From Heptranchias perlo (taxonomy: Eukaryota), in contig NC_090326.1 of NCBI RefSeq assembly GCF_035084215.1, positions 155,558,001-155,622,000 on the forward strand: a DNA stretch of 64,000 bases. The letters run 5' to 3'. The notes below the pieces were generated by a model that searched no databases, was not told the origin of the DNA, and saw only the letters and a list, made by a program, of their open reading frames with translations. This document shows positions 1 to 64,000 of this stretch, one piece after another. Every line of letters starts with the position of its first letter. The first letter of the stretch is position 1. A program made the position numbers and the translations under genes.

Positions 1-354
1 AATAAGGAAGCATCCACTGCAGATTGGGCAGGAGTTGCCTCCTGCTCCAGTGTAGCCTGCAGTGCAGTGACCTTATCCTCTAGGATGCCAATGGTACTGG
101 AAGTGACCTCCTCCAACTGACCTGCCAACTGATGCTCACGGTCTGGAGACCATCCCCATATACGTTTCACACACTAACAGTAGGCCCTTCTAATCTAGTT
201 TCTCAGGCTCTTCAGCTGAGGAACAAGGTCTCCTGATGCTCTGACCAGCAATATCTTCCTTCTCATCTTCCATCCCAGATCCTTTTGCCCACTTATGCTC
301 TATGCGTCACCCCCTCTTGCCTTGCTGTCTAATATCCATTGTATGGATGTCTCT

Positions 355-510
355 GAGAGGTGAGGTGAGGTATGGTGAGCTGTGGTGAGCTGTGGTGAGG
401 TGTAGTGAGGTGAGGTGCAGTGAGGTGAGGTGCAGTGAGGTGAGGTAAGGTGTGAAGTGCTGAGGTGTAGTGAGATCTGGTGAGGTGAGCTCTGGTGAGG
501 TGAGGTGTGA
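355..510. repeat. (GTGAG)n-type pentanucleotide microsatellite, degenerate
   Basis: Repeated gtgag/gtgcag units; explains the HTSPH-rich ORF 300..554. Confidence 0.9.
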
Positions 511-1154
511 GGCGTAGCCCTCCTCTGCCTGATTATGTGGGGAAGCACCTCCATGTCTTCCTCACTGATCCGGGGAGAGGGGGCTCCCCTATCCGCTGCA
601 GACCCCTCCGATATTTTTGGTCGCTAACAGTTGGATTTATGCAGCCACAAGTACCGTGGGTGTTCTGGCTCCTTTGAGTAGCTGCAGATATTTACACCCT
701 GCTGTAGCTCATAGTTTCCCACCCGCTCCCCAAATAGTGAGCTCCCAATCAGACGTTGTCACTTCCAGTGGGCAGCGATGGTATCCATCATTGTTTTGCT
801 CAGGGAAATCTAGGCTTAGAAGTCAGTCACTTTCCGCTTAACAGCCTTTTCACTTTGTATTACTCAAAAAGTACCCATAGGGAGCACTGTTAAACACAGA
901 GAAACTAATCGAGTGGAGGATTTTCTCTGAAAATATACTGGCAGCATATTAAGTCTGAACACTTTTTTAAGCTACTGTGTTATAGTCTTGTCACACGATC
1001 CTGCTCATGTTTAATTTCATTTAACAGTGGACCCCTTGTGGCTTTGCTGGTGGTGAGTCGAATGATATGCTGTTTTCTAAGGACAGGCATCTTCCAGCTC
1101 TAGGTGTTATCTGCTGTTGCCTCTCTTGAAGGCTGCACAGTCTAATTGCTGTTG

Positions 1155-1288
1155 TGATGTGGAGATGCCGGTGATGGACTGGGGTTGACAATTGTAAACA
1201 ATTTTACAACACCAAGTGTTGTGAATTTAAAATAAAATTGCTGGACTATAACTTGCTGGACTATAACTTGGTGTTGTAAAATTGTTTA
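1155..1288 (-). mobile_element. Short fold-back Penelope-like element (PLE) terminal insertion, family A
   Basis: Tail (rc of attgtcaaccccagtccatcaccggcatctccacatca) at 1155-1192, short arm to 1217, inverted arm 1219-1288 with a 15-bp internal duplication; TSD taattgctgttg at 1143-1154 and 1289-1300; same sequence as the ends of the 11-kb and 58-kb copies. Confidence 0.85.
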
Positions 1289-1329
1289 TAATTGCTGTTG
1301 AGTAAATATTGTGCCAGACTAGTGAAGAA

Positions 1330-1945
1330 AAGAACTTGCATTCCTATTGAAGCTTGGAGAGCCTCAAAGCGTCCCAAATCGCTTTACGACCAATGGAGCA
1401 CTTTTTGAAGTGCAGTTACTGCTGCAATTTCATAGAATCATAGAAGGAGGCCATTCGGCCCATCGTGTCCGTGCCGGCAGAAAAAGAGCTATCCAGCTTA
1501 ATCCCACTTTCCAGCACTTAGTCCGTAGCCCTGTAGGTTACAGCACTTCAAGTGAACATCCAAGTACTTTTTAAATGAGATTGAGATTAAATGAAATGAT
1601 GAATTTAGGGAAATGCGGCACCCAATTTGTGCAAAATAAGGTTCCATAAGCAGTGATGAGATAAATGATCAGATAATCTGTGATATTGGTTGAGGGATAA
1701 ACACTGGCCAAGGACACTGGGCAAAACTCCCTGATCTTCTTTGAAAAGCACCATGGGATCTTTTATATCCACCTGAGAGGGCAGTTGGTTTAACATCTCG
1801 TCCAAAGAACGGCACCTCCGACACTTTAGCGCTCCCTCTGGATTGCATGGAAGCGTCAGCCTAGATTAAATCTCCGGAATGGGGTTTAAACCCATGACCT
1901 CCCGACTCAGAGGCGAGGGTGCTACCACTGAGCCGCGGCTGGAAC
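1330..1945 (-). mobile_element. Deu-domain SINE (SacSINE1/AmnSINE-like), interrupted by a CR1 3' fragment at about 1430-1575
   Basis: rc of the SINE body seen on + at 4758 and 8333; catagaat tail of CR1 inside. Confidence 0.8.
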
Positions 1946-2458
1946 CTGGTGGCTGTTTGGTGCTGATCAAGGTGATCTGACGTTTCTGCTCTTCCCATTT
2001 CAAGAACCCAGTATCAGCATCAAGCGCTGCCAGGAGAGGATTGGCACAGCTAGAACGAAAAGTGAATCACCAACAACATGCGTCAGCCCCAGCCTCAAAA
2101 CAGCACCCTTTACTGCACCAACGCAACAATTTTTTATTTCCATTTCCCAGACCAGCCATCGTAACTGCGGCCTTGCTGAGTGAGATTGTCAATCAGTGCC
2201 GCATTAGGAAGCGTTTTGTGCTGTGGGTCGACGACTATTAGGAATTGGACTGAGACTGAGACTATTTGGGGAGGAAGGGACCGGACGTAGCATGCTGCCG
2301 TAGCATATAAAGGTCTGCAGCACTTCAAAGGACGAGGCGTAGCAAAAAACCCATGCTGGCATAAGACCAATTCTTTCACATAACGCACATAATAACCAGC
2401 AGAGAAAAGACTTTCCCTTCTGTCAGCCTGGGCTATCTTTCAGTCTAACCCATTGTGT

Positions 2459-2568
2459 CATAGAGTCATAGAGTCATAGAAGTTTACAACATGGAAACAG
2501 GCCCTTCGGCCCAACATGTCCATGTTGCCCAGTTTATACCACTAAGCTAGTCCCAATTGCCTGCAATG
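2459..2568 (-). mobile_element. CR1 extreme 3' end, same young family as the 56.8-kb element
   Basis: Near-identical to 56811-56900. Confidence 0.85.
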
Positions 2569-2859
2569 TCATCCAGTTAAAAGACACTAAAGATAACTGA
2601 GCGGATTGGGGCAAGGGTAGGTAGGTTGAGGGAGTGTGGGAGAGATTGAAAAGTAACCTCTGGGGGCGGTGGGAGGGGGGGGGGGTTGCAAGTAAGAATT
2701 GGTAATGGTCAGGAAGTCCATGCAGTGGATTCAGCGTCACTTGGGCACGTGTTCAGAATGGGATCACTGTGTGGTTTGACGAAGCGGAATTAATAGCGAC
2801 CAAAAAATTGCACACGCCTTTCTTGGGATTTTTGCTTCAGCTTTACAATTATTATTGTA

Positions 2860-3130
2860 ATTGGCAAAAGAACCGGAGGGGAGATGAGGATTTTTTTTTA
2901 ACGCAGAGAGTTGTTATGATCTGGAATGCGCTGCCTGAAAGGGTGGTGGAAGCAGAGTCGATAGTAACTTTCAAAAGGGAATCGGATACATACTTGAAAA
3001 GGAAAAAAGTTACAGGGCTATGGGGAAAGAGCGGGGGGGAGTGGGACCAATTGGATAACTCTTTCAAAGAGCCAGCAAAGGCATGATGGGCCGAATGGCC
3101 TCCTTCTGTGCTGTAAGATTCTATGATTAT
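2860..3130 (+). mobile_element. CR1 LINE 3' fragment
   Basis: FLTQRVVMIWNALPERVVEA peptide, 3'UTR gggccgaatggcc and attctatg tail. Confidence 0.9.
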
Positions 3131-4559
3131 TATATAACGTTTTTCTTTTCACCTGAGGGAACATCACAACAGAATGTCTCTGGAGATCCCAAGCAGTAGT
3201 GGGAGAAGAGGGGAAAATATCTGTAGGTCAAGTTAATATTTGTCTTCTCGGATAGGTTGTTATACAGTTGGGATGGGCCTGGGGGTTAAAACTCAAAACC
3301 AAAATTAAAATAGGTACTACAAATTTATTACATTTTTTAACTAAGGAAGAACTCACCTGCTGGACTAAGACAACCATGGGCTGGGTGAATCTGTGATTGG
3401 CAAAGTGTGACACAATTGACATTGAAAGCTTCCATGACAGCGCCACCTACAGGCATAACCGGCACTACAGGCAGTGCAATGGGTTTGGCTACGAAGATAT
3501 TCAATGAAATCCATACCCCACATACCGAATTTAAAATATCTTGTAGCATATTTGTATTGAAACATCCTTTAAGGTAGATCCTATTATGCTATCATGCCCT
3601 TTACAACTCCAGATATACACGATTTTCTGCTCCGTTGTGATGCTGAACATCCCACTGTCTAAAAATCATAGAACATCTCTTGATTCACTGTCTGCTCACA
3701 ATAAAGTGGGAGGTAAACGTTCTTTAGAAGCAAGGAACGGCAATTTTCTCACATTTTCTCTTTCGGTGTGGAAATGCTACTTAGATTCTCAAAGAGCCTG
3801 CATATCACACTGCTTGTCAGAATAAACCCTTGGATTGTGTGGGATAAACAATAAATCCTTCAGGATTTGACTACGCCCAATAAGACTTAAAGGTCAATTG
3901 ACGAGGTTTTCCATTTTGCAGGTAAAAAGTTTTCTTCAGTAATATTTAATCAGCCCTTTTTCATAGTCACTGCAATGGAACAGAATCATTGAAATGATTT
4001 TTTAGAATTATTATTAATAAGGGTGACACATTTCCTATTGTGTGTTGATGACTCTCAGTTACCTGGATAAGAGATTAACGGGTCAGATTAACCTCCTGGG
4101 TCCCATTAGGATTAACCCCTCAGCTACAGATGGCTGGTTACCAGAAAAACACCAGCGGCAAAGCAAATTGGGTAGAACGGAAACAGAAAAATTGGACAAA
4201 ACTGTTAGGAGTCAGAACTTAAAACAAAACAGGGTGGAAAACATTACCATTTTATCGGCCGTCGTGTTCTGAATTACCATGCGGAAAAAAAAAGATTTCA
4301 GCTAAATTGTTTGACCTTTAACAAGACTCGACAGGGCGGACTGTAAATCCTGGAAGTTTTTAGTGAGGGTAAGATAGGGGAATATCGAGCAACATAAAGG
4401 AGAAATAAATTACTATAATTAGTTGTTTAAAGGGATCTCATACATCTGACTTTTGAGAGCAGAGTTGCCATTTTTCTTCTCCTTCACTTCACCACCTGAT
4501 TGCTGTTGAATGTCAGAAGAGTTTCCAATATCCTCGGGAGGCCTTAGAGAATTTCTTGT

Positions 4560-5230
4560 AGGACGGAAAGATTTACATTCATGCCGCGCCTTATATCTCT
4601 CAGAAACATGCAGTGAATTACTTTGAAGTATGATGTAGGCGAATGCAACAGCCATTTTACACAAAGCAAGATCCCGCAAACAACATTGGGATGAATCTAC
4701 TTTGGTTGAGGGAGGAATGTTGGCCAGGACGACAAGAGAACTCCCTGCTCTTCCTGGTGTCAGCCTTGGCTCAGTGGTAGCACTCTTGCTCTCAGCGCCA
4801 GAAGGTTTTAGGCTCAAGTCCCACTCCAGGGGCTTGAGCACATAATGCAGGCTGACACGCCACTGCAGTACCAAGGGAGTGCTACACTGTCGGGAGTGTC
4901 GTCTTTCGGATGAGACATTAAACTGAAGCCCCGCCTGCCTTCTTAGGTGGACATAAAAGATCCCACGGCAATATTTGAAGAAGAGTAGGGGAGTTCTCCC
5001 CGGTGTCCTGGCCAACATTTATCCCTCAACCAACATCAGAAAAGAGAGGATCTGGTTAATATCTCATTGCTGTTTGTGGGATCTTGCTGTGCACAAATTG
5101 GCTGCCACGTTTCCTAAATTGCAACAGTGGCTGCACTTTGAAAGTATTTCATTGACTGTAAAGCGCTTTGGGACGTCCTGAGGTCATGAAAGGCGCTATA
5201 TAAATGTAAGTTCTTTCTTTCTTTCTTTCT
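4560..5230. mobile_element. Two Deu-domain SINEs: partial minus copy about 4560-4757 and full plus copy 4758-5230
   Basis: tRNA-like head (tggctcagtggtag...ggctcaagtccc), Deu core cattgctgtttgtgggatcttgctgtgc, L2-like tail aggcgctatataaatg plus (cttt)n. Confidence 0.85.
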
Positions 5231-5717
5231 GTCTGTCTGTCTGTCTGTCTTTCACTTTCCCACCAAACCAAGTAAACAGGCAGGCAATTTAACATCTCAA
5301 GCAAAGGTAATCCACCACAGTATCATTCTAGGTCCCATGCTCTAAAGTATCATTTTAGATCACAGTGCACCTGAACCCACAAACCACCACTGACTTAGAG
5401 GCAAGAGTGCTCCCAATTGAGCCTAGCTGATACTATACATTGTAATGAACAGAGTAGTGTGGATACCGTACTGCAGCCAGAGGAAATATTAATACGTTTC
5501 CAGTGAAAGCTAGTTAGCTATTTTCTGCTGTTACAGAATATTTTAGCTACACCTCATTTCTTATAATCCAGATTAACCACAAAACAATCTCTTGAGTGCA
5601 ATTATTTGTATCACCCTTATGTTTGTATATGTGGCCACATATCTGCACCTCAGACATTATAAAGCCTAATATAGTTAGCTTAAGAAGCAAACTAGCAAAG
5701 GAGCAATGAGAGCTGTT

Positions 5718-6290
5718 AGAAGTCTAGATGATTAAATTATCTTAGATTAGATTCAAAATCTGGACGGTGAAATCACCTTAGATTAGACTCGAAGTCTGGA
5801 CGGAGAAATCACCTTAGATTAGACTCGAAGTCTGGACGGAGAAATCACCTTAGATTAGACTCGAACTCTGAACGGTGAAATCACCTTAGATTAGACTCGA
5901 AATCTGGATGGAGAAATCACCTTAGATTAGACTCGAAGTCTGGATGGAGAAATCACCTTAGATTAGACTCGAACTCTGAACGGTGAAATCACCTTAGATT
6001 AGACTCGAAATCTGGATGGAGAAATCACCTTAGATTAGACTCGAACTCTGAACGGTGAAATCACCTTAGATTAGACTCGAAATCTGGACGGTGAAATAAT
6101 CTTAGATTAGACTGGCAATCTGGACGGTGTAATCACCTTAGATTAGACTCGAAATCTGGATGGAGAAATCACCTTAGATTAGACTCGAACTCTGGACAGA
6201 GAAATCACCTTAGATTAGACTCGAAGTCTAGATGGTGAAATCACCTTGGATTAGACTCGAAGTCTAGACGGTGAAATCACCTTGGATTAG
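5718..6290. repeat. 36-bp minisatellite, about 15-16 copies (ttagattagactcgaaatctggacggagaaatcacc)
   Basis: tcaccttaga recurs at 5881 and 6061 (5 x 36). Confidence 0.95.
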
Positions 6291-6477
6291 GTTTATTGTT
6301 GCCAGCACTAGCAACATCAGTAATGATTTCACATTATTGTTTTAACGCACATGACTCAGTGACAGAAGGGGGAGAGACAGCTGAATGATCTGTCAGTCTC
6401 CCTTCTACCCCGATGAAATGTGTGCAACATTGAAAGATGTCGGAAGTTTTCAAACTCTGTATATATGGGTCTGCTTA

Positions 6478-7060
6478 TAGAATCACAGAATCATAGAAAG
6501 GTTACAACATGGAAGGAGGTAATTCGGCCCATCGAGTCCGTGTAGGCTCTAAGCAAGAGCAATCCAACTAGTTCCACTCCCCCGCCCTATCTCCGTAGCC
6601 CTGCAAACTTTTTCCTATCAAGTACTTATCCAGTTCCCTTTTGAAGGCCATGATTGAATCTGCCTCCACCACCCCCTCGGGCATTGCATTCCAGATCCTA
6701 ACCACTCGCTGTGTAAAAATTTTTTTCCTCATGTGGCCTTTGGTTCCTTTGCCTATCACCTTAAATCTATGCCCTCTGTTTCTTGACCCTTCCGCCAATG
6801 GGAACAGTTTCTCTATCTACTCTGTCTAGACCCTTCATGATTTTGAATACCTCTATCAAATCTCCTCTCAACCTTCTCTATTCCAAGGAGAACAACCTCA
6901 CATTCTCCAGTCTATCCATGTAACTAAAGTCTCTCATCCCTGGAATCATTCTAGTAAATTTCTTCTGCATCCTCTTCACATCCTTCCTAAAGTGCGGTGC
7001 CCAGAACTGGACACAATACTCCTGTTGTGGCCTAACCAGTGTTTTATAAAGGTTCATCAG
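6478..7060 (-). mobile_element. CR1 LINE 3' fragment
   Basis: ORF 6568..6798 matches the CR1 ORF2 C-terminus. Confidence 0.9.
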
Positions 7061-7317
7061 ATGCCTTAGCTGGAACCCTCAGTGTCACAGTGTGCGTGAA
7101 AGTTTATCTATGTTATATGTTTCTGATCTGATAGAAGCTTGAACTTGGGCTCGAGCCAATGTTTCAGTCTGGCTCAGCACTGAGAAACATTAGGAGCCGT
7201 AGTCCCCTGGTAAAGCTGAACAGGTTTCCCCCACTGAGAGCAGCAACAGTTCTTCCAGTGATAACACATTAATTCAATTAAGCTGGTGACCTTGTGAAAT
7301 CAATCGGCCTTTGGTAT

Positions 7318-7850
7318 TAAAACCAGAAAATGCTGGAAACCCTCAGCAGATCAGGCAGGCTTGGGGTGGGGATCCTCTATCGACACACACTGGCAGGGTG
7401 GTCTGCACCCCTGGGGTCTATCTGCCTTTCTTCCACCACATTCCTGGGCCATGGAAGCTTTTTCCGCTTTGCCAGATTTTCTGTGCTTCCCTCCCCCTCT
7501 ACTGTTCTGCTGTAATAATTTACACCTCCTCTGGACCCATCGTTTGTTTCTATACTCGTCTCATTATTACCTCCTTTTGCCTTGCACCATCATTGCTTCT
7601 GTCATTTAGTGACTCCTGCCCTCCATTCGATCACAGACCTCTCCTTTTTGTTCTTTTCTTACCCACCCCCCCCAATCTTTCCCCGGCTCTGCACTTGTGT
7701 AAAAGCTGTTCATCACTTTCATCTTCCAATTCTGATGAAAGGTCTTCGACCTGAAACGTTAACTCTGTTTCTCTCTCCACAGATGCTGCCTGGGCTGCTG
7801 AGTGTTTCCTGCTATTTCAGATTTCCAGAATCCGCAGTAGTTTGCTTTTG
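7318..7850 (+). mobile_element. Penelope-like element relic, family B, with a short inverted 5' arm
   Basis: 7318-7360 is the imperfect rc of 7783-7820; hammerhead-like motif at 7728-7764 within the terminal region. Confidence 0.65.
7728..7764 (+). ncRNA. Minimal hammerhead ribozyme motif (family B)
   Basis: CUGAUGA-A-AGGUC-uuc-GACCU-GAAA-CG-UU; palindromic AACGUU; stem I has one mismatch. Confidence 0.7.
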
Positions 7851-8332
7851 TAGCCTTTTGCTGTCCTGCAACCATTGATTGAGAAAAAGCCGTTCAGACT
7901 ATCAGACCCATTCGTTCTACAGACCTGGTATAATGTGCCCAATCATGGACCTATTTAAGGGTAAATTCACCAATCCTACGCTCCTAGCAAGGAGCCATAC
8001 TCAGTGAGAGCACAGGTTGGAGGTACAGCAATGGTACAATCAATTCTCCAACCCATGCTCCCTTTCAACACACCTCCCCACAAGGACCATGGGATCAATG
8101 AATTTTAATTTCCTGAGGGAAGGTTCTGTAAAGTTTCTGTCTGTTTCTCCCCGAATGCCTATCTAATGCCCTGCAGCATAAGAAATAGAGTTCAGAGTTG
8201 TACTCCACAAATAGTGCCTGTTTACACTGCCTTGACTTCAGAGTCAAACTAAAGTGAAACCTAAGCTGAAAGAAGCTAGTTATTCACTAAGATCATACGC
8301 TGGATGTGTTGATGCCTCCAATTTATGTATCA

Positions 8333-8780
8333 GGTGTCAGCTGTGGCTCAGTGGGTAGAACTCCTGTATCTGAATCATGAAGGTTGTGGGTTCAAGTCCT
8401 ACATGAGGGACCTAAGTGCAAAATCCAGGCTGATTCTCCCAGTGCAGTACCAGAGGGAGTGCTATGTTGTCTTTCAAATGTGACATTAAGCTGAAGCCCG
8501 ATCTACCCTCTCAAATGGATGTAAAAGATCCTATGGCACCATTTGAAGAAAAGCAGAAGACTTTGTGTCAATATTTATTTGTCAACTGACACCTAAAAAC
8601 AGATTATCTGGTCATTATCACATTGCTGTTTGTGGGACTTTGCTGTGCGCAAATTGGCTGCTGCGTTTCCTACATTACAACAGTGACTGCACTTCAACAG
8701 TACGTCATTGGTTGTAAAGTGCTTTGGGACGTCCTGAGGTTGTGAAAGGCACTATATAAATGCAAGTCTTTCTTTTTATT
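8333..8780 (+). mobile_element. Deu-domain SINE, full length
   Basis: A/B-box head, Deu core, L2-like tail. Confidence 0.85.
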
Positions 8781-9819
8781 CAGACCTCAGTAGAAACAAG
8801 GGTGAATGTCATCAATCTGTTCCCTGCTAAATGCACTAGAGGAAACAAAATAAATCACACTTAAGCTAATTCACCTTAATACTCTTTGTAAGCGTCTTGT
8901 GTGATACTCATAATTTATCACCCCAAATTGCTCCCACCACCAGTGACAGGCCAATATTTCCCCTTGGTGTTATGTAGCTCAAAATGCTCTCTTAAGGCAC
9001 AACCCAAGTTTGGAAGGACAAAAGCTATAATTACACTGTTGGGTGTTTATCACAGTTCATTTGGACACAGTATGAATCTGTCAGCCCTTTATTTACCCCC
9101 ATCTTAATGATGGCATTGTTAACTCGTTCATTGCCAAAGGCACCATTTGGCATCATTCCATCTGCAGTAGCTGGTTCCAGAATGGCACCAGATGGTGTTA
9201 TTATTAACTGCAGCTGCGAAAAAAATGGGCATTGGGTTATATCACAATGGCATGTGCACAGCAGATAAGTCAGGGAGAGATTTCCCTGCTGTGCTGTTGT
9301 AGCTTTATTTTAACATTACACTTTGCAGGAAATAATGACAAAGTGGGATTCCAAATGAGAAGTGAACCATTTTGATGTTTTATTATAACATATTGCCACT
9401 GTAAGAGGGGAGAATACTCTTTCTAAATCCCATGTGAGTCCTTGCCTATTCTGTTTGTTTCAATAAATCCACCCTTTACTTCTGACAGATGTGACCCTGC
9501 ATTTGAGAGCTGGTACATTTTCTGTTACCCCTTCCATTATCGCAGGCTATTCATCTTCCATTCCTTTCTAATAAAGCCCCAGTGGTTCTACGTTTAGCAC
9601 TGAGTCCATCAATTCAGTATTATGCATTATTATTTGTTGCGCTTTGAAATCGATGCACAAAACTCCACAAATTCATATTCATCTCCGTTCACTGGAGCTA
9701 ACAGAGCAAGTAAATACCATACTGCACTGTGGCTAAAGCCCTGTTTCCTCATGACCTTATTTAACTCTTTGCTGTGGCTTATCTATCCTCACATAAAATG
9801 GAACAAAGTGACAATGGTT

Positions 9820-10230
9820 AATCACAGGAACATAGGAACAGGAGTATGCCATTCAGCCCCTCGAGTCTGTTCTGCCATTCAATGAGATCATGGCTGATCT
9901 GTATCCTAACTCCGTAGTTCCATATTCTTGGCTCCATTTCCCTTAATACCCTTGGCTAGCAAAAATCTATTGATCTCAGATTTAAAATTATTAATTGAGC
10001 TCGCATCTACTGCTTTTTGTGGGAGAGAATTGCACACTTCTACCACCCTTTGCATGAAGAAGTGTTTCCTAACTTCTCCCCTGAATGGCCTGGCTCTGAT
10101 TTTAAGGTTATGTCCCCTTGTCCTAGACTCCCTCACCAGTGGAAACAGTTTCTCTCTAGCCTATCAATTCCTTTCAAAAATCCTAAAATCCTCAATCAAA
10201 TCACCCCTTATCCTCCTGGATTCCAGGGAA
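9820..10230 (-). mobile_element. CR1 LINE 3' fragment
   Basis: ORF 9906..10136 TRGHNLKI...FFMQRVVEV. Confidence 0.9.
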
Positions 10231-11042
10231 CAAAAACCAGGGAATAAAGAGACAGCCTGACCATCACTTTCTCCGTTATAAGCCATTTACACCATTTACT
10301 TCAATACAAAGAGGTTCTATCTCTCCACTGATACAAACTATGTCCTATTATTTCAGTGTTAAGTCACCATATATTTTTTTAAAATCTTGTTCTGGGAATG
10401 TGAACAATACCCAGTAAAGCAGCATCTATTGCCCATCCCTGGATGCCCTGAGGGCTTTAAGAGTCAACCATATTGTGTGGAACTGAAGTCACATGCAGAC
10501 CAGAGGCAACCACATATCAGACTGTAAAGAACCAGATTTATTGAAGTCATTTTCACATCTTACTGTGGTGAGATTTGAACCCTTGTCCTCTGAGGTTGAT
10601 CTAAGCCAGTATCGTAACCACCAGACTACTGTACCCGAATCCAACATAGCATATGGGTTGTGAGACTGGCCCCATCGAGTACTTTCTCACAGCTTAGGCT
10701 GAAATCATTTCTAATGTTGAAAGAAATTCTCACGTCAGGAATATTCGGGTGTCAGTGGCCAGCTCTGCAAAAGCAGGAATGTGACGTGGGGCTAATTATA
10801 AACTTGCATCTCATAACGATGCCCATAGGAATCACTTACAAAAGAGTCATGTTCAACTTTAAAGAAAGGACTTGTATTTATATAAGGCCTTTTACGACGT
10901 CCCAAAGAACTGTTGTAATGCAGGAAATGCAGCAGACAAGGTTCCCACAAACAGCAATGAGATAATGACCAGATAACCTGTTTAAGCGAATGTTGTAAAC
11001 AATTTTACAACACCAAGTTATAGTCCAGCAATTTTATTTTAA

Positions 11043-11083
11043 ATTCACAAGCTTTCGGAGATTTTCTCCTTCCTCAGGCAAAT
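11043..11083 (-). ncRNA. Minimal hammerhead ribozyme motif (family A, inverted arm)
   Basis: rc = AUUUGC-CUGAGGA-A-GGAGA-aaa-UCUCC-GAAA-GC-UU-GUGAAU. Confidence 0.8.
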
Positions 11084-11803
11084 GTTTCAAGAACTCCTTG
11101 AAGCCTACGCATTTATACATATAGAACAATACATGGTGTTTACAGACTGCCCCTGCAACTGCCCGTTGCCAAGGCAATCACCGTGTTCAGACAGAGAGGT
11201 GTCACCTGCAGAACCCCCGAATACACATTCAACAAAAAAACAAACAGGGAAAAAAAACAGAGAAAAAAAAAACAGAGAGAGAGGCAGAAACATCCGGAAG
11301 GCAGAGAGAGCCAGCAAATGACCCATTATATTAAAAACAGATAACATTTGTTCGCTGGTGGGGTAACGTGTAGCGTGACATGAACCCAAGATCCCGGTTG
11401 AGGCCGTCCTCATGGGTGCGGAACTTGGCTATCAATTTCTGCTCGACGATTTTGATAGCCAAGTTCCGCACCCATGAGGACGGCCTCAACCGGGATCTTG
11501 GGTTCATGTCATGCTACACGTTACCCCACCAGCGAACAAATGTTATCTGTTTTTAATATAATGGGTCATTTGCTGGCTCTCTCTGCCTTCCGGATGTTTC
11601 TGCCTCTCTCTGTGTTTTTTTTTTCTCTGTTTTTTTTCCCTGTTTGTTTTTTTGTTGAATGTGTATTCGGGGGTTCTGCAGGTGACACCTCTCTGTCTGA
11701 ACACGGTGATTGCCTTGGCAACGGGCAGTTGCAGGGGCAGTCTGTAAACACCATGTATTGTTCTATATGTATAAATGCGTAGGCTTCAAGGAGTTCTTGA
11801 AAC

Positions 11804-11844
11804 ATTTGCCTGAGGAAGGAGAAAATCTCCGAAAGCTTGTGAAT
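11804..11844 (+). ncRNA. Minimal hammerhead ribozyme motif (family A, tail-bearing arm)
   Basis: AUUUGC-CUGAGGA-A-GGAGA-aaa-UCUCC-GAAA-GC-UU-GUGAAU; stem I AUUUGC/GUGAAU; predicted cleavage after 11838; AATAAA follows at 11849. Confidence 0.8.
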
Positions 11845-12484
11845 TTAAAATAAAATTGCTGGACTATAACTTGGTGTTGTAAAATTGTTTACAATTGTCA
11901 ACCCCAGTCCATCACCGGCATCTCCACATCATGACTACTAAGCGAATGTTGGTTGAGGGATAAATATTGGCCACAACACCAGGAAGAACTCCCCTGCTTT
12001 TCTTTGAAATAGTGCCATGGGTTCTTTAACATCCACCTGAGAGGGCAGATTGGGCCTTGGTTGAATGTCTCATTTGAAATATGCCACCACCAACAGTGCA
12101 GCTCTCCCTCAGTACTGTACTGCAATGTCAGTCTAGATTATGTGCTTAAGTCTCTGGAGTGGGTTTTGAACCTGCAACCTTCCAAATAACAGAGACAAAA
12201 GTGCTACCACTGAGCCAAGGCTGACCTAAAATACCCTTTGATTTTACTTGTTGATCTATTTTCTGCTGTCTTTTGGTGTTGTGTATGAATTTTCCTTTAA
12301 ACAGTGAATGTTAACGGCCTTGTGAGATGAACTGGTTTGGTGGAGTTATTCCGTGTGACTGTGAGGGGGCTGAATTGATATCAATAGAAATAGTCATGAA
12401 TTCAGGATGGTTTGGCCATTGGATCATTCAACTGTGTATGTTAACTGGCCACATCTCAGTGGCCAGTGTTCTTAATGGTTACGT

Positions 12485-12720
12485 GACATAGAATTACATA
12501 GAATGTACAGCACAGAAACAGGCCATTCGGCCCAACAGGTCCATGCAGGTGTTTATGCTCCACACGAGCCTCCTCCTGCCCTACTTCATCTCACCCTACG
12601 AGCGTGTCCTTCTATTCCTTTCTCCCTCATGTGCTTCTCCGCTAGTCACCTCAACTACTCCTTGTAGCGAGTTCCACATTCCAACCACTCTCTGGGTAAA
12701 GCAGTTCCTCCCTATTTGTA
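12485..12720 (-). mobile_element. CR1 3' fragment
   Basis: catagaat tail, acaggccattcggccc 3'UTR, accactctctgggt. Confidence 0.8.
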
Positions 12721-12845
12721 TTTATACTTTATGGAGGGCTGTAAACCACATCTTCATTCCGTGAAGTAGCACTATTGTAAAATATCAGCCCAAATTGAGA
12801 CAACGCTGAGATTGTGACTGTAAGCAAACCAGGGGCAAAGATATA

Positions 12846-13791
12846 GGGCGCTACATTGGACCGTGTAGCGCCCGTTGTTTCGGCGCTACCCGGCCTCTCT
12901 GACATCCAAGATGGCGTCTTGGATGCGCACGCGCGTGATGTGTGCCAGACGCCATCTTGGTATAGAAGTTAGCGCATGCGCTAATCCCGAACGCTGGAAG
13001 CATGTAAAGTAGGGAGAAAATGGCTGCAATCAGTGTGCAACACTGATTTAAAGTGATAGACACAATTTTCAACCTTAACGCTCAACTCAACGGACAGTCT
13101 TATCCCCGACCATCTAAACGTTTCTTACAGTGCCCGAAGGACCCCCCACCAGCGCTATTTAAAGGGCCATGCAGGTGTTGCAGGTTAGTTGCTGGATTAT
13201 TGCTTCTGGCTGCTGGAGGAGTAGGAAGTGTTTTTTGAAGCTCCCTATTCTTATTGAGAGCTCATACACTACATTTGAGAGTGCTTTGGCAGGTTTTGCC
13301 TTACGGGTCAGAAAGTTACAACCCTGGTGGAACAACGTTCCTGCCAACCATGGGCGGTCTGCTAGGGCTCCCGCTGGGCATTGAACATGACCGGGAGCAT
13401 GCAGAGAGGCCATGCCCAGCAGGTCAAGCTGCGAGGAGACGGAGGACACGGAGGCGCAGGGCACTGAGCAGGAGGCCCTACCCAATGAGGGCCTTCAGGG
13501 ATCAATTCTCTTACCTCAACGTGACCGAGGAGGATTGCATCCGACGCCTGAGGCTCACCAAGGAAGCCGTCACCAAGAAGTGCAGGCTGCTGATGACGTG
13601 CGCTGTGCACGCCCCATTTCCAACTTCCTCATTCTCCGTGCAGCCTCTCAGCAGCGAGGACTGCGCTGGCTGCACCGAGATTTCATGGTAAGTAGCAGGC
13701 AGCATGAAGGTCACGTGCTGCCTGCGTAGGGTCCTTCGGGCGCGGGATGCACTGCCATCGCCCAGAACGGACCCTTATCCAATTTCCCCCC
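12846..13791 (+). mobile_element. Internally deleted PIF/Harbinger DNA transposon with the N-terminus of a HARBI1-like transposase (about 13350-13595)
   Basis: RRPYPMRAFRDQFSYLNVTEEDCIRRLRLTKEAVTKKCRLL resembles the Harbinger nuclease N-terminus; imperfect TIRs gggcgctacattgga / tccaatttccccc. Confidence 0.75.
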
Positions 13792-13812
13792 ACAAAATAT
13801 AAATTGCTTCGT

Positions 13813-13905
13813 GTTCCATTGAACAAGCACATTGGATTCCATTGAACATCTGTATTGGATTCCATTGAACATCTGTATTGGATTCCATTGAACGTCTGTA
13901 TTGGA
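13813..13905. repeat. 23-bp tandem repeat, about 4 copies (attccattgaacatctgtattgg)
   Basis: attcc at 13836, 13859, 13882. Confidence 0.9.
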
Positions 13906-14487
13906 ATACAGTACTTTTTAAATGGAAGGTGATTCCTTTAAAACATATATTCTTAACTGATTTGGGGGAAAAAATAGCAAGTATGAGCTTTGTTAACAGC
14001 TTGGTTCAGTTGGTAATAGTTGTAAAATGTTTCACCTAGCGGCTGAACTGGGTCTGACAGAGGTGGTGGGTTGAAATCCCAGCATGGCAATTTGTGGAAT
14101 TGAATTCAATAAAGCGAGTAATTTGTAGACTAGTTTCAGAAAATGACCATGAAAAGCTCCTGGATTGTTGTAAAAACCCAACTGACTCACTAATGTCCTT
14201 CAGGGAAGGGAGCCTGCCACCCCTACTCAGTGTACCCCACATGCAACTCCAGTTCCACACTATGTGGTTGACTTAGGGCAACTAGGGATGGGCGACAAAT
14301 ATTGCCTTGTCCAGGGTTGCTGTGCCCCAAGAACAAACAAGAAAATAAAAAGCTGTGCCCCGCCACCCCAATGAGTCGGCTGAGTAACGCGTTTGTTTTT
14401 CCTCCTGGTGGGCCCTTAGCTTGGCTGTATTCTGAATTGTCAGCCTAGGCCTTGAAATGCTCTTCTCACTGAGTTCGAACATGTGCT

Positions 14488-14815
14488 TAGAATCATAGAA
14501 TCATAGAAGTTTACAACATGGAAACAGGCCCTTCGGCCCAACATGTCCATGTCGCCCAGTTTATACCACGAAGCTAGTCCCAATTGCCTGCACTTGGCCC
14601 ATATCCCTCTATACCCATCTTACCCATGTAACTGTCCAAATGCTTTTTAAAAGACAAAATTGTACCCGCCTCTACTACTGCCTCTGGCAGCTCGTTCCAG
14701 ACACTCACCACCCTTTGAGTGAAAAAATTGCCCCTCTGGACCCTTTTGTATCTCTCCCCTCTCACCTTAAATCTATGCCCCCTCGTTATAGACTCCCCTA
14801 CCTTTGGGAAAAGAT
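14488..14815 (-). mobile_element. CR1 3' fragment, young family
   Basis: Near-identical to 56800-57125. Confidence 0.9.
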
Positions 14816-15089
14816 TCTTTCTTGTTCTCGTGCCTCTTGGGATCAGGGATGTGATGGTTGGACCCTGGCTCCTTCCCTGCCCAAGCGTTGTCCAGCAGAG
14901 CTGCCAATTTGACTGCTACCACCCCCCTGAATGTGGGCCCCTCGAAACTAGCTCCTGCCAAGCCCAGAAGGATGAGATATTCCGGTCCCTAAGGTGTGAA
15001 TGTTTGCTGGAGAATGTTTTACAATGAACCTCCATTGTCTGAGGCCATCTGGACAGATGCTTTGTCTGACTTCAGATCCATGTCTCTAG

Positions 15090-16082
15090 CATAGAATCAT
15101 GGAATCATAGAAAGGTTACAGCACAGAAGTAGGCCATTTGGCCCATCGAACCCATGCCGACTCTTTGTAAGAGCAATCCAGTTAGTCCCATTCCCCAGCT
15201 TTTTCCCCATAGCCCTGCAAACCTTTTTCCTTCAAGTATTTATCCAATTCCTTTTTGAAAGCCACGATTGAATCTGCTTCCACCACCCTTTCAGACAGTA
15301 CATTCCAGATCATAACTACTCGCTGTGTAAAAAAGTTTTTCCTCATGTCGCCTTTGGTTCTTTTGCCAAACACCTTAAATCTGTGTCCTCTGGTTCTTGA
15401 CCCTTCCACCAATGGGAACAGTTTCTCTTTATTTACTTTATTTAAACCCTTCATGATTTTGAATACTTCTATCAAATCTCCTCTTAACCTTCTCTGTTCC
15501 AAGGAGAACAACCCCAGCTTCTCCAGTCTATCCACGTAACTGAAGTTCCTCATCCTTGGTACCATTGTAGTAAATCTTTTCTGCACCCTCTCTAAGGCCT
15601 TCACATCCTTCCTAAAGTGCAGTGCCCAGAATTGGACACAATACTCCAGCCGTGGCTGAACCAGTGTTTTATAAAGGTTCAACATAACTTCCTTGCTTTT
15701 GTACTCTATGCCTCTGTTTATAAAATGCAGGATCCCGTATGCTTTTTTAACTGCTTTCTCAACCTGTCCTGCCACCTTCAAAGATTTGTGCACATATGCC
15801 CCCAGGTCTCTGTTCCTGTACCCCTTTAGAATTATACCATTTAATTTATATTGCCTCTCCTCATTCTTCCTGCCAAAATGTATCACTTTGCACTTCTCTG
15901 CATTAAATTTCATCTGCCATGTGTCCGCCCATTCCACCAGCCTGTCGATGTCCTCTTGAAGTCTATCACTATCCTCCTCACTGTTTACTACACTTCCAAG
16001 TTTTGTGTCAACTGCAAATTTTGAAATTGTGCCCTGTACACCCAAGTCCAAGTCATTAATATATATCAAGAAAAGCAGTGGT
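15090..16082 (-). mobile_element. 5'-truncated CR1, RT C-terminal half in one open frame (15182..16087)
   Basis: PLLFLIYINDL...KFAVDTKL (FADD mutated)...FFTQRVVMIWN. Confidence 0.95.
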
Positions 16083-17674
16083 AGCATGTGGTTATTTTGT
16101 AAATCTAACCCCTTAAAAACAAACCTTAACTTAAAAGCACATTTTAAGATAAATTACATCAAGCCCCCTTCCCATGTTAAAACAGCTGGCAATCGCTAAA
16201 TGTGATAGCGGTATTAGTAATGAATAAGTTAATACATTTGTCATAGTCCATTATTGAAGCAAAGGCATTAACCTGTTTATATTAGGACATTGTTACTAAT
16301 ATTGTACAGCACAATTTCAACCCCAATATCTTAAAAGGACCCTGTCTCCACTGTAAGGCATCTTGCAACAAAATTTGCTTTTGTTTGTACGAGTCGGGGG
16401 GAATGGGAGGGGGGGGCTACGTGACCTGATCAGCATTGTGATAGTGTAATTGAAGCATCGATCACCTCATGGTGCTAGTAACACATGTCTTCTTTTAAAT
16501 CGTGATCTCAGTAAAAAAACATTACATGCTCCAGTGGACAGAATGTTTGTAACTTTCCTTGGCATGAATGTAGTAGAGTGTCAGCCGCGATTCTGCAGCA
16601 GGCTGCTCCTGGAAACTCCTCAATATGGCGACAATGCCCCCCTTTGACACGATGAGGTTGGCTGAGCTGAATGGCCCTTTTCCTCTTTCCATTGGTCTGA
16701 TGGCCAATTTTCCAATTAATACTATTATTTTTAAAGAGTGCAGCCATTATCAATAACAGGCTTACAAATTCTCGAGTTCCACTTCATCTGTTTAACAAAT
16801 CCTATAGATTTGTCTTCGCACTGCAATCCTACCCCACTGCCATCGTAGACAGGCTGGGCTGGGCACCTACAGTGCAGACTGAGGACTGTGTTAATCCAAC
16901 CCCAATTCTTTCACACTCGAAGCGTGCTTTAAAACTGCTGGTCGCGGCTGTGTGAGTCTCTCGTTACTCGCTGTTGGGACATCTTTCCCGTGTGTTTTGA
17001 TTTGTTTCCTGAGGGACTCCTTAAAGTCTTTTCAGACATTAAACTCCTTCATGACGCTCTGCTGGGGGCTCGCTTGACACTCGTTCAGCTCTGATCTCTG
17101 GCTCTGTTTAGCTGACTGCTCGCTCCATGCATTGGCAAGTCCAGCTCAACCCTCTCCCTGTCTATACCTCCGCCCTGAAAGAAAGGGGCTAAAAGGGTTA
17201 GGTTATGAGGGCAGGTTGCGTAGACTAGGCTTGTATTCCCTTGAGTACTGAAGATTGAGGGGCGATCTAATCGAGGTGTTTAAGATGATTAAAGGAGTGT
17301 GATGGCTCCTGTGGTTGAATTGCCTGCCAACAATCACTTTCCCTGCTCACATAGGAAAAACGGAATAGGGGTTGCAGCATTTGCGTGGAGTCAGGAACTC
17401 TACATGTAGGGTTAAAAACCTGTCCTCCGATAAAGCTATAGGGATGTGAGTTTAAGCCAATTGTGTGAGATGGAGAAACGAAGCTTAGAGCATAAGGGGG
17501 AGGGGTTAAAAATAAGTGAGGAGGCAAAGCTGTCAAATAGTGAGCTCAAAGTGGGAGTATAGAGGGACCAACCTTAGGACAGATAGCACAGAGATTAAGA
17601 AGGATAATGAAGGAAAGAGTAATAAAAAATAGAAGGAAAAAGAGAGTACTGAGGAATTTGAGTGGATCAACAAC

Positions 17675-17995
17675 AATTTTCATTTATTTAGCGCCTTTAA
17701 CGTAGTAAAACGCCCCAAGGCGCTTCACAGGAGAAAACAAAATTCGATACCGAATAACATAAAGAGATATTAGGACAGGAAACCAAAAGCTTGGGCAGAG
17801 GAGTAGGTTTTAAGGAGTGTTTTAAAGGAGGAGAGAGAGGTAGAGAGGCAGAGAGGTCTAGGGAGCAAATTCTAGAGCTTCGGGCCTAGGCAGCTGGAGG
17901 CACGGCCGCCAACGGTGGAGCGATGAAAATCGGGGATGCGCAAGAGGCCAGAATTGGAGGAGCGCAGAGATCTCGGAAGTTTGTAGGGCTGGAAA
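17675..17995 (-). mobile_element. L2 LINE 3' fragment
   Basis: rc of the L2 end seen at 35500-35855, with caacaac tail. Confidence 0.8.
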
Positions 17996-17999
17996 TGTA

Positions 18000-18930
18000 G
18001 CTGCCTGAATAGAGAAATGGCCAGGACACAGAAAGTAAAGAGTGGGGTAGATTAGCAGGATATAGTTAGCCGTGGATTACGGGAATCTTTGCTGGGACAT
18101 AGTTTGAAACGCTATTTATAGAAATAGTTTGGACATAGGCACTAGAAGAATGATACTGAAGATTGCTGAAGATACCAAATTAGGAAGCATACAAACTGTG
18201 AGGAGAAATGCAAGAGGACATAAGCAGTGAGTAGACAGGTTCAATTCAGAGACAATTGGGAAAAAGAAAAAGGAAAGGAAGTTTACGCTAAATTGGAAGA
18301 TTCTTAACAGATTGGAGGAGCAGAGAGCTCTAGGGGTGTAGTTAAGTAGATCGTTAAAGATGGGAGTGTAGTTAAAAAAGGCTATAAAAGGCAAATGGGT
18401 TTTATACATGGAATATAAAAGCAAGGAAATGATACTGATTTTGTACAATGGATTGGTTAGATCACATTTGGAGTTTGAATGCAGCTCTGAGCACCCCATT
18501 ATAGGAAGAATATTAGAGCCATAGTAGGAGTACATTGAGGATTCACGAGAATGGTATCGGGAATGGCAGGCTACAGGGAGCCGACAGAAAGGTTTGAAAC
18601 GTTAGGGCTTTTTCACTGGAAAAAGAAAGTTAAGGGGAATCTAATAAAATATTTCCAGATTGTGGAAGATTTTGAGAAGGCAAATAGTGAAAGATTCTTT
18701 CCACTGGTTGGCGAATTGGTAACATGGGGCCACAGATTAAGGATCATCAGTTAAGAGTTGGAGGGGGAAGATAGAAGATTTTCATACAGAGAACATGGAA
18801 TGTTTTATTTCAAGTGGCTATTAAAGCACAGACTATATAAAAGTGAGTTGTAAAAGTAATTAAAAAGGAACAATATAAAAAGGATACAGGAAAAGGACAG
18901 GGAAATGGGATTAGAGTAGTGAGCTGGAGA
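18000..18930 (+). mobile_element. Highly degraded CR1 ORF2 remnant
   Basis: Traces of KIAEDTKLG, YKSKEMIL, RSHLEF and RGH motifs with many stops. Confidence 0.65.
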
Positions 18931-18934
18931 AGGA

Positions 18935-21040
18935 CGAGCCTCCATGCACATCCCCATCCTCAATAATGGTGGGGGTGAGTGCAAGAGCAAGGTTGAAATG
19001 TTTGCAAGTGTCTTCAGCCAATGGTACTGAATGGGTAATTCTGCTTGGCCTCCTTCCAAGGTCCCCACCATCATAGATACTAGTGTCCAGCCAATTCGGT
19101 TTCATTCCGCAGGACATTAAAAAGCGGTTAATTGCACCGGACACAGCAAAGGCTATGGACCTTGGCAACATCTCAGCATTTGTGATGAAGATCTGTGCAC
19201 CAGAGCTAGTCGCTCTCCCAGCTAAACTGTTGCAGTACAGCTGTGACATGGACATCTAACCAACAATATGTCCTATCCACGAAAAGCAGGACAAATCTAA
19301 CCTGGTCATTTACCACCCGATTAGCCCTCCTCCAAATCATCAGCAAATTGATGGAAGGAGTCACCAATACTGCCATCAAGCATCACTTACTCACCAACAA
19401 CTGACGCTCAGTTCCACCAGAACCACTTGGCACCAGACCCCATCGCAGCCATGGTCCAGACGTGGTCGTGACAGCTGAATGCCAGAGAGAAGTGAGAATA
19501 GCTGCCCTCGACAAGTAACATTCGACTGAATATGGCACCCAGGTGCCCTAGCACAACCAAAGTCAGTGGGAGTCAAGGGGGAAACTCTCCAATGGCCGGA
19601 GCCGTACCTGACGCAAGACAAGATGGTCGAGGCTGTTGGATGCTCATCATCATAGCCCCAGAACATCGCTGCAGATGTTCCACAGGGAAGCGTCCTCAGC
19701 CTGATCATCTTCTGCCGACCTTCCCTCCATTATAAGGTCAGGAGTGGAACTGTTCGCTGACATTTCCACAGTGTTCAGCAACAGTCACAACTCTTTCAAT
19801 AATGGAGCAGCCCATGCCAGCCTACAGCAGGACCTGGACAACAGGCGGGCTTGGGCCGACAGGTGACAGGTGACACTTGCGCCACATGAGTGTCAAGTAA
19901 TGACCACCTCCAGTCACCGCCCCTTGACCTTCAATGTCACCACCACTGCTAAGTCTACCATCGTCAATCTCCTGAACCAGCTGTATCAACACTGTGGCTA
20001 CAAGAACAGGACAGAGGCTGGATACTCTGTGTACAAGTGGCTCACCTCCTGATCCCTCAACGCGTCTCCACCAACTACAAGACTCAAGTCGGGAGTGTGA
20101 TGGAATGCTCACCACTCGCCTGGGTGAGTGCAGCCGCAACAACACTTAAGAGGCTCGATACCATTCCAGGTATGGAAGGATTGTCTTATGAGGAAAGATT
20201 GAACAGGTTGGGTCTATACTTATTGGAGTTTAGAAGAATGAGAGGAGATCTTATTGAAATATACAAGATTCTGAGGGGACCTCGATAGGGTAGATGCTGA
20301 GAGGATGTTACCCCTCATGGGGGAATCTAAAACTAGGGGGCATAGTCTCAGAATAAGGGGTCGTCCCCCTTTTAAGATGGAAATGAGGAGGAATTTCTTC
20401 TCCCAGAGGGTCGTAAATCTTTGGAATTCTTTAACCCAAAAAGCTGTGGAGGCTGAGTCATTGAATACATTCAAGGCTGAGTTAGACAAATTTTTGATCA
20501 GCAAGGGAGTCAAAGGATATGGGGAAAGGGCAGGAAAATGGAGTTGAGGTAAAAATCAGATCAGCCATGATCTCATTGAATGGCGGAGCAGGCTCAAGGG
20601 GCCGAATGGCCTACTCCTGCTCCTATTTCTTATGTTCTTATGTCCACCCCCTTCATCACCAGTGCTCCGCGGCTGCAGTTTGTACGATCTACAGGATGCA
20701 CTGCAGCAGCCCACCAAAGTTCCTTCGGCAGCACCTCCCTCCCCTGTGATCTCGGCCACCAAGAAGAGCATGAGCAGCAATGTTATGGGAACACCGTCAC
20801 CTCCATGTTCCTCTTCAAGTTACACACTATCCTTAGTAGGTCTTACTTTGCCGTTCTTTCATTGTTGCCGGTCCAGAATTCTGGAATTCCCTACCTAACA
20901 CCATTGTGGGAGCACCATCACCATTGGGACTGCAACAGTTCATGGAGAACGTCCACCACTGCCTTCTCATGGCAACCAGGGATGGTCAATAAATGCAGCC
21001 TTGCCCGTGTCTCCCATATCCCAAGGAACAATTTTTTTTT
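18935..21040 (+). mobile_element. Degraded copy of the second CR1/L2-superfamily LINE, interrupted by a CR1 fragment at about 20165-20643
   Basis: Collinear with 61120-62880 (KQDKSN, PQGSVL, YKTQVGSVMECSPLAW, gggatggtcaataaatgc). Confidence 0.85.
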
Positions 21041-21255
21041 AAAGTACCAGTTGAAGAGGTAAAGAGGTGCGATGAGACAAATGGCCTCCTTCTGTGTTAT
21101 ATTTATGATTCTCTGCTCTAGGTAGAGGTGGCATGGTGTCTACAGAAACCATATTAGTCCTTACTGTCCCCTCTCCCCCCCCCCCAAGACCAGGCTTCAT
21201 ACCTAGCTGGCTTGTGTCAATGAGAAGGTGTATCCCACATTTGTATCTCAAACCA

Positions 21256-21632
21256 GGCGGTTTAGGGGTGATCTTATAGAAGTCTATAAAATAATGAGGG
21301 GCATAGATAAGGTAGATAGTCAAAATCTTTTCCCAAAGGTAGGGGAGTCTATAACGAGGGGGCATAGATTTAAGGTGAGAGGGGAGAGATACAAAAGGGT
21401 CCAGAGGGGCAATTTTTTCACTCAAAGGGTGGTGAGTGTCTGGAACGAGCTGCCAGAGGCAGTAGTAGAGGCGGGTACAATTTTGTCTTTTAAAAAGCAT
21501 TTGGACAGTTACATGGGTAAGATGGGGTATAGAGGGATATGGGCCAAGTGCAGGCAATTGGGACTAGCTTAGTGGTATAAACTGGGCGACATGGACGTGT
21601 TGGGCCGAAGGGCCTGTTTCCATGTTGTAAAC
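21256..21632 (+). mobile_element. CR1 3' fragment, young family
   Basis: GDLIEVYKIMRGIDKVDSQNLFPKVGE identical to the 56884..57984 ORF. Confidence 0.9.
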
Positions 21633-23904
21633 AAGAAAAGAAAAAAAAAGAAAAAGGCCTGTCCACCTACCTTTCCCCATGATAAAGCACCTGTGGGACA
21701 TTCGTTATACACTTGTTGTATATGGAGCTGGAGACATGTGTTCCCCGCCCTCCCTCACATTTTCCACAGACCCAATCCACCCTGATCCTTCACCCCTCCC
21801 CCACGCAGCTGAAAAGAACCTGCGATCAATGTACAAAGAGCAAGGCCCCAACTCAACCACTGCCCATAGAAACATACTGACCAAACCTCACCCACACCCA
21901 ATACCCAAAGTGTCTTTAACGTACATCTAAACGGTTAGTTCCATTCAATCAGCAGACATGCAATTGAATATTTAGCCTACAATCTGCAGCTGAGTCTCAA
22001 CCTAAACACACCACGAATGGAACAAATTGCGGCCAATATGAACTGAAACCGCACCCCAGTTGGCTGCGGGCTGGCTGTATACTCATTGTACAGAATAAGC
22101 GAAAGTAAACCCTCAACCCCCCCACACTAAGGGTGGAGCAAATGGAGCTGCAGTGTATCTGTGCAAATGTGCTCCCGATCTTTCCCAAACAGATTGGAGT
22201 TTGATGTGTGGGAGCAGGTTCAGAATCAAAGTGCAGTAAACCAGAGGGCTGAGCAAACCAGCCCTCAGCTTTGGCTGTTCAGCTCTGCTCAATGTGAACA
22301 TGATCAAAGTCTATTAAGCTTGGGAGCCAGATTCAAACGGCTCACACTGGGTGTTAGATTTCAATCTCTTTCTATGCTGGGTTTGGTGCCTTAGTCTGGG
22401 GTCAGTGATGGAATGCACACTGTCAGAACAAGAGGAGCAGGTCTGTTTTTGACATCTATCCCTTGGATAATTGTGATTCTCGAGATAGGCAGCTCCCGTT
22501 GGCCTCACAGTGGGGTACTTCCACAGCTGCAATTGTTGTTCTTCTGCACACGCTCACATCACCGATGCTGCGTCATTTAAAAAAAATATATATAATCTTT
22601 TAAACCATTTGCCAGGCACGTGAACTTTGCTGTGAGTCACAGGTCATGACCCTCCCTGCTCGGGGAGAATCTGAACTGAGCTTTTGAAATTCCAAGGGTG
22701 TAATTTATGCACAGAATCCATTGCACTTTTACGTGGGCAAACTGAGGTCGGATTTGGGCAGACGTTTGGGCCTGGTCTGCCCAGTGCAGCCACTCTCAAA
22801 TTAAAATAGGAAGGACAGGGTTAAAAACTCAAACTTTGCTCCTCGTTCATTCTTCAGTTCTATGTCACTTCATGGTTCAGATTCGCAAAGCAATTTAACA
22901 TCGATGTACACTTACCAGAAACCAGAGCCCAGAATGTTAAACCTTCAAGTCTTGAGCCTGAAGGGAATTCGACTAAATGTTGGGTTTTGGCTTTGATTTC
23001 TGAATCAGTTTTTTCTGCCAATCCCCTACAATGACAATTAATTAAGGGGAACAAATTAAGGGGAATTTGTTCCCCCTTTTCCAAGTGCAAATTAGGTTAA
23101 AGTTGCCATTCGTTTTACTCTTGCGGTTTGCTCTTCTGCGTTCGGCCCTTTTCGTGTGGGGGGTCCTGCAAGTTGTCATCATCATCAAAAGAAGACAAAT
23201 GAAGAGTTTCAATTCCGTGCCCAGCCATCGCACATGGAGCTTGCAATCACCAACTGAGTCACTTCAGATTATTCTCCTCGGAAAACTCGTTGCTGAGATA
23301 CAGCACGGATTCCCGAAGAGGAGGTGATTGTACTCCGGCCTGAAAGTAAAATGAATGAAAGATTTACAAGATAAAAAGAGCCTGTCAGGAGACAATGACA
23401 GACAGAGCCCGCAACGAGATGATGATTCTGCCTTCATTTCCACTCCGCTATCTTGATGTCACTTCACATCTGTGACCTTACCTTTTAATTACACTGCATG
23501 TTGAGTTTGCTTCACAATTCAGCTAAAGCAAAGAAGGAGATTGAAATGATGTCTTTGTTTAGAGGTAACCGCTCAGAAATCCCACATCCAAGGTTTTCAG
23601 TTTCAAATCTGGCGCATATGTCTCTTTTAATAATAAAGCCTGTGTAGATCAAAGGGGGAATTCTCTGTCCCTTTCTGAGCCTTGAAGCTTTAGCTGAAAT
23701 CTGGAACAGAAGTGCTGGTACACATTTCTCTGTGTTCCCTGCTATAAACATTTCCATCTCCTTCATTTGCCTTTTAGTACCTGTTTCAGCTTCTTCTGGT
23801 GCTAATTTGTTTATTTATGATTCTTTTAAATCATTGCGATTGATTTTGCATTTATAAATCTGATCTGAAATTTACAAATGGCTGCCTGGCTTGGATTTCA
23901 TGAA

Positions 23905-24372
23905 AGAAAGAAAGAAACAGAAAGAAAGAACTTGTATTTATATCGCGCCTTTCATGATCTCGGGAAGTCCCAAAGCGCTTTTTAGCCAAATAAGTATTTT
24001 TTGAAGTGTAGTCACTGTTGTAATGCAGGAAACGCAATTTGTGCACAGCAAGGTCCCACAAACAGCAATGTGATAATGACCAGTTAATCTGCTTTAGTGA
24101 TGTTGATGAGGGATAAATATTTGCCAGGACACCGGGGAGAACTCCCCTGCTCTTCGTCAAAATAGTACCATGGGATCATTTACATCCACCCGAGAGGACC
24201 TCGGTTTAATGTCTTAACTGAAAGACGGCACCTCTGACAGTGCAGCACTTCCTCAGTACAGCACTGAAGTGTCAGTCTAGATTTTGTGCTTATGTCTCTG
24301 GAGTGGAACTTGAACCCACAATCTTCTGACTCAGAGGCAAAGAATGTTACCCACTGAACCACAGCTGACACT
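23905..24372 (-). mobile_element. Deu-domain SINE, full length
   Basis: rc SINE with (gaaa)n tail. Confidence 0.85.
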
Positions 24373-24749
24373 AAGGCAAGCATGTTGACTTAAATATTTG
24401 AAGAAAGATAAAAAAAGACCACGTTATTTTGAGTAACCCTTCCCCACAAACCCAGTTTATTTCCCTCAGCGCACAATATAATAGAGGCCCTCCTTTTCTG
24501 AGGGAAGGGGGAAAAGTAAGGAACAGAGCCTCAGACACCTTTGTTTTCTCATGGCCAGTAGATAGTAACCCTCTCACTAACCAGGATATTTGCCACTGTG
24601 GACTTTACTGTGGACTACACCCTCCCTAAACAGAAAGGTCTCTCAGATCTCCCAGTGTGGAAAGATCCTTATATACTTTGGAGCTGTCTTATTTGGATAA
24701 AAAATCCAGGGACGCAGCTGATTTAATAGTGGACTATAAATAACATGCT

Positions 24750-25560
24750 TTCCTGTGTGTGGAAAGGATGATCCCAGGACTTAGGGGACTAAGTCATGAA
24801 GTTTGTGGGATGCTGAGTCGTTGAATATGTGCAAGGCTGAGATTGATAGATTTCTGGACTCTAGGGGAATCACTAGATATGGGGATTGGGCGGGAAAGTG
24901 GAGTTGAGGTCGAAGATCAGCCATGATCTTATTGAATGGCGGAGCAGGCTCGAGGGGCTACTCCTGCTCCTATTTCTTATGTTCTTAGAAAACCTCAATG
25001 TTTGGTAGAAAACACGACCGAGAAGACAGGTCTTTAAAGTAATGAAAGGTAGAGGTGAGGCTGAAGTAAACGAGCTCGTTCAAGAAGAAGGCCCACCACC
25101 ACCTTCTCAGGTCAACTAGGGATGGGCAATAAATGCCAGCCATGCCAGTGATGCCCACATCCTGACAATGAACCAAATAAAGTTAACTTGTAACACTGAG
25201 CAGCAGACGAGAGGACAAAAGTACAAAATGCACAATCTTCAAGCAAAGTTAGAAATTAGATTTTTTTTTCCTCACAGGATAATGGGACGTGTGGAGCAGA
25301 CTTCCAAAGAAAGTAGCTGATTTGGGGTGAATTGGCACATTTAAAAGTTAGGAGTCAATATCTGTTCAGAAGGAGGATTGAGGGTTATGGAGATATTAAC
25401 AGTAATGTTTTATTTCAGGGTAGGAAAGTAGTGCTTACCTAAAATAAGGGTTCAACAGATCTGTGGGAGGGCAGTCCATGATAGAATAACCGAATGTGGA
25501 CTCTGGATGGAGTGCACTTGATGGGCCAAATGGTTTTCTCTGGCTTTTCTCTTTTATATA
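24750..25560 (+). mobile_element. Cluster of CR1 3' fragments plus a second-family LINE 3' end (about 25075-25180)
   Basis: gatcagccatgatcttattgaatggcgg CR1 3'UTR; aagaaggcccaccaccacc...gggatgggcaataaatgcc. Confidence 0.75.
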
Positions 25561-26019
25561 TTGATGCTCTAAAACTTGGCTTTAAAGTTTAGTGCGCAAC
25601 AAAATTGTGAGCTCCAAATTCTTCCACCTTATTTTTAGATGAATACTCTGACAGATTGTTACTCTTTATGTGGGAGGGTTGATTTTTGTTTTGTAACAAA
25701 ATCTGTCTCCACAATGAATCTTAAACATTTCCTGTTTCTACAGCAACGGACATGTATCACCACGAATGACAGATGCTTACTGATTAACTATGCATTTCCC
25801 CACAGTTATTTTACTTAAGAGCCCACCAAAATAAATAACTCTTGCAAAAATCAATTTTTCATACGGTAGATTACTCACCTGAGATGGAGTGCTGCTACGT
25901 TGGCCTCCATAAGCCATAAATAAATAGACTGTGCCACTTGGTAAATGATGGGGTACCTGTCCCTTTAAGATACTCTTCATTGAAAGCACACATAGCTTCT
26001 CAGATCATTGTTATTATTA

Positions 26020-26340
26020 TTGAAAATAAGGATTGTTCTCCTTAGAACTGAGAAGGTTAAAGGGTGATTTAATAGAAGCGTTCATAATTATGAAGAGTTT
26101 TGATAGAGCAGATAGGGAGAAACTGTCTCCACTGGCAGGAGAGCTGGTAACCAGAGGACACAGATTTAGGATAATTGGCAAAAGAACCAGAGAGGAGATG
26201 AGCAGAATTTTTTTAATGCAGTGAATTATTATGATCTGGAATGCACTGCCTGACAGGGTGATGGAAGCAGATTCAATAGTGACTTTCAAAAAGGAATCGG
26301 ATATATTCCTTCTGTGTTGTCTGATTCTATGATTCCATGA
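26020..26340 (+). mobile_element. CR1 3' fragment
   Basis: FSLELRRLKGDLIEAF...TRGHRFRI. Confidence 0.85.
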
Positions 26341-26834
26341 TCATATAAAATGCTTCAAGTCTTTTGGCCAGAGGGCACTCTCAGTGAGATGACAGCTCAC
26401 ATCTTCCTGTATAATGCGAACTATCCTCTGCTTTGTTTTGGTCCTTTTTGGGCAGATTATTAAGGAAGGCAGAATATTGTAGTATGAATCTGAAATGATG
26501 CAGATAGGTCAAAACTTTTAATTCTTGCTCATTTTCTACCCTCCCATCAATTCCCGAAGACATTGATTTCTTTGTTGGTACAGTTCCATGGGCACCAGAC
26601 ACACTCCAGTACCTCGGTCAAGTGGCCACTGGTCATTGGTGATGCTTGTCCAGGCATCATTGCTGAACCCCAATCCTTACCACCACATGTGAACTTCCAG
26701 CAGGGGGTGACTGTAAAACAATCAGGAGCCCAAGAATGGAACCGTAACCATTTTTTACCCGTCCTAACTTCAGCCATTGAGTAGCAGTCGTGGTACCCCT
26801 CACCCAGCACAAATCGGAGCAGGAACCTGCAAAC

Positions 26835-27055
26835 TGCGTTACCCAGAGAATGTGGAGCTCGCTACCACAAGGAGTAGTTGAGGCAACTAGAATAGATGTA
26901 TTTAAGGGGAAGTTAGATAAACACATGAGGGAGAAAGGACTGGAAGGTTATGCTGATGGGGTTAGATGAAGAGTGGTGGGAGGAGGCTCGTGTGGAGCAT
27001 AAACACTGGCATGGACCAGTCGGGCCAAATGGCCTGTTTCTTTGTAATTCTATGT
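26835..27055 (+). mobile_element. CR1 3' fragment
   Basis: acccagagaatgtggagctcgctacc...gggccaaatggcctgtttc. Confidence 0.8.
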
Positions 27056-27559
27056 AAGACCAATATACTAACGCATATTTCAACATGCTCAAAAACAACA
27101 AGCAAGTCAGCTCTCAGCCAGACTGCCATGTTACTGTCAATGTTCGACACGAGAATGGATAATTGAAACTGTTTGATGATCCAAATGGTGGAGAACTTCA
27201 GGATCCCAACACTTCACTGCTCATGTTCAACAAAGTAAAAATGAAGTTACTGTGGAAAAGAAGTGTCAGTGTTACAATACCCAAAACAATAAGAAGTACA
27301 GCATTGAGTTTCAAGTAATGTAAGTGGATGTAGGAGCCATTCTATGTGCTAGGGTCATTCAACGTGTACAATTTGTGACAATGAATCGTAAGATCACAAA
27401 ACAAGATGTTGTGTTCAAGTACCAGATGTCTTCAAAGGAGAGATGATATTAGAAGGTATTCAACACTTTTAAATTGATTCCAAGGTCTCACATTCACAGT
27501 TTCCAGCCAGGAAATGACTTCTAACTATAAAAGAAGTACTATTAATAATAGGAGTGTTC

Positions 27560-27815
27560 TTGTTCCAGTTAGTGTACTGATTGATTGGGTTTCCTCAATG
27601 GCAGTGGTAATGAAAGAGAATGATAAAGTATGGCCTGTGTAAAAGTATTCAAAGCCACACAACAAACCATGAAACGTAATTGCTACTCACACAGACGATG
27701 TTCTGCCTGAACTAGTGGATGCGAAGCAATTCGTGGCTGTAGACGCAAAGAATGGGATTTTGCCAGTTGTGTTAGATGAAGAATCAAGTCTGCTGACTAT
27801 ATTTTCAACAGCACT
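27560..27815 (+). mobile_element. Gypsy/Ty3 reverse transcriptase remnant
   Basis: DWVSSMAVVMKENDKV...DDVLPELVDAKQFVAVDAKNG...LDEESSLLT.FST; degraded gag-like sequence may extend to about 27050. Confidence 0.75.
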
Positions 27816-28309
27816 TCATACCTGCCTGCACCTTCTTCAGCCTGCCCCTGGGGGGCAGACCCTTGCATTAAAGGTTTTTAAGATGCCCCTCTACCGGGCC
27901 ACCTAACAAGGATACCTGGAGGAAAAATGTGGCAGGAGGCCAGGAAGGCCCTCTCATGCCTCACTGTAATAGTAATGCTGAGCTGGCACCTACTACAGGT
28001 CCCCAGTTACGTGCACCGAGGAAGCCCCAGGAAATCCTGGGACAGGACGATGGGGGTGACTCCTCCTTACACCTGGGAAATTCAGATGACCTAGATGCAG
28101 GGAAGAGGAAGAAAACGACATCTTCAAAAAGTATAAATTTGATCTTGCCTATGAAAGAGACAAGAGATGTTTCTTGCTGACACACCGGGTGAAGAGTAGT
28201 CACCTTTTATACGCAGAAAGATTGACAATGTGGAAGTCACGTCAATTGATGCACGTTGAGAAATAGAAAAAGAGTTTGAAAGTACAAGTATATTGCAATA
28301 CCAGAACTG

Positions 28310-28830
28310 AGAGGTTATACAGATCAGGAAAGATTGAACAGGTTGGGGCTCTTTTCTCTGGAAAAAGAGAAGACCGAGGGGTGACCTGATAGAGGTCTTT
28401 AAGATTATGGAAGGGTTTGATAGTGTAGACATAGAGGAGATGCTTCCACTCATGTGAGAGACCAGAACTAAGGGGCCATAAATATCAGATAGTCACTAAT
28501 AAATCCAATAGGGAATTCAGGAGAAACATTTTTACCCAGAGAGTGGTTAGAATGTGGAACTCACTGCCACAAGGAGCAGTTGAGGCGACTAGCATAGAAA
28601 CATTTAAGCAGAAGCTAAATAAACGCCTGAGGGAGAAAGGAATAGAAGGATATGTTACATTGAGTTGCATTGATTCTACAGCACAGAAACAGGCCATTCG
28701 GCCCAACTGGTCTATGCTGGCATTTATGCTTATGTGGGAGGAGGCTCGTGTGGAGCATAAACTCTGGCATAGACCAGTTGGGCCAAATGGCCTGTTTCTA
28801 AGCTGTACATCCTATGCAATTCTATGTAAT
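28310..28830 (+). mobile_element. CR1 3' fragment
   Basis: FTQRVVRMWNSLPQGAVEA. Confidence 0.85.
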
Positions 28831-29023
28831 ATTTACCCCTGTCCGAGGATGCAAACTACTGGAATAGATGAAGATCAGAAATTGATGAGAATGAAAATTG
28901 GCAAAGGAAGGCTTGACAAAAGAGCAGTGCCACCCAGATTGCTGTGTATTTTGACAGCACCTCCCAAACCCGCAGCCTCCACCACCTAGAAGGACAAGGG
29001 CATCAGATGCCTGGGAACACCAT

Positions 29024-30830
29024 GGGCCACAACTTGCTGCCAAAATAACGGTCACTTTAATAGCGCTCTCCGTTATTAATGTGTAAATCATCCAGCAACT
29101 TGTGGCAAGGATGTGATACCCCATGAATTGCGAATCATCACAAGTTGCTGGACAATTAGCGTCGCGAAAACAGCAGCTCGTCCTCAACCACCCCGTGAGT
29201 TTCAAGAAATTGCTGCACTTGCGTTTTCATTGCCAATTGTAGGGGTGGGGGCTGGTGTGTGTCAGCTTCACCTCTGACTTCTGAGCGGTCCGAATCGCTC
29301 CCACTCCCTGGGTTCTAGACCTTGGACTTATTTGGGGGTTGTGACAAAGTGCAGCAGACAACTGGTTTTGGTGCAAGAAAAAAAACTGGGTTTATTGAAG
29401 TCACAAATGAACTTATAACATTAGGATAACACTGAGATTATACAGACATACAAAGTACACTTAGTTAAGAATGGGGAACACACGGCATATCGAGGGAAAA
29501 TCACCCTACTAATCCCCTTACCCTTGTCCCACCCCCAAAACCTAACTAAATTGAACTAGGAGAGGTCAGGGATCATGCTCACCAACCAGGGTTCCTTGAC
29601 AGTTCGAAATCCAGCCAGGTAAGCCGGTTGCAGTTTTGGGGTACGCTCTTTGTGTCCTCTGGGCCCTGCCATCCCCACGTGGTCCTGGTCTGTGGAATCT
29701 GCGAAGGTTCTTCAGTTGGATAGAGTCTGTTGGTGCGGTAAGGCGCAGTTGTGGGTGGGCGATCTTCGTGGAGGGCTGCGGTTGCGCCTTGTTGCTGCTC
29801 CAAAACTGCTGCTCCAAAGCAGAACTGCTTAGAACCTGCTCCAAAACAAACCCCCCCTCCCCCTTCGTAACTGGTGGCCCAGTTATACTGTTTTTTTTCG
29901 AATTTCTTATCTGAATCCAAAACAAGGTTAGTTCTTTGTCCGATTATGGTGGGCTTCTTCAGGTGATTGTTGGCTTCCTGTCCCCGTAACTAGTCTTGAA
30001 CTGCAAGCCATTGTATATGTGAAGTTTGATGGGTTTGCATAGTTGCATTGATTGCTACCTTCCTGCTTTAGTAGTTAGTAGTGATAATTTATGCAAGGTT
30101 TTGATGGGCTTTAGTTTCGTGTAAGATGAAGTCTTTCTCTGGGTTGATTGTTTTAAAGGGAAGAATGCGTATTCTGTCTTCTCTCATTGTCTGGTTTTCA
30201 GGCAACAATCCACACTGCACCCAACAAGCCCGGGCATGTCATAAAAGTCCAAAAGTTATATCCTTGTTGATGATATGAAAAATGTGGGAATTTTGAGAAC
30301 CCTTCACAATTAAACTCGCCGCAGAAAGTTAAGGCTGGGACTTAACAGCATAAGGACCCTTTTAATGAGGAGGTTTATGTTCCTGCAACACCACTCCATC
30401 TCTCCGCACCAGAAAGGAAACAACTGAAACGGTGGAGTCTCATTCCTACAGGTAGTAAATTGTTCTTAGAGATTTTTAAATTTACTTTCTTTTTAAAAAT
30501 TCTTATTTTTCCTTTTTGACTCTTTTTTTCCCCTCTCTCTTAATCCAATCTTTCTTTATTTCTCTTTCTGTACCTGATTTGACTTTAATTCATTCTATTT
30601 CCTTCTCCGTCGTCCCTCTGTTTCTTTCTCAATCCTTAAATCTCACTGGTTCAGGAGATAGACTGTTGGTCCCGTCGTTCACCAAGGTCCCAGATGCCCT
30701 CGCCGCCCTGTTCTCAGCTCGCACTTCCAGCAACTTACAGGGCAAAAAAACTTACGAGCTGAAGGGTGAGGGTAAAAGTCTAACTAACAGGGCACGTCGA
30801 GAGATGCCCCGCTCCAGCAAATTCTGGGCC
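29024..30830. mobile_element. Non-autonomous TIR DNA transposon (Harbinger-like MITE) containing a solo LTR
   Basis: TIRs gggccacaacttgctg / cagcaaattctgggcc(c); flanked by cat...cat. Confidence 0.7.
29238..30306 (-). mobile_element. Solo LTR, about 1.07 kb
   Basis: TGTAGGG...CCCTTCA ends, 4-bp TSD caat (29234-29237, 30307-30310), minus-strand AATAAA at 29391-29396. Confidence 0.8.
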
Positions 30831-31074
30831 CATCGCCTCCAAGTTCCTCTCCAAGTCACACACCAGCCCGACTTGGACATTTATCCCGCCCGGTTCCTGC
30901 ATCGTTGCTGGGTCAAAATCCTGGAACTCCCTACCCAGTACCTTCACCACATGGACTGCTGCGGTTCAAGAAGAAGGCCCACTACCACCACCTTCTCTGG
31001 GGCAACTGGGGATGGGCAACAAAATCTGCCCTTGCCATCGTCGCTCATATCCCGAGAATGAATTTTTTTAAAAT

Positions 31075-31495
31075 GTCAAGATTAGAGAGTGACCCAGTGC
31101 ACAGGATGGACTGATAGTCGAGGAGGCGGAGTAGTTAGATCACTCTGTATAAGAGAAGAGATGAGGTGCAGAGTTCACATCAGAATCCAGGTTTCCCTTC
31201 GAAAGGCTAGGGAAGTGATTTACTGGCCCTCTGATGAGCAAGGACATAGACACATACATAATAAAGTGTGGTACATGCCAACAGTTTCAAGCTAAGAGGC
31301 AAAGTGAACTGCTATTAGCCGCCAAATACCAGAAAAGCCCTGGGAGAAAATAGGCTGTGATTGGCTTTGAATCAGACGGAAGAAACTCTCTTATATGTTC
31401 TGACTATTACTCTGATTTCCTCGAAACAGACAGATTGTCTGATTGAAAAAGAGAAAGAAAGTCACGGCTAAGATGAAAACTTATTTCAAATAAGT
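31075..31495 (+). mobile_element. Gypsy integrase remnant (zinc finger and core start)
   Basis: REVIYWP, CGTCQQFQ, QIPEKPWEKIGCD, SDYYSDFLETD across frameshifts. Confidence 0.75.
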
Positions 31496-31605
31496 CACGG
31501 GGGACTTGAATCAGCCTCTTGCAGGGACAGCTCCCTGTGATTTCCTAGTGGGCTGACTCTATTTAAGCAATGTTTATATTGGGGCAGTTCACATTCGGAT
31601 TGCAG

Positions 31606-32540
31606 GAGGTAAGTACTGGTGAGCCTGACCATGACGTTAGTGAGCCAGATCCTGCCATCGGTAAGTCGGCTCCTGTTGTCAGTGAGTCAGATCCTGCTGT
31701 CGGTGAGTCAGCTCCTATTGTCGGTGAGCCAGATTCTGCCGCCGGTGTGTCGGCTCCTTTGGTCAGTGAGCTGAACCCTGCCCTCGGTAAGTCGGCTCCT
31801 GTTGTCGGTGAGCCAGATCCTGCCCTCGGTAAGTCGGCTCCTGTTGTCGGTGGGTCAGATCCTGCTGTCGGTGAGTCAGCTCCTATTGTCGGTGAGCCAG
31901 CCCCTGCCGCCGGTGAACCGCCGCTGCTGCCGGTGAAACTGCCCCTGCCATTGGTGAGACTGCCGCTGCCGCCGGTAAACCTGCCCCTGCCGCCGGTGAG
32001 CCTGCCCCAGCCTCCAGTGAGACTGCCCCTGTCGCCGGTGAACCTGCCCCAGCTGCCGGTGAGACTGCCCCTTCCGCTGGTGAGACTGCCCCTGCCGCCG
32101 GTGAGACTGCCCTGCTGCCGGTGAGACGGCCCCTGCCTCTGGTGAGACTGCCCCTGCCACCGGTGAGCCAGCCCCTGCGGCTGGTGAGACTGCCCTTTCT
32201 GCCGGTGAGACTGCCCCTTCTGCCGGTGAGACTGCCCCAGCCACCGGTGAGACTGCCCCTGCTACCGGTGAGACTGCCCCTTCTGCCGGTGAGACTGCCC
32301 CTTCTGCCGGTGAGACTGCCCCTGCCGCCGGTGAGACTGCCCCTGCCTCCGGTGAGATTGCCCCTTCTGCCGGTGAGACTGCCCCTTCTGCCGGTGAGAC
32401 TGCCCCAGCCACCGGTGAGACTGCCCCTGCTACCGGTGAGACTGCCCCTTCTGCCGGTGAGACTGCCCCTTCTGCCGGTGAGACTGCCCCAGCCGCCGGT
32501 GAGACTGCCCCTTCTGCCGGTGAACCTGCCCCTGCCTCTT
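31606..32540 (+). repeat. GC-rich 21-bp (7-codon) repeat tract, with diverged 42-bp dimers at the 5' end
   Basis: gccggtgagactgccccttct units reading AGETAPS / PAVGESA. Confidence 0.9.
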
Positions 32541-33346
32541 CTTCTGCTAAATTTGGCTCAGCTATTCCAGTGGCTGATTCATCAACCCAATTCCTTTTGG
32601 GACGTCAAACTTGTGACTTTCTGGACTGTATGGATCAGCACTATCACCAGCACCACATTTTCAATAGGTTTTATCTTCTCCCTCTTGTTCAGCTGCGCTC
32701 ACTGTTCACTGACTGACTTCAATTGAAAGGAAAATCAGGCGGGATGTACAACGGGCATCTGATCCAATGCCAGGTTTGTGCCACCCCGGAGAAGTTGACG
32801 TTCACCCTCTCGGTCGAATGTGTTCGAAATACTGACCACAAGGGGAAATCTTTGTGAATATAATTTACCCACAAGCGACCAGAGTGATTCTCATGTCCTG
32901 GGAGTCAGCGATATGTAAAAGCTTCATTTGACCCATGGGGCTAGACTGAGCTGACTGAAAGTGCTCCATTTATATATTCTTCTCCGCCCCGATCCAGTTC
33001 ACGAGCCCAGGCTGCATTACATTACCTGCTTGGCATGTTTAGTGTTCCTCCCTCCCGCCCCTGCTGTGCACACCAAATGACAGGAGATTACAGCATGCGT
33101 TAGATTGTTTACATCAGCCTGCTCCTAATCCCCTTGGTTTGCAGCTGACTTTAAAGTCTCTCTACTATTATCACTTAAATCGAAAGATTCCTATTGACAA
33201 ACACTGCTACGTGCAGGGTCCCTGCTCTTTAGAAAGCACCCTGTTTACCAGTGATCCCCATTCAAGGAATTTCCTTTGTACTTTGTATTTATTATCCTTA
33301 TATTATTTAGAAACCTAAATGAATGGTCAATGCCCATAGTTTGGAC

Positions 33347-33890
33347 TGTCAGCCACGGCTCAGTGGGGTGCCCTCTCGCCTCTGAGTTAGAAGGTTGGGG
33401 GCTCGAGCCCCACTCTCAAGACTTGAGCATAAAATCTAGGCTGATCTAGGCAAAATCAGTGCAGCGCGGAGGGGGTGCTACACTGTCAGAGGTGCCGTGT
33501 TTTTTTTTATTCGTTCATGGGATGTGGGCGTCGCTGGCGAGGCCGGCATTTATTGCACATCCCTTTCAGGTGAGGCGTTAAATTGAGGTCCTGTCTGTCC
33601 TCTCAAGTGGATGTAAGATATCCTATGGCACTATTTCAAAGAAGAGCAGGGGAGTTCTCTCTGTGACCGGGGCCAATATTTATCCCTCAAACAACATCAC
33701 TAAAAAAAAATCAGATTATCTGGTTATTATCACACTGCTGTTTGTGGGATCTTGCTGTGCACAAATTGGCTGCCACATTTCCTACATGACAAACAGTGAC
33801 TACACTTCAAAAGTACTTCACTGATTGTAAAGCACTTCGGGACGTCCTGAGATTGTGAAAGGCGCTATATAAATGCAAGATCTTTCTTTC
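33347..33890 (+). mobile_element. Deu-domain SINE with a short antisense second-family LINE tail inserted (about 33500-33563)
   Basis: SINE head, core and tail; insert is the rc of 62824-62884. Confidence 0.8.
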
Positions 33891-34409
33891 TGAAGTGTAG
33901 GAGAGAAGGCAAAGGTAAATCAGGAAATAATGGTCAGATACTGCCAATCTTAGCTTTTAAAAGCCGATGAGTTTATTGGCACACTGCAATATTTGTTACA
34001 TACAGAATCATAACTACATAGAGCTTAATCGCTTCTTATCAAGGGCAGTCTCTTGTAGTTTTTCCTTCTCTCTGCTAATTCCCCCCACACCTCCCCAGGA
34101 AGGTGGGTACGGTTCACTGGGTGCCAGCCATACTTTTCCACCTGCGCCAGAATTCCAGAAGCAAGGAAATGGTTCCATATGGTGCGGAACAGCTGCTGCA
34201 GGCATTTCCTGTCTGGGTTACAGTATTTCAAAAGCGGTTCATTTTATTCATCTATCACACCTGTACAGACAGACGTTATTTAGAAACTTGACCCTACAAA
34301 TTTATACCCTACAAATTACCTGGGAGGACCCTGGCCAGTTCCCCATGTTGCAGGGGAAGCTCACGGCTGCCCTGCTTCAGACTGGTGCTCCCAGAGTGCA
34401 GATAGGAAG

Positions 34410-34525
34410 GAAAACAAAACCCTGTATATACACAGCAGATGGTGAAGGGTCTATACCTGAAAACGTAACCTGCCTTTTCTCCTTATGGACGCTGCGTGTT
34501 GCTACTGTTTTATCGTTTTATTTTG
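34410..34525 (+). mobile_element. Degraded PLE terminal relic with a decayed hammerhead-like motif
   Basis: tggtgaagggtctatacctgaaaacgtaacc resembles 7732-7764; preceded by a possible short inverted arm. Confidence 0.4.
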
Positions 34526-34654
34526 CGTGGCTCACCGGGATAGATTTAGAGATCTGCCGCGAATAATCCTCAAGAGGACTGGGAGCACTGCGTGGAACGA
34601 CACTCACACTAATATAAGTAAAGCAATTTTACCAGCCACTTTTTGGGTGCCATT

Positions 34655-35110
34655 GTTTTAAAATTAATTCTCGGGATGTGGGCTTCAATGGCAAGGCTGG
34701 CATTTATCACCCATTCCTAGATGCCCTGAGAAGGTGGTGGTGGTCCAACTGAATGGCAGTCAAGAGTCAACAACCTGGGTGTGGGACTGGAGTCACATAT
34801 AAGCCAGACTGGGTAAGGATGGCAGGTATCTTTCCCTAAAGGAAGGTGTCAGGAGTACTGTCTTTCAGACAAGATGTTAAACTGAGGCCCCCCAACTGCC
34901 CTCGTCAGATGGATGCAGGGACATGGGATCTTTTATGTCCACCTGAGAGGACAGACAGGGCCTCAGTTTAACATCTCATCTGAAAGACAGCACCTCCGAC
35001 AGTGCAGCACCCCCTCAGTACTGCCCTGGAGCATCAGCCTAGATTTTGTGGTCGAGTCTCACGACCTCCTGACTCAAAGGTGAGCATGCTACCCACTGAG
35101 CCACGGCAAA
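34655..35110 (-). mobile_element. Second-family LINE 3' fragment and Deu-SINE fragments
   Basis: rc matches to the 62800-62880 and 4758-4970 types. Confidence 0.7.
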
Positions 35111-35234
35111 CACATGTTCATTCAGTCATTCTTTGTGAATAACGCACACTTTAAGGCGGATATGAAAATGGTTTCATTGTATAAGGTAGTCAGGGTCCAC
35201 CCAACTGCTAGCTTCCTGCCTGTGGACGTATAAA

Positions 35235-35855
35235 TTGCATCGTTCCCTAGCCACTGACTCCATCGATGCCTTTGTTACTTCTAGACTTGACTATTCCAAT
35301 GTTCTCCTGGCTGGCCTCCCACCTTGCACCCTCCGTAAACTTGAGCACAACCAAAACTCTGCTGCTCGTATCTTAACTCGCACCAAGTCCCGATCACCCA
35401 TCACCTCTCTGCTCGCTGACCTACTTCGGCTCCCATCCAAATACCTCGATTTTAAAATTCTCATCCTTGTTTTTAAATCCCTCCATGGCCTCGGCCCTCC
35501 CTAGCTCCGTAACCTCCTCCAGCCCTTCAACCCTCCAAGATCTCGGCGTTCCTCCAATTCTTGCCTTTTGTGCATCCCCGATTTTAATCGCTCCATTATT
35601 GGCGGCCGTGCCTTCAGCTGCCTGGGCCCTAAGCTCTGGAATTCCCTCCCTAAACCTCCCCGCCTCTCTACTCCTCTCTCCTCCTTTAAGACGCTCCTTA
35701 AAACCTACCCCTTTGACCAAGCTTTTGGTCACCTGTCCTTATATCTCCTTACGTGGCTCAGTGTCAACTTTTGTTTGATAATCGCTCCTTTAAAGTGCCT
35801 TGGGACGTTTTACTACATTAAAGGCGCTATATAAATGCAAGTTGTTGTTGTTGTT
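35235..35855 (+). mobile_element. L2 LINE 3' fragment
   Basis: AFVTSRLDYSNVLLAGLP...QNSAARILT...GGRAFSCLGPKLWNSLP; (gtt)n tail. Confidence 0.92.
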
Positions 35856-36209
35856 TATTTGGAGCCGAATTCAAGGCAGTGCTTTTCCACCCAGATTATT
35901 GGGTATCTTGAGAGAAGGTTGAAGCTTTGCCAATTTTCATCCTGTTATTAAGAGAAAACAAAAAAACTCGCCTTAATTTCTGTAACTAGAAGAGAGCGAC
36001 TTAAAGGGATAAAATCAAACGTCGGACTCTAAGGTTCACCTGAGAGCTAGCGAGCTGCTACCCTCTTTTGTTAATCAGAGGGGAATTTTGTTTTCTGAGC
36101 TGGAGCCGACCCCCGGGTGAACCTAGCAACCCAGGTCAATAAACCTGAGCAGGAAATCGCTTTCAACCCTTGGAAGTGGGGAACCCTGGGGAGATTTGAT
36201 GCCAGTTAA

Positions 36210-36908
36210 TGTGTCAGTGTGGGACTGGATTTCTGAACACTGAGTCAGTGTGGGACTGGATTTCTGTTGGTCACTGAGTCGGTGTGGGACTGGATTTCTG
36301 ATCACTGAGTCAGTGTGGGACTGGATTTCTGTTGGTCACTGAGTCGGTGTGGGACTGGATTTCTGATCACTGAGTCGGTGTGGGACTGGATTTCTGATCA
36401 CTGTGTCGGTGTGGGACTGGATTTCTGATCACTGTGTCAGTGTGGGACTGGATTTCTGTTGGTCACTGAGTCGGTGTGGGACTGGATTTCTGATCACTGT
36501 GTCAGTGTGGGACTGGATTTCTGATCACTGAGTCAGTGTGGGACTGGATTTCTGATCACTGAGTCGGTGTGGGACTGGATTTCTGATCACTGTGTCAGTG
36601 TGGGACTGGATTTCTGATCACTGAGTCGGTGTGGGACTGGATTTCTGATCACTGTGTCAGTGTGGGACTGGATTTCTGATCACTGGGTCGGTGTGGGACT
36701 GGATTTCTGATCACTGTGTCAGTGTGGGACTGGATTTCTGATCACTGAGTCAGTGTGGGACTGGATTTCTGATCATTGAGTCGGTGTGGGACTGGATTTC
36801 TGATCACTGAGTCGGTGTGGGACTGGATTTCTGATCACTGAGTCAGTGTGGGACTGGATTTCTGATCACTGAGTCGGTGTGGGACTGGATTTCTGTTGAT
36901 CACTGAGC
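36210..36908. repeat. 31-bp minisatellite, about 22 copies (cactgagtcggtgtgggactggatttctgat), with some 34-bp variants
   Basis: tgggactgg at 36601 and 36632. Confidence 0.95.
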
Positions 36909-37084
36909 CGTGTTGCCTCCGTCAGTGGAAGCGGCTAGAACTCGTTCAAGGGATTGATCACCGGACTCAATCGTTTGGTTTAATTCGCACTGGCATCGAA
37001 ACAAAATGTATTTATCTGAATTGAACAGGAGAATTTGCACTTATGCCATCCCTTATCAGATTTCAGAAACATCTCAAAATGGTT

Positions 37085-37585
37085 CATAGAATCATAGAAC
37101 GATACAGCACAGACGGAGTCCATTCGGTCCATCGTGCTTGTGCTGGCTCTTTGAAAGAGCTAGCCAATTAATCCCATTCCCCCACCCTTCCCCCGTAGCC
37201 CTGTTAATTTTCTCCCCTTCAAGTATTTATTCAATTCTCTTTTGAAAGTTATTATTGAATCTGCTTCCACCACCCTTTCAGGCAGTGCATTCCAGATCAT
37301 AACAACTCACTACGTAAAAAAAATTCTCTTCATGTCCCCCCCTTGGTTCTTTTGCCAATTACCTTAAAGCTGTATCATCTGGTCACCAACCCTCCTGCCA
37401 ATGGAAACAGTTTCTCCCTATCTACTCTATCGAAAGCCTTCATAATTTTGAACACCTCTATTAAATCTCCCCTTAACCTTCTCTGCTCTAAGGTGGACAT
37501 TCCAAGATTGTCTAATCTCTCCATGTAACTGAAGTCCCTCAGCCCTGATAGCATTCTCGTAAATCACTGCACCCTCTCCAAGGTT
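37085..37585 (-). mobile_element. CR1 3' fragment
   Basis: catagaat tail; rc of the ORF2 C-terminus. Confidence 0.88.
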
Positions 37586-37840
37586 ATTTTCAGAAACATC
37601 TAAAAACAGTTCAGGGTCAATAAAATATGATCACTGGTATTATGCAGACGAAAGGAGCCGCAGTGCTCCGCACAGCAAGATCCCACATACAGCAATGAGA
37701 TGACGGAGCAGTTCACAAGATCCCCAGGTAATTACAGATGAGGACGGCCTTTCAGCCCATCAATTCATCCATCTAGAAATACCCCACAGTTCCCACCTCC
37801 TCGCATTGCTGCATTTAATTTTCCTTCCTATGTGCAACTT

Positions 37841-37992
37841 GTGAAATTGGTCATGGGCGGGGACATAAAACGGGCGGGGTTACACTTGGCCCGGTATTCA
37901 GTTCGATTGACTTCAAAAGGGCGTGTCGTATGACGGGCGGCAAATGCGATTTTGCCTGTTTTGTGTCCCCGCCCACGTCCAGTTTCACCCCC
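37841..37992. mobile_element. Small palindromic MITE
   Basis: About 35-bp imperfect TIRs gtgaaattggtcatgggcggggacataaaacgggc / gcctgttttgtgtccccgcccacgtccagtttcac. Confidence 0.7.
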
Positions 37993-38442
37993 TACATTTG
38001 TCAGCATTAAATTTTGTCTGCCATTGTTTTACTCATATCTTGTTCATTTCATTCTGATATTTTTGGGCTGCCTCCTCCGATTCTACAGACCCGCCTAGAT
38101 TGGTACCAACTGCAGATTTGACCAATTTGCATTGCCTTCCTGAATCCAAGTCGATTTGTCTGTTTTCAATGGTGCTGGTCGAGGGAGGCGAACTCGCGGA
38201 TATTCTTCAAATACTGCCCTGGGATCTTTAACGTGCCCCTGAACAGGCAGACTGGGCCTCCGTTTAAAGTCTCGGAAAACGCTGGCAGTCCTGCTGAGGG
38301 ATCACACTCAGGAATATTGTTAGCATTCACCATTCTCAGGTCAAGCGACGACTAGGTTGCGGAGTTCACTCACTGTACTTTTCCCCAACAAGCTAATCTT
38401 GGAAGATTGCCTATTTAATGCACTGATGTGAACCTCCATATC

Positions 38443-39812
38443 TCTGTTTCTGAACAGCGTATCCCCTCTGTCCTGAGATACTGGTGGGGTCTGTTCCTGA
38501 GCAGCGTATCCCCTCGATCCTGAGATACCGGTCGGGTCTGTTTCTGAGCAGCGTATCCCCTCGATCCTGAGATACCGGTCGGGTCTGTTCCTGAGCAGTG
38601 TATCCCCTCGATCCTGAGATACCGGTCGGGTCTGTTCCTGAGCAGCGTATCCCCTCGATCCTGAGATACCGGTCGGGTCTGTTTCTGAGCAGCGTATCCC
38701 CTCTGTCCTGAGATACCGGTCGGGTCTGTTTCTGAGCAGCGTATCCCCTCGATCCTGAGATACCGGTCGGGTCTGTTCCTGAGCAGCGTATCCCCTCTGT
38801 CCTGAGATACTGGTGGGGTCTGTTCCTGAGCAGCGTATCCCCTCTGTCCTGAGATACCGGTCGGGTCTGTTCCTGAACAGCGTATCCCCTCTGTCCTGAG
38901 ATACCGGTCAGGTCTGTTCCTGAACAGCGTATCCCCTCGATCCTGAGATACCGGTTGGGTCTGGTCCTGAGCAGTGTATCCTCTCGATCCTGAGATACCG
39001 GTCGGGTCTGTTTCTGAGCAGTGTATCCCCTCGATCCTGAGATATCGGTTAGGTCTGTTTCTGTGCAGCGTATCCCCTCTGTCCTGAGATACCGGTCGGG
39101 TCTGTTTTTGAGCAGTGTATCCCCTCGATCCTGAGATATCGGTTGGGTCTGTTCCTGAGCAGTGTATCCCCTCGATCCTGAGATATCGGTTGGGTCTGTT
39201 CCTGAGCAGTGTATCCCCTCGATCCTGAGATACCGGTCAGGTCTGTTTCTGAGCAGCGTATCCCCTCTGCCCTGAGATGCTGGTCAGATCTGTTTCTGAG
39301 CAGCGTATCCCCTCGATCCTGAGATACCGGTCGGGTCTGTTCCTGAGCAGCGTATCCCCTCCGTCCTGAGATACCGGTCGGGCCTATTCCTGAGCAGCGT
39401 ATCCCCTCGATCCTGAGATACCGGTTGGGTCTGTTTCTGAGCAGTGTATCCCCTCGATCCTGAGATACCGGTCGGGTCTGTTCCTGAGCAGCGTATCCCC
39501 TCGATCCTGAGATACCGGTCGGGTCTGTTCCTGAGCAGCGTATCCCCTCGATCCTGAGATACCGGTCGGGTCTGTTCCTGAGCAGCGTATCCCCTCGATC
39601 CTGAGATACCGGTCGGGTCTGTTCCTGAGCAGTGTATCCCCTCGATCCTGAGATACTGGTGGGGTCTGTTTCTGTGCAGCGTATCCCCTCGATCCTGAGA
39701 TACCGGTCGGGTCTGTTCCTGAGCAGCGTATCCCCTCGATCCTGAGATACCGGTCGGGTCTGTTTCTGAGCAGCGTATCCCCTCGATCCTGAGATACCGG
39801 TTGGGTCTGTTC
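38443..39812. repeat. 47-bp CpG-rich minisatellite, about 29 copies (gagcagcgtatcccctcgatcctgagataccggtcgggtctgttcct)
   Basis: agcagcgtat at 38641 and 38688. Confidence 0.95.
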
Positions 39813-41547
39813 CCTAGCATGTCGCCAGTTGTCTTTCTCATAAGATTAGCATTTCACTAGCAGGGCCCAACAGTTAAATAGCCAAGGCAAAGAAATGTGA
39901 TATAAAGATGTCAATGTGTCTGTTGTTAATATCACACAGCCCGATTTCAGGACCAGTGTCCGTTCCTTTAAATATTGCTTATGCAAAATGTACAATAACT
40001 TCACCGATACAGACACCAATGTAAAATTCCCCAAAACACAAACTTAGTGATGGTATTGGTGAAATAAAACCTCAGAAAAGGAACAAAATATTCACAAAAA
40101 TGTTAGCAATTTACTAATTGCCCCGGACATGTTTCAGCAACTTCGTTGGAAAAAAACTAGTTTGCAAATAAGCCAAGGGAGCAATGACAATGATCTCTCT
40201 CTTCATTTTAAACCATAAAATAAATTAACAATTTATTGCAGCCATCGGCAGTTCAACGAAAGCCAGCTGCAATTGCACTTCATATTGGCGTTTATTGTCA
40301 CTTATTTTTCTTGATATCTCTGCTTCCTTCTCCTCCTGGAGCTAATCATCTGGTTTTACACAAGGGAAGTGCTTCATTTCACCAGATCAAATGAGAGCAG
40401 TGCTGTCGGCCTCTGCGGAATAGGCGGGAGCTCCACTCTACAGATAGGGCCAAATGGATAAAAAATAGCTCAAGAGGCCTCTCATCGGTACAGTGCTCCA
40501 AAAACTTCACTGCGTTCCACCCCTTATATCGACTTTCATTCCACACCCCGTGCCTCAGGAACCATTTGGACCCCACTTGAGTTCTCATACTCTCAATCTG
40601 CTCTCGGCCCAAATCACAGTAGCCTCGTGTTTATGGAATTCCTAAAGAGCGGGAGAGACAGATCCTGGTGTCCCATAACTGTTGGATTGATGTTGAAACT
40701 GGGACATGACAGGACGTGAGCCAAAAAACAGAGCCTTAACTTGTTTTCAATGCAGCAAAGAGGTCTGAGAGGGGACATGATCCATGTTCTCAGGATGGTG
40801 AGGGAAATGGATAATGTAGTTGGAAGTAGGCCAATAAAACTCTTATCTGAACAACCCATAATATGGTTAGGACCTCTATTAAAATCCATCACCATGGCAA
40901 TAGGAGATGTCAGATGGGTCGGGGGAGGGGGAAAGGAAACCAATCTATGTGAGTTCATTAGTTTCTTAGCATCCAGTGTGGAAATGAAGGGTTTCTGCTT
41001 TGTCTGCATTTCTAGTTCGTGTCCCGACGGGAGGTCATGGGATGAAACCTCCAGGAATACACCCAACCAGAGTTGGCAACCCTGGAAGAGAGGGGTGGGA
41101 GGGCTACGTGACCCCAGCAAGAGGGAGAGAGGTGCTGTGGCAGAAGGCCGGAGGCTGGTGCAGACTGTAGGTGTTCTTTCAGATTGGGGGTGGGGTGGGA
41201 GTTGCGTCTTCATCCGGGCAGGCAAACTACCTGGGCCGTGAAACACTCCACACTCCTTCGATGCTCTCACCCGGGCAGTTCACCTGTCCTGGGCAAGATA
41301 CTGAGAGTGTTGGTTGTTTTATGTTTCTATTTGTGACACACACACACCCTCGCCCTGTCCTCACTCCTCACTGGGGCAGTAGCAGCAGCAGCAACAAGCA
41401 ACTGCAGTAACAGCTTTACCTTCCTGCTCCCCCCACTCCCCCCCCCTCCAATTTGTTCAATGATTTCCAAAGATTCATTGACTACGGTGTACCAAGCCCA
41501 TGAAGGCCAAGTCCCAGCAGTTTCCTGCTGCTGCAGCCTTCACATTG

Positions 41548-41985
41548 CTGCTGTGGCTCAGTTGGTCATGCCTCTGAGTTATCAAGGTGGTTAGTTCAAG
41601 TCCCATTCCAGAGACTTGAGTGCATAATCTAGGCTGACATTCTGAGTGCTGCACTGTTGGAGGCGCTGTCTTTTGGATGAGACGTTAAATTGAGGCACTG
41701 TCTGCCCTCTTAGGTGGATCCCATGGCACTATTTCGAAGACGAGCAGGGGAGTCCTCCCCAGTGTCCTGATCAATATTTATCCATCAACCAACATCACTC
41801 AAAAAAAAACAGATTATCTGGTCATTATCACACTGCTGTTTGTGGGAGCTTGCTGTGCACAAATTGACTGCCCCATTTCCTACATTACAACAGTGACTAC
41901 ACTTCAAAAGTACTTCATTGGCTCTAAAGCACTTTGGGACGTCCTTGGTCGTGAAAGGCGCAATACTAATGCAAGACGTTTTATT
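41548..41985 (+). mobile_element. Deu-domain SINE
   Basis: Head, Deu core and L2-like tail. Confidence 0.85.
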
Positions 41986-42419
41986 TGTTGCGTACTCTCC
42001 ACGAAGCTGCTGCATCGCAGAGTCTCAAGGAAAGGAGCAGTGGCTCTCCTGATTTACATTGCGTATAATAACAGGCGATTAATGTATTTTAATTTTGCTT
42101 TATAACTCTCGGTGAAGGCAATCTCGATTGAGGTGCATCCTGTCTGCTGCTTAAGAGCTCTAAAAGTTAATGTCTTGTTTGTTCTTTACAGCGTTACGAA
42201 TTAAATGCCGTCATTAAACAAAAAAAGGGCTGTAACTTGCAGGAGTGATTAGAAAATGGTTTGGAGGTTTTTTCTAAACATTATGATTGTAAGGCGAGCT
42301 GTGTTTCTGGCAGGATCAGCAACAACTGCAGAGCTTTCCAATTCAAAGGAGAACGTGGGGGGGAGGGGAGCGGAGTGGGACTTCTGCCGATGGAAAGAAT
42401 CCAAGGTGTCCAATTCAGT

Positions 42420-42565
42420 CAATCATAGAATTTTATAGCACGGCAGGCCATTTGGCCCATTGTGCCTGTGCCGGCTCTTTGAAAGAGCTATCCAATTAGT
42501 CCCACTCCCTCCACTCTCTTTCCTCATAGCCCTGCAAATTTTCTCCCCTTCAAGTATTTATCCAA
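42420..42565 (-). mobile_element. CR1 3' tail fragment
   Basis: aatcatagaa...ggccatttggccc. Confidence 0.8.
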
Positions 42566-43339
42566 TATCAATATTATCAATAGAATAAAAATAAAAGCAG
42601 GTGCAGTATTGCTGGTCTATTGTATGGGCTTTAATTGGGACACGCTGTGTGAGACAGGTTAAAAACACCTAAAAGGGTAAATGGTGCCCCCGTTCATGGT
42701 GCTTTTTCATTTCATCACGAAAACTACCCAAAGATGGCAGGGCAAAATTCCGACTTGTATTGTGGACTGTGGTAGGCGATAGACAAAATTATGGGGGTGG
42801 GATAAATGTAACCTAGTCCGCTCAGTGAGAAACTGTGTTCATCAAGGTGAGGGATGTCAGTGCTGGATTTAGAAACCCAGGCCTCGATTTTAACCCCCCC
42901 CCCCGCCACATCTGCTGGAAACCAGGCCGGGGGTGTTGGGTATTGGGGGGGGAGAGCAGTTAAAATGGAGCACGGGGGAACTTACTCACTCTTTTCATGC
43001 CCCTAATCCGACCGATTGCTGTTTTAAACTGCAGGCGGCAAGGATGCCCTCCGCAAGCTGGCATGGCACTCTTTAAATATGCAGGTCGGTCTCCGATGAC
43101 GCCATCGAGCAATGGTGGCTTCCCCCCACCCTCCCACCCCTCTCGCCACTTCCTTTTGTGAAATCCGTTCTAATTATTTTTTAATCTATCTAGATATTTA
43201 GTAATTTCATCTCTAATTGAAGATTCCAAAATGTTCCCTATCACAGATGTTAAACTAACTGACCTGTAATTACCTAGGTTAACACTGTCTCCTTTTTTTA
43301 AAATGGGTACTACATTGACAACTCTCAATAGTACCCTCT

Positions 43340-43705
43340 CAATAGGATTAGACAGACTAGATGCAGGGAGGATGTTCCCGATGGCTGGGGAGTCCAGAAC
43401 CAGGGGTCACAGTCTCAGGATACGGGGTATGCCATTTAGAACCGAGATGAGGAGAAATTTCTTCACTCAGAGGGTGGTGAGCCTGTGGAATTCTCTACCA
43501 CAGAAGGCAGTGGAGGCCAAGTCATTAGATGTATTCAAGAAGGAGATAGATATATTTCTTAATGCTAAAGGGATCAAGGGATATGGGGAAAAAGCAGGAA
43601 CAGGGTACTGAGTTAGACGATCAGCCATGATCATTTTGAATGGCGAAGCAGGCCTGAAGGGCCGAATGGCCTACTCTTGCTCCTATTTTCTATGTTTCTA
43701 TGTTA
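43340..43705 (+). mobile_element. CR1 3' fragment
   Basis: GLDRLDAGRMFPMAGESRTRGHSLRI...FFTQRVVSLWNSLP. Confidence 0.9.
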
Positions 43706-43894
43706 TCCTAAAAATATGATTTCCAGGGCCTTTCTCTAACTTCCCCCATTTCCCACAGGATCCTCGGGTCCAGTCAAGTCCCGGCATTTTGTCCTTCTTA
43801 ACTAATTTCTCCAATACGTTCCTTTTATTTTATTCTAATATCTATGTGGAAAAGACCAGGAGATGGTGGGACTGTGCAAGGGAAAACCTGAATA

Positions 43895-44635
43895 AAGAAA
43901 CACTGGCATTTATCTAGCGCCTTTCACAACCTCAGGATGTCCCAAAGCACTTTACAGCCAATGAAGTACTTTTGAAGTTTTACGGCCACCTGAGAGGGCA
44001 GACAGGGCCTCGGGTTAACATCTCATCCTATTGACGGCACCTCGGACAGTGCAGCACTCCCTCAGTACTGCATTGGAGTGTCGGCCTAGTGTCAGCCATG
44101 GCTCAGTTGGTTACATGCTCACCCCTGAGTTAGAAGAGAGTTTGTGGGTTCAAGTTCCCACTTCCAGAGACTTGAGCACAAAATCTAGGCTGACACTCCA
44201 GTGCAGCACTGAGGGAGTGCCGCACTGTTGGTGGTGCCACTTTTTGGATGAGACGTTAAACCGAGGCCCCCGTCTGCCCTCTCAGGCGAATGTAAAAGAT
44301 CCCATGACATTATTTGGAGGAAGAGATGGGGAGCTCTCCCCAGTGTCCTGGCCAATATTTACCCCTCAACCAACATCACTAAAACAGATTACATGGTCAA
44401 TATCACATTGCCGTTTGTGGGACCTTGCTGTGTTCAAATTGGCTGTATTATAACAGTGACAACACTTCAAAAGTACATTGTTGGCTATAAAGCACTTTGA
44501 GGCCATGCAAGACACTACATATAAATACAAGTTGTTTTTCCTTTATTATACACTCAAGTCTCTGGAGTGGGACTTGAACCTACAAACCTTGGGACTCAGA
44601 GGTGAGAGTGCTACCCACTGAGCCACAGCCAACAC
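43895..44635. mobile_element. Minus Deu-SINE with a plus Deu-SINE (about 44089-44540) nested inside
   Basis: Minus SINE tail, plus SINE, then minus SINE head. Confidence 0.8.
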
Positions 44636-45595
44636 AACAATACCTGGAGAGCTCAAGGAGCTGAGAGAGGGGAGAGTTTGAATGGAAAGCTCGTGTAGCA
44701 TCTGTTTTTATGATAAACAACCGACCAGATTATCTTTAGCGGGGCGATAGTCGGACTCCTGAAGCCATCTCACAATAAATGGCTGGCGTGTGCCCAGACT
44801 TCCTTTCAGATACTTGTGGGATCATTTAATGTCAAGTGGAAACAGGTGCAAGTCATCTTCCCACCAGTAAACCACTTGAGGCAGAAAATTGGTCCGGAAA
44901 AAAAAAATGCACACAGAGCAGCAATTTCCATGGAAATGCTTTAGAATAACAAGGCGGAGGGTGAGGGGGGGGGTGAGGAAATCCTAAGGAGAACATTTCT
45001 GTGCAAGCAGTTAACAAACACACACCCGTGGAAAGCCATCGCACCGAGTCAAACTCTCGGCAAGTACGAGTTAAGGTGAAATAAAGTGAGCCTGTCTTGT
45101 CCACCTGGGCTGTGTCACAGTCTTTGCTGAACTGCACATCTGATTAATATTTTAATGAATGTACAGTGATGTGCACGGCATGAAAATGCGTCATCCGCTT
45201 CATTCCCAGCAGGGAGGGTTTAACACGTCGCACACCTTGGGAGCACCGCACGAGGCATTTATTTTTAAAATGTTTTTTTTTTGCGAACTGCCACTTTTGG
45301 AACTTTTTTTTTAACAGGAGCTAAGTATGTTTTTAAATGCTCACCGGCGTTATTGTTCCTAATGTCGTCTCGAGCACAGAGTTTTTTCTAATGAAACTTT
45401 CTCCGCTCGTTTTCCCCGCTCCTCCCCTGCTGCTTGTGACTCCTCGATGGGCGGGGTGTGACTGCACGGACGCCAGGAGTTCCGTAGTACATTGCACAAC
45501 CCCATTATTCATGTGTGAGCCTTGACAAAGAACGTTGCGAGGATATTTGGCCACTGGGGCATAATAGTCAACTCAATCCTGTTCTCAGCTGAAAT

Positions 45596-46595
45596 TCACA
45601 CACACACATGCATACACAAATAAATACACACCCANNNNNNNNNNNNNNNNNNNNNNNNNNNNNNNNNNNNNNNNNNNNNNNNNNNNNNNNNNNNNNNNNN
45701 NNNNNNNNNNNNNNNNNNNNNNNNNNNNNNNNNNNNNNNNNNNNNNNNNNNNNNNNNNNNNNNNNNNNNNNNNNNNNNNNNNNNNNNNNNNNNNNNNNNN
45801 NNNNNNNNNNNNNNNNNNNNNNNNNNNNNNNNNNNNNNNNNNNNNNNNNNNNNNNNNNNNNNNNNNNNNNNNNNNNNNNNNNNNNNNNNNNNNNNNNNNN
45901 NNNNNNNNNNNNNNNNNNNNNNNNNNNNNNNNNNNNNNNNNNNNNNNNNNNNNNNNNNNNNNNNNNNNNNNNNNNNNNNNNNNNNNNNNNNNNNNNNNNN
46001 NNNNNNNNNNNNNNCACTCACTCATACACAGAAACGCNNNNNNNNNNNNNNNNNNNNNNNNNNNNNNNNNNNNNNNNNNNNNNNNNNNNNNNNNNNNNNN
46101 NNNNNNNNNNNNNNNNNNNNNNNNNNNNNNNNNNNNNNNNNNNNNNNNNNNNNNNNNNNNNNNNNNNNNNNNNNNNNNNNNNNNNNNNNNNNNNNNNNNN
46201 NNNNNNNNNNNNNNNNNNNNNNNNNNNNNNNNNNNNNNNNNNNNNNNNNNNNNNNNNNNNNNNNNNNNNNNNNNNNNNNNNNNNNNNNNNNNNNNNNNNN
46301 NNNNNNNNNNNNNNNNNNNNNTACACAACATACACACATACGCATATGTACACACTCACATACACACACTCATACACCGACACACATATACATGCACAAG
46401 TACACACACAAACTCACACANNNNNNNNNNNNNNNNNNNNNNNNNNNNNNNNNNNNNNNNNNNNNNNNNNNNNNNNNNNNNNNNNNNNNNNNNNNNNNNN
46501 NNNNNNNNNNNNNNNNNNNNNNNNNNNNNNNNNNNNNNNNNNNNNNNNNNNNTATAGACACATGCAAATACACACACCCACACACACTCACATAC
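45596..46595. repeat. CA-rich low-complexity tract with three N runs (45635-46014, 46038-46321, 46421-46552)
   Basis: (CA)/(CACATA) sequence flanks and separates the N runs. Confidence 0.9.
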
Positions 46596-47244
46596 TTTCA
46601 GCAGGGGTTGCGGGATAACTATCAGGACCTGGCCTATTTTCTCTCCACTGAGGCCACTACTGATCCCTAATGTCACCCCAGCTGAGACATTGTAAGTTAT
46701 ATTTATGTTATATGCAGTCACAACACAAATTTTTATGAACAGCAGTGCCTGCTCCCATTTCCCTGTCTGCTACACTCTCCAGCCTTCCAGACTGAATAAA
46801 TCTGCCACCTTTAAGTTCTGGCTGCATCAGCTCCTTCAGCTGTACAGGGCTTATCAGTTGAACACAGACTTTTCTGAAACCATTAACCCAATACCTGACT
46901 GTAGTAAAAAGGCAAATAAGTCATTAGTTTTCATTAGCAGAGGGATACCGTGCAAATCAAAGGAGCTGGATGGATATAAGAACAAAAATATTGAAAATGC
47001 ACAGCAGGGCAATCAGGTTCTCAGGTTGTATTATCGCTAGGAACATAGGAAAGTGCAGGGCCCAAAAGGACCAGAGCAGTTCATCTGACCGGTTCCCAGT
47101 GTCTGGGAAATATCCTATCCCATGAAACCGCTCAGACCCCTCTAGCAATGTTTTCTCCAGGTACTTACCTGACTCTCTTGAGTTTGCTAATTATTTGCAG
47201 AATTATCTGCCTCTGTGGATTATTGTGCATGGGGGAAAGGAGAA

Positions 47245-47605
47245 AGGGCTTGACAGAGTAGATGCTGAGAGGATGTTTCCCCTGGCTGGAGAGTCTAGAA
47301 CTAGGGGACATTGTCTCAGGATAAGGGGTCGGCCATTTAGGACTGAGATGAGGAGGAATTTCTTCACTCAGAGGGTTGTGAATCTTTGGAATTCTCTACC
47401 CCAGAGGGCTGTGGATGCTCAGTCGTTGAGTATATTCAAGACTGAGATCGATAGACTTTTGGACTCTAAGGGAATCAAGGGATATGGGGATAGGGTGGGA
47501 AAGTGGAGTTAAGGTCGAAGATCAGCCACGATCTTAATGAATGTCAGAGCAGGCTCGAGGGGCCGTATGACGTACTGCTGCTCGTATTTCTTATGTTTCT
47601 TATGT
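47245..47605 (+). mobile_element. CR1 3' fragment
   Basis: GLDRVDAERMFPLAGESRTRGH. Confidence 0.9.
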
Positions 47606-47699
47606 ATCTTATGAAAGAATCCATTTATAACTCAACCGAGAAGTGCCATCAAATTACTGATGTGCAAATGCTCAGTGTTGAAAAAAGTCAGAGACACAG

Positions 47700-48060
47700 A
47701 GGGTTCTCATCCTTGTGTTCAAATCCATCCATGGCCTCGCCCCTCCCTATCTCTGTAAACTCCTTCAGCCCTACATCCCTCCGAGAACTCTGCGTTCCTC
47801 CAACTCTGGTCTCTTGCGCATCCCCCACTTCCTTTGCCACACCATTGGCGGCTATTCCTTCAGTCATCTAGGCTCTAAGCTCTGAAATTCCCTCCCTAAA
47901 CCTCTCTCTCTCCTCCTTTAAGACACTTCTCTGACCGAGCTTTTGGTCACCTGTCCTAATGTCTCCTTCTTTGGCTCGGTAACAATTTTTGTCTCATTTA
48001 CGTGCCTTGAGATGTTTTACTATGTTAAAGGCACTATATAAATGCAAGTTGCTGTTGTTG
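47700..48060 (+). mobile_element. L2 3' fragment
   Basis: Collinear with 35455-35855. Confidence 0.85.
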
Positions 48061-48514
48061 TAAAGTGTATTCGATTTGTGGAATAAATTATGAGGGCAAA
48101 CCATTGAGGCAGACTGTATAAATGGGCAATTAGATGAGTTTCTGGATACCGAAAAGATTGAGGGATATGGGTTGAGAAGGTGAGTAGGCGGAGTTGATCT
48201 AACAAAATGGGTTGAACCTAATGGCCTTTTCCTGTTCCTAAAGAATCTTATGATCATATAGTCTGTGGGGGAGCGGGGAGGGGCTCGCTGAGGCGAGTAA
48301 CCCTTTCTCACTCTATTCTTTCTCATGACTAGCAATAGTGGAAATATAGGATTTATGGCAAGTGGGGAGAGAGCAAGAATGCTAAACTATTAATAACAAA
48401 GGACACAGAACTCTCTCTTATTCCACTGATACAAATTGAATTCCATTCATGTGCCTGGCATTTCCCCCGATCACTCATTCACCACCAATTTAGGTGTGTT
48501 CCCGTTTGCAGTAA

Positions 48515-48785
48515 AAGAAAGAACTTGCATTTATATAGCGCCTTTCTCGACCTCAGGGTGTCCCAAAGTGCTTTACAGCAAATCAAGTGCTTTTTTGTCA
48601 CTGTTGTAGTGTAGGAAATGCAGTAGCCAATTTGTCCACAGCAAGCTCCCACAAACAGCAATGTGATAATGACCAGATCATCTGTTTTAGTGACGTTGAT
48701 TGAGGGGTAAATATTGACCAGGACACGTGGGGAGAACTCCCCTGCCCTACTTCGAAATGGTGCCATGGGATCTTTAATGTCAACG
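48515..48785 (-). mobile_element. Deu-SINE 3' half
   Basis: rc Deu core and tail. Confidence 0.8.
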
Positions 48786-50349
48786 GAAATAAAAACCGGG
48801 AGAGCTGTGAAACGGGCTGCCGACTTGCTATCACCCGTTTTACACCATCGCACAAAGTTAAGGTCTACCCCATAATGTTAAAATTAGAGCTGGGCCATTC
48901 AGGAGTGAAATCAGGGAGCACTTTTTCACACAAAGGGTAGTGGAAATCTGGAACTCACTCCCCCAAAAGGCTGGCGATGCTGGGACAACTGAAGCTTGGC
49001 TTGTATTCCCTTGAGTTTAAAAGATTGAGTGGCGTTTTGATCGAGGCGTTTCAAATATTTAAAAGATTTGAGAGGAAACATAGGAACAGGAGTAGGCCAT
49101 TCAGCCCCTCGTGAGGGTAGATACAGAGAAACTATTTCCTCTGGCGGGGGAATCAAGAACGAGGGAGGGGACATGGGATCATATTGAAGTCAGCAGAAAT
49201 AAAAAAAATCAGGAGAGATGTATAAGGGGCTGCAGACTCGCTATCACCCGTCTTACAATATCGTCTCAGTGACATTTCGTGCACAAAATAGGGCATTCTT
49301 CAAATGGGATTGTGCCACTAGCAAGAGAAAGTGACGGGGTAGAGTGAAGAAATAATAAACAATTGAGCCACTGTTTGCTGGGCAAACATTTGTATCCCAT
49401 TTACAGTACGTGATACCCAGCACCGAGCAGTTGCACTGTTAGGAGCACGCAGCAATTTTCAGACAGGGTTAAATGTTTATCCCAGGCCACCCAACTGCTG
49501 GCTGAAATGCGCAGGCCAGCTGCCTTCTTATGCCAGCAGGAAAGCGTGCAGACAACACAGATGGGCACAGCAGGGGTTGAGGGGGGAGAGCGGGGGGCGG
49601 AGTAAAAGGTCCTGTGATGAGGAGACACCGAGAAGAATGAACAAGAGTCGGGAAAGGCCCTTCCCAGAGGTCCTCAATCACTCACTGCGGTTTAGCAGGA
49701 GAGGACACGTAGCCCCTTGTGTTAAGGTAAAGCCCAGCTATTATTGTCAGCCAAGCAGAAACAGGGCCTCCTCGATAGCGCTGTTCACTGTAAATAGGTG
49801 TGAGAGTTTACTTGCGGCCAAATGTGTTTTCTCTGAAAACGCTTGTTTTTATTAGTATATAAACGGCTGTGATAAAACGTGAGCTGGAAATAATTTATCA
49901 CAAAGTTCGGGACTTGGTGGTGAGATCGTTGGTCATTTGGGCCTCTTGCTGTTATTGCCATCACCCTCAGAGAAGGGGCTGCCAGGGGAGGGGGGAGCAT
50001 ATTTCCACATTTTATTAACACCGTGGCGGTGAAATTGGTCTCAGCCAATGATGAGGATCGGCAGCCCGCGTTGCACAGTGTTCGATTGGGAAAGAAAGTC
50101 GGGTGCGGTGTAAAAGGGGCTCCCAATTTGCTATGAGTGCTTATCGCACTACTGGGACGACCAATTTCACTCACCCTTTGTTTCCTTGGTTCACTGAATT
50201 CTGTGAGCAGATTGTAATTTCAAATATATCTTTCAAATGAACACACCAAATTGTTGAAATTGGCCGTTCCTCAATCAAGGTTCAGTGTAGCTTTAAGAAA
50301 TGTAGTGATCCATTTTTAGGCAATTCTTTTTCCTCCATTTATGCTCCTT

Positions 50350-50680
50350 CTTAGCCCCGGTATCATTCTGGTGAATCTGCACTGCACCCCGTCCAAGGCC
50401 AATATATCCTTCCTGAGGTGCGGTGCCCAGAACTGAATGCAGTACTCCAGATGGGGTCGAACCAGAGCTTTATACAACTGTAACATAACTTAGAATCATA
50501 GAATGCAGCACAGAAGGAGGCTATTCGGCCCATTGTGCCTGTGCCAGCTCTTTGAAAGAGCTATCCAATTAGTCCCACTCCCCAGCCCTGTAAGTTTTTC
50601 CCCTTCATGTATTTAGCCAATTCCCTTTTGAAAGTTATTATTGAATCTGCTTTCAGATGGTGCATTCCACCCTTTTGTAT
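50350..50680 (-). mobile_element. Nested CR1 fragments
   Basis: rc [11 protein letters not shown] plus a tagaatca tail fragment. Confidence 0.75.
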
Positions 50681-51209
50681 TCCAATTCCTGAAAGTGTTA
50701 CCTGTTGGGCGAGCAACAGTGGGACTGGGATCCATTCAAAAAAAAAATAGAAAGCTTAGCAACACCCCAATCAGTGCAACATGGTTTTTAAGTTGTTCTT
50801 TTTAGGTTATTGAGTTCAAAAAAATCTGATCATTACGGTTCAGGAGTATTTTTGTAACTGGTTCCTAACTGCACCGACTTTGACCAGCTCTCAGCCTAAA
50901 TGGGTATCTTTAATTTTAACCTTGAGATAAAGGCTAACATTCCATTAGTCTTTTTAAGGAATGGCTTGTCGCCTTGGATCCTGGCTGAGAGACAGTCTGT
51001 GACCAAAGGCTTCCCAGTGGTCTCTGCCAATGCTGTTCTGGGCTCGGCCTGTAGAGGGTGTTGTGAGGTGGAACAGTTTCCTTTTGTTATTCCACCATCT
51101 CACCTCTTCAGCGACACAACTAACAGCCCAGCCAAAATAAACAAGCAATTTGCCATCTGGGGAATCTGCAGTGTTAGTGTTAATGTCAGTCACAATTGAA
51201 GGCGTTTTG

Positions 51210-53045
51210 GTGCTCACTCTCTCGAACACTCTTGATTCAGGGATTGTCCCCTTGGATTGGAAAATTGCCAGTGTCGCTCCATTATTTAAAAAGGGTGGGG
51301 GAGAGAAACCAGGAAATTATAGACCTATTAGTCTGTTGTGGGGAAGTTACTAGAATCTGTTATTAGGGACAGAGTGACTGAGCATTTGGACAAATATGAG
51401 CTGATCAGAGAGAGCCAGCGTGGATTTGTAAAGGGCAAGTCATGTCCAAAGAACCTAGTTGAATTTTTTGAGGAGGTAACTAACGTGGTAGTTAAGGGAG
51501 TGTCTGTGGATATTATTTATATGGATTTCCAGAAGGCATTCGACAAGGTTCCACATAAGAGAATGTTAACAAAAATGAGAGCGCATGGAATCAGAGGCAA
51601 CCTATTGGCTTGGAAAGGGAATTGGTTAGGAGGTAGGAGGCAGAGAGTAGGGATAATGGGTATGGACTCAAATTGGCAGGATGTGACTAGTGGTGTCCTT
51701 CAGGGATCTGTACTGGGGCCACAGCTTTATATTATATTTATAAATGACTTGAATGAAGGAATAGAGAGCTGTATATCCAAGTCTGCTGGCGACACTAAGT
51801 TAGGTGGCACAGTAAATAATGTAGACGGGAGCAGAAAGTTGCAATGGGACATTGATAGATTAAGTGAGTGGGAAAAACTGTGGCAGATGGAGTTCAATGT
51901 GGGAAAGTGTGAAGTTATCCACTTTGGACTAAGAAAAATAGATCAGAGCATTTTCTAGATGGTGAGAAGCTAGGACCTGTGGAGGAGCAGAGAGATTTAG
52001 AGATCCACGTACAGAAATCACTAAAAGCTAGTGGACAGGTACAAAAAATAATTTGAAAGGTTAATGGAATTTTAGCCTTTATCTCAAGGGGGCTGGAATA
52101 CAGAGGGTTGGAAGTTATGTTAGAGTTGTATAAAGGTCTAGTTAGACCCCATCTGGAGTATTGTGTTCAGCTCTGCACATCGCACCTCAGGAAGGACATA
52201 TTGGCCTTGGAGAGTGTGCAGCGCAGATTCACCAGAATGATACCAAGGCTAAAAGAGTTAAATTATGAAGACAAGTTGTATAGACTAGGTTTGTATTCCC
52301 TCGAGTACAGAAGATTAAGGGGTAAACCATGTGAGGTGTTTAAGATGATTAAAGGATTTGATAGGGTAGATAGAGAGAAACTATTTCCTTTGGTGGGGGA
52401 GTCCAGAGCAAGGGGGCATAACCTTAAAATTAGAGCCAGGTTGTTCAGGGGTGATGACAGGAAGCACTTCTTCACGCAAAAGGTAGTGGAAATCTGGAAC
52501 TGTCTCCCTCAAAAAGTTGTGGAGGCTGGGGGTCAATTGGAAATTTCAAAACTGAGATAGATCAATTTTTCTTAGATAAGGGTATCAAGGGACATGGAGC
52601 GAAGGTGGGTAAATGGAGTTGAGGTGCAGATCAGCCATGATCTAATTGAATAGGCTCGAGAGGCTGAATGGCCTACTTATAAGATATTAAGGGGAGCAGA
52701 GAGGGTGGATAGAGAGAAACTATTTCCACTGGTTGGGGATTCTAGGAGTAGGGGGCACAGTCTAAATATTAGAGCCAGACCTTTCAGGAGCGAGATTAGA
52801 AAACATTTCTACACACAAAGGGTGGTAGAAGTTTGGAACTCTCTTCCGCAAACGGCAATTGATACTAGCTCAATTGCTAAATTTAAATCTGAGATGGATA
52901 GCTTTTTGGCAACCAAAGGTATTAAGGGATATGTGCCAAAGGCAGGTATATGGAGTTAGATCACAGATCAGCCATGATCTTATCAAATGGCGGAGCAGGC
53001 ACGAGGGACTGAATGGCCTACTCCTGTTCCTATGTTCCTATGTAC
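51210..53045 (+). mobile_element. Degraded CR1 ORF2 (RT) 51210-52680, followed by a second CR1 3' fragment
   Basis: VPLDWKIA..PLFKKG..PGNYRPISL, YMDFQKAFDKVPH, QGSVLGP; frameshifted, FADD lost. Confidence 0.92.
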
Positions 53046-53334
53046 TCCTGATCCTATGTTCCTCACCTTTTTCTGTGCAGCAATCTCCATTTATACTGCT
53101 GCTTTATTCTTCCATGTAGGCCTGTCAGAGACTTGCTGGAGTGGGTGCTTGGTGGCATCAGGCTATGATGCAACTACATGCACAAAGCAGGCCAGGGAGT
53201 TTGACTCTGAGTCAGTCCTGGGCAACACTCACTCACATTATGGCGTTGTTTTTGCTGAGTCAGACTGAAAGTGGATCTCCACTGCCATCAGAACAAAGCA
53301 GAAGGAGGTAGGTTGAGTCAGTTATGTGTGAGCA

Positions 53335-54860
53335 TTGGTACACTTCAGTGTAGTACTGAGGGAGTGCTGCACTGTCGGAGGTGCCGTCTTTCTGATGAGA
53401 CGTTGAACCGAGGCCCCATTTGCCCTCTCAGGTGGATGCAAAAGATCTCATGGCTCTATTTTGCAGAAGAGCAGGGGAGTTCTGCCAGGTGTCATAGTAA
53501 ATATTTATCCCTCAACCAACATCACTAAATAAAATGATCGGATCATTAATCCCATTGCTGTTTGTGGGACCTTGCTGTGCGCAAATTGACTGCTGCGTTT
53601 TCCTACATTACAACAGTGAATGCACTTCAAAAGTACTTCATTGGCTGTAAAGCGCTTTGGGACATCCTGAGGTCGTGAAAGGCACGATATAAATGCAAGT
53701 CTTTCTTTCTTCAGTTGGTTGCGTTCTTGCCTTTTGAGTCAGAACATTGTGGTTTCAAGTCCTGGGAGTTATCATCGAGGCTAACATTTCAGTGCAGTAC
53801 TGAAGGAGGGCTGCATTGTTGGAGGTGCTGACCTTCAGATGAGACGTTGAACTGAGGCCTTGTCTGCCTGTTCAGTTAGACATTAAAGATCCCATCGCAC
53901 TATTTGAAGAAGAGCAGGCAATTCTCCCAGTGTCCTGGCTAACATTCCTCCCTCATCCTACACCTACCAAGAAAAGATCAACTTTCATCCTTATTCATGT
54001 AATTGCTGCTTGTGCGACTTTGCTGCGCACAAAATGGCTGCCACATAATACCATTATTGTAATAAAATGGCCTCTGTTATTGTTGTTCTGTGCTTAGACA
54101 AGATGCTGAGATATGATCTGGGGTGGAACAGCTTCCTTTTGTTACTGTACTATCTCATCTCCTCAGTCCCACAATCTGTCAGTGCCATGGCTGGCATTCT
54201 TCCCTCATTCAACACCACAAAAGACAGGTCAATTGATCATTCATCTCATTTGCTGTTTGTGGGATCTTTCTGTACACAAATTGCCGGCTGCATTCGTCAA
54301 CGTAACAACAGTGGTTGAACATGAACTTGGATCTGAAGTGCTTTGGGCTGTCCTGAGGACTTAATAAGGCGTTACATAAAAACAAGCTTTTTCTTCCTTT
54401 ATATTTCCAAATGTAGCCAGCCGCAGCAGAACCATGCACTCACCATCGACCGAACTCTAGAGATGTAAGACCACCTCATGGATGTCACTTTACTACAGTT
54501 TGAGATCAGTACCAGGTTAGAGTGATGCAAAGTGCCAATGCTGAGTTAGGTGACAGCCGTGGCTCAGTCGGAAACACTCACCTCTGAGTCAGAAGGTTGT
54601 GGGTTCAAGTCATCACTCCAGAGACTTGAGCACATAATCCAGGCTGACACTTACTGAGGGAGTGCTGCACCATTGGAGGTGCCATCTTTCAGATAGAGAC
54701 GTTAAACTGAAGCCCTGTCTGCCCTCTCAGGTGGATGTAAAAGATCCCATGGCATTATTTCGAAGAACAGCAGGGGAGTTCTCCCCAGTGTCCTGGTCAA
54801 TATTTATCCCTCAACCGACATCACTAAAAAAACAGACGATCCGGTCATTATCATATTGCT
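53335..54860 (+). mobile_element. Cluster of Deu-domain SINEs (about 53335-53710, 53710-54050, 54180-54400, 54550-54860)
   Basis: Repeated SINE bodies, cores and tails. Confidence 0.8.
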
Positions 54861-56883
54861 GTGTGCCTGCAGGGAAGAATCGATGGGCAGATCCCGCTCA
54901 CTGGCATCCAAACTCTAGTAAAATTGTAACCCTAGAACACACCCGATGGGACAGCCAGTTCTTGAAAAATAGATTTAAAAATGAGTCTTTCCATTAGATG
55001 ACCTGGTAACTTGTGAGACTCCCTCCTGGAAGAGGTCTCATTTCTCCAGTCTAGATTTGCTTTGGGCAATTTTACATCTGAGTCACATCATGGCATTTAT
55101 GTTAATATGAAACTGAAATGAATCTATATTGATTCAAGCTGTGTGGTATAACTGGCCTTCGAAATCTTCCACGGGGCCATTATTTACATTAGGGCCTTCC
55201 AAATATCTTACTAGCCTAAAATTTACATCAGCCTTCACAGGACTAATATTTAAGGCTGCATATACTGACACCACAACTCCTGGCCAGAATGGAAATGATT
55301 GGGTAATTCCCTCATCAAATACTTCTGGAGACTGCACTGGAAGTGACTGGAATTGATTTTATGCTCATAATTTGTAACTATCCTCCACTCACTGCATTTT
55401 GCTGGTGAAATAATCCTGCTTTTATTGGGAGACTTTGCTGTAGTTTCGGTCATGAGTTCTATTTGCTGTAGTTCATAGAGACTCTTCTTAAATAGACTGT
55501 TAGTTGAGTAAAATAGATTTTGTTCCCTGTAAAATAGACTGTTTGCTGTGAGTCCTGCCTTAAGACCTGCCCCGCCTCCAACTTTTCCAAATCTAGGGCG
55601 TTTGAATTCTTTTGTAGGGCCGATATTTAATCCAGGGCCTTTGAAATCTCTTGGAGGGCCAATATATAAACCAGAACCCTCGAAATCGTTCGGCAGGGCC
55701 AATATTTGTATCAAGTCCTTCAAAATCTCTCCAATATTTAAACCAGAACCTTTGAACTCTCTCACACTGTAACAGGAAGCTAACAGGCCACTCCAGGAAC
55801 ACCAAAATAATTACCCCCATCAAAAAATAAATCTGGCTCAAATCCATTTTCCCTTAGTTAATGTGAAAATGAAAGGCTCACTGAGTTAAATTGAAAACAT
55901 TCAAAAATAGTTCTTGTGCTGGTCAGAGCACCAGCCTGCCAATCATAAGATTATTGAAATCTATGAGAAGGGTAATATAGAACAATATAGAACTAGCACA
56001 GCCCAGAACTTCTGGTGTGCCACAGAATACTTGTGACCTCTTTAACCTCCTGAGAGAAACAAGCACTGGTAAAATTTCCGAGAGTAAATCATAGAATCAT
56101 AGAATGATATAGCAAAGAAGGAGGCCATTCAGCCCATCGTACCTGTGCCAGGAATTTGAAGTAAGGTATGAAATTTCTTCCTGCTTCCCAAGGGCAATAG
56201 AACAAAAATGTCCCTTTTATGTTGCTGCAGTCCTTCTGAGAGAGTAGTGTCATATTGGTCACTGGTCCCCAGCTCCTGCATCTTACTCCCCCATTTACTT
56301 CCTCACCTGGCACCATTCTCTGGCCAGAAGTGGAGCTGCTGAATTTAGAGGCCGTTAATAAGATCCAGGATGGGGTGGGGGAGGGGCCTCCTGCCACTAA
56401 AACAAGACATGTCGATCTGTTCATATTTCCAAGTGCAACTGAGAGCAGGAAAGCCCATGCTTTGGTCCATAAGCTGTAATCCAGTAAAGCCCAAAAAAGC
56501 TGTCAACTCAATCCAGCGCCTTGAAGGGACTGCCTTCAGTCTGGGTGGGAGGGGTTGTAATACCATTGATATTGTCCAATAACTTAGATGGGAATGAAGG
56601 ATGGACCTGAAACCAGCAAATATTGGCAAAAAGAACGCCACAAGATGTGGATTAAGAGGGTTAGACGAAACCTGAACCACACCCAAATCTGATGGGTAGC
56701 ACGCAAACTGGTGGAACACACAGCCTTCAGTTACAGGCCTAGGCAGGATCTTGGAAGAGGGACACGAACGGCTGTCGCCAAAAAAGGCAATAGAATCATA
56801 GAATCATAGAATCATAGAAGTTACAACATGGAAACAGGCCCTTCGGCCCAACATGTCCATGTCACCCAGTTTATACCACTAAG

Positions 56884-57984
56884 CTAGTCCCAATTTCCTG
56901 CACTTGGCCCATATCCCTCTATACCCATCTTACCCATGTAACTGTCCAAATGCTTTTTAAAAGACAAAATTGTACCCGCCTCTACTACTGCCTCTGGCAG
57001 CTCGTTCCAGACACTCACCACCCTTTGAGTGAAAAAATTACCCCTCTGGACCCTTTTGTATCTCTCCCCTCTCACCTTAAATCTATGCCCCCTCGTTATA
57101 GACTCCCCTACCTTTGGGAAAAGATTTTGACTATCTACCTTATCTATGCCCCTCATTATTTTATAGACTTCTATAAGATCACCCATTAACCTCCTACTCT
57201 CCAGGGAAAAAAGTCCCAGTCTGTCTAACCTCTCCCTATAAGTCAAACCATCAAGTCCCGGTAGCATCCTAGTAAATCTTTTCTGCACTCTTTCTAGTTT
57301 AATAATATCCTTTCTATAATAGGGTGACCAGAACTGTACACAGTACTCCAAGTGTGGCCTCACCAATGCCCTGTACAACTTCAACAAGACATCCCAACTC
57401 CTGCATTCAATGTTCTGACCAATGAAACCAAGCATGCCGAATGCCTTCTTCACCACCCTATCCACCTGTGACTCCACTTTCAAGGAGCTATGAACCTGTA
57501 CTCCTAGATCTCTTTGTTCTATAACTCTCCCCAACGCCCTACCATTAACGGAGTAGGTCCTGGCCCGATTCGATCTACCAAAATGCATCACCTCACATTT
57601 ATCGAAATTAAACTCCATCTGCCATTCATCGGCCCACTGGCCCAATTTATCAAGATCCCGTTGCAATCCTAGATGACCTTCTTCACTGTCCACAATGCCA
57701 CCAATCTTGGTGTCATCTGCAAACTTACTAACCATGCCTCCTAAATTCTCATCCAAATCATTAATATAAATAACAAATAACAGCGGACCCAGCACCGATC
57801 CCTGAGGCACACCGCTGGACACAGGCATCCAGTTTGAAAAACAACCCTCGACAACCACCCTCTGTCTTCTGTCGTCAAGCCAATTTTGTATCCAATTGGC
57901 TACCTCACCTTGGATCCCATGAGATTTAACCTTATGTAACAACCTACCATGCGGTACCTTGTCAAAGGCTTTGCTGAAGTCCAT
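56884..57984 (-). pseudogene. CR1 ORF2, RT C-terminal part
   Basis: MDFSKAFDKVPH, VPQGSVLGP, SKFADDTK; open to the stop codon. Confidence 0.95.
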
Positions 57985-57987
57985 GTA

Positions 57988-58196
57988 AACAATTTTACAA
58001 CACCAAGTTATAGTCCAGCAATTTTATTTTAAATTCACAAGCTTTCGGAGGCTTCCTCCTTCGTCAGGTAAATGTTGACGAAGGAGGAAGCCTCCGAAAG
58101 CTTGTGAATTTAAAATAAAATTGCTGGACTATAACTTGGTGTTGTAAAATTGTTTACAATTGTCAACCCCAGTCCATCACCGGCATCTCCACATCA
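57988..58196 (+). mobile_element. Fold-back PLE terminal insertion, family A, in CR1 ORF2
   Basis: Perfect 83-bp arms 57984-58066 and 58076-58158, 38-nt tail, TSD tgaagtccatgta at 57975-57987 and 58197-58209. Confidence 0.92.
58033..58073 (-). ncRNA. Minimal hammerhead ribozyme motif (family A variant)
   Basis: rc = AUUUAC-CUGACGA-A-GGAGG-aag-CCUCC-GAAA-GC-UU-GUGAAU. Confidence 0.8.
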
Positions 58197-60054
58197 TGAA
58201 GTCCATGTAGACCACGTCTACTGCACAGCCCTCATCTATCTTCTTGGTTACCCCTTCAAAAAACTCAATCAAATTCGTGAGACATGATTTTCCTCTCACA
58301 AAACCATGCTGACTGTTCCTAATTAGTCCCTGCCTCTCCAAATGCCTGTAGATCCTGTCCCTCAGAATACCGTCTAACAACTTACCCACTACAGATGTCA
58401 GGCTCACCGGTCTGTAGTTCCCAGGCTTTTCCCTGCCGCCCTTCTTAAACAAAGGCACAACATTTGCTACCCTCCAATCTTCAGGCACCTCACCTGTAGC
58501 GGTGGATGATTCAAATATCTCTGCTAGGGGACCCGCAATTTCCTCCCTAACCTCCCATAACGTCCTGGGATACATTTCATCAGGTCCCGGAGATTTATCT
58601 ACCTTGATGCGCGTTAAGACTTCCAGCACCTCCCTCTCTGTAATATGTACACTCCTCAAGACATCACTATTTATTTCCCCAAGTTCCCTAACATCCATGC
58701 CTTTCTCAACCGTAAATACCGATGTGAAATATTCATTCAGGATCTCACCCATCTCTTGTGGTTCCGCACATAGATGACCTTGTTGATCCTTAAGAGGCCC
58801 TACTCTCTCCCTAGTTACTCTTTTGCCCTTTATGTATTTGTAGAAGCTCTTTGGATTCTCCTTTGCCTTATCTGCCAAAGCAATCTCATGTCCCCTTTTT
58901 GCCCTCCTGATTTCTCTCTTAACTCTACTCCGGCAATCTCTATACTCTTCAAGGGATCCACTTGATCCCAGCTGCCTATGCATGTCATATGCCTCCTTCT
59001 TCTTTTTGACTAGGGCCTCAATCTCCCGAGTCATCCAAGGTTCCCTACTTCTACCAGCCTTGCCCTTCACTTTATAAGGAATGTGCTTACCCTGAACCCT
59101 GGTTAACACACTTTTGAAAGCCTCCCACTTACCAGACGTCCCTTTGCCTGCCAACAGACTCTCCCAATCAACTTCTGAAAGTTCCAGTCTAATACCATCA
59201 AAATTGGCCTTTCCCCAATTTAGAATTTTAACTTTTGGGCCAGACCTATCCTTCTCCATAGCTATCTTAAAACTAATGGAATTATGATCACTGGTCCCAA
59301 AGTGATCCCTCACTAACACTTCTGTCACCTGCCCTTCCTTATTTCCCAAGAGGAGGTCAAGTTTTGCCCCCTCTCTAGTCGGGCCATCCACATACTGAAT
59401 GAGAAATTCCTCCTGAATACACTCAACAAATTTCTCTCCATCCAAGCCCCTATTGCTATGGCTGTCCCAGTCAATGTTGGGAAAGTTAAAGTCCCCTACT
59501 ATTACCACCCTATTTTTCTTGCAGCTGTCTGTAATCTCCTTACATATTTGCTCCTCAATTTCCCGTTGACTATTTGGGGGTCTGTAGTACAATCCTATCA
59601 AAGTGATCTCTCCCTTCTTATTTTTCAGTTCTACCCATATAGACTCAGTGGGCGAACCCTCGGATATATCCCCTCTCACTACTGCCGTGATGTTCTCCCT
59701 AATCAAGAACGCAACTCCCCCTCCTCTCTTACCTCCTGCTCTATCTTTCCTATAGCATCTGTACCCTGGAACATTGAGCTGCCAGTCCTGCCCCTCCCTT
59801 AGCCATGTTTCAGTAATAGCTATAACATCCCAGTCCCATGTACCCATCCATGCCCTGAGTTCATCTGCCTTGCCCATCAGACTTCTTGCATTGAAATAAA
59901 TGCAGTTTAATCTAGACTTCCCTTGGTCTTTGCCCTGCTTTCTCAGACCATCTGTCCGGTCATGTTTTGTACACTCTCCCTTACTGCCTTTTGTTTCTGT
60001 CACCACTTTACTTCCCACTGACTTCCTGCATCGGTTCCCATCCCCCTGCCACAT
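58197..60054 (-). pseudogene. CR1 ORF2, APE endonuclease and RT N-terminal part
   Basis: CIYFNARSL, AITETW, GDFNFP, SDHN, PGNYRPVSLTS, QHGF; continuous frame up to the PLE insertion. Confidence 0.95.
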
Positions 60055-61000
60055 TCGTTTAAACCCTCCCCAACAGCACTAGCAAACACTCCCCCTAGGA
60101 CATTGGTTCCAGTCCTGCCCAGATGCAGACCGTCCAATTTGTACTGGTCCCACCTCCCCCAGAACCGGTTCCAATGTCCCAGGAATTTGAATCCCTCCCT
60201 CTTGCACCATCTCTCAAGCCACGTATTCATCCTAGCTATCCTGTCATTCCTACTCTGACTAGCCCGTGGCACTGGTAGCAATCCTGAGATTACTACCCTT
60301 GAGGTCCTACTCTGAAGTTTAACTCCTAACTCCCTAAATTCAGCTTGTAGGACCTCATCCTGTTTTTTACCTATATCGTTGGTGCCTATATGCACCACGA
60401 CAACTGGCTGTTCACCCTCCCCCTCCAGAATGTCCTGCAGCCGCTCCGAGACATCCTTGACCCTTGCACCAGGGAGGCAACATAAATCCTGGAGTCTCGG
60501 TTGCGTCCGCAGAAACGCCTGTCTATTCCCCTTGCAATCGAGTCCCCTATCACTATAGCTCTGCCACTCTTTTTCCTGCCCTCCTGTGCAGCAGAGCCAG
60601 CCACGGTGCCATGAACCTGGCCACTGCCACCTTCCCCTGGTGAGCCATCTCCCCCAACAGTATCCAAAACGGTATACCTGTTTTGGAGGGAGATGACCGC
60701 AGGGAACCCCTGCACTGCCTTCCTACTCTTCCTCTGTCTGTTGGTCACCCATTCACTATCTCCCTCAGTAATTTTTATCTGCGGTGTGACCAACTCACTG
60801 AACATGCTAGCCACGACTTTCTCAGCATCGTGGATGCTCCAAAGTGAGTCCATCCACAGCTCCAGAGCCGTCAAGCGGTCAAACAATAGCTGCAGCTGGA
60901 CACACTTCCCGCAGGTGAAGGAATCAGGGATACAGGAAGGATCCCTGAATTCCCACATCCCACAAGAGGAACATGACACGGCTGTGGGATCTCCTACCAT
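60000..61000 (-). pseudogene. CR1 ORF1: CxxC zinc finger, coiled coil and SGNH/GDSL esterase-like domain; one frameshift near 60480
   Basis: CSSC...CGKC, IVIGDSIAR, VHIGTNDI, DGLHL split over ORFs 60386..61000 and 60000..60398. Confidence 0.9.
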
Positions 61001-61038
61001 GACTTAACCCTTAAGTTAGCTTAACAACAACTACAATG

Positions 61039-62885
61039 TCAAAGCTCTGCAGTCCTGCCACATCCAGTCGTGAATGGTGGTGGACAATTAAACAACTAAC
61101 GGGAGGAGGAGGCTCTGCAAACATCCTCATTCTCAGTGATGGCGGAGTCCAGCACGTGAGTGCAAAAGACAAGGCTGAAGCGTTTGCAACCACCTTCAGC
61201 CAGAAGTGCCGAGTGGATAATCCATCTCAGCCTCCTCCCGATATCCCCACCATCACGGAAGCCAGTCTTCGGCCAATTCGATTCACTCCACGTGATATCA
61301 AGAAACGGCTGAGTGCACTGGATACAGCAAAGGCTATGGGCCCTGACAACATCCCAGCTGTAGTGCTGAAGACTTGTGCTCCAGAACTAGCTGCGCCTCT
61401 AGCCAAGCTGTTCCAGTACAGCTACAACACTGGCATCCACCCGACAATGTGGAAAATTGCCCAGGTATGTCCTGTCCACAAAAAGCAGGACAAATCTAAT
61501 CCGGCCAATTACCGCCCCATCAGTCTACTCTCAATCATCAGCAAAGTGATGGAAGGTGTCGTCGACAGTGCTATCAAGCGGCACTTACTCACCAATAACC
61601 TGCTCACCGATGCTCAGTTTGGGTTCCGCCAGGACCACTCGGCTCCAGACCTCATTACAGCCTTGGTCCAAACATGGACAAAAGAGCTGAATTCCAGAGG
61701 TGAGGTGAGAGTGACTGCCCTTGACATCAAGGCAGCATTTGACCGAGTGTGGCACCAAGGAGCCCCAGTAAAATTGAAGTCAATGGGAATCAGAGGGAAA
61801 ACTCTCCAGTGGCTGGAGTCATACCTAGCACAAAGGAAGATGGTAGTGGTTGTTGGAGGCCAATCATCTCAGCCCCAGGGCATTGCTGCAGGAGTTCCTC
61901 AGGGCAGTGTCCTAGGCCCAACCATCTTCAGCTGCTTCATCAATGACCTTCCCTCCATCATAAGGTCAGAAATGGGGATGTTCGCTGATGACTGCACAGT
62001 GTTCAGTTCCATTCGCAACCCCTCAGATAATGAAGCAGTCCGAGCCTGCATGCAGCAAGACCTGGACAACATCCAGGCTTGGGCTGATAAGTGGCAAGTA
62101 ACATTCGCGCCAGATAAGTGCCAGGCAATGACAATCTCCAACAAGAGAGAGTCTAACCACCTCCCCTTGACATTCAACGGCATTACCATCGCCGAATCCC
62201 CAACCATCAACATCCTGGGGGTCACCATTAACCAGAAACTTAACTGGACCAGCCATATAAATACTGTGGCTACGAGAGCAGGTCAGAGGCTGGGTATTCT
62301 GCGACGAGTGACTCACCTCCTGACTCCCCAAAGCCTTTCCACCATCTACAAGGCACAAGTCAGGAGTGTGATGGAATACTCTCCACTTGCCTGGATGAGT
62401 GCAGCTCCAACAACACTCAAGAAGCTCGACACCATCCAAGATAAAGCAGCCCGCTTGATTGTCACCCCATCCACCACCCTAAACATTCACTCCCTTCACC
62501 ACCGGCGCACAGTGGCTGCAGTGTGTACCATCCACAGGATGCACTGCAGCAACTCGCCAAGGCTTCTTCGACAGCACCTCCCAAACCCGCGACCTCTACC
62601 ACCTAGAAGGACAAGGGCAGCAGGCGCATGGGAACAACACCACCTGCACATTCCCCTCCAAGTCACACACCATCCCGACTTGGAAATATTTCGCCGTTCC
62701 TTCATTGTCGCTGGGTCAAAATCCTGGAACTCCCTACCTAACAGCACTGTGGGAGAACCTTCACCACACGGACTGCAGCGGTTCAAGAAGGCGGCTCACC
62801 ACCTCCTTCTCGAGGGCAATTAGGGATGGGCAATAAATGCCGGCCTCGCCAGCGACGCCCACATCCCGTGAACGAATAAAAAAAT
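61039..62885 (+). mobile_element. 5'-truncated LINE of a second CR1/L2-superfamily family with a long open RT frame, inserted antisense in the CR1 5'UTR
   Basis: PANYRPISLLS, QFGFR, LDIKAAFDRVWH, VPQGSVLGP, MFADDC; A-rich tail; aatg duplicated at 61035-61038 and 62886-62889. Confidence 0.92.
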
Positions 62886-63156
62886 AATGAGAAAAAAAAG
62901 GAAAGAAAAACTACTTACCACTCCCTTTAAGGAGTTTACTCCTTTAAATTGTTCTTAATTTAGAGAATGTTAACTACACTAGGGACCTTCCTAAATAAAC
63001 GCTACTTCCTACAAGACCTGCAGACCTTCCCTTTCTTTTTACTTTCGTTACTGTAGATAAGTAGAAATACTCACCTGAACCTACTCACCAATCAGGTGCC
63101 TCCCCTGTGTCGCGTCCCGATCTGATTCCTGACGTCACTTCGAACTCGGTCGCAGC

Positions 63157-63862
63157 TCCGCTCGGCTCGGCTCCTCTCAGCGCTCTGAAATCCCACCTTT
63201 TATCGGACGCTCCCTCCGCTCGGCTCCTCTCAGCGCTCTGAAATCCCGCCTTTTATCGGACGCTCCCTCCGCTCCGCTCGGCTCCTCTCAGCTGTTCTCA
63301 GCGCTCTGAAATCCCGCCTTTTATCGGACGCTCCCTCCGCTCCGCTCGGCTCCTCTCAGCTGTTCTCAGCGCTCTGAAATCCCGCCTTTTATCGGACGCT
63401 CCCTCCGCTCGGCTCGGCTCCTCTCAGCGCTCTGAAATCCCGCCTTTTATCGGACGCTCCCTCCGCTCGGCTCCTCTCAGCTGTTCTCAGCGCTCTGAAA
63501 TCCCGCCTTTTATCGGACGCTCCCTCCGCTCCGCTCGGCTCCTCTCAGCTGTTCTCAGCGCTCTGAAATCCCGCCTTTTATCGGACGCTCCCTCCGCTCG
63601 GCTCGGCTCCTCTCAGCGCTCTGAAATCCCGCCTTTTATCGGACGCTCCCTCCGCTCGGCTCCTCTCAGCTGTTCTCAGCGCTCTGAAATCCCGCCTTTT
63701 ATCGGACGCTCCCTCCGCTCGGCTCGGCTCCTCTCAGCTGTTCTCAGCGCTCTGAAATCCCGCCTTTTATCGGGCGCTCCCTCCGCTCGGCTCCTCTCAG
63801 CTGTTCTCAGCGCTCTGAAATCCCGCCTTTTATCGGACGCTCCCTCCGCTCGGCTCGGCCCC
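63157..63862 (-). promoter_or_regulatory. Tandem GC/CpG-rich monomers (about 53-68 bp, about 11 copies) forming the CR1 5'UTR; candidate internal promoter
   Basis: gctctgaaatcccgccttttatcggacgctccctccgctc units; on the minus strand each has gataaaaggcggga; TGACGTCA at 63130-63137. Confidence 0.7.
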
Positions 63863-64000
63863 TCTGTCTCCTCTGCTGGATAACTCCTAACTCCTAACTC
63901 CTCTCAGGCTGATGTGAAAATGCTGCTGGCCCAAATCAGAGAAAGGCGCAATGCAATAGTTGGAACCATCACCTGGAGCAGCAAGGGCCATTTGGAAGGA

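What the first reader, a model, noticed from the sequence alone, without database searches (positions are those of the whole stretch)
10983..11951. Three independent PLE insertions share one fold-back architecture
Seen at 1155-1288, 10996-11938 and 57988-58196: one arm ends in a 38-45 nt tail (attgtcaaccccagtccatcaccggcatctccacatca). The inverted arm lacks the tail and always ends at ...ttgttta(ca). TSDs are 12-13 bp, and the TSD overlaps the inverted-arm end by 3-5 nt of microhomology (ttg, tgta, aattg). The fixed end coincides with a small stem-loop, ttgtaaa-attg-tttacaa, and the palindrome ACAATTGT. Established: PLEs have tailed pseudo-LTRs and often form inverted arrangements. Inference: two priming events at a nick staggered by about 13 nt, one at the RNA 3' tail and one at a fixed internal site, followed by joining of the two cDNAs.
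Basis: partly seen in the sequence, partly recalled or inferred. Interest (0 to 1): 0.8.

Follow-up and report, generated by a model that had tools for sequence, protein, structure and literature searches.

The report
Shark Penelope retrotransposon fold-back insertions
Three young, truncated copies of a shark jumping gene (a Penelope-like retrotransposon) each landed as a lopsided hairpin; this shape is already known for the group, but these clean miniature copies suit a test of the open question of whether both strands of the cut chromosome are used as primers at once.

Summary
Three independent, very young, 5'-truncated insertions of one Neptune-clade Penelope-like element (PLE), probably from the shark Heptranchias perlo, each read TSD / tail-less inverted arm / tailed arm / TSD. 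TSDs are 12, 13 and 13 bp, and the tail-less ends fall within 2 nt of each other. The arrangement is published, and so are two reverse-transcription start sites flanking the tail with both target strands extended in vitro (anole Poseidon). Three corrections: exact microhomology is 0, 3 and 4 nt, not 3-5, and cannot be separated from an apparent TTR|R nick preference; the stem-loop is not beyond chance; the tail-side start is probably internal too. New here: both arms of a copy share subfamily variants, their 5' ends lie only 9-32 nt apart, and the tail-less arm reaches further in 3 of 3. One distant relative shows the opposite polarity. Best model: dual target-primed reverse transcription on one RNA, with the two cDNA ends joined by microhomology (0.6). 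Verdict: new member of a known kind; a useful test bed with n = 3.

The parts
1143..1154 (.). S1 TSD, tail-side copy (12 bp)
1155..1217 (-). S1 tailed arm (63 nt; tail 1155-1194), 100% identical to S2
1219..1288 (+). S1 tail-less arm; holds a 15-nt tandem duplication (1238-1252/1253-1267); its 5' limit is 2 nt past the predicted ribozyme cut; one extra base at 1218
1289..1300 (.). S1 TSD, tail-less-side copy; terminal base mismatched to the element
10983..10995 (.). S2 TSD, tail-less side (13 bp; last 3 nt match the element); inside a SINE-like repeat
10996..11454 (-). S2 tail-less (inverted) arm; 2 differences in 443 columns from the tailed arm
11334..11453 (-). C-terminal 40 codons of the GIY-YIG endonuclease (KIVEQKLIAKFRTHEDGLN...); 28 aa at 96% to the H. 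perlo RT-EN protein P0007
11436..11451 (-). S2 central 16-nt loop, belonging to the tail-less arm; 2-3 nt microhomology at the join (11452-11454)
11452..11938 (+). S2 tailed arm: endonuclease end, 3' UTR / pLTR, hammerhead, tail
11804..11844 (+). Minimal type I hammerhead ribozyme motif (CUGAGGA, extra A, stem II, GAAA, palindromic GC, predicted cut after 11838); copies on - at 11077 and 58067; no Rfam hit
   Evidence: Rfam negative
11889..11894 (+). Fixed internal end of the tail-less arms (inferred internal priming site)
11892..11938 (+). Tail (S1 and S3 stop at 11931; the last 7 nt are seen only in S2)
11939..11951 (.). S2 TSD, tail-side copy
57975..57987 (.). S3 TSD, tail-less side (13 bp; last 4 nt match the element); inside the RT domain of an APE-RT LINE on the - strand
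57988..58076 (-). S3 tail-less arm, with a 9-nt loop (58067-58075) and a 1-nt overlap at 58076
58076..58196 (+). S3 tailed arm (tail 58157-58196); 0 differences in 82 columns from its partner arm, 4-5 differences from S2 in both arms
58197..58209 (.). S3 TSD, tail-side copy (first 3 nt match the continuation seen in S2's tail)

Best explanation
These are abortive (5'-truncated) insertions of a Neptune-clade PLE made by dual target-primed reverse transcription. SHOWN BY SEQUENCE: a staggered cut leaving 12-13 nt duplications; each target strand continues into antisense element sequence, one from about 11890 (internal site) and one from 11931-11938 (tail end); both arms carry the same subfamily variants; the arms meet head to head with 0-3 nt overlap. 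INFERRED: a dimeric RT-GIY-YIG protein nicks both strands at a TTR|R-like motif about 13 nt apart, leaving 3' overhangs. Each 3'-OH is placed on the sense RNA at one of two protein-defined start sites about 40 nt apart, probably helped by 3-6 bp of primer-template pairing including G-U. Both cDNAs copy the same RNA and stop near the same 5' point (broken RNA, ribozyme cut or stalling). Their 3' ends then join by microhomology and host repair fills in. The tail is simply the template between the two start sites.
For: TSD, ends and empty sites. S3 differs from S2 at 4-5 positions in both arms while its own arms are identical. 5' offsets of 32, 16 and 9 nt; under independent exponential truncation with mean 100-400 nt (my assumption), P is 0.02-0.0004. 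All six implied nicks read TTA|G, TTG|G, GTA|G, TTG|A, TTA|A, TCA|G, 22 of 24 positions matching TTR|R, which occurs at 1.8% of window positions (motif derived from the same sites). PAc cuts and extends both strands, starts at two sites bounding the tail, and is predicted to dimerise (PMC11167929). Locus L014 has a 47-nt tail-less arm, a ~1.1-kb tailed arm, a 37-nt tail, a 7-bp TSD and a 3-nt TTC overlap at the centre. Of the three priming models, only dual priming gives both this polarity and the shark one.
Against: n = 3, one family, one window. Frangieh et al. report no difference in start site between strands and a start 'not homologous' to the cut DNA. Microhomology is not significant once nick preference is allowed for. 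Nick positions assume maximal TSDs, and S3 can also be parsed with an 11-bp TSD. Coupled 5' ends are not general: L014, L001, L012, L032 and the older family at 7320-7850 have short tail-less arms with long tailed arms. L014 has 4 filler nt and L001 has no TSD of 6 bp or more. No activity was tested.
Confidence: 0.6

Rival explanations
1. Self-priming on an antisense transcript (Arkhipova et al. 2013): the antisense RNA folds back, RT copies it into a hairpin, the endonuclease trims the antisense strand at the fixed site leaving the tail, and the product integrates at a staggered cut.
For: Proposed in print to explain palindromes at inverted junctions (PMC3846280). It predicts a short loop in the tail-less arm, as seen in 3 of 3, and identical variants in both arms.
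Against: It cannot give L014, whose tailed arm is ~1.1 kb against a 47-nt tail-less arm. In vitro TPRT works on sense RNA from two sites that match genomic ends. It needs extra steps to make clean 12-13 bp TSDs.
Confidence: 0.15
2. Single TPRT from the tail end; the cDNA snaps back on itself, is copied to the fixed site, and joins the second 3' overhang by microhomology.
For: It explains identical arms, hairpin centres, microhomology at the tail-less end, and the L014 polarity.
Against: It requires the loop to belong to the tailed arm; it belongs to the tail-less arm in 3 of 3. It gives no reason for a fixed stop.
Confidence: 0.1
3. Dual TPRT, but on two separate RNAs (one per subunit) with independent truncation; the close 5' ends here are chance or reflect selection for easy joining.
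For: A symmetric dimer and no strand bias in vitro; unequal arms in L014 and L001. Shared variants could come from one source locus.
Against: Offsets of 32 nt or less in 3 of 3, one of them on ~450-nt arms. One tailed and one tail-less arm in 3 of 3.
Confidence: 0.12
4. Artefact or later event: fold-back reads, replication template switching after insertion, or copies of one palindromic master (MITE-like).
For: Arms are 99.5-100% identical, and palindromes are assembly-prone.
Against: Three different centres, flanks and TSDs; TSDs abut both ends; host repeats continue in register; S3 plus one TSD is 222 bp inside an otherwise open LINE frame; S2 arms differ at 2 sites.
Confidence: 0.03

Closest known systems
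Endonuclease-bearing PLE insertions with an inverted pLTR and a one-sided tail (Arkhipova 2013 PMC3846280; Craig 2021 PMC8557442)
   Same: Inverted 5'-truncated copy, 30-40 bp tail at one end, TSD (8-10 bp in Adineta), palindrome at the inverted junction, hammerhead in the pLTR.
   Different: Here no internal ORF-bearing unit is present; TSDs are 12-13 bp; the centre falls at a different place in each copy.
PAc, Poseidon of Anolis carolinensis (Frangieh 2024 PMC11167929)
   Same: Two start points bounding the tail, both strands extended, AT-rich (ATT) cut preference, AC-rich template.
   Different: Different clade (PAc lacks the Cys linker). The authors saw no homology to the cut DNA and did not describe joined inverted products in the text I read.
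Neptune-clade PLEs
   Same: CX4CxxC linker and CCHH motif in the parent protein P0007; minimal hammerhead as in fish Neptune and Poseidon (PMC4209133).
   Different: No paper naming Heptranchias with Penelope was found; Repbase and Dfam were not searchable.
L1 twin priming (search listing; details recalled)
   Same: Both nicked strands prime; inverted product within TSDs; microhomology join.
   Different: In L1 the internal priming site varies and the two segments cover mostly different parts of the RNA. Here the internal site is fixed ~40 nt from the first, so the arms are near-complete mirror images.

Membership tests
EN+ Penelope-like element | Single ORF with RT and C-terminal GIY-YIG endonuclease | tested here: met
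   The window holds only the last 40 codons; 28 aa are 96% identical to P0007, which has RVT_1; relatives P0008 and P0010 hit GIY-YIG. The window peptide alone has no Pfam hit.
EN+ Penelope-like element | Hammerhead ribozyme in the pLTR | tested here: met
   Minimal motif by pattern and fold, with the extra base, G10.1-C11.1 pair and palindromic 15.2-16.2 described in PMC4209133. Rfam gave no hit. Cleavage was not tested.
EN+ Penelope-like element | Inverted 5'-truncated copy with a tail at one end only | tested here: met
   3 of 3.
EN+ Penelope-like element | Variable-length TSD | tested here: met
   12, 13 and 13 bp.
EN+ Penelope-like element | Partial tandem pLTR-ORF-pLTR | tested here: inconclusive
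   No full-length copy in the window; the genome was not available.
Neptune clade | CX2-5CxxC linker between RT and EN, plus CCHH | tested here: met
   P0007 C505, C510, C513, C548, C552 and H572 invariant and H588 nearly invariant in 32 relatives; criteria. Shown for the parent protein, not for window sequence.
Neptune clade | RT phylogeny with labelled Neptune references | not tested
   No labelled reference sequences were available.
Penelope/Poseidon clade | Absence of the CX2-5CxxC linker | tested here: not met
   Linker present.
Foldback/MITE DNA transposon | Symmetric terminal inverted repeats and a shared internal structure | tested here: not met
   One end carries a 40-47 nt tail; centres differ among copies; RT-element ORF remnant present.
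Non-LTR retrozyme | Head-to-tail tandem hammerhead repeats | tested here: not met
   Copies are single, dispersed and head to head.
L1-type twin priming (works-like) | Both strands of one cut prime on one RNA | not testable with these tools
   Inferred from junctions only.

The most novel reading that the evidence does not exclude
In this Neptune family the two subunits of one RT-endonuclease dimer work in file on a single RNA. One strand of a symmetric TTR|R cut primes at the internal site and leads; the other primes ~40 nt behind at the tail end and trails, displacing the first cDNA. The trailing enzyme therefore stops short of the leading one (9-32 nt here, never more than about a tail length), and the two adjacent 3' ends are joined. 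The template at both start sites has co-evolved to pair with the endonuclease's preferred primer ends, telomerase-fashion. No conventional second-strand step is needed, and the PLE tail, inverted pLTR and junction palindrome all follow from one reaction. S1 would be a copy of the ribozyme-cut 3' fragment.
Probability: 0.25. Interest if true: 0.65.

Novelty: new member of a known kind. Interest (0 to 1): 0.35.

Why it matters
The architecture is known, but how PLEs make tandem and inverted structures is still called undefined (PMC8557442), and the steps after first priming are 'yet to be validated' (PMC11167929). Three near-identical miniature copies in 64 kb, and identical fragments in gene models on other large scaffolds, suggest a young, numerous family. 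Its junctions could decide between dual priming, antisense self-priming and cDNA snap-back by simple counting: loop polarity, 5' offset, nick motif. A retroelement that extends both strands of one cut from one RNA would also bear on the general second-strand problem of TPRT.

Tried and rejected
Rfam found nothing at the gathering threshold in the whole window or at E up to 10 in 11450-11960. Pfam found nothing for the 40-aa remnant. A search for the N-terminus of the shark ORF, to test whether the tail's ATG is the start codon, gave 0 hits among 63 candidates, so this stays untested. The microhomology null used templates shifted by 1-2 nt and is superseded; the tail-side TSD search for S1 failed on a window edge and is superseded. 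A possible pseudoknot across the start site (pLTR pairing with the tail) was noticed by eye but no varied sequences were available to test it. P0001 (FAM204A isoform) is not encoded by this window beyond the PLE part. GTDB scan: 41 loci, none a close shark relative; 32 of 41 (those of 2 kb or more) were self-compared; 15 hammerhead motifs were found in 11 of 41 loci, 3 of the 15 with an inverted copy of neighbouring 3' sequence (L001, L012, L014), plus L032; only L014 had both ends and a TSD. L009's palindrome and L031's inverted repeat were set aside as apparently unrelated elements. The second shark family (7320-7850) gave no credible TSD (best 7 of 10) and an arm score of 46 against a shuffled maximum of 44. 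No structure or complex prediction was run. Viral and metagenome contig collections and the shark genome itself stayed unchecked.

Full report
1. What is there. Self-comparison of the window and direct reading show three insertions of one family: S1 1155-1288, S2 10996-11938, S3 57988-58196. Each reads TSD, inverted arm without tail, direct arm with tail, TSD. The TSDs are exact: 12, 13 and 13 bp. An abutting duplication of 11 bp or more arose in 128 of 200,000 random junction pairs. S2 sits in a SINE-like repeat whose other copies carry the TSD region once; S3 sits in the RT domain of an APE-RT LINE whose relative at 51255-51898 does likewise (the labels SINE and CR1-like are recalled). S1 had no such test. 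The copies are young: S2's arms differ at 2 of 443 columns, S3's at 0 of 82. No fourth copy of this family rises above background.

2. What it is. The centre of S2 encodes the last 40 residues of a GIY-YIG endonuclease. They are 96% identical over 28 aa to a Heptranchias perlo RT-endonuclease protein, P0007, and 100% identical over 40 aa to the ends of two predicted H. perlo isoforms. The window is therefore probably from this shark or a close relative (inference). P0007 has RVT_1 and the CX4CxxC linker plus CCHH motif that mark Neptune against Penelope/Poseidon; no tree with labelled references was made. A minimal hammerhead lies at 11804-11844 with the features listed in PMC4209133; Rfam does not detect it.

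3. The tail-less ends fall at 11891, 11891 and 11889 in S2 numbering; P is 0.007 for a 50-nt range. Tails end at 11931, 11938 and 11931. Exact overlap between TSD and arm is 0, 3 and 4 nt: at S1 five bases match, but the terminal TSD base does not. With G-U allowed, primer-template pairing is 6 bp behind a mismatch, 4 and 4 at the tail-less end, and 4 (two wobble) and 3 at the tail end of S1 and S3; S2's tail end cannot be tested. Against random primers this is significant (P 0.002, or 0.04 with a sliding junction). But all six implied nicks resemble TTR|R (22 of 24 positions), and conditioning on that motif raises P to 0.09-0.24, or 0.33-0.90 with sliding. The motif was read from the same six sites, so its own P values (0 of 10^6; 1.2e-4 for the tail-side three) are overstated. 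The proposed hairpin is weak, with 20 of 200 shuffles as stable.

4. Within a copy both arms share subfamily variants: S3 differs from S2 at 4-5 positions in both arms. The arms' 5' ends are close: 32, 16 and 9 nt apart, joined with 0-3 nt overlap, and the extra sequence belongs to the tail-less arm in 3 of 3. Under independent exponential truncation with mean 100-400 nt (my assumption) this has P 0.02-0.0004; polarity alone has P 0.25. S1's tail-less arm stops 2 nt beyond the predicted ribozyme cut (post hoc).

5. Relatives. The only DNA collection open was GTDB. It gave 41 loci at 25-44% identity in records titled as bacterial genomes, which I take to be eukaryotic contamination. I self-compared 32 of the 41. 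L014 is a complete second example in a distant Cys-linker family: 37-nt tail, 7-bp TSD with 4 filler nt, 47-nt tail-less arm, ~1.1-kb tailed arm, TTC overlap at the centre. L001 has a 40-nt tail-less arm and no TSD of 6 bp or more; L012 and L032 have inverted arms cut by the contig start. All have the long arm on the tail side, the opposite of the shark trio. Coupled 5' ends are therefore not a general PLE rule.

6. Mechanism. Geometry requires that each strand of a 12-13 nt staggered target continues into antisense element sequence. Snap-back of a tail-primed cDNA would put the loop in the tailed arm, contrary to 3 of 3. Antisense self-priming (PMC3846280) fits the trio but not L014. Dual TPRT fits both. 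It has biochemical support: PAc cuts and extends both strands, starts at two sites bounding the tail, and is predicted to be a dimer. Against details of the model, the same paper reports no strand difference in start site and no homology between cut DNA and start site. Different families may also use different routes. I put dual TPRT on one RNA at 0.6, antisense self-priming at 0.15, independent RNAs at 0.12, snap-back at 0.10 and artefact at 0.03. Shown: junctions, TSDs, shared variants, offsets. Inferred: nick positions, dimer, RNA polarity, order of events, role of pairing.

7. What is known. Inverted pLTR, one-sided 30-40 bp tail, TSD and junction palindromes are described in PMC3846280 (read parts 1-4 of 5) and PMC8557442 (passages). 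PMC11167929: read parts 1-3 of 4 and the text layer of supplements 1 and 2, whose images I could not see and which may bear on strand and start-site pairing. Passages only: PMC8969392, 10.64898/2026.07.22.740005, PMC4209133, PMC12910113. L1 twin priming: search listing and recall. Ten searches showed no paper stating the dual-priming origin of PLE inverted arms or describing this shark family. [quoted passage not shown]

8. Verdict. Real, correctly identified, and architecturally already known: a new member of a known kind. A PLE specialist would not be surprised by the shape. The residual value is a clean, countable test of an open mechanism, resting for now on three copies. Interest 0.35; the boldest reading (two polymerases in file on one RNA) has probability 0.25 and would merit 0.65.

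Noticed in passing
window 7320-7850: A second, older PLE-like family: hammerhead core at 7732 and a 39-nt inverted piece at 7320-7358 (79% identity) that stops before the apparent tail; no credible TSD.
   Followed up: partly
window 1238-1267: 15-nt tandem duplication inside S1's tail-less arm, bounded by a 3-nt repeat; RT slip-back or later slippage.
   Followed up: partly
window 1219 / 11837-11839: S1's tail-less arm ends 2 nt beyond the predicted hammerhead cut; S3's arms end at the hammerhead's 5' edge (11801-11811).
   Followed up: partly
six TSD boundaries (1142/1143, 1300, 10983, 10995, 57975, 57987 and partners): Implied nicks on both strands resemble TTR|R, suggesting a symmetric endonuclease preference at 12-13 nt spacing.
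   Followed up: partly
window 11334-11453 (-): This subfamily reads 12 codons past the stop used by P0007. The same C-terminus ends predicted H. perlo isoforms of FAM204A and XRCC5 (P0001, P0002), i.e. other copies taken into gene models; whether they are really spliced is unknown.
   Followed up: partly
window 11932-11938: S2's tail ends ATG ACT AC, which may be the ORF start of a tandem template; a search for the shark N-terminus found nothing.
   Followed up: partly
window 11858-11920: pLTR segments upstream of the fixed site (tggact, ggtg) could pair with tail segments (agtcca, cacc) in pseudoknot order; seen by eye, untested.
   Followed up: no
window 56884-60078 (-) and 61015-62823 (+): Long open LINE ORF2 frames (APE plus RT, interrupted by S3; a second RT frame of 602 aa).
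   Followed up: partly
window 5719-6290, 31616-32539, 36210-36910, 38443-39819, 63155-63865: Five tandem arrays (periods roughly 36-94 bp or multiples); N gaps at 45635-46552.
   Followed up: no
L001-L041 (GTDB contigs): 41 Penelope-type RT loci inside bacterial genome records, probably host contamination; L017, L020 and L021 are near-perfect head-to-tail tandems.
   Followed up: partly
L014 4990-4993: Four filler bases between TSD and tail-less arm that equal the reverse complement of the tail end region; may be chance.
   Followed up: no

Follow-up and report, generated by a model that had tools for sequence, protein, structure and literature searches.

The 41-nt motif at positions 11804-11844 of the 64,000-nucleotide stretch of Heptranchias perlo DNA analysed here (the window) is a minimal type I hammerhead (min-HHR) in the terminal repeat (pLTR) of a Penelope-like element (PLE). 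It is likely to be a weak, conditional self-cleaver, active only once two copies have paired through the palindrome AAGCUU and probably helped by the element's protein. Its carrier is a young, very abundant EN+ PLE, which occurs as tandem units and as tens of thousands of 5′-truncated stubs. The family is well suited to studying what PLE ribozymes do during transposition, being young, with intact 902-aa ORFs, tandems and about 80,000 motif copies with countable ends. These ends suggest that the usual template is uncut RNA starting just before the ribozyme, which matches the single in vitro study of a PLE.

Hammerhead motifs and their insertions in the window

A structure-aware scan of both strands of the window, for the core, stems I and II and a minimal stem III, returned exactly three 41-nt motifs, at 11804-11844(+), 11043-11083(-) and 58033-58073(-), and gave 0 matches in 100 order-3 Markov simulations of the window. 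A preliminary description of this DNA had placed the motifs at these coordinates and strands, with the predicted cut after 11838, and both placements hold. Its list of three agrees with the scan but omits an arm truncated in the core, at 58076-58103(+), and a hammerhead of a second family, at 7726-7766(+). The five differences that it reported between 11804(+) and 58033(-) (at N7, a stem II pair, the loop and a stem I pair) were also recovered. The first two motifs are letter-for-letter identical arms of one fold-back insertion, so the window provides two independent motif sequences; the five differences exist, but only these two sequences stand behind the proposed covariation between copies.

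The hammerheads and their parts are as follows.

11804-11844 (+): minimal type I hammerhead, with the predicted cut after 11838
11804-11809/11839-11844 (+): strands of its stem I
11810 and 11817 (+): its core C3 and its extra A
11818-11830 (+): its stem II
11831-11834 and 11833-11838 (+): its GAAA and its palindrome AAGCUU
11043-11083 (-): minimal hammerhead with the same letters as 11804-11844
58033-58073 (-): minimal hammerhead of a sister subfamily, in a short-end arm
58076-58103 (+): tailed partner arm, its hammerhead truncated at U4 and lacking C3 and the 5′ strand of stem I
7726-7766 (+): minimal hammerhead of a second, older PLE-linked family, with the palindrome AACGTT

The motif has the min-HHR core, C3-U4-G5-A6-N7-G8-A9, G12-A13-A14-A15.1 and U16.1-H17. 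It departs from a canonical type I hammerhead in its zero-length loop III and lack of a monomeric helix III, and an Rfam scan of the window matched no hammerhead family at E ≤ 1. Weak miRNA matches at 11396-11493 in that scan were rejected as a reflection of the palindrome centre.

The first insertion is a 902-bp fold-back whose arms, 10993-11435 and 11452-11894, differ at two mismatching pairs and lie within one target-site duplication (TSD) around both. Its features and the other main-family insertions are listed below.

10983-10995 (+): left copy of the 13-bp TSD
10993-11453 (-): inverted, 5′-truncated PLE arm, with the final 40 ORF codons and the pLTR, a short 3′ end and no tail
11452-11556 (+): right-arm remnant of the PLE ORF, with its C-terminal 34 codons, stop and the end of the GIY-YIG region (tblastn, 97% to the full-length ORF)
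11770-11779 (+): TATA-like box, a putative promoter, 30-41 nt before C3 in the subfamily references
11800 (+): transcription start predicted from the DNA (TATA+30), the modal 5′ end of the subfamily's genomic copies
11849-11854 (+): AATAAA hexamer 10 nt past the predicted cut, a possible polyadenylation signal
11895-11938 (+): PLE tail between two modal 3′ ends, containing the ORF start codon at 11931
11939-11951 (+): right copy of the 13-bp TSD
57975-58209: second insertion, a short head-to-head pLTR pair with a 13-bp TSD (57975-57987 and 58197-58209)
1144-1300: third insertion, inverted pLTR stubs bounded by an 11-bp TSD, which break off inside the hammerhead and have no core

The second insertion lies in what we take, by eye, to be LINE-type RT coding sequence. 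The third also has a short internal duplication.

The carrier is an abundant Penelope-like element

Searching the animal's own genome recovered near-identical copies of the carrier, a 3,081-bp unit with a 902-aa RT/GIY-YIG ORF. In three of nine longer loci the motif lies on either side of an open frame of 918 codons, in which the 902 residues begin at the first ATG, and it sits in pLTRs flanking the PLE ORF at L031, L034, L039 and L141. The last of these (G000:C1:4459500-4468500) is a triple tandem that holds two intact 902-aa ORFs, its motifs spaced by 3,081 bp. The preliminary assignment to a minimal type I hammerhead in a PLE terminal repeat is thereby borne out, the motif lying at both ends of full-length RT/GIY-YIG copies and fitting the published min-HHR consensus. 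The hallmarks of EN+ PLEs are likewise present: tandem and partial-tandem units, an inverted pLTR, a one-sided tail and a TSD.

The ORF carries an RT domain (RVT_1, E 8e-10) with a DKG motif and YIDD. Its GIY-YIG region scores 20.9 bits (E 4e-4), just below the Pfam cutoff of 22.6, and its atlas neighbours include PF01541 in 18-34% of members. A CX4CxxC linker, CHGNLCKTC, lies at residue 753. CX2-5CxxC linkers between RT and EN have been assigned to Neptune and Nematis (PMC8557442), and the linker here is of the Neptune/Nematis type as judged by motif match. Genome-wide, the exact motif pattern gave 81,783 matches against 0 for a control, about tenfold the published 4,000 in coelacanth and 9,000 in Xenopus (PMC4209133), and a pattern for the downstream flank gave 108,328.

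Core and stems within the main family

We sampled the first 100 flank-anchored copies on contig C1, which were not selected for the core; 65 of them, from 44 insertion events, extend past stem I. The core is intact in 55 of the 65. Counting a variant as lineage-level when it was common to at least three insertion events, we found variation at 1 of 11 core positions (G12, in a CpG), at 5 of the 6 that are free to vary, at all 6 of those upstream and at 7 of the 28 downstream. Across subfamilies the core stays constant, whereas drift is seen at N7, in loop II and in the upstream flank. The downstream flank is conserved too, so the constraint on the core could partly reflect promoter, leader or protein-binding roles. 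Within this region AATAAA (11849-11854) is kept in 64-65 of 65 copies per position.

The extra nucleotide between A9 and 10.1 is A in 65/65 copies, and pair 10.1-11.1 is G-C in 60 and G-U in 5. Pair 15.2-16.2 is GC in all 65, columns 15.2-17 having helped to anchor the extraction of copies. All copies are paired at 10.3-11.3 (58 A-U, 4 G-U, 3 G-C), and 64 of the 65 keep stem I pair 4; stem I pair 5 is broken in 24 of the 65, and the outer stem I pairs and the top stem II pair are often broken. That top pair, 10.5-11.5, had been called compensatory. It is the weakest pair and reads A·C in 15/65 copies (10/44 insertion events), and so acts more like a loop-closing position. In 34 distinct main-family rows 89.8% of cells are paired, with only 3 double-change pairs, a number matched by 336 of 500 shuffles; covariation within the family is weak.

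A second family keeps the palindrome by a double change

The hammerhead at 7726-7766(+), in which one stem I pair is broken, belongs to a family with the same 29-nt geometry, unrelated flanks and the palindrome AACGTT (3,428 + 106 genome matches). PLE ORF remnants of 27-47% identity lie near several of its loci. Across the two families, 17 distinct rows give 97.9% of cells paired, with 9 of 11 pairs changed on both sides; these rows were hand-picked by a core-containing pattern, and the score is essentially a comparison of two lineages. Between the families the stem III pair 15.2-16.2 switches from GC to CG (AAGCUU to AACGUU), the double-sided change expected of a dimeric stem III. The palindrome's retention in a second PLE family fits dimer formation.

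A single hammerhead of a third type lies at L194:1501-1530(-) (G000:C4:141554550-141554579). Its stem II differs from the others and its stem I is 7 bp long; the 3 kb of this locus gave no PLE ORF match.

Copies often begin at a putative RNA start and end at two sites

The 3′ ends of copies fall into two clusters about 37 nt apart. In 30 of 31 head-to-head pairs a tailed arm is joined to a short one, the exception continuing into a tandem, and the same holds in 13/14 further same-subfamily loci, one of which repeats an earlier pair. A TSD of 8-15 bp, mostly 12-13 bp, surrounds 29 of the 31 pairs.

Among 100 sampled 5′ ends, 36 lie within the 21 nt up to C3 and 19 in the preceding 120 nt; the motif's own 28 nt hold 5, the 17 nt past the cut hold 10, and 30 reach beyond 140 nt. 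One end scored at -52 is a misalignment. A binomial test of the excess before C3 gives p ~1e-17, a value computed with 18 upstream ends (correctly 19) and optimistic because paired arms are not independent. The mode lies at TATA+29/30, with 11 of 40 ends exactly there, and in two subfamilies the ends shift with the TATA box, to -10 in 4 of 6 copies of one spacing and to -16/-17 in 7 of 12 of the other. We infer that the 5′-end peak marks run-off at the RNA start.

Does the motif cut?

If the RNA were cut efficiently in vivo and a sizeable share of copies reverse-transcribed from the 3′ product, copies should start at GUGAAU. Four genome-wide patterns, each allowing three mismatches, counted 61, 43, 70 and 71 copies starting at offsets -8, -2, 0 and +1 from the cut, the offset-0 pattern being blind to perfect fold-backs there. 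Offsets 0 and +1 thus reach 1.2-1.7 times the values at -8 and -2. By eye, 29 of 30 offset-0 loci inspected among those listed are true truncations or inversion junctions, and in the local sample of 100 ends 3 fall at offset +2, a local count only; the local ends just past the cut, in their 17 nt, outnumber those in the 28 nt inside the motif. This excess is small beside the pile-up before C3. Among 50 listed short inverted junctions near the cut (243 loci in all), inspection by eye found no perfect cut-site palindrome (0/50), 14 junctions centred on AAGCTT and 6 with one arm starting at G1.1, and the junction contexts are AT-rich and open to microhomology. In the subfamilies counted, any excess of copies starting at the predicted cut is at most weak, with no clear spike, and we consider efficient cutting quite improbable.

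In L238-L247 and the 50 loci listed, the commonest inverted junction (19 of the 50 by eye) connects one arm, at the putative RNA start, with the other through a 3-nt A/T microhomology, the outcome expected of cDNA fold-back or of annealing between two cDNA ends.

Folding of the leader gives pair probabilities of 0.24-0.30 for stem I and 0.72-0.95 for stem II. Stem III cannot form in the monomer, and cofolding of two motif RNAs did not yield a catalytic dimer. N17 of the motif is U, a poor residue for cleavage. Published min-HHRs show no cleavage as monomers and weak cleavage as dimers (PMC4209133).

A rival reading is that the motif has ceased to cleave. It might instead be kept as a folded leader or a protein-binding element at the start of the retrotransposon RNA, as would suit a cut site that leaves little footprint among copies dominated by intact hammerheads. 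Hammerhead mutants of the Anolis element PAc left in vitro insertion unaffected, and none of the reads in that work had an end at the cut (PMC11167929); non-cleavage functions of min-HHRs cannot, according to Cervera and De la Peña, be ruled out (PMC4209133). On the other side, two families whose flanks are unrelated retain exactly the letters of the catalytic core as well as a palindromic stem III, and the Anolis motif does cleave, though only with the element's protein, with C3G/G8C rescue (PMC11167929). We therefore regard loss of cleavage as unlikely and a weak, protein-helped ribozyme as the probable reading.

Back-to-back arms usually come from one template or source locus

The palindrome raises a further question: whether AAGCUU serves, as in retroviral dimer initiation, to join two element RNAs, each templating one arm of a pair. 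Genome-wide patterns counted 1,047 same-subfamily back-to-back pairs, from one same-subfamily class, and 5 mixed pairs, so that more than 99% are of one subfamily. This ratio argues against random two-RNA dimers, which we mostly reject as the source of back-to-back arms, although subfamilies may not have been active together and the comparison is not airtight to that extent. Many paired arms also have variants in common that other sampled events lack, and the predicted duplex is weak (-4.3 kcal/mol). The mixed pairs themselves speak for two RNAs, since three of the four evaluable have a 12-13 bp TSD and 4/4 combine one short with one tailed arm; in the local sample, 1 of 25 pairs passed a strict chimera test. 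Joining of two RNAs as the general route is very improbable, and both arms usually derive from one template or source locus, through either cDNA fold-back or twin priming on a single RNA. For such palindromes, Arkhipova et al. (2013, PMC3846280) proposed that an antisense template primes itself. Now and then, one insertion event can draw on two templates.

Single TSD-bounded insertions with arms of different subfamilies were seen at L140 (G000:C1:4023069/4023208), L232, L235 and L236.

A possible course of replication

For a weak ribozyme working in cis, the copies suggest the following course. The TATA box would set transcription to start about 10 nt before C3, so that the hammerhead would stand at the beginning of the mRNA, some 90 nt before the AUG, and recur at the mRNA's 3′ end just before AATAAA. 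With a hammerhead at both ends, the likeliest partner of each is the second pLTR of the same transcript; the two may pair in cis through the palindrome and cut rarely. Reverse transcription would begin at two sites within the leader, separated by about 37 nt, and run through the uncut or re-ligated hammerhead to the RNA start, giving stubs and back-to-back pairs, with most insertions presumably templated by uncut RNA. Cutting at both pLTRs would release a putative unit-length RNA of 3,081 nt able to circularise, as release and circularisation of a unit RNA have been proposed (PMC4209133).

A fuller account would take the stubs as a record of the whole replication cycle, with the hammerhead as its switch; we offer it tentatively and rate it as rather doubtful. 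Here the pLTR would follow the plan of a retroviral U3-R-U5, with TATA, then the start, the hammerhead, AATAAA and the RT-start tail. One protein dimer would prime both nicked target strands at the two sites of a single uncut RNA, which would yield back-to-back arms of which one and only one is tailed. On the rare occasions when an RNA was cut twice and ligated, a 3,081-nt circle might arise and template full-length tandems, and the hammerhead may thus switch between a stub-making mRNA and a circular master template. The circle model, if true, would account for the tandem copies of more than unit length that PLEs typically show.

Relation to known hammerheads and retroelements

The motif resembles the min-HHRs described for PLEs (PMC4209133) in its type I layout, CUGANGA with an extra nucleotide, G10.1-C11.1 and short stem I, and in a palindromic 15.2-16.2 without a loop III and its presence in both pLTRs. 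As there, copies number thousands of dispersed singles together with opposite-strand pairs. The motif agrees in every sequence feature with the consensus in Fig. S3 of that paper, where the Chrysemys (turtle) min-HHR has GAAA-G-C-U-U identical to this motif; of the 56 motifs in the figure, none is from a cartilaginous fish. Stem II here is 4-5 bp with a 3-5 nt loop, against 7-8 bp in Schistosoma (PMC4209133). The motif class and its pLTR location have been known since 2014, and what is added here, the copy number and the end statistics, is modest. Our literature searches found no publication on shark PLE hammerheads; published supplements may list shark motifs.

The closest experimental counterpart is Poseidon PAc of Anolis carolinensis (Frangieh et al. 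2024, PMC11167929), which shares tandems, a pLTR hammerhead and two discrete 3′ ends that define the tail, reverse transcription starting internally at the two corresponding sites. In PAc the ORF starts within stem II and reverse transcription starts 111-118 nt into the ORF (PMC11167929). Unlike in PAc, the AUG here follows the predicted cut by about 90 nt and is where the tail ends; and PAc is a Poseidon, whereas the ORF here has the Cys linker of Neptune and Nematis (PMC8557442).

EN+ PLE anatomy as described (PMC3846280; Craig et al. 2021, PMC8557442) shares with this element an inverted, 5′-truncated pLTR and a one-sided tail of 30-40 bp, as well as a TSD and a TATA and Inr in the pLTR. 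Quantified here beyond the published anatomy are the one-tail rule (30/31), the TSD of mostly 12-13 bp, the >99% of pairs within a subfamily and the way 5′ ends follow TATA+30. Animal non-LTR retrozymes (bioRxiv 10.64898/2026.07.22.740005) have type I hammerheads related to those of PLE pLTRs, and were reported in the one chondrichthyan sampled there. They are short non-coding tandem repeats; the copies here are TSD-flanked fragments of a coding PLE. Identity with non-LTR retrozymes was rejected, as the window copies are TSD-bounded PLE fragments and the tandems observed consist of coding units of 3,081 bp.

Other repeats in the window

Long minisatellite arrays occupy 38302-39917 (47 bp), 31608-32550 (21 bp), 5611-6398 (36 bp), 36205-36986 (31 bp) and 63156-63901 (about 53-68 bp). 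Another young dispersed repeat, 97-100% identical and in mixed orientation, occurs at 14614-14816, 21255-21632 and 56821-57195.
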